A stretch of DNA of 64,000 bases from NCBI GenBank assembly GCA_965207045.1, contig OZ242261.1, positions 1,268,109 through 1,332,108 on the forward strand. Reading direction: 5' to 3'. The notes below the pieces were generated by a model. It was given only the letters and a program-made list of their open reading frames with translations. It was not told the origin of the DNA and did not search any database. Positions 1 to 64,000 of the stretch are shown here, in pieces (positions within the stretch are counted from its first letter, which is position 1; each line of letters begins with the position of its first letter). Source of the stretch: Anaplasmataceae bacterium (lineage in GTDB: Bacteria; Pseudomonadota; Alphaproteobacteria; Rickettsiales; Anaplasmataceae). The position numbers were made by a program, and so were the translations under genes.

Positions 1-9774: not shown

Positions 9775-10371
9775 TTATTTTACATAATTAATTATGGTAT
9801 TACGTAATTTTACTAAACCTATATTATCCTTGACGCTAGTTGTGATTATTTCTGTATTGATGAATTTTAGTTCAATATTTTTTATCTCATCAATAACTTT
9901 ATCTGCTTCATTTTTTTTAACCTTATCAGTTTTTGTTATAACAATAGTGTAGCTTATTGAATATGATTCAAGCCACTCTATAACTTCTATATCATTTTTT
10001 TGTATTGATCTTCTTGCATCAATTAATAGAAACAATTGTTTTAGATTTTTTCGTGATAATATATAAAACGCTATTAATTCTGACCAATTATGGACTTTAC
10101 TTCTTGCTACTTTTGAATAGCCATAGCCTGGTAGATCAACTAAAGTTATAAAATTTTTTATAGTAAAGAAATTAATCTGTTGCGTCCTACCAGGAGTTTT
10201 TGATATCTTTGCTAGATTTTTCCTGTAAGTTAGGGCATTCAATAAACTTGACTTACCAACATTGGAACGTCCAGCGAATGATACTTCGTTAACATATAAA
10301 TCTTTTGGAATTTGGTGTTTTGAAGTTATCCCAAGAACGAATTTGCATTGTTTGAATTTTGCATTGATCAT
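9775..10371 (-). CDS. engB: ribosome biogenesis GTP-binding protein YihA/EngB
   Basis: G1 GRSNVGKSSLLNAL, G3 DLPGYGYS, G4 TKTDK, in EngB order and size (198 aa). Confidence 0.9.
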   Translation of the reverse strand: MINAKFKQCKFVLGITSKHQIPKDLYVNEVSFAGRSNVGKSSLLNALTYRKNLAKISKTPGRTQQINFFTIKNFITLVDLPGYGYSKVARSKVHNWSELIAFYILSRKNLKQLFLLIDARRSIQKNDIEVIEWLESYSISYTIVITKTDKVKKNEADKVIDEIKNIELKFINTEIITTSVKDNIGLVKLRNTIINYVK

Positions 10372-10443
10372 TAATTTACTTTCTGTTATTTTTTAACCAT
10401 TCTATAATATAATAATAGATCATGAACAGCTTTTATTTAATTC

Positions 10444-11682
10444 ATGTTACGGGATCAGGATAAGATTTTAAAAAATATTGAAGATATTGCTTCAGTAGAT
10501 TTGCACTCATCTATGAAAAGGGGTGATTGGCAAGATACGAAACATTTAATTGCAAAAGGTCCTGAGTGGATCATTGAAGAAATAAAAAATTCGGGTTTGC
10601 GTGGGCGTGGTGGTGCTGGGTTTCCAACTGGCGTGAAATGGAGTTTTATGCCGAAAAAACGTTCTAAAGAGCAGCCAGCCTATTTAATTGTAAATGCTGA
10701 TGAATCAGAACCTGGTACCTGTAAAGATCGAGATATTATAAGATATGAGCCTCATAAAATTATAGAAGGTGCAGTTATTGCAGGACATGCAATAAGGGCT
10801 ACAACAGCGTATATATATATACGTGGTGAATTTGATCATGAAGCAAACATCTTGGAGTCTGCAATTGAGGAAGCTTATGAAGCTGAATTTTTGGGTGATG
10901 GTTTTGATATTTATCTGCATAGAGGTGCGGGGGCTTATATTTGTGGAGAGGAAACTGCTCAACTTCAATCTATTGAAGGTAAGAAGGGTATGCCACGCTT
11001 AAAACCACCTTTCCCTGCTATGGTGGGCCTGTATGGTTGCCCCACAACAATCAATAATGTTGAGACAATTGCTGTAGTGCCAACTATTTTGCGCAGGGGT
11101 GCAGAGTGGTTTAAAAATTTAGGGAAGCCTAACAACACTGGTACGAAGGTATTTTGTATATCTGGTCATGTAAATAGGCCTTGTAATGTTGAAGAAGAGC
11201 TTGGTATCCCTTTGAAAGAGCTAATAGAAAAATATGCTGATGGAGTTATAGGTGGATGGGATTATTTGCTTGCTGTAATTCCAGGTGGTTCTTCTGTACC
11301 GCTTATACCAAAGGAAATTTGTGATACTGTTGAAATGGATTTTGACTCATTAAGAGCAGTTCAGTCTGGGCTTGGTACTGCAGCAGTCATAGTTATGAAT
11401 AAGTCAACTGATATAATTGCTGCAATTGAGCGTCTATCTCATTTTTATATGCATGAGTCATGTGGACAGTGTACTCCGTGTCGTGAAGGTACTGGTTGGA
11501 TGTGGCGCATGATGAAAAAGTTAGTCAAGGGTGAGGCTAAGAAAACGGATATAGATAAACTTTATGATATAAGTAAACAAGTTGAAGGTCATACAATTTG
11601 TGCTTTAGGTGATGCAGCTGCTTGGCCTATTCAAGGTTTGATTAGGCACTTTAGAAGTACAATTGAATCTAGAATTTCTTAA
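10444..11682 (+). CDS. nuoF: NADH-quinone oxidoreductase subunit F
   Basis: [16 protein letters not shown] (FMN/NADH site), ICGEETA, and [12 protein letters not shown] (4Fe-4S N3 cluster). 412 aa. No other nuo gene adjacent. Confidence 0.95.
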
Positions 11683-11898
11683 GAAAGATAATATTGTTAA
11701 CTTAAATTTAATAATTACTATAGTTGTGTATCTGGTTGCAATCTATACAAAATGATTTTTTTATAAAGCTGACTTGTAGACTTTTTTTGTATTTAGAAAT
11801 AATTTTTTTTATAAAAAACTGATAAAAAAAGAAAATCTCTTATTGCATGAATTGGTAGATAGTATTAATGTATAGTAACTAGACTATAGGTAGAAGTT

Positions 11899-12474
11899 AT
11901 GCCTGATAATAGTTCTGATATATTCGACATCCGTGACTGGAATAATAATTCTGATACAAGGTTGGTTTATATTTTTATATTGTCTGTCCTTACGTGTGTT
12001 TCTATCTTCATCTGTATTATTAAGAAAGATAGAAATAACGATAAAAAGATAGGAGAGAAGTGTCAGCAAGATTCTAAGTTAAAATGCAAAAATGAAGATG
12101 TTCTTCTAGGTAATACTGAGGGTGAAGCTAAGGAGCTTGTGAACGCGAAGCGGAATAAGTCTGATAAAGAAGAGAAAGTGTCTAAGGCTAATATACAACA
12201 TGGTGAGAAGCAAGATAATATGGAGGAAGAAGTGGTAAGTTTGTCATATATTCGTGATTCTAATTCTGATTCGGAAGATGAAAATAAAGTTGTGACACCC
12301 TTATTACATTATGTTTCTGCAGGTGTTAATAGTGATGGTGATGCACAGTTAGAATCAATCCCTCTTGTTGATAAGAGTGTAGGTATCGATGATGATTCTC
12401 AAAAAAAAAACGTGGGCATTAAGTTGAGTAGTTGTTCGCTTGTGCACTCGGATACTCAAATTACTCGTCTTTAG
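11899..12474 (+). CDS. hypothetical single-pass membrane protein with acidic/Ser-rich tail (191 aa)
   Basis: One TM segment (LVYIFILSVLTCVSIFICII) followed by a K/E/D/S-rich tail (SNSDSEDENK). Orphan. Confidence 0.5.
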   Translation: MPDNSSDIFDIRDWNNNSDTRLVYIFILSVLTCVSIFICIIKKDRNNDKKIGEKCQQDSKLKCKNEDVLLGNTEGEAKELVNAKRNKSDKEEKVSKANIQHGEKQDNMEEEVVSLSYIRDSNSDSEDENKVVTPLLHYVSAGVNSDGDAQLESIPLVDKSVGIDDDSQKKNVGIKLSSCSLVHSDTQITRL

Positions 12475-12784
12475 GAAGTTAATAAAATAGTTGATATTTT
12501 TTGTTTGCGTTATCATATAACTAGTTTTTCTTTGTTCTTGTTTGTTGTGTTACCTTATTGTGAAAGTTGATACATCAAATTGTACTGATGTAGATAGAGT
12601 GTTCTACTATTTTGAATGATTAAGTAAAACAAAATAATTACAAATTTATGTTTAAGAGAACAAGTTAAGCGTTAAGGTGAGTAAGAACATAATACTGTTA
12701 TTTGATGGAAAGCCTATTAAGGCTGCGAATAAGTTGGTACTATAATAAGCATGATGAAATTTTGCCATTGTTTATTTTGTATAA

Positions 12785-13240
12785 ATGGTTGTTATTTACT
12801 ATAGTATAATTTATATGACAGAGAATAATATAAAATATTATATGTTAAGATATAGAGAACCGCAAGAAAGTCTTCCGAACGAATATTTTGGGCCTGAAGC
12901 TTGTGCGTGTGCAAGACAATGTGATGTTTGTTATGAAAAAGGTAGGTCAGAAGGTATTATATTGTCTTCTTTAATAGCAATAGCAATTGCAATGGTTATC
13001 TTCTCTTTTTTTTGTGTGTTTTTGGTTTTAAAAATGGGAAGAAGTGTTGTTAGTGGCAGAGTTAACAACAATAGTGCTATTAATATGGCAAATAGAGATT
13101 CTCAAAATGGGAGCGTTGATGATGGTCATCAGTTAGAAGCTCTTCTAGATGTTAGCTCGCCACAGTCGCAGGTTATTAGTGATAGCATTAATACACTTGC
13201 TAGTAGTAATAGTAGAGCTGATGTTGAAAGTGTTCTCTAA
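12785..13240 (+). CDS. hypothetical single-pass membrane protein (151 aa)
   Basis: One TM segment (IILSSLIAIAIAMVIFSFFCVFLVL) followed by a Ser/Asn-rich tail. Orphan. The true start may be an internal ATG. Confidence 0.45.
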   Translation: MVVIYYSIIYMTENNIKYYMLRYREPQESLPNEYFGPEACACARQCDVCYEKGRSEGIILSSLIAIAIAMVIFSFFCVFLVLKMGRSVVSGRVNNNSAINMANRDSQNGSVDDGHQLEALLDVSSPQSQVISDSINTLASSNSRADVESVL

Positions 13241-13277
13241 ATATCTTTTGACTTTTTGTGATAAGCAAAAAGGTTAA

Positions 13278-14471
13278 TTAGCCATAAGAATAATTAATTT
13301 CTTGTTTCAGAATTGATTCTAAGACATGCCCGAAGTGGTTAATACATTCTTTAGTAATTATCAAGGGTGGTGTCAACCTAATAGTATTTTTGTGCGAGGT
13401 CTTTCCTATAATTAAGCCTTTATCCAGGCATAATTTAATTAAATTTTGTACTTGCATGTTATTATTAAACTCTATCCCCATGAGTAAGCCTTTTCCCCTA
13501 GTTTCTTTGATTATGTTAGGGAATTGCTTTTTTAGAGACGATAATAATTGACGTAAATTTTCTGCTGTGCTGTTCACTTCATCAAGAAATTGTGGCTGAG
13601 TTTGTACATCTAATACAGCATTTCCTACAGCCATAGCTAAAGGATTCCCGCCATAAGTAGAACCATGCATTCCGGGTTTCATTATTTCTGCTACTTTTTC
13701 CTTGATTAAGCAGGCGGCTAAGGGAAAACCATTACCAATAGCTTTTCCGCATGTTACTATATCTGGTTTTAATCCTATCTTTTGATGATAAAATAGAGAG
13801 CCTATTCTGCCATAACCAGTTTGTACCTCATCAATTGCAAATATTAGATTATTTTCATTAGAAATTTTTTGAGCTGCATGCAAATAATTAATGTCTAACT
13901 GATAAATACCACCTTCAGATTGTATTAGTTCTAAAAAAATTCCTGCTGTTGTATCATCTATTGCACTTTCTAATTCTGCTAAATCATTACGCACAACTCT
14001 TGTAAAGCCTGGTAATAGTGGTGCATATCCTTCTCTTGCATAATCATTTCCTCCTGCTGATATTGCAGAAATACTTCTTCCGTGAAAGCCATCTTTAAGT
14101 GTGATGATTTTATTTGCTTTTGTATTGTTGTGAGTATATTGATAGCGTCTTATGAGCTTGATGGCGGTTTCTGTTGCTTCTAATCCACTTGAGCAAAAAA
14201 ATATTTTATCTATATTGGTGAGCTTGCTGAGTCTTGATGCTAACCTTTCTTGTTCAGGAATGGTGAAAAGGTTAGAGCAGTGCCATAATTCTTTGCTTTG
14301 TTTTTTGATTGCTTTAACAATATATGGATGACAATGTCCTAATGAAACTGTTGCAATGCCTGACATAAAGTCTAAGTATTCCTTTCCTTTCTCATCGTAC
14401 AAATAAACTCCCTTTCCTCGGATTATTCTTATTAGAGACCTATTATAGACATTCAGTAAATGTTGCTTCAT
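13278..14471 (-). CDS. argD: class-III PLP aminotransferase, acetylornithine/succinyl-diaminopimelate aminotransferase-like
   Basis: 397 aa. GIATVSLGHCHP, DEVQTGYGRIG and the downstream CGKAIGNGFP lysine block are typical of ArgD-type class-III transaminases. The start overlaps the valS stop by 4 nt (ATGA). Confidence 0.85.
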   Translation of the reverse strand: MKQHLLNVYNRSLIRIIRGKGVYLYDEKGKEYLDFMSGIATVSLGHCHPYIVKAIKKQSKELWHCSNLFTIPEQERLASRLSKLTNIDKIFFCSSGLEATETAIKLIRRYQYTHNNTKANKIITLKDGFHGRSISAISAGGNDYAREGYAPLLPGFTRVVRNDLAELESAIDDTTAGIFLELIQSEGGIYQLDINYLHAAQKISNENNLIFAIDEVQTGYGRIGSLFYHQKIGLKPDIVTCGKAIGNGFPLAACLIKEKVAEIMKPGMHGSTYGGNPLAMAVGNAVLDVQTQPQFLDEVNSTAENLRQLLSSLKKQFPNIIKETRGKGLLMGIEFNNNMQVQNLIKLCLDKGLIIGKTSHKNTIRLTPPLIITKECINHFGHVLESILKQEINYSYG

Positions 14472-16870
14472 GCTAAATCGATCTCTAAGACTTTTACTGA
14501 TTTACCTAGTTGCCAACTTATTTTTTCTGTGTTACAGGTTTGTTTTAGATCAAACTCAGCTTTTATTATGTCTTCGTCTTCTATTTGTACTAACATGCTT
14601 TTTAGGGGAGATTTAACTGAGACTGCTTGTTTTGATTTAAATTCACGTACTTCTTCTAAAATTTTAATGAATGATACACCAATATTTGTTGTCTCTTTCG
14701 GTATTTTAAGGTAATTAGGCCAGTTATTTATGCAGTGTACCGAAAATGTGCTGTATAAGTTATTGTACAACTTTTCTGTCAAAAATGGAATAAATGGTGC
14801 AAACAAACGTAATATGATATTAAAGGTATAGCATAAACAATGTATCGAGCTTTCATGACCGTTTGCATCACTTTGGTAAGCTCTGGCCTTGACTAGCTCT
14901 AGGTAGTTATCACAAAAATCTTTCCAAAAAAAAGTTTCGATTACTTCTTTGGCTTGGCAATATTCAAAATTATTTAATTCTTGTGTTGCTGTTTTTACAG
15001 CATCATGTAAACTGCCTAATATCCAAAGATCTGTTGGATAGTTCACAAATTCAACTAAATAGTCATGAGTGATAAAATTTGAAATGAATTTACCAGCATT
15101 CCATATTTTTGTTATTAAACGCTTTCCCATTTTTATCACATTTTCAGAGTAAACAGTATCACTTCCTAAATGGGAATTTGATGTCCAATATCTTATAACA
15201 TCAGCACCATACTTGTCCAACAACGTGAGTGGTTCTATTATATTACCTTTGGATTTGCTCATCTTGCTTTTATCTTCAGCAAGGCACCAGCCGCTAATCA
15301 TTAGGTTATGCCAAGGTTTATTTTTATTATGTAGATGAGATTTAACTATTGTGTAAAATGCCCAAGTCCGTATAATTTCATGTGCTTGAGGTCTTAGATG
15401 GGATGGAAATATTTCTCGAGCTGAGTCTAATTTATAGTTTTCGTTTATGTAATGAGAATTTAGTTGCGGCGATAGAGAGCTTGTAGCCCATGTATCCATT
15501 ACATCATTTTCTGTAGTTACTTCATTGCGACTATAACCAACGGGTAGGTCTTTAAGTGGATTGATTGGTAATTGAGTTTTATTTGGGAGTATTATTTTTC
15601 CTTTTTCACCTATGCGATTTGAGTACCAAAGTGGAAGTGGAACACCAAAATAACGTTGTCTTGAGATACACCAATCCCACTTCAAGTTTTCAATCCATTT
15701 TTCTATAATCACGCGTTTGCTAGGAGGGTGCCAATTGCACTCCTTAACAATTTCAAGCAATTTTTCTTTATGTTCTATGACTTTGATAAACCATTGTTTT
15801 GTTGGTAAGATCTCAAGCGGTGAACCAGATCTTTCTGCACATTTAACTTTATGAATTATCTCCTCTCTATGTACAATCTGTTCAAATATTAATTCAATCA
15901 TCTTAGCTCTAGCATCTTTAATTTTCAATCCTTCCAACGCAGATATAGCTGTAGTGTTTTTTACAAATTTATTTAAGTTGCATATTCTGCCATATTTATT
16001 AATGATGATTTTCATTGGTAATGAATGCTTTTTCCACCAATGTAAATCCATGTCATCTCCAAATGTACAACACATAACTGCACCACTTCCTTTTTCTATT
16101 TTAACATTTTCATCAGAAATTATTGGTACTTCTACTTCAAATAATGGAGTAATAGCTTTACTGCCAATATATGTTGAATAACGTTCATCTTGAGGGTGGA
16201 CAAAGATAGCAACACAAGCGGGTAATAATTCTGGACGAGTTGTTGCTATGGTAATATCTCTGCCATTATTTGTGCTGAATTTTAGATAATTCATGTATGA
16301 TGTAAATTCTATTTCTTCTATTTCAGCTTGTGCTATTGCAGTTTGATCAGCAATATCCCAAAGCATTGGCTGTTCTTGTTGATATAACTGATCTTTGTTG
16401 TAGAGATCTAGAAAGGACATTTGCGATAATGCACGTGAATTCCTGCTGATTGTATTATATTCTTGCCTCCAATCGATGCTAAGACCAATCCTTTTAAACA
16501 ATTCTCTGAATTCTTTTCTATGTTCTTCTGAAACCTTGTGGCATAATTTTACAAATTCTTCGCGATTTGTTTTATAAGCTTTTAATTTATACTTTTTTTC
16601 AACTAATCTTTCGGTGGGTAAACCATTATCATCAAATCCCATAGGATAAAAAACATCTTTACCTATCATTCGCTGATATCTAGCAATGAAGTCAATATGA
16701 CAATAGCTAAAGATGTGACCAATATGAAGAGAGCCTGAAATAGTGGGAGGAGGGGTATCTATCACGAAATCATTTTTACCCTTCCAGTGATATATATTTG
16801 ACAAATTCCACTGCTCTTGAATCTTTTTTTCTATCAATTTGCTGTTATATTTTTCGTCTAGCTGAATCAC
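14468..16870 (-). CDS. valS: valine--tRNA ligase (short, about 800 aa form)
   Basis: PPPTISGSLHIGH (HIGH motif), KMSKSKGN (KMSKS motif), and a class Ia editing-domain region. The 800-aa length matches the short ValRS type known from Rickettsiales. Confidence 0.9.
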   Translation of the reverse strand: MIQLDEKYNSKLIEKKIQEQWNLSNIYHWKGKNDFVIDTPPPTISGSLHIGHIFSYCHIDFIARYQRMIGKDVFYPMGFDDNGLPTERLVEKKYKLKAYKTNREEFVKLCHKVSEEHRKEFRELFKRIGLSIDWRQEYNTISRNSRALSQMSFLDLYNKDQLYQQEQPMLWDIADQTAIAQAEIEEIEFTSYMNYLKFSTNNGRDITIATTRPELLPACVAIFVHPQDERYSTYIGSKAITPLFEVEVPIISDENVKIEKGSGAVMCCTFGDDMDLHWWKKHSLPMKIIINKYGRICNLNKFVKNTTAISALEGLKIKDARAKMIELIFEQIVHREEIIHKVKCAERSGSPLEILPTKQWFIKVIEHKEKLLEIVKECNWHPPSKRVIIEKWIENLKWDWCISRQRYFGVPLPLWYSNRIGEKGKIILPNKTQLPINPLKDLPVGYSRNEVTTENDVMDTWATSSLSPQLNSHYINENYKLDSAREIFPSHLRPQAHEIIRTWAFYTIVKSHLHNKNKPWHNLMISGWCLAEDKSKMSKSKGNIIEPLTLLDKYGADVIRYWTSNSHLGSDTVYSENVIKMGKRLITKIWNAGKFISNFITHDYLVEFVNYPTDLWILGSLHDAVKTATQELNNFEYCQAKEVIETFFWKDFCDNYLELVKARAYQSDANGHESSIHCLCYTFNIILRLFAPFIPFLTEKLYNNLYSTFSVHCINNWPNYLKIPKETTNIGVSFIKILEEVREFKSKQAVSVKSPLKSMLVQIEDEDIIKAEFDLKQTCNTEKISWQLGKSVKVLEIDLA

Positions 16871-17004
16871 TCCAAAACTCTAACCATATTATGCTGTTAT
16901 TTTATATTAGCTAAGTAAGCTTTGTCTATGATTGTTACGGTTTTTTTGGTTGCAATTATTTGTACATTTTGTAACGTTGTTTCATTCTTATTTGGGGAAG
17001 AATT

Positions 17005-17658
17005 ATGCAAGTAATGGCTAAAGAAGTTACGACAAGGTTACATACTCGCTGCTCTAATGTTTCGGAGAAAGATGTTTATGTTGATTTGTGCATGGAAGCG
17101 ATAAAAGGCGGAAACGGTGATAAATTAAGAACACTTTTTGATTTGTGCATGGAAGTGATAAAAGGCCGAAAAGGTGATAAATTAAGAACACTTTTTGAGT
17201 TAATGGCTCCGTTGAAAGAAAATGCGTCAGACATACGTTCTGGTGTAGTAAGTGCGATTGCACAACATATTTGTATCAATGAATGTCAAGAGAATCTGCA
17301 ATTTTTGAAAAAAACTTTAGAGGGCAATGATTATATAGATATTGAGGAAACGGTACGATATGTTGATTTGTACATGGAAGCGATAAAAGGCCGAAACGGT
17401 GATAAATTAAGAACACTTTTTGAGTTAATGGCTCCGTTGGAAGAAAATGCGTCAGACATACGTTCTGGTGTAGTAAGTGCGATTGCACAACATATTTGTA
17501 TCAATGAATGTCAAGAAAATCTGCAATTTTTGAAAGAAAGTGTGGAAGACAAGTATTATCGAGAAATTGAAAAAGCAGTACAAAAGGAACCTTCAAGCGA
17601 TGTTTCTGATGTTGCTAGTGCTAGATCCTTGGGGCCAATAGAAGGAAAAGCTTTGTAA
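17005..17658 (+). CDS. orphan tandem-repeat protein (217 aa)
   Basis: A module of about 80 aa (VDLxMEAIKGxNGDKLRTLFELMAPLxENASDIRSGVVSAIAQHICINECQENLQFLK) occurs twice nearly identically. The first copy has an extra 19-aa sub-duplication. Confidence 0.65.
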   Translation: MQVMAKEVTTRLHTRCSNVSEKDVYVDLCMEAIKGGNGDKLRTLFDLCMEVIKGRKGDKLRTLFELMAPLKENASDIRSGVVSAIAQHICINECQENLQFLKKTLEGNDYIDIEETVRYVDLYMEAIKGRNGDKLRTLFELMAPLEENASDIRSGVVSAIAQHICINECQENLQFLKESVEDKYYREIEKAVQKEPSSDVSDVASARSLGPIEGKAL

Positions 17659-17898
17659 GGCTGTTTTTTGTTCATGGCTAGGAAAAATCTTCTATGGATT
17701 TTCTATATAGACCCCATATTCTAATAGATTGTACTATTCTTGAATTTTCTTTTTTGCTTGATGGTTATCGTGTTTTTCAGCATACAGGAAGTTAGTTTAC
17801 GTTTTGTAGGTGCTTTGTATTGTTAGTAAAGATTTTTCAATTTAGTTGTGTAGTAGATTAATTTTAATATTTGAAATATTAAACTTGGATTCGGTATA

Positions 17899-19074
17899 TT
17901 GTGTGCTACAGTGAAATGTGATAAGGAGTTAGCAAGAGGTGTCATTATGAATGGCTCAGATATAGTAAGTAGCTCAAACATGGATTTACTTGAAAGTCGT
18001 AGGCCTGGTGATCAAGATGAGTCAGTTTTTGATTTTTGGGCGCTTTTACCTATGGTGTCTATAATAGTATTTGTTTTTACTTGGGCCCTAATTCAGCATG
18101 GAAGATTTTTTTATCAAAATCGTTGTGACGATTCAGTAAGGAGAAAGTATCGAAATTATGCAACAAATATGTTTAATGCAATTGAGAATGAAGATACAGG
18201 CAAATTCATTATTTCACTGAATGCGCTTATAGTTGATATTATGAAATATAAATCTTTTAAAGCATTAAATAATAATGATGCAATTAAGATGGGAATTTTG
18301 GATGCAATCGAGGATTTTGATGATTGTAATAATAGTATGTTGCAGAGTTCTGAAGAGTGGTGCAAGAATTATTTTTTGGATAATGTTCTTAATGATGCTT
18401 TGTTTATGTTGATAGCACTTTGTATATATAAAAGTGCAAAACCAGAGGAGTTATGCAGAATTATACGTGATCAGGTTAAAAAAGGCTATGCTGAAGGATG
18501 TATGGATTTTTTGACATATGAGGGGACAGCTAAGTTTATTACTAAAAGAACTTCAAGTGATCCTGTAAATGCTTATCTCGATTACAAAAAGGAGGATTTT
18601 GCTGAGAGGATTGTAGGAAAACAAGATAAGGTAGTTTTTGCAGAAATGTTTCTGCCTATTTTGTTGCACTGTAATAAGGGTTATTATGTGGAAAGCTGTT
18701 TTGACTCCTTGGAGCAAAATGCTTTATTTTTCTTTTTTTTGTTTGATTCTTCTGGTCAGGATCGGCTATCATCGTATTATCAGTATATGTTGGATATTGT
18801 TAGTTGTTGTTGTAAAAGAAAATCGTACCCCTCGGAGAAGGAGCTATCAGTAGAATTTTTTAATAATAAGACGAGACCGAATATTCGTGGTGATGATCAG
18901 ATATTTGCTACATGTATCGACTATTTTGGAAGTTTTTATGTTGGTAGTGATGAAATTATCTCTAATAGTGAGTTACGGGAAGAATTTTTTGGTAAAATAA
19001 AAGTTTGTCCTTCCAGTAAATTAATGGAGACATTTATTGATCATTTGTCTAATGACTTATCAATGAAATCTTAA
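17899..19074 (+). CDS. hypothetical protein with one N-terminal TM segment (391 aa; ATG at 17947 is the likely start)
   Basis: Long ORF in a bacterial-type codon context. TM segment FWALLPMVSIIVFVFTWALIQ. No family recognised. Confidence 0.55.
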   Translation: MCATVKCDKELARGVIMNGSDIVSSSNMDLLESRRPGDQDESVFDFWALLPMVSIIVFVFTWALIQHGRFFYQNRCDDSVRRKYRNYATNMFNAIENEDTGKFIISLNALIVDIMKYKSFKALNNNDAIKMGILDAIEDFDDCNNSMLQSSEEWCKNYFLDNVLNDALFMLIALCIYKSAKPEELCRIIRDQVKKGYAEGCMDFLTYEGTAKFITKRTSSDPVNAYLDYKKEDFAERIVGKQDKVVFAEMFLPILLHCNKGYYVESCFDSLEQNALFFFFLFDSSGQDRLSSYYQYMLDIVSCCCKRKSYPSEKELSVEFFNNKTRPNIRGDDQIFATCIDYFGSFYVGSDEIISNSELREEFFGKIKVCPSSKLMETFIDHLSNDLSMKS

Positions 19075-19424
19075 AAAGTAGAAAAGCTATAAACATAAAT
19101 ATAGGTAGGAAGGGAAGAAGGGCAGAGGAAAATCTTCTTCTAAGAGGAGAAAAGTTCTTAAGATTGTGTATATGTCGGAGAAGGTTCAGTTATATTTTTT
19201 TGCTAAGAGGTATTATATAGAAGAAGTCTAGATAGAAAGGTTTAGCCGCTAAGTATTGTTCTTGTATGGAAAGTATTCAGGGTTTTGTTTCTTATCTAGA
19301 TTTGTAATAGTGTAAAAGTAAAATTGCTATTTTTTGTGAATTAATTGCTTTTGTTGTATGCAAGATCAATAGATAATGTTCACTGATGGCATGACAGGAG
19401 AAGGCTGAAAAAGAAAAGTAATTG

Positions 19425-20099
19425 TTATTTGTAATCTCTTCTTGACTGTAGCGCTATGCTTAAAGTTCCTTCATCTAAATAATCCATTTCTCCTCCCATA
19501 GGAATTCCATTTGCTAAAGAGGAAATTTTTGCATTTGAAAAAATCTTGACTATATTAGCTACATAATTAGCAGTTGTTTGTCCTTCAACTGTTGTACTAG
19601 TTGCTAAAATTACTTCTTCTATTTCACTATTTTTTAGTCTTTCTTTTAAAGACTGGATGTTTAACTTATCTGGTCCTACTCCATCTATTGCTGATAAATT
19701 ACCTCCTAAAACGTGATAAAGACCATTATATATCTTGCCACGCTCTAATGCCCATAAATCTATTACTTCTTCTACTATACATATAAGGGAACTATCCCGT
19801 CTACTGTCTCTACATATACTGCATGTCAAATTTTTATCAAGATTGCCACATATCGAGCAATTTTTTACTATATTCTCCAATAAAGATAAGGAGTTTTTTA
19901 TTGGAACCATAGATTTTTGTCTATTTTGTAACAAATATAAGACTAACCTTCTGGCGGATTTTGGCCCTAGACCTGGGAGCTTAGCCATTAATCCTATTAA
20001 ATGCTGTATATCCTTGTCCATTGCTATTTTAAACTGTTTTACCACTATTAAACTATTTTTACAGTTGTTGGAACTCTTTCTTGACTGCATGTGTTTCAA
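19425..20099 (-). CDS. recR: recombination protein RecR (likely start at the internal ATG, about 20021)
   Basis: HhH motif LPGLGPKSARRL, C4 zinc finger CSICGNLDKNLTCSIC, Toprim block CIVEEVIDLWALE, and the C-terminal GIPMGGEMDYLD motif. Confidence 0.9.
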   Translation of the reverse strand: MKHMQSRKSSNNCKNSLIVVKQFKIAMDKDIQHLIGLMAKLPGLGPKSARRLVLYLLQNRQKSMVPIKNSLSLLENIVKNCSICGNLDKNLTCSICRDSRRDSSLICIVEEVIDLWALERGKIYNGLYHVLGGNLSAIDGVGPDKLNIQSLKERLKNSEIEEVILATSTTVEGQTTANYVANIVKIFSNAKISSLANGIPMGGEMDYLDEGTLSIALQSRRDYK

Positions 20100-20142
20100 T
20101 TTCTTATAATCAAGTCTTAAATTTGTGTATTAAGAATATAAA

Positions 20143-29180: not shown

Positions 29181-30699
29181 CATGTATTGCATTGTACGTA
29201 TGTGTACAAATAATATTATTAAAGTTTCTAAAGAGTGTAGCTATGAGGATACACGCACATCACTAAATGATAGCTATTAACCATCAGTATTTCTTCTACA
29301 TATGTACATATGTGTGTATACACTTCACAAAGTACACAATAAATGTTATGTAGTTTGATAGGATTTTTGATCATTTATATTATGATCGGACATTTGGTGT
29401 TTTTGTTTGGATTTTGTCCTAGCTATGATCAACCATTTTATTTGTCACTGCTATGGCTATATGGGAACAATACAAATATTGGTGGAGTGTTTACATTTAA
29501 TTGACAATGTCTATTTCAAACTGAATGATTATTAAACATTAATACATAACTGTTATTGTGAACACAAACCTAGCTTGTTACTCACTTGAAATAGCTATGC
29601 AGCAATTCAATATAGGTATTATAATTATGTAGCCACATGCATAGCTAGCTATTCTACCTTACCAGCCAAATCACTCTATTATATTAGTCAGTTTACTGTT
29701 GAACAATGATAATTTTGTGCTTATCTAACAATGTATCATTTAATATTGTTGTTTTGCTTGATGTATAGTTGCATCATGTGACCTAGTCACCTAGACTATA
29801 ATTATAGCTGTTACAAGTAGCTATAGTTATACGTACGTAGCTATGAAAATTTCTTCACATACAGTTAATCCTGTAAACACTAGTACTGTGAGTTCCCTAC
29901 TATGGCCAGGCGATGCTACATGGCAACTACCAGTGAGGGACTGGCCTATTATGCTTCTTTTTTACCCATTATGCTATGAACCAGTGCTCAAATTTTTGAT
30001 CCATTAAGCTCAATTTTATGCTCATGTAAAAGATCTGTGCTTAAATTTGACTATTTTATTAGAGTATATTTATTCACTTGTATCATAAATTGTTTTGACT
30101 GTTCTATTAGAGTATATCTAAAATTCTACACACCTACAGTTGCACAAATAATAATGATGATTTTAGCTACCTATTATGTTCAAATATGTGATCCAGCATG
30201 CATGGGAAAGCCGGGCCTATGTATACAAAACACAATCTGTAAGTTGTGTGAGATTCCTTATTAATGGATGATGAAAAGTTTGTTAGACTATTACACTTGC
30301 ATAAAGTTATTGAAATCCAAAAATGCAAACAAATTTTATGTGCACATATAAGACCCATTTTCTCATGTCGGGTGGCATGAACTCATACCAAATAAAATCT
30401 ATTTCTTTACAAGCTTAAAACATGTGTTATTCTTATTTGTACACCTGGTTACCAACACTGCGAACATTAAAAGTGCAGTTATGTGATCAAGCAATGGGAC
30501 AAAAGCCATCTATAGAACTATAGAGTATTAATTGTGATCAAAAGCAGTATAGAGATCTCTTAAGAGCTTTGTGATCAAAGGTAGTATATAAGCCAGTTAT
30601 ATCACAAACTAAGCACTCACAGGATATCATTGTTACTGATGATTTTCAATACAGATAAATGCAATAGTCATACAAGTATCACTGAAACCTGTTACTCCA

Positions 30700-31270
30700 A
30701 GTTCTTATACACTATATGGAAATCATCTTAAGAGAGTAACAGAAACTAGCCAAGTACCTTGGAGTAACTATTGATTGTAAACTTTTATTTACTAAGCATA
30801 TTGATATCGTATGTAAAAAGGCAAATTCTATGTTGGCATTTATTCAGCAGAACCTCAAGTCCTGTCAACACCAAATAAAGGTCAATGCTTATCTGACGCA
30901 TGTTAGACCAATTTTGGAGTACGCTGGTGGTACAGGCACCCCACACTAAGTGTGATATTGAAAGACAGTGCAAAGGTGAGCTGCAAGATTTGTAATATCT
31001 GATTACAATCGCACTAGTAGTGTTACTGAAATGTTGCAAAATCTTAACTGGAACACTTTGAGCAGTAGGAGGCAACATGTATGTAGATTATGCTTACTAT
31101 ACAAGATCATGTACAACATTGTTGACATTACCCTTCCGAGCTATATCATACCAGCAACTAGAGTCACAAGAGGACACGATCAGAAATTCATCTTACCCAA
31201 ATTGATACTTATAAGTTTAGTTTCTTCCCAAATTCAATAAGACTATGGAATAATTTACCCCTTGAAACAG
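30700..31270 (+). mobile_element. decayed 3' fragment of a non-LTR retrotransposon ORF2
   Basis: Plus-strand translation gives KYLGVTIDCKLLFTKHIDIVCKKANSMLAFIQQNL...VRPILEYA, then (after stops and frameshifts) LNWNTLSSRRQHVCRLCLLYKI...TRGHDQKF. This is the typical LINE ORF2 C-terminal region. Confidence 0.6.
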
Positions 31271-31670
31271 TACACACACACACAATCAACAAACTTCTGT
31301 AATTTACTTACATTTTACAGATAATTAGCTAATTCATTGCATTATACTCATGCATAATAACAGTCGCCCTATAACATAGCAAGTGCTGAAAAGCAGTAGG
31401 ATTTGTTTGACAGGTTATTCAGCTTTCATTTAATATGAATGGTTTATCATATCCTGGGAGTGGACACACAAATACTTGCATGAAAGTAATCTTAAGAAAC
31501 CAGGCGCACACCTGGTTTAAAAACTAGAAACTAAGTATTTATCTTCATCATAATCACTAATATGTGACTGAATCTGCAAAAACATGCACAGTTCAAACGA
31601 TCAATTTATCAACTTTGAGATTCATGACATCTGTTACAAATGCCAGATCACCCTGAGGGTTTATGTAATA

Positions 31671-31787
31671 GTTATACCATGTGTGCGAGGGATTTGACTG
31701 ATATAACTGATATATACACCCGAAGCCTGAGGGCCGCAGGCCCGAGGGTGTATATATCAGTCAAATCATGAGCACACATGGTATAAC
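31671..31787. repeat. 117-bp hairpin element, family copy 1 (arms GTTATACCATGTGTGC...TGATATATACACCC; GC-rich loop CCTGAGGGCCGCAGGCCCGAGGG)
   Basis: The two arms are reverse complements with few mismatches. A second 117-bp copy lies at 54747-54863 and a half copy near 59205-59255. Confidence 0.6.
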
Positions 31788-34700
31788 TAATATGTGCCAC
31801 TTATTTGTGCATATTCTGTGTGGGTGGGTGCTAATGAAGCTGCCATCAATAGCTTCATTGAGAGATCATATTTATAAAGTAGCTTGTGAGTTTCAATTGT
31901 GAGTTTCAGTTATGATGTTGAGTGAATGATTTCTACAAACTTAATGCCACAATCAAAAGCTATAAGGTCTAGCAGTCAGTTGGTTCACTGAGCATTGTAC
32001 TGAGATCAAAGGCTTGTGTACCTTTTGATCAATACTTTGTGCACTTTTAGATCAAAGAGATTGTGCACTTTGGATCAATGCTTGACATGTTTTTCATGTT
32101 AAGCACTTTCCCGGGTTACAACTTATTTGTATCCCTCTTTTCGGGGATACATTCTAGTTGTAACCCTGCTTTTCCCTTTGATCTGCCCACGCAAAGTGGT
32201 ACATAACCATTCCTCTAGTTCCTATCAGAGTTTATGAACCTTTAAATGAGCAAAATTATATGTGCGAACTTTCCAAAATGATTGTGACTGATTATCAGCT
32301 TTTATGTTTTAGCATTGCTTCATTAACGAAACTACATACATAAAATGTACTGTGCTTCAACAAGTAGTGCATGCTGACACCCAACTCCTAAGGCAATGAA
32401 GTTGTAGCAGTGAAATGAAGTCAATGAACTTCAGAGGCTAGACTGATCAAAAATGTGGTGGATAGGAAGCCAGTTACATCACAAGCACTTTCACAAGCTA
32501 CCTGATGTAATGTCATTACCATGTAATGAGCTATTGTGTGTATAGAGTGTGTCTGTTTGCCCATATCACTACAGTATGTGGTAGCTATACCACATATAAC
32601 ACTAAACCTGGCAGACATTAACAGTTAGGCTGGCAGCATGGTTAGTGGTGATTTTAGTGAACATTGTCAAACCATATACAGTATTTGACACACTACACAT
32701 AGTAGCTTACAGAGTTCTAAAATCTTAGAGATATGTATGTACTGTAATATGAATAGGTGTACTTTGTGTACATAATACTCATTTTCTCACATAGGGTCAC
32801 ATTTATGTAGGTTGCTAAGCTAGCCATGCACTGGATTATAGTGCTGGCGATAGTGAAAATTTTATTGTCATGATACGTAGCTCTACTATCCTGATAGTGA
32901 TAGTCAATGCTACATATGTTGATGGTTCAAATAAATAAATACATCTACATATGTAATGTATAGCCACAAGTGTTTTGAAAAGTTGAAAGTGTTTACCTCA
33001 ATGTTTGTATAAAAATGACATCATAAATAGCTATCCATAAAACAATTTAATCCACTTAGGTACTTTAGTGACTAAACTTTTTGTACATTCTTACTGTAAT
33101 ACTGCAAGCCAGTCTGTCTTTGTAAGCTTCACCAATGTGCACGACATGCCCACTTTTAAAGCTAAAGTGCTCAGTCTTATCAGTAATGTACAACTGGTTA
33201 AGGACTTTTACTGTGAAATGAATGACAAATACAGCATTACCTTGCTCTTCTTCGACAGTAACTAATGATATGTTTTGTTACTAAGGCCACGCCTATCGGT
33301 TAGTAAGTGCAAAGTGAAAAACAGTAGGACTTGTTTGATAGGTTATTCAGGCTTAGAATCATGTGAATACTTTTTCATAGCCTTAAAAAGCTACTAATGA
33401 ATGTTTCATGATTTCACAGTGAATTAGATACAATACACACTCTAAAACCATTGCCAAATTGAATACACTATAGCAACAAAAATTGTCCACATAATAATCA
33501 AATTTCTTGACTATTCCATAACACAGTAAAATAATAATTCGGGTTACTTTTCCTGTGGGGGGTGGATACACACACACACACACATCCACACATGCAAAGC
33601 TACCCAGCAACTTCAAGATAGCTACCCATGAATAATTAGTTAGTTAATTGGCACAAGCAGAATCCAATGTTACAAGGAAATTAGGAGTAAGTTTTGAGTG
33701 TTCACTATCAATTAGAGTTTTGCAACAAGTATCCGATTCTGCTCAATCTGTTTTGTTCAGATGTTTGTTAGAATTTTGGTATTTGGATACATCTTCAAAT
33801 TATAACGTTTTGACATTCATTTATATGTGACTGTCCATGCAAAAACTGGTCTAGTTTGCACCAAAATTTGAATTCATTTTTGGCCTAGCTTATAGCTACA
33901 TTCAATAGCTACTCACACAGCATGTCTCCCATGGCCAGACTCAATTGGTCTGCTTTTCTGAAGGGTGGATTTACAACCTTGTAAAATCATAATCAACACA
34001 TTGGCACCTGTGGAGCACACCAATTGGGTGTAACCAGCCTGGAATTCTACGGAATGGTGTCCCTTTGGCCTAGTTAAGTGGTCAGGATCATCTGAGGGCG
34101 ACTGGTGGCCCCGTGTCTTCACCTGAGGTGTTTTGCCTCCTCCCTCCCCACCCCCTACCCCTACCCGCCCCTTCCTGCCTCCCACCCACCCCCTTGTAAT
34201 GCTGGGCCAAAATTGATGCACACCTCTAAAAAATCATCTGAAAAGGCCGAAAATCAAGCAAGGAACTACTTCAAAGGTAAACTGTATTTTATTCAATAGT
34301 TTACTAAGTCCAGTTCTGCTAAACAAAAGTGACCTAGCACAAGCAAAAGCTGTTAATTTCAATTAAAAATTTTCTTTAATTACTACCAGGTGTGAACATG
34401 GTCGTTTTCACAGGGACAGTCACATATGTATTTTGTGTAATTTATTATGTTGTTTATTACACTTAATGCTGCAAGTAGACCTGTACTCTCATGTACACAA
34501 TAATTCTCACATTAACATGTATACGTACATGGATAAAATTTGAGTTCTCAATTTTGTGTGTTAAATTATACAGCTATACATGAAACAATTAGAAACTGAT
34601 ATTTGATTATACAATATTTGTGGTTAGCTCTACAAAAACCCTCCATGTTTGCATACTTTACATGCCTTTATAAAAAGCTGTAGCTAAAAATCCTGATACT

Positions 34701-34935
34701 TAACTGCATCAATTTTTAATCGCTTTACATTAAAATGTAGCTGGATAATTTGTCAACTAAAAGTGGTGTCACAAGAAGCAGTAACAAAGTTAGGTTTTCG
34801 CAGAGCCAGTCACATTTTATATCAGTTATTGAAATTTTGGAAACTGGTTATTTAGTACACTAAATGATAGAAGTACATATAGCTACATATGTACGTATGC
34901 ACATCAAATTTGTTTATTGTTAAGTATAGTCACGT

Positions 34936-35073
34936 TTATGCCGGATACTTTGGTAGTAGAGTGCAAACATATCCAATCACTTGAGTACCTTTCAGTTTAA
35001 TTGAGTTAGATCCACTATCATACTTGAAATCATTTTTCCCACTTAGACTAGCACCAACGCTGAATAGATCACT
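34936..35073 (-). CDS. paralog A, exon 4 (138 nt, terminal)
   Basis: Acceptor ttttgtAG after a 50-nt intron. Encodes SDLFSVGASLSGKNDFKYDSGSNSIKLKGTQVIGYVCTLLPKYPA, then stop. The LLPKYPA end is shared with paralog B (C ends LLPEYPA). Confidence 0.65.
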   Translation of the reverse strand, partial: SDLFSVGASLSGKNDFKYDSGSNSIKLKGTQVIGYVCTLLPKYPA

Positions 35074-35123
35074 CTACAAAAATTTATACCTCTAGCTGAT
35101 TATAACATGAACATTTAACTTAC

Positions 35124-35486
35124 TATTACAGCATTATCAATGGATGGATTAAACGCTTTCACAGTGCGCTGTAATTCTTGACTGAGTTTTGTACCAGTAA
35201 TTGTTATGTCTTTAGCCACAATCATTTGAGTAGAGAGTAAAGGAAATGATCCGTTATTACTACTGTCAATGACCCCTGTTGACCAAGCACCTGATTTTAC
35301 CCCAGGAATTGTCCAATCACGAATGTTTAAAGCCGAAAGATCAATCCAAGGACGATTAATTTGGACAGAACGAACTTTTAAATCAATTTTAACATCCAGA
35401 CTATTTCCGATATTTGGTTTGCCACCTAGGGTTATGTACTTTTTTGACAGGCCATGATCATCAGGGGAATGTTTATTCACAGAAAT
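35124..35486 (-). CDS. paralog A, exon 3 (363 nt)
   Basis: Track ORF 35115-35480. Acceptor tgtgtAG at 35487-88, donor GTAAGT at 35122-23. Encodes ...VRSVQINRPWIDLSALNIRDWTIPG...GSFPLLSTQMIVAKDITITG... Confidence 0.75.
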
Positions 35487-36275
35487 CTACACACACACAC
35501 AAACACATACACACACATGAATACCATGTATGACTATATTATAGAGCTTATGCAAGAGGCATATCACTTTCCGATTATCATTGATTATTTTCGGGTCAGA
35601 GGAGGGCTGACATGCTCACATGAGCCATAGGCTTTGTACAGGTTACTAGGTTATTTTAAGGGTTGTAAGTATAAAACACATATTATTTAAATGTTTGTTT
35701 CATGCTCAAACCAATAGTGTGACCAAACCCAGCCAACCCCGCTATTTTAATGTCCACTTTTGAGTTGAATCATGTAAGCCTACTGTGAGTGGAGAAAGGA
35801 AACATACAATACGGTTACATCAATTAGCGCACCTATTATGAGCATTTTAGGTACTCTCCAACACCACAATCGCTTCATTGAGGGTTCCTTACTTGCTAAA
35901 TAGCTATGCAGAGAAAAATGCAATTAATGTAAAAAATTTAGAATCATTAATATTGTGTCAGTCGTCCTCTGTTTTCGGATAATCATCAGTGTCGGCCATT
36001 TTAAGTGCATAATTGCCATTACCCACAATACATTTTACAGCTTCGCAACTCATTTTTCTAGAAGTGATATGGGAGTATTGCTACAAATACTAGCGGGTTA
36101 AGGTGGTCCTCTTACGCGATTTATATACGTAGATCTCAAAGCTGTAAGTTCTTTATCTTGTAAGATCACTGTATAGTACGCTTGATACCTTATAGCTACA
36201 CTCATGATACGGGAGTATCCTAGCATAATCGATGGGCACATGACCCCTGCATAAGCTCTATAACAACATTCTTAC

Positions 36276-36409
36276 ATGTATCCATGAATCATCATCAGGT
36301 TGACTAGGATCAAGCCACTGGTACCAGTTGGTCGGAATCATCGAGACATAATGGTACGTCTTGCTCTCTCCATCTGAAAGCACTACAGACCTTTCATTTT
36401 TCTCAAATA
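36276..36409 (-). CDS. paralog A, exon 2 (134 nt)
   Basis: The tctatAG acceptor lies 51 nt after the exon 1 donor. Encodes (I)FEKNERSVVLSDGESKTYHYVSMIPTNWYQWLDPSQPDDDSWIH, then donor GTAAGA. Conserved in B and C. Confidence 0.65.
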
Positions 36410-36460
36410 CTATAGATTTAAGAAGATAAACAACGACCTACGTAACTTTGTTTACTATAC

Positions 36461-37040
36461 TTTCTTTCATTGGAGCCATAGTAGTTATAAGTGGTCCATA
36501 CTCCCATTCATCAATGGCCTGTAATAGTGGACTAACTTCTCTGTCTAAAGGCTGAAACTGTTGATATTCTTCAGTGGTGACTAGCAATTGATCATAAATG
36601 CTCTTCCAGTTATCGCCATATTTTCGTTGGCACTCTATCTTTAGCGACACCTCCTTTTCTCCAAAATCTGCCTTTGCTTTAATATATTTCTTGTAAAGTT
36701 CAGTACGCTCCTTTGTTTCATAATTTATATAGAGCAAAGCCTTTGCATGTTCAAATGCAGGTTTCTGTGCTGGACCTGCTGCAGGTCCCTTTCCATGATA
36801 TAGCAGTTGCTCCCATTGGGTAGAAATTCTTGATCCCGTCAGAGTGTAATTGACATTACATGCTATGCAGGCATCCACCAGATCAAAGGTATTGTATGCC
36901 GCTCGTTTGGGAAGTGAAACCAGAGAATAGTCGGAGTAAAGGAGGTACTTCCCGATCGACAATACAAACATGCTGTCGTCGTTGTGAACGTACAGCTTGT
37001 TCAACTGCTGCCAGAGCAAGCAATGAGCGTAACTGTTCAT
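36461..37040 (-). CDS. paralog A, exon 1 (580 nt) of an unassigned 4-exon eukaryotic gene family
   Basis: Track ORF 36438-37046. ATG at 37038-37040 aligns with the starts of paralogs B and C. The GTATAG donor directly follows ...MAPMKE at the same codon phase (1) as in B and C. Confidence 0.75.
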
Positions 37041-37320
37041 GATCACTTTTTGTCAGTAGTTTCAGTATAGGTGCACCTCGGTATACGTAGTAGGCTAACG
37101 TGAACACTACAGCTCAGTCATATCGATTAACGGCGACCCAAAATTCCCGTAAATCTTTGTACTTCTCCGTATAGAGTATTGACTTATTAGACTCGGTAGA
37201 TGAATGGGATGCCTGGGAATCATTGAATTTGAAATGACGCGGTAGGTATATTATATGTACGTATGCTCAGGATCCGAGTCGCGCTCACTAGTGCGCATAC
37301 TGTGACATAGGTGAAGTACT

Positions 37321-37336
37321 GAATTTATTAGAATAC
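37321..37336. promoter_or_regulatory. conserved upstream motif GAATTTATTAGAATAC, copy upstream of paralog A (about 280 nt 5' of its ATG)
   Basis: An identical 15-16-mer also occurs at 47106-47120, 58011-58026 and 42533-42548. Three of the four copies sit 205-285 nt upstream of a paralog start codon. Confidence 0.5.
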
Positions 37337-37770
37337 GCGATGATATTAATTACCGTAATGTGACTCAGTCTGACTGTCTCAGAGTTAAAACTCTTTTCTT
37401 TCGAACCGATATTTTATCCCAAACTTCACCCAGCTAGCTATCAATGCTCTGTGAAGGCACAAGACATTCGGGAGAGCAAGTTAGCACCTCGTATATTATG
37501 AGTCACGTGATCTCACGTAATGCGCACTGCACAAGGCAGCTGCATGGGTGGCTGATTTGCCACTCCAACGAATTGAGCGCGCGCCCCACACAATGCATCA
37601 ACATTGCAGATGCAAAGTTGAGTTCTGTGCTACTTAGCTATATAGTGGGACTTGTTACAATAACTTGTGGGATTAAGTAAACGTTTACTAAACATCATAC
37701 AAACTTAGTTAAATTTGGCAATAGTTTTTGAACGAAAAACTTATGCAGAATTCTCTACTCTCTAAATCAA

Positions 37771-38082
37771 ACCCTAACATTCTTGTAACCGACCCTGGGG
37801 GACGAATCCACTAACGTTCCTTATAACTGACCCTGGGGGGATATGAATCCACTAACATTCTTCGTAACCAACCCTGGGGATACGAATGCCCTAACGTTCC
37901 TTGTAACTGAACCTGGGGGGATGAATCCACTAACATTCCTTGTAACCAACCCTGGGGGGACAAATCCACTAACGTAATTCTTTATAACCGACTAGTCTTG
38001 CAGTCCAAAGACTAATAATCAACCCTGGGGAGACAAACCAACTAACGTTCCTTATAACTGACCCTAGAGGGATGAATCCACC
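37771..38082. repeat. minisatellite, about 7 units of about 40 bp (consensus near AACCCTGGGGGGA[CT]GAATCCACTAACGTTCCTTGTAAC)
   Basis: Head-to-tail imperfect repeats are visible by eye. One unit is interrupted by extra sequence at about 37985-38020. Confidence 0.7.
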
Positions 38083-38729
38083 ACGATAGCTCACTAGTGG
38101 CAGAAGGAGAAACCGTTTTACGGGTGGATATAGACACTCTGTGTAGCATGTAGCTATCAGTTCTGCATGGTATGCTAACTTGCTCTCTCTAATGGTTAGT
38201 GTGAAGACAATGGCTAAGCAATTCATTAAACAAAACAAGAGATAGATATCATGCATAAGCTTGTGTATATTTTGCAGTGATAAGACTACTGGCTTTGTCA
38301 GATTAGCAGGTCACATAGCTATAAATATAATATGCATGGACTAGTTACTGATTGACACTAAATAGTACAACTTAGCTATTATATAGCTGCCTGATCCAGG
38401 CCTCCCGGAATTTCACTAGCTAGCTAGCTGTCTTTAAGATTATGATTGTTACTAGGCTAGACAGGTTAGCTACTGATATTGCTGGCTATAGCTATATAGT
38501 AGAACAGACATGCTGCATGTCTTATAAAGAAATACATGTACAAGTGAATTCCGCCCTTTGATGTTAAAACAACTAGCTATATACATAAAATGCTTTCACC
38601 TAGAGCCATCTAAGTGCTACATCACTAATTTCAACAATAAAATATATTAAAATACATATATACAGGGAAAACTTGTATGGATTCTTTTGAACAACTATAA
38701 GTATAATATTATTATACATATACATATAC

Positions 38730-38835
<106 letters not shown>

Positions 38836-40906
38836 GTATATGTATATGTATATGTATAATAATATTATATATGTACAAAGTATTTTGCATAGGAGGATCA
38901 AAGAGAAAAAAGTGCTATATTTTCCATCAAGTTGCTAAGTGGAAAATAAAGCACTCTTTGGAAAATATAGCACTGTTATGAAAACTATTTGCGTAATTTG
39001 TTATTGTTATTGGTAAAGATGTAAATGTGGCAAATTTCTGGAAAGCCTGGTTCACAATATGGTTCAAACGGATGCACGTTGTCCTTAGCATTAGTAGCAT
39101 CTGCGGAAGCTTGCGAAGTTGCTGGCAACCTAAACCATTCTGGATCGATGAAATCAAAGCCTTTGAATATCTTAAACGGTCTGTTGGTGGAGTTAATATT
39201 AAACTTGGGCTCACTATTTCCCTATCTTGTTTCTCTGCATCCGTAGACGAATCCATCCTTCGACCTGAACAACTGAATGCGACGACTGTGAACTTCTCTG
39301 TGCTAAACTAAACTTAATCTTGAGCAAAATGCTATATACTAGTTAAAGCATCACTCACACAGGTGCTGTATTTGTCTCTCGACACGCCCCCTTGTGCTGT
39401 ATTTTCCGTACACACTTGCAGTGGTGCTTTAACTAATACATATACTTAGCTTGTATGGCATAAGTGGACAAAAATTTGATTATCTATAACAATTTGATTT
39501 GTGGGCATTACAAAGTATAAAGCAACGAATTTTGTCAATCCATACTATGTACATATAATATAATATGTAGCTAGTCCATAATCGATTTGGTGCACATTTA
39601 TATTTTTCCATATAAAATCCTCACCAATATAGCTTGTACGGTTTTTGCTTGGCAATTTGGTTTCTCAATATAAATACTTAACTAAATTCATGTTATAGAA
39701 TTAGCTGATGAATTTTAGGTGTCCATAATTGTTAACTTATATATACTTAATAGCTAAGTTATATAAAGTGTTCCGCTACAGTCAGTGTTAGGAAAACATT
39801 GCAGTATTTGTAGCTTCTGTCTGGTGTTTACTGAAAGAATATATATCTTGTTCTATCATAGATCACTATGCTGGGTTCCATGTTCAGTTGTCAGAGCTGG
39901 TAAAACATGTTCTCTGTTCTAGTGGATGTAGCTAATGTCGTAATTGTAGCTACCTATCAGAATTGCCAGCAGCGGCTTACTAGACTTACCTTAATAATAA
40001 TACAAAATAATTCGTCACCAACAGCAAATCTCTGACAAATACTGCCTACCCACTCACAAGAGCAAATTATACATGCTTCAAATTCGTCAACAACAAATAT
40101 CTACTGTTACTCATTTTTCTCAAGAACAACAACTAACCATCAAACTGAACTCATTTAAACATAGCTTGTACTTTACTGAATCTACATATCTATATAATTA
40201 TGGCTCTATTTAGTTGGTGCATGAGTAGGCTTTTTCTGTGAAAGATGTACAAGGCTGTGGGATTGCTAGCTATTTAATTTTATTGTGTGAGTAGTACTTT
40301 ATTGTGTATTAAATGTCTACAAAAAGATGGCCAGAATGGCAAAACCTTGTGCGCACCATGGCTCCAAGTTATGCATATGGCTAGGGAGTAGCTATACAAA
40401 AAATAAATTTTCCCTTCATTTGTAAGCTATAATTATGTACCGTAGTCTGGAAATATTTCGTTGGTAAAAAATTTTTGTGGATGATGCTATCCACGAAAAT
40501 TAATCACACGAAAATATTTTCACACGAAGAAATTTAAACGAAAATGTAACACGTGTCAGTGCATGAAAAACTCACCATACATGAAACAACTAGAAACTGA
40601 TCATGGTATTCAATTATTTGATTTTCATATCAGTTATTGGAATTTTGGAATAACAGATAAATTAACTGGTTATTCAGTGTAAGGGTATATAACTAAAAAT
40701 TTAATTAAGCACATAATTATACCATATAGCTAGCTAGCTAGTGGATCGAAACTTTTTAATGGCTTCATTTTTGAAAAATGTTAGAAATATTCTTTCAAAA
40801 TTGCTAGCTAGCTATATAAACACTATTGTGATGTTTCAAACACTACACATATGCATGTCAGATCAAATTTCTAATTTCACGAATACATTATTTGTTGTTG
40901 TCACAT

Positions 40907-41010
40907 TTATGCTGGATACTTAGGTAGTAGAGAGCAAACATATCCAATCACTTGGATGCCTTTCAGTATAACTGAGTTACATAGATTTGGTATCACACCT
41001 GAAATCATAA
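40907..41010 (-). pseudogene. isolated relic of the terminal exon of a fourth paralog (D) of the gene family
   Basis: The minus strand reads ...PNLCNSVILKGIQVIGYVCSLLPKYPA, then stop, matching exon 4 of paralog A. The 3' flank (40570-40900) also matches the 3' flank of A (34570-34930). No exon 3-like sequence lies upstream. Confidence 0.6.
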
Positions 41011-42156
41011 CTTGCATTTGATATTGCCATTTGATTAGTAGACAGGATCATTGAAACAACCCAAGCTATATATCATTCTATCAGTCATGTAGCCATACTG
41101 TCATGTTCTGTGCTCATCATTAAGTACGGTAGTACTTAATAGTAGGGATCGACAAGGAATGTACGGAATGCAACATTTTCGCGCACCTATAAACAAGCCT
41201 CACAATAGTCTTTAGCCGAAAAACCAACTTAAACGCATTGGTACAGCAGTAATAATGCCTTACGTTTGTTAAACAAAGGCTAAACTCCATTATTTCGATC
41301 GATTATGAACTTTGAAATTTTTTAAAATCACGTGGATGTGGTCTGCCGGCCAGCCAGCCTGCCAGCCTGCCGGCCTGCCGTAAGACCCGGTTGCGCTAGG
41401 TGTAGGGCTCTAAAAATCACACAAAACAACAGATTATTGCGTCGGATTTACGAAACTGTTGTTCCGAAGATTATTTTCCTACTGCGCCATGGTGATTCCT
41501 TTGTCCTTCCTTACATTACTTTCTTCTATATCGATTGGAATGCGTAAACAACTTGCGTCATCACAACATTCCATACATGGTGCAAACAGGGAAGTTAATG
41601 CGCCTGCTGTTTTAAAGTGTATAAAGCGCTTCAGGAAGAGGTGTTTTAGTCTAGAACAAGATTTATAAAAGCTTGTTTAGAAGGTACTTCTACAATACAA
41701 TACTTAGTATTACGCATGCGCATACACATACGTGGATGGCACGCCATTAACACAAAGAAACTATATAAATAACATCAACTTACGCCACATCCACTGTATC
41801 ATTACAAATAGTTTAACGATGACTGTACTATATATAACCATTACAACTACTCGAACGAAGACTAGCTACATTAATTAGACTATATTCAACTGAAACGCGA
41901 ACTAGTCTTAGTGTCGCGCACGAAGCCAGACTAATTTACGCGCCAGCCGCTTATCGATGTTCCAATTACAAGCTTAACATCGACATGCAGCTGGACTAAT
42001 AGATTTGCTGTTTAAAGGGCGTGTAATTTGCTTTTACAGCTGCTTTGCCATACAAGCAGGTTGTTAACAAGCGCTTCTAAAAATCCATTATTACGTAAGC
42101 GCCTGTATAATACGCGCCTGGTTATTATAATCCTTATGCCCTATAAAAAGTAAACA

Positions 42157-42505
42157 AACAAGATTAATAAAAAATTAAAAATTTAAATGGTGAGTAGGGA
42201 TCGAAGGGATCGAATAGTGCTACAAAAAGTAAGGAAACAAGGAATAAGATTCTGGCACAAGTGAACACTAAAGATTCTGGCAAGAGATAATTTATAAAAG
42301 TTTAATCCCTACTTTTGGCTTGTTAGTCATTACGGTATGTTTGCCAAAAGTAGGGATTAAACTTTTATAAATTATCTCTTGCCAGAATCTTTAGTGTTCA
42401 CTTGTGCCAGAATCTTATTCCTTGTTTCCTTACTTTTTGTAGCACTATTCGATCCCTTCGATCCCTACTCACCATTTAAATTTTTAATTTTTTATTAATC
42501 TTGTT
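42157..42505. repeat. perfect long palindrome: two 163-bp inverted arms (42157-42319 and 42343-42505) around a 23-bp loop
   Basis: I reverse-complemented the right arm by hand and it is identical to the left arm over its full length. Confidence 0.85.
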
Positions 42506-42532
42506 CATATTGGAACATACCATAAAAGTACT

Positions 42533-42548
42533 GAATTTATTAGAATAC
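42533..42548. promoter_or_regulatory. orphan copy of the GAATTTATTAGAATAC upstream motif (no gene downstream)
   Basis: It is preceded by AAGTACT, as in the paralog A copy. It lies 28 nt from the palindrome and about 1.5 kb upstream of the exon 4 relic at 40.9 kb on the minus strand. Confidence 0.45.
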
Positions 42549-43212
42549 AGAAATGAACAGTTGTTAGCATCAACAATGTTCTAATCAAGGTTATATTAAT
42601 GTACTGTGTTAGGCCATTGGCTTTTGTTGATGTCCACTGATACTTGTGACCCTATACTTAAAACTGCAGATACCCTTGATGCAGTATTAAAGAATATACT
42701 CAGGTAAAAGCGTTCCACTACAGTTATAGTAGCTATATATTGTGGTATTTGCAGCTTCTGTCTGGTGTTTACTAAAACAATCATAGATCACTATGCTGGG
42801 TTCCACACTCAGTTGTCAGAGCTGGTAAAAGATGTCTAATGTCCTAATTGTACCCACTAGAATTGCCAACAGTGGCTTACTAGCTATATACAAATGCTAG
42901 CTATTAACTTTACCTTAATAATAATACAAAATAATTCATCACCATCAGCAAATCTCTGACACCTACCCACTCACAAGGACAAATTATACGTGCTTCAAAT
43001 TCATCAACAACAAATAGCAGCTGCTATCTACTGTTACTCATTTTCTCAATCATACAAACTAAATTCATTTAAACATACATAATTTGTACTTTACTGAACA
43101 TAATTATATATAGCTATATGTATCTGGTGAAAAGGCTTTTTCTGTGAAAAATACACAAGGCTGTGGGATTGCTATTAAATTTTATTGTGTAAGTAGCTAG
43201 TACTCTATTGTA

Positions 43213-43595
43213 TAGAGCTGTGAAACTGGCCAGTAATCATAACCGGTTATACTGAACAAAAATAACTCCCGGTTAACCGGTTAACTGAAGGAATACGAAT
43301 TAGCTAAAAATATGAAATTTACATCTTATTTAATATATAATTTATGCCCACAGCACATGGAACTATTGTTAAAACTTTGAAAGTGTGTCCAAAAATATTA
43401 GTCATATGCACGTTGTTTTATCTATGCTTATATCCTACCCAAGTGTGATATCAATGTGTTAAAAGTAACTTAACACATGAAATAGAAGCATGCGTTGTAT
43501 TAAAAAAATTAATTCGGTTATGGAAAAAATGGTAACTTAAATTTTAAAAATAACTGGTCGGTTAACCAGTTATTCAGTTAAATTTGACAGCTCTA
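43213..43595. mobile_element. hAT-like MITE (about 383 bp), TIR TAGAGCTGTGAAA / TAGAGCTGTCAAA
   Basis: Flanked by CTCTATTGT and CTTTATTGT. The paralogous segment near 40295 has a single CTTTATTGT with no insert (empty site). Confidence 0.6.
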
Positions 43596-44008
43596 CTTTA
43601 TTGTGTCTGGCCAGCTGTCAAATAACTCTAATAGAGCAGTCATATATTATTGTAGCTAGTAGTTAATGTACACAACTTAAGGCTTGCTACCCATGTGCCA
43701 CCAAAAATTCTAGCTTTAAATTCCCCGCTCCAAGGATTGTGTGTCTAAATATATGGAGGTTTGGATATTGGCAACTACATAACTCGTGTGATGTTGTATG
43801 TAACTTGTTATCAAGTTAAATACCGTGCAATAGTGCATTTTTAAGTACATACGTAATACATATACAATTAAATTGGCTACAACAACTAATTAGCTCTCTA
43901 TTATCTGCAAATTATAGGCATCAGTAATAAATCTACATGGCTACAATGAATCTAAAGTTTATAGTAAAAATTACTACACTATTTAATACCAATGTAGTCA
44001 CAGAAACT

Positions 44009-44158
44009 TTATGCTGGATATTTTGGTAGCAGAATGCAAGCATATCCAACTACTTGGGTACCTGTCATCACAATAGAGTTTGATTTTTCATCAAATCTGA
44101 GATCATGTGGTTCTTTGCTGTACCCTTGAATACCAGGAGTATGGTTGAATAAACCACC
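44009..44158 (-). CDS. paralog B, exon 4 (150 nt, terminal)
   Basis: Acceptor catgcAG after a 67-nt intron. Encodes GGLFNHTPGIQGYSKEPHDLRFDEKSNSIVMTGTQVVGYACILLPKYPA, then stop. Confidence 0.65.
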   Translation of the reverse strand, partial: GGLFNHTPGIQGYSKEPHDLRFDEKSNSIVMTGTQVVGYACILLPKYPA

Positions 44159-44225
44159 CTGCATGAAATCAGAAATATACAGCTTTATTATAATATAGCT
44201 AGCTAGTTTTACTTAACTTACATAC

Positions 44226-44678
44226 CAATAAAGCACTTTCAGCAGATGGATTAAATGTTTTCAAAGTATCGACTATTTCTTTACTGAAGCTTGAAGAAGT
44301 AATTGTTATATCTTTAGCCACAATCATCCGAGTAGAGAGTAAAGGGAATGATCCGTCATTGCTACTGTCAAGGACTCCTGTTGACCACGCACCTGGTCCT
44401 TCTCCAGGGATTCCCCAATTTTGTATCTTTAAAGCTGAAAGATCAATCCAGGGACGATTAATTTGCACAGAGCGCACTTTTAAATGAATTTTAACATCCT
44501 GAGTATCTCCAATATCTACTTTCTTTTCTTGCACACCTTCACCCCGAATATGAAGAAAATTGTCAGGGTTTAGTGTTGGTTGATCCACACCTAAGTCTAA
44601 AGGAGTATTTGGCTTGCCACCTAGCATTTGGTACAATCTACACTGGTTCTCATCATCATCCTGTGGATCCACAGTAAT
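44226..44678 (-). CDS. paralog B, exon 3 (453 nt)
   Basis: Track ORF 44199-44672. Acceptor tgtgtAG, donor GTATGT. Carries a 30-codon insertion relative to A (DLGVDQPTLNPDNFLHIRGEGVQEKKVDIGDTQ). Confidence 0.75.
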
Positions 44679-44953
44679 CTACACAAATTTTAATACAATT
44701 AATAATGACTTGTATGCACATACATACTTAGCTACATAGTGACAATATGTTTATTCTAGGATTTAAGATATGGAGGAATTAAGGATGTTATTTATCAGGA
44801 AAAAATGTTTATTCTAGGATTTAATATTTGGAGGAATTAAGGATGTTGGTTAGCAGGAAAAAAGGAAACACATTTACTCAAATAGCTATGACTTGGGGGT
44901 TTCAGGCCCTGAAATGAACACCATATGTATACCAGCTACACAGCATTGCATAC

Positions 44954-45090
44954 ATTTATCCATGAGTCATCTTCGGGTTGATCTGGATCAAGCCACTCAT
45001 ACCAGTTGGTTGGAATCATCGAGATATAATAGTATGTCTTCTTCTTTCCATCATCAGGAAGTACTACATATCTTTTATTATCCTCAAGCG
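44954..45090 (-). CDS. paralog B, exon 2 (137 nt)
   Basis: Acceptor ataatAG, donor GTATGC. Encodes (A)LEDNKRYVVLPDDGKKKTYYYISMIPTNWYEWLDPDQPEDDSWIN. Coordinates were cross-checked against the plus-strand track ORF 44893-45099. Confidence 0.7.
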
Positions 45091-46322
45091 CTATTATAAT
45101 ACACACAACTTCAAAATCTAGTTTATGAACCTATGAATGTATTTCATCAATACTCTCCCTCAGGTACAGGTAGGACAATAGTGGGGATTTGATAACAAAC
45201 CTTTACCCATCCTAAGGTAACTGACGTAATTATACGTACTTGAATAATTCAAGGGGTTAGTCATTCACATAGTGCATAACCGTAGAACTATTGGCAACTG
45301 TGGTCAATATTTTTGATCAACAAAAATAATTACATAGCTACTTAAATGCACCTTGATCACTTATCACTTGATTATATTCTTGGCCAAAAAGCCTTATAAA
45401 AATAAAAATAGGTCTTCTGAGGTGCCTGATCACTCCCTTGCATCTTGATTCACTAAAAATTAACACCTTCATCCTATTTTGATCAGTTGCAAATGTGTCT
45501 ACAGGTATTGTGACTACCCCTGTATTTAATAGAAATCAATATGATCTCAAATCTCCTATGACCATAGCAGAGAATTTGATTTTTCTATGGTGCATAGGAT
45601 ATTTGATTACCTCTATACAATGGTATAGCCTCATGGCGGCACAGTTGCATGGGACCCACCTGTGCCTGCATGTGCGAGGGTATAGCAGAGTGATTATTTA
45701 TATCAAAATATTTTAATGGAATTTACTAAATTACTTCTTAAAGGGTTATTAGCTATAAGGTAAGAAAATGAGAAACATTAACCAATAGCTAACATACTTT
45801 CTCTGCCATTAAACTTTGAGGAAATTCATCTTTCATGCAGACAAAAGAGCAGTGACTAAACTTTGCTAAAATTTATCAAACCTAGCTGGTATCAATCAAC
45901 TCCTCTATTTAATGCCACCTGTTTTATTTATTGAATTGCTATGATAACTGAATAATAGTGCTTATAATTAGAATGCGACTAATGTATTGGATTTCCTATG
46001 GCAAAAGTTGTTAGCTACATACAACTGTTTATAGCAGGAGAGCAATCTATTGCCACTTGAAGATTTTTATTTGTTATAAGAAAGGGGAGGTATTAGCTAG
46101 CTACCTTGTAGCTATAGCTAATCCTGTTAATTGTTACAACATGTACACTTACTGGTTGAAAGCTATGGTTAAAAGTAGCAATGTTTTATAGCTATAAGGT
46201 TTAGCTACTTCCATAAACATTTTTATTAGCACACATATTTTTAAAAACCTCGATGTATGGAAAATTTGATAAATGTTTTGATATGTATAGCTATGTAGGT
46301 AGCTACATAATATATGATCTAC

Positions 46323-46902
46323 CTTGCTTCATTGGAGTCATGACAGTCGCAAGAGGTCCATCCACCCATTCATCAATGGCTTGTAATTGTGGACAAACTT
46401 CTCTGTCTAGAGCCTCAAACTGTTGATACTCTTCAGTGGCAGATAACAGTTTAGTATAAGCAATTTCCCAGTCATTGCCATATTTCTGGCGGCACTCTAT
46501 CTCCAAATCTACCTTCTTTCTTGCAACAGCAGATTTTACTTCAAGGTATTTCTTATACAGTTCAGTATATTCTCTAATTTCATAATTTTTGTAAAGCAAA
46601 GCCCTCGCCTTATCAAATGCAGGTTTTTGTTTTCCAGTTGCTTTAGGCCCCCTTCCATGATTAACCAGTTGTTCCCATCGGAGAGAAATTCTTGATCCTG
46701 TTGGTGCGTAGTTGACATTACATGCTACGCAGCTATCAACCAGTTCAAAAGTATTTAGTGCAGCTACTTTAGGAAATTCAGTCGGAGAATAATCGGCATA
46801 ATTGAGGTATTTTCCTACGGTCATTACAAACACGCTGTTGGTATCATTTCCATACATTCTGTTTAAAACCTGCCAGACCAAACGGTGAATTTCAATACCC
46901 AT
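46323..46902 (-). CDS. paralog B, exon 1 (580 nt)
   Basis: Track ORF 46303-46902, ATG start. Donor GTAGAT after ...MTPMKQ in phase 1. Confidence 0.75.
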
Positions 46903-47105
46903 CGTTTCCCGATCTTAATGCTTTTCTGCTGAGTTTAATAACTGACAGCGGGTCGATCCAAGACGACAGTTTTATCCAGCGGTTCCGGTACAGTTACTCA
47001 ATTGAATTTGTTTTATTTGATTAGCTTGGTAGCGAGGTGTGAAGTTATATACAACAAGAAGAATCCTATCAGTGACCACATGCGGTTTTTACGTCACGCT
47101 GGCTT

Positions 47106-47120
47106 AATTTATTAGAATAC
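47106..47120. promoter_or_regulatory. conserved upstream motif (A)ATTTATTAGAATAC, about 205 nt 5' of the paralog B ATG
   Basis: See the motif entry at 37321. Confidence 0.5.
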
Positions 47121-47408
47121 AGTTGCGAGACCAAACGTCGGCAAAACAAAGACCAGCTTTTGCGAAATGGCCAAACAGGTTAATATAATTACAGTATTGT
47201 ACTGAAATTGTGGTTGCTACCTGGTGATTTATGATTAGCTAGTATAGCTATAGCTACTCGGCAGCTATTAAATGTCGTTCGATGTCGTTTTTTTTATTAT
47301 TATTATTATTATTATCCATTTAGTCACAACAATGACAAGGTGTGTACAAAAGGCAAAGCCTGTAGGAGTACAACCGAATTACAACAAAAAAATTAACTAC
47401 TTAGCTTA

Positions 47409-47822
47409 GGCCACTCCAAGTTATACCTTAGTTTCTGGTCACCCGCCCGCATGTAAAATTTAATTTCAACTTTATGAGGACTATTATTATTTTTATGGGT
47501 GCTTAATAGTTTATAAGGCGCTTATGCTCTAATTACATGTGTCAGGTTCACTTGTGATAGTAATGATGATTGTTAACTGCTGTGTTATTAATAAACAAGC
47601 CATAGAACTCTTATGAAATCAAGTGTGAAACAGAGAGTACAGTTGGAGAAGCAATGAAAGTACAGTTCAGTAACTTTTTGCATGAAAATTTGATAATTTA
47701 TAAGGATCAAATGTGATAAAACTAGCTGGGCTGTATAGTCCTAATGTCCTAATAACCCGCCCGCCCGCATCCTTTTTAAAAGTTACTGGTGACCAGAAAC
47801 TAAGGTATGACTTGGAGTGGCC
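47409..47822. mobile_element. PIF/Harbinger-like MITE (414 bp): about 38-bp TIRs GGCCACTCCAAGT[TC]ATACCTTAGTTTCTGGTCACC, flanked by TTA on both sides
   Basis: The terminal inverted repeats were read directly. A 3-bp TTA direct repeat sits at 47406-08 and 47823-25. Confidence 0.6.
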
Positions 47823-47873
47823 TTAATTACACTAACAAAAAAAACAAACAACAAATAAACAAAAAAAACATAT

Positions 47874-49232
47874 CTAGCTACTACAAAATAAGAAAGAATA
47901 CAACCGTGATCTAAAAGAATTACGACCAGAAATTGACAAAATTGAAAGGGATACGTATACACAATTCCATAAAAATACACTATTAACAAAAAAAGAGTAT
48001 CTAAAAGAATTTATAGACGCCTGCCTACAAAAAATTGATAAATAATGTGAACGAGTACAAGTTGCTGAAAAAGTGAAATAATTATTAAAGTCAATACAAG
48101 AACGTTGATGTAGCATATCATGGACAGTTTGAATGATACGAAATTTACGACGATCAGCCAAAGAGGGCCACTTCAAACTTGCACAGCATTGAGAAGATGA
48201 TGGTGACCAAGTGAAGTTTGAAGGGTTATATCGTGCTCCACAAACCCACCTAGCGCCGCGACACTGAATGGATTCTAACTGCTTAATACATTTCTGAGTA
48301 TGAGGGTTCCAAGCCTGACAGGCATATTCAAGTATCGGTAAAACAAATACGTGAAAAGATTTATGTTTTGAATTTTTTGAGCAGCTGTACATGGTACACC
48401 GAACAAAATTGAGAACTCTGGTAGCTGTAGCAGCAATATTAGAACAATGGACATTCCATGACAATGTAGAAGTAATATGGATTCCCAGATATCTGATTGA
48501 AGTATGCCAATCTAGTTGGGAACCATTAATCACATAATCAAATTGTGGGGGTACACGTTTATTTGAAATACACAGTAGTTCACACTTTAGTGGATGTAAC
48601 TTCATCTGCCAACGGTCACACCAACTTGATACAGAATCCAAGTCATTTTGTAACTATTTACAATCTTCATTAGTTTGAACAGTAGTGTAAAGAGTGACAT
48701 CATCAGCAAACATTTTAATTTTTGACCGAACAACAGAAGAGATATCATTTATATACAAAATAAAAAGAAGAGGTCCCAGAATGGACCCCTGTGGTACCCC
48801 GGAAGAAACATTTGACCAATCTGAAAAATGCCCATTAACAACTACTCGTTGTTTACGAGTGGTGAGGAAGGATCGGAACCACTGTAGTAATGAGCCACCA
48901 ACACCATAAGCCTGTAACTTCAACAACAGTCTTTCATGAGGCACTGAATCAAAAGCTTTTGCAAAGTCAATAAAAACACAGTGAGTGCTCAAACGATTAT
49001 TTAATGTCTCTGCCCAATCATGTATGGCTGTCATTAAAAGAGCGGCAGTAGAATGTTTGATCCTGAAACCAAACTGTGAATCATCCAGCACTTTATTAGA
49101 TTCAAGCAAAGTGTATAACTTACAATGAACAATTTTTTCAAGAACCTTGCATAAGATGCAAGTAAGGCTGATAGGTCGATAATTTGAAACTTGTTGTTTA
49201 TCCCCTTTTTTAAAGACAGGGGTAATGTTTGT
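47874..49232 (-). mobile_element. 5'-truncated non-LTR retrotransposon (reverse transcriptase plus C-terminal ORF2 region)
   Basis: Track ORFs 48654-49109 and 47874-48641. RT blocks NYRPISLT, FGFRIKHST, VFIDFAKAFDSVPH, SGVPQGSILGPLLF, FADD. One frame break falls between the two ORFs, and similarity ends near 49232. Confidence 0.8.
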
Positions 49233-50239
49233 TTATACGCAGAGATTTAGCTATCCCCTTTAACTTTTGTAAATTTTGGTTATAAACAGTGACTTTCATG
49301 CAAGCTTATTTAGCTAAATATCCATGCATTATAATGGTTGCATAATGTTGATTAATTATTGTCACTGAACTTCATGATATTCATTATTTATGTCAATTTC
49401 CATGACTTCTATATATATTTCAGTATGTAATCATGTGATCCATGGCCATATGGTATATAAGTAAATTATATCCCTGTACACATAGCTAAGTATATAGCTA
49501 GCTAGCTATACGGGCTGGTGATTTCAACTCACTGATTTGTGGCCCGGCATGAGAAAATTGGGCTTATGCATGTGCACAGAGAATTTGACCATAATTTAGG
49601 AATTCAAACTTAAACAACTCCATAAATAATAATATTGATAATAATCGCATCGCTTATGAAGCATTTTATAGGGAATCTAATGCAGCTTCCAGATTTTAAT
49701 ATCTTAAAGTAAAGGAGATGGCTCCTATGTACTGTAAATCCCATAATATGAAGAGGTGTATTTTGTGTACATAAGCCTGCTTTTCTCATGCCGGGTCACA
49801 TTTAGTACTGACTGTATTTTATAATTAAAGCTACGTAGTTACATATAAAACAGTTGGGTACGTGTTTTGTTTTGTAACCTTTGATCAACATCTTACATGG
49901 AAGGCATAGAGCAAACTCAGTCAAGGCTGTTTTACAAAGGAATGTCAGTTTTTGTCCTGTTAATATGTTAAATTGATCATGATATGAAATATTAACTATC
50001 AGTCACTTAATTAAGTCAAATTGTAAGATTACTGAATTGACAATTTAGAGTTACAGTATTTGCAACAGCATAGCCAAATACCGCTTAGCTAATTCTCTGA
50101 GATTGGAAATTTCTTACATGTTGTTGCACCCCTACATAGCTAGCTAGCTATAGCTAATTAGTCCTTAACATTTTGAGTCATTTTTGACCTATACATGCAG
50201 GTTTGAACTTGAGTAATCAAACCATTATCACTATCATGG

Positions 50240-50424
50240 CAGGGGCGGTTTTAGGGGGGTTTCCGGGGTTCCCGGAAACCCCCTCCATCTCAAAATTTTT
50301 ATTAATTGTCCATAAAACTTTTCTAAATCAATGGATGATAAAAATTTATAGTTACCATTAAGATAGCTCTGAAATTAGAAGACCACTGCTATGGTAAGGA
50401 AACCCCTCCCTAGATCCACCCCTG
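50240..50424. repeat. possible short TIR element (CAGGGGCGG ... CCACCCCTG)
   Basis: 9-bp inverted termini with one mismatch and an internal palindrome GGGGTTTCCGGGGTTCCCGGAAACCCC. No clean TSD found. Confidence 0.3.
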
Positions 50425-51927
50425 TATGATATCAACATTAACATTTACTGTAGCAGGACATCTGTCTGAAATATTGTATTTCCTATTTGTGATTGTCACA
50501 TTTCCTTTTGCAGGATAGCTAGTTCCTTCAAATTTCCTTCAAATTGAATTTACTTTACGACACGGTCTGCATGGCCTTCACATTTCCTGAGATCATACGC
50601 ATGGTGAATTATTTGGATTTCCTTTGATATTTCCAAGCCTGATAAAAGTCTAGGAAATCTCAATTTTCCTTAACTTTTTCTAATACAGTATAGGGCACAG
50701 TGCAGTGTCCCAAGTGTGTGTATATTATGCTGGACAGATGATATTTCATGCACATGTTCTGCACACCTATAAACCACTTCTATACAATGTAGCTAGATTA
50801 ACACCAGTATATGCAATTTTGAATAGGAACTAACTCACTTATCTATAGTACACATATATAATTTTGATTATGTATAAATAACCTGTGATTTATATATAGT
50901 AATAAAGCATTCAATTGTGAGCTAGACAGTGGCATAGCCAGACCTTAACAGTTAGCTACCTGGGCTATTGTAAGTCATCACCAAGGCAGTATCGATGTTT
51001 TGTTTTAGGATGTAAAATAGCTGGCTAGTAGCTAGAGTATATAGTCAACTTTATGTAGCTAGCTATATGCATGTATGTACCAGGCCTGTCAGCCTGGTAA
51101 TATAATCATGCGAGAATGCCAGTATTCCCATATGCCCCTTTAGAATATTTAATTGTGACATTAACAAGTAGTAAGACCAATGCTGAAATCGTGTGTCTCA
51201 CAACCAAATCATCCATGTTGAGAGGCCTGGTATTATAGTTACGTACATATATACTGAATAGTGTTTGAGTGTTTGTCAAGGCTTGAGTTTGAATTGCTTG
51301 GTCTAAGCATTCAAGTTACCAGGGCTTAAGCCCTGTATGGTTAGCCCTAGTGTAGCTACGCCACTAGAGCTAGGGGTTTGAAATTTCTGACACTTGACAT
51401 GTGCAGGACACATGTCACACATCATAATTATGTTCTTGAGAATTAAGTGCAAATAATGCCATAAAGCACATTAATTAAAATTAAATTAATTGTGCCAATA
51501 ACAGATGACATTTCCTACAATGTTAATTCGTATATTTTCATTGAAAATTTCCTGCGGATTTCCTACAGTTTTGTAATGCAGGAAAGTTGACTTTTCCAAT
51601 GATTTCAGTATGCACATAAGATGCATGTATGTGCCCTGTGTATGTACTTTAGGATTCAAGGTGAGCTGTCCTACACTAAAGGAAAGGTGCATAAGAATTA
51701 GGCTTGAGTCAATTATAATGATGGGTAGGCTTGTCCCACAGGAAAAATCATGGTTGTGGCAACCTTGTTATCAGATGTCCATTTTGGTTGCTAGAGCATT
51801 GTCATGACCTGTTGACCACCTCGTTTCATGGTTGTAAATATCAGAACCTTGGATTTGGCATGGTTTCCACCTGTTTGCAACCTTCTGATCTGACAACCTT
51901 GTAGTAAATGTTGTACCAACCTTGTAC

Positions 51928-51969
51928 CATAGATATTATAGACTCCGTACGGAGTCTATAATATCTATG
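51928..51969. repeat. 42-bp perfect palindrome flanked by a 7-bp direct repeat CTTGTAC
   Basis: All 21 base pairs were checked pairwise around the centre at 51948/51949. CTTGTAC occurs at 51921-27 and 51970-76. Confidence 0.85.
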
Positions 51970-52020
51970 CTTGTACTCACCTTGCTATAGAGTGTACAGT
52001 TGTCATCAGATTGTAATGAC

Positions 52021-52809
52021 TAGAGCTGAAACAAGTACTCGATTCACTCGGGTATTCGCTCAATTACACACTATTCGAATACCAAGAGAGTATTTGGATA
52101 CACAATTACATAGATTTTCTGCATTCAACATAATTAAATACATATTTTAAGGTATTTCAGTAATGAAATGAATTACATTAACATATTACTTGCAAAAATC
52201 AACCATTTTAATAGTAAAATGGCTGATTTAAACTATTCGGATATTTGCTTGCTTTACCATTCAAACTATTTGAGCACTAAATATCATTAGGCCTGCGCCG
52301 ATTATGCCGGCATAATATAGGTATACCAAAGCATCAAGAATAATGCTGGCATAATAGGTAAGCTTCGAGCATAATATGGGCATAATGAGTAGCTTTTTCT
52401 TACTATTTTATAAAAAGATCGATATACTCTAATAAAGCAGTCATCAATACTTTAATAGAGCAATCACTTTGTATATCGTTAGAATCACTCTAATAGATGT
52501 TTCAAGAACCTTTTTAAAAAGTTTCAAGCCACTGTAATTCTTCAATGCCTTGCTGAATGGACGTCAAGCTCACAGCAGCATAGCAGTCTTATAGCTAGTG
52601 CTTTATTTAGACTTATTAATCACTCAGATAAATATCAAATTGGAATAATTTCTTACAATTCATGGAGCATAATGGAGCATAATCGGGCATATAATGAAGC
52701 ATAATTAAAGCATAATAGGTAAATTTTTGGAGCAATGCTCAAAAGCATAATAGGCAATTTGAAAAGCATAATAGGCTCAGGCCTAAATATCATATTCATT
52801 TCAGCTCTA
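52021..52809. mobile_element. hAT-like MITE (TIR TAGAGCTGAAA, perfect 8-bp TSD GTAATGAC) carrying a nested second MITE
   Basis: GTAATGAC occurs at 52013-20 and 52810-17. The termini TAGAGCTGAAAC / rc TAGAGCTGAAAT resemble Ac-type hAT ends. Confidence 0.65.
52288..52784. mobile_element. nested MITE of the 28.3-kb family (TIR AGGCCTG.GCC.ATTATGC, 9-bp TSD AAATATCAT)
   Basis: AAATATCAT occurs at 52279-87 and 52785-93. The interior is built of GCATAATAGG-like subrepeats. Confidence 0.6.
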
Positions 52810-53432
52810 GTAATGACCATTAACAACCTTGCAATAAGGTTGCAACGGTTGTCTGAACCTTGAAATTGGCATGGTTCCCACCCAATTGGTAACTTTGTAT
52901 CAACAAGGTTGTGTACACCTTATCGGTACCTTGTTTAACATTGTAGCTAGCATGCTATACATTACACCATAACTACATCCGGGTATTATTTTATGTGTAT
53001 AATACCAACGTAGTTATGAACCATGCAAGAGTGCACTTGTAACTAGCTACATAGTATAATAACCTGGCATGAGAAACAGACTTATATGTAATAATGTATA
53101 TGTACGCATCTCCGATTACTAGCTACTGTTTCAGACTTTGTAGAAATCTGCACTATAGGAGGTGCATGAGGTTCCCTATGAAAAGCTGCATTCAAACGTA
53201 GCTAATTTTATTAGACTCCTATGTGACTTGAAATTTGACAAATTATATGTGCACATGTAAGCCCTATACTCTCTTGTGCGGGTTACATAGCTAGCTACAT
53301 GATTGGCTACAAAACTAATGGTATCAACAAATAGTTATATATGGCAAGCAATATGCATTACAATACCTAGCTACGTAGCAAGCTATTTAGCTAAACAGTA
53401 AATCTAGGTCTATACTGTTAGTCACAGAAACT

Positions 53433-53582
53433 TCATGCTGGATATTCTGGTAGCAGAATGCAACCAAATCCAATTACTTGGGTACTCCCTGTCAGCAAAA
53501 TGGAGCTTAATTTTTCATCATATCTGAGATCATGTGATTCTTTGTTCCTTCGAGTACTAGGAGTATAGCTGAATAAGCCAAA
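53433..53582 (-). CDS. paralog C, exon 4 (150 nt, terminal)
   Basis: Acceptor aatgcAG after a 61-nt intron. Encodes FGLFSYTPSTRRNKESHDLRYDEKLSSILLTGSTQVIGFGCILLPEYPA, then stop. Confidence 0.65.
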   Translation of the reverse strand, partial: FGLFSYTPSTRRNKESHDLRYDEKLSSILLTGSTQVIGFGCILLPEYPA

Positions 53583-53643
53583 CTGCATTTAAAATATACA
53601 GCTTTACAATTATATGATCACCACAACAAAGCTAGCTACTTAC

Positions 53644-64000: not shown

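Follow-up and report, generated by a model that had tools for sequence, protein, structure and literature searches.

Evidence that a 349-bp perfect palindrome is the probable 3' end of a Helitron-type element in an animal-derived contig tail

A 349-bp palindrome with perfectly matching arms raises a double question, namely whether such a structure is genuine and, if so, what made it. The palindrome lies in the window analyzed here, a stretch of 64,000 nucleotides that corresponds to bases 1268109-1332108 of a single 1.377-Mb contig. The original prediction, made from the window alone, described it as perfect, without coding capacity and without a target site duplication (TSD), and read it either as a very young structure (a foldback-type transposon, a break-repair product or a template-switch event) or as an artefact of library construction or amplification. 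A repeat search corroborated the description, with 163 of 163 nt (100%) of the arms pairing across a spacer of 23 nt, and the longest open reading frame in or around the element has at most 84 codons. The TSD is indeed absent at the palindrome, as expected for the Helitron-type class of elements to which we assign it below. The last two bases of the right arm (TT at 42504-42505) are host flank that pairs by chance with the AA ahead of the inner arm. When folded as single-stranded DNA, the palindrome forms a single unbroken 163-bp stem with a free energy of -190.5 kcal/mol, compared with -30.7 +/- 4.4 kcal/mol for shuffled sequences (z = -36).

Searching the assembly for other copies of the arm sequence, as had been proposed with the original prediction, revealed two further palindromic sites in the tail of the same contig. 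The palindrome of copy B (genome 1355383-1355682) carries one mismatch in 138 arm positions and belongs to an element of 1,068 bp, and that of copy C (genome 1364964-1365260) has arms that are about 90-92% complementary. The similarity between these two copies and the one in the window, hereafter copy A, is not confined to the palindrome: it runs 760-1,040 bp to the left of it, up to a sharp boundary shared by the three, and on the other side goes no further than the outer limit of the right arm. A GC-rich block in the body is near-invariant among the three copies, which are elsewhere about 72% identical. We therefore read the palindrome as the 3' end of a longer, asymmetric, Helitron-type element inserted in host DNA (probability of roughly 0.85). 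The features of this element and of its surroundings are given in Table 1.

Table 1. Features of copy A, of its flanks and of related loci. A slash in the sequences of the empty sites marks the insertion point.
Feature	Position	Strand	Remarks
Copy A, complete non-autonomous Helitron-like element, 1,387 bp	41117..42503	+	Ends TCATTAAGTACGG ... ATTAATCTTG
5' terminal sequence (LTS), TCATTAAGTACGGTAGTACTTAATAGTAGGGATCGAC	41117..41155	+	Conserved in 24 non-redundant 5' ends
GC-rich body block, GCCTGCC repeats then GCCGTAAGACCCGGTTGCGCTAGGTGTAGGGCTC	41440..41520	+	From the alignment of A, B and C
Left (inner) palindrome arm	42157..42319	+	Opens with AA + CAAG, the latter being the reverse complement of the terminal tetramer
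Loop/spacer, 23 nt, TTGTTAGTCATTACGGTATGTTT	42320..42342	+	'Flip' orientation
Right (outer) palindrome arm	42343..42505	+	CTTG terminus at 42500-42503
Relic of the gene family's terminal exon	40900..41008	-	82.6% identical to 34929-35033 (paralog A)
23-nt upstream motif of the gene family	42526..42548	.	Identical to 37314-37336; 22 nt past the 3' end of the element
Empty site	L064 vs L009		...GGTGATAT/TGTAATAGG... (GATAT/TGTAA); T/T; flanks 98% identical
Empty site	L069 vs L024		...GAATAA/TTTATA...; A/T
Empty site	L071 vs L029		...GATA/TAATTA...; A/T
RepHel element, apparently intact	L059:8057-15218		Open reading frames of 1,214 aa (DUF6570 + Helitron_like_N), 632 aa (PIF1) and 546 aa (ubiquitin C-terminal hydrolase)

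Dispersed copies were sought by scanning 185,579 prokaryote genomes with a 19-mer conserved in copies A, B and C. The scan matched 47 loci, at 46 of which the element is present, so that the family comprises at least 46 loci; nearly all of the 47 fall in four records labelled as MAGs, namely a Nitrosopumilaceae archaeon (CBDBMG01, contigs CBDBMG010000001-3), a Poribacteria bacterium (CAXXTN01, contig CAXXTN010000004), an Acidobacteriota bacterium (OZ246889) and a Binatia bacterium (OZ246887). Ten of the copies found elsewhere are full-length and 80-84% identical to copy B, and 5'-truncated copies also occur. Copy A aligns from end to end with L045:584-1971, over 1,388 nt, with 77% identity overall and 90.6% in the palindrome, which is thus better conserved than the body. 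A scan of the JGI metagenomes with a conserved 25-mer gave no match. The palindrome is thus an inherited feature of the family, present in every copy and in at least five assemblies.

Several peculiarities of individual copies were also recorded. In copy C (genome 1363516-1365780) the 3' 735 bp, together with about 1 kb of neighboring DNA, are inverted relative to its own 5' 348 bp, and the inverted block is flanked by direct repeats of 75-80 nt (1363864-1363938 and 1365701-1365780, 80% identical). The first 24 nt or so of the element (TATCATTAAGTACGATAGTACT) are found as two to three tandem units at some 5' ends, as in copy B (genome 1354574-1354639), in L045:552-600 and in L049. Copies are frequently placed in (TA)n microsatellites (L048:5010-6460, L015:5051-7216, L040:2255 and L013:7665), and neighboring pairs occur head-to-head in L048 and in tandem, 200 bp apart, in L015.

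Up to about 1.29 Mb, the contig of the window looks bacterial, with 32% G+C and a long-ORF coverage of 0.7-0.87. Over its last ~85 kb, which is all the host sequence available beside copy A in its own contig, the ORF coverage drops from 0.38 to 0.21 and then to 0.10, and remnants of LINE reverse transcriptases and of MITEs appear together with microsatellites. The palindrome sits in animal host DNA, not in that of the bacterium, and the junction between the two in the contig is either an assembly misjoin or a real integration. The four MAG-labelled records (loci L007-L053) likewise contain eukaryote-type DNA, amounting to hundreds of kb, in which there are Helitrons, RepHel genes and ORFs of retroelements; this is host contamination or the product of chimeric contigs, like the contig of the window. 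The only pointer to the host is the taxonomy of the contaminated MAGs (Poribacteria, Nitrosopumilaceae, Binatia and Acidobacteriota), whose members are typical sponge symbionts, so that a sponge is probable.

The ends of copy A were set by aligning copies A, B and C with the ten full-length copies from other assemblies. All the aligned full-length copies start with TCATTAAGTA(C/T)GGTAGTACTTAATAGTAGGG and the family finishes with ...TTTTTTATCATTCTAG. The initial TC is the one required of canonical Helitrons (HLE1); the base ahead of it is A in 22 of the 24 non-redundant 5' ends and T in the other two, and the empty site of L064 and L009 sets the boundary exactly ahead of this dinucleotide. On the 3' side, 34 of the 40 non-redundant ends have CTAG as their last four bases, in agreement with the CTRR of HLE1, and T is the next base in 36 of 40. 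Copy A, which is preceded by a host A (41116) and followed by a host T (42504), deviates from CTRR in having CTTG, a tetramer shared with the members of its subfamily L045, L030 and L052. The extreme ends of the family (TCATTAAGTAC... and ...ATCATTCTAG) do not match when one of them is inverted, which means that terminal inverted repeats are lacking; the sole inverted match between the 5' region and the 3' arm is a subterminal stretch of 11-12 nt, AGTAGGGATTGG. The LTS includes AGTAGGGAT, present again in inverted form in the 3' arm.

To define the target site, both flanks of 18 insertions were joined and searched for in five genomes, and paralogous uninterrupted sites were found. Three such empty sites (Table 1) align without a gap and without an extra or lost base at the junction, which indicates precise insertion with no TSD. 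These sites belong to the insertions of relatives; for copy A itself, which is flanked by A and T, no empty site was found. A reading of the ends as a duplication of TA was considered and rejected, given the unequal flanking dinucleotides of several copies and the single A and T at the empty sites. Canonical Helitrons are characterized by TC and CTRR ends, no terminal inverted repeats and insertion between A and T without TSD (PMC4778049, PMC11417382). With its TC...CTAG ends, its insertion between A (once T) and T without TSD and its lack of terminal inverted repeats, the family therefore conforms to the definition of HLE1 given in these works.

The host DNA was searched for RepHel genes and for a possible autonomous partner. 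Two of the four records (G001 and G002) gave matches to the Pfam domain Helitron_like_N (PF14214) in their host-type contigs. At L059, domains of Helitron_like_N (1.8e-17) and of PIF1 helicase (2.1e-26) are found in intact ORFs, after which comes a UCH ORF, and further RepHel remnants are carried by L060, L061 and L062. The 5' end of the family is absent within about 10 kb of these four RepHel loci, and no autonomous element sharing both ends of the family was found in this host DNA. At L059 and L061 a 3' part of the family lies 2-3 kb downstream of the RepHel gene on the same strand, a proximity that is only suggestive of a partnership. The only well-delimited RepHel element, represented by the copies at L059 and L063 (the latter on the reverse strand, 96% identical over 5.8 kb), carries DUF6570, a marker of the HLE2 group (PMC11417382). 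Both copies end at the outer edge of another palindrome, unrelated in sequence and 361 bp long (L059:17027-17387), whose main arms of 153 nt are 98% complementary and which is also found alone elsewhere. The Helitron-like elements of this host lineage may thus tend to carry giant palindromes at their 3' ends.

The hairpin of the family has arms of 130-170 nt and a stem that runs through the terminal tetramer, as a consequence of which the terminus is repeated, in inverted form, at the start of the inner arm (ACTAGAATGAT...). In the main subfamily the consensus forms a perfect palindrome, at whose inner edge the terminal CTAG appears as its reverse complement. Across copies, the complementarity of the arms ranges from 80 to 100%, with a second perfect copy in L052 (129-nt arms) and 99.4% in L045 (169 nt). 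This symmetry has been kept while the sequence changed: relative to the main consensus arm, that of copy A has 15 substitutions and two indels (of 3 and of 7 nt), and relative to copy B it has 11 substitutions and several indels, all of them mirrored in the other arm. The palindrome is older than the divergence of the subfamilies and not the very young structure that was one of the original readings, and the perfect arms of copy A reflect either a recent insertion or a recent homogenization. In most copies the arms diverge from the consensus by 0.6-3% and the body by 2.5-10%, a difference that fits selection on the master copies or conversion between the arms.

Among the nine best copies, a CpG position is the only arm mismatch common to several of them. 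It corresponds to positions 104-105 of the consensus arm (GGGACGAG), where C and T are mismatched in L007, L023, L029, L044, L048 and L015. The shared mismatch may reflect decay of the CpG, which would imply that the host methylates cytosine.

Between the arms lies a conserved, asymmetric loop of 15-27 nt, which occurs in both orientations relative to the body. The two orientations were represented by 13 and 8 copies in alignment A1, and by 15 and 8 when the inner flank was used to orient an independent set. The same variant can be found both ways, as illustrated by the loop of L010 (CTCACTTCATTCAGTAGGTTTG), whose exact reverse complement is present in L023 and L048. Within the subfamily of copy A, the loop is in the flip orientation in A and in L014, L016 and L042, its nearest flip relatives, and in the flop orientation in L045 and L050, whose loop is the reverse complement of that in L014, L016 and L042; copies B and C appear to be opposite in this respect too. 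On a maximum-likelihood tree built from body and arms with the loop excluded, the orientations require five changes, compared with a mean of 6.8 for shuffled labels, and the well-supported branches alone require at least two flips. Judged from this pattern in the sequences, loop flipping is recurrent and nearly independent of kinship. In the two pairs of copies that were duplicated after insertion (L008/L024 and L014/L016) the orientation is the same within each pair. The titles and abstracts of the best-ranked literature matches contain no description of such flip and flop loops in Helitrons.

By analogy with Helraiser, whose 3' hairpin was shown experimentally to act as a transposition terminator (PMC4778049), the hairpin of the family would most likely act as a pause signal for the RepHel helicase and thereby allow recognition and cleavage of the 3' end. 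The co-variation of the arms and the flips of the loop suggest that the arms physically interact. Their symmetry could be kept by selection for the stem in transposing copies, by the use of one arm to copy or correct the other (through template switching or conversion), or by both, and the continuing identity of the arms may owe something to template switching between them.

The alternative that fares best assigns the hairpin a more active role, in which the giant terminal palindrome acts like a parvoviral inverted terminal repeat. In this rolling-hairpin scheme the 3' arm, including CTAG, would fold onto the inner arm and thus place an HUH nuclease site at each base of the stem, on both strands; terminal resolution or hairpin transfer would then rebuild one arm from the other in each transposition cycle and leave the loop inverted in about half of the cases. 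In a milder version, the second strand of the transposon circle would be synthesized from the hairpin, which would act as a single-strand origin. The replication protein of parvoviruses is itself an HUH nuclease fused to a helicase. Both loop orientations in comparable numbers, their near-random distribution on the loop-free tree, the single loop variant found in both orientations, the perfect consensus palindrome with its inverted terminal CTAG and the constant orientation in the duplicate pairs would all be in agreement with this scheme. However, quasi-palindrome template switching and arm-to-arm gene conversion are known to perfect inverted repeats and can invert the spacer, so that recombination or template switching, as in any long inverted repeat, would flip the loop and homogenize the arms with no need for new chemistry. 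Moreover, the tie between flipping and transposition is weak, with only two post-insertion duplicate pairs, and at least two flips are all that the well-supported branches force. Helraiser, in addition, moves through covalently closed circles, without a free 3' end (PMC4778049). Considering these points together, we regard the rolling-hairpin scheme as unlikely, and the Helitron-type 3' end with a putative terminator hairpin as the reading to retain.

That the palindrome is an artefact of library construction, amplification or assembly, such as a snap-back chimera or arms equalized by polishing, is very improbable. The contig is admittedly heterogeneous, with bacterial and animal DNA joined, and polishing with reads placed on the wrong arm could slightly raise the identity of the arms. 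Nevertheless, two other copies in the contig and over 20 copies from four further, independent assemblies show this very architecture, with arm ends, loop position and inner flank constant across copies and arm identity graded from 80 to 100%, and a snap-back event yields neither a conserved asymmetric loop of 15-27 nt nor an endpoint at a transposon terminus. The occurrence of the feature in every copy and in at least five assemblies equally contradicts a break-repair or template-switch product formed at this locus.

There is a comparably slim chance that the unit is a foldback element or MITE with two long terminal inverted repeats, mobilized by a DDE transposase, and that the sequence to its left is a shared insertion context. 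The isolated 349-bp unit does resemble a foldback element, and palindrome-only fragments exist. On the other hand, the 5' ~760-1,040 bp are co-linear with the palindrome at unrelated sites and share a sharp 5' boundary, the inner edge always leads into the same body while the outer edge alone meets host DNA, a TSD is absent at the three empty sites, and the palindrome-only matches that were inspected look like truncated, interrupted or reverse-oriented copies. Of the proposed foldback-type transposon, the transposon origin therefore stands, given the dispersed family, and the foldback type does not, the element being asymmetric, with TC...CTAG ends and a target between A and T; the many dispersed arm copies that were anticipated for an ordinary foldback family do exist, but without TSDs.

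We give next to no credence to a hairpin-RNA or microRNA gene, with the palindrome conserved for small-RNA processing of its transcript, for which the stem conserved through compensatory changes and the sub-threshold matches to plant miRNA precursors in a permissive Rfam search (e.g., MIR8562, with 111 bits against a gathering score of 211) could be invoked, since these matches are all below the gathering score, fall in unrelated plant families and on both strands, as a generic long hairpin would, the search of the window at gathering thresholds returned a bacterial tRNA only, and the stem stops at a transposon terminus and is present in dozens of copies. Transposon hairpins often feed siRNA pathways, as a consequence and not as the reason for their existence.

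The palindrome had also been said to sit exactly where a member of a local gene family seems to have been lost, and this is positionally correct, since a relic of the terminal exon and the upstream motif of the family flank the element (Table 1). These two landmarks are 1,517 nt apart, 1,387 nt of which are the element, and in paralog A they are separated by about 2.3 kb of gene; the element comes within 108 nt of the deletion, which measures 2.2 kb, at its 5' end and within 22 nt at its 3' end. The insertion of a Helitron by itself deletes no DNA. The gene copy could have been lost when two former copies recombined, or when the palindrome broke and a deletion followed, or the position of the element may be a coincidence. 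The tandem gene family concerned (36438-37052, 46303-46914 and 44199-44678, minus strand) has no Pfam domain, and in a protein search its relatives were ENA metagenome proteins only, with 53-74% identity, for example on a 727-kb contig of ERZ25069580. Just upstream of the last-exon region of paralog B, at 44741-44856, there are two tandem units of 58 nt that are 88% identical.

Taken as the end of a transposon, the perfect palindrome is accounted for as neither an artefact nor a fresh rearrangement. The family amounts to a natural experiment on the 3' hairpin of Helitrons, whose role is so far only partly understood, and if flipping were coupled to transposition it would link the chemistry of Helitrons to the hairpin-transfer replication of other HUH-nuclease replicons. 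In practical terms, the family is a sensitive marker for host-DNA contamination in public MAGs from similar holobionts, and long perfect palindromes such as that of copy A are potential fragile sites, here beside a decayed gene copy.

Comparison with known systems places these features in context. Foldback (FB) elements and long-TIR MITEs share with the family a long, near-perfect inverted repeat with a short spacer, the non-coding character and the many copies, but here the inverted repeat is at one end only of an asymmetric element of 1.1-1.4 kb, and there is no TSD. With quasi-palindrome correction and arm-to-arm conversion, no selection would be needed to account for the co-varying arms and the flipped loops; these are general repair or replication processes, and they bear on the upkeep of the palindrome and not on its origin. 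A terminal palindrome with an asymmetric tip in two inverted forms is also known from parvoviruses (the inverted terminal repeats of AAV) and from poxvirus telomeres, which are linear viral genomes with demonstrated hairpin transfer, whereas here the palindrome belongs to an integrated transposon and the likeness is one of sequence pattern only.

Within Helitrons, the family resembles HLE2 (Helitron2/Helentron) in its stem-loop at the extreme 3' end, in the short inverted match between the 5' region and the 3' arm, in the one empty site of three that lies between T and T, and in the presence of DUF6570 RepHel genes in the same host DNA, one of which ends in the different, 361-bp palindrome. 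It departs from HLE2 in lacking the inverted repeats of 12-16 nt at the extreme termini by which that group is recognized, in having a 5' flank that is predominantly A and not T, and in its TC...CTAG termini. With HLE1 (Helibat/Helraiser and HelibatN) it shares the TC/CTAG termini, the lack of terminal inverted repeats, precise TSD-free insertion between A and T, a 3' palindrome, plentiful non-coding derivatives and 5'-truncated copies. The canonical HLE1 hairpin is short and lies about 10-12 nt upstream of the 3' terminus, that of Helraiser being a palindrome of 19 bp located 11 nt upstream of the end (PMC4778049). In contrast, the hairpin of the family overlaps the terminus, its arms are about ten times the usual length and far longer than any in the Helitron papers cited here, the stem runs through the terminus, the inner arm carries an inverted copy of it, and the loop occurs in both orientations. 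A giant, self-symmetric and flipping 3' hairpin is thus what this family adds to a known class of Helitrons.
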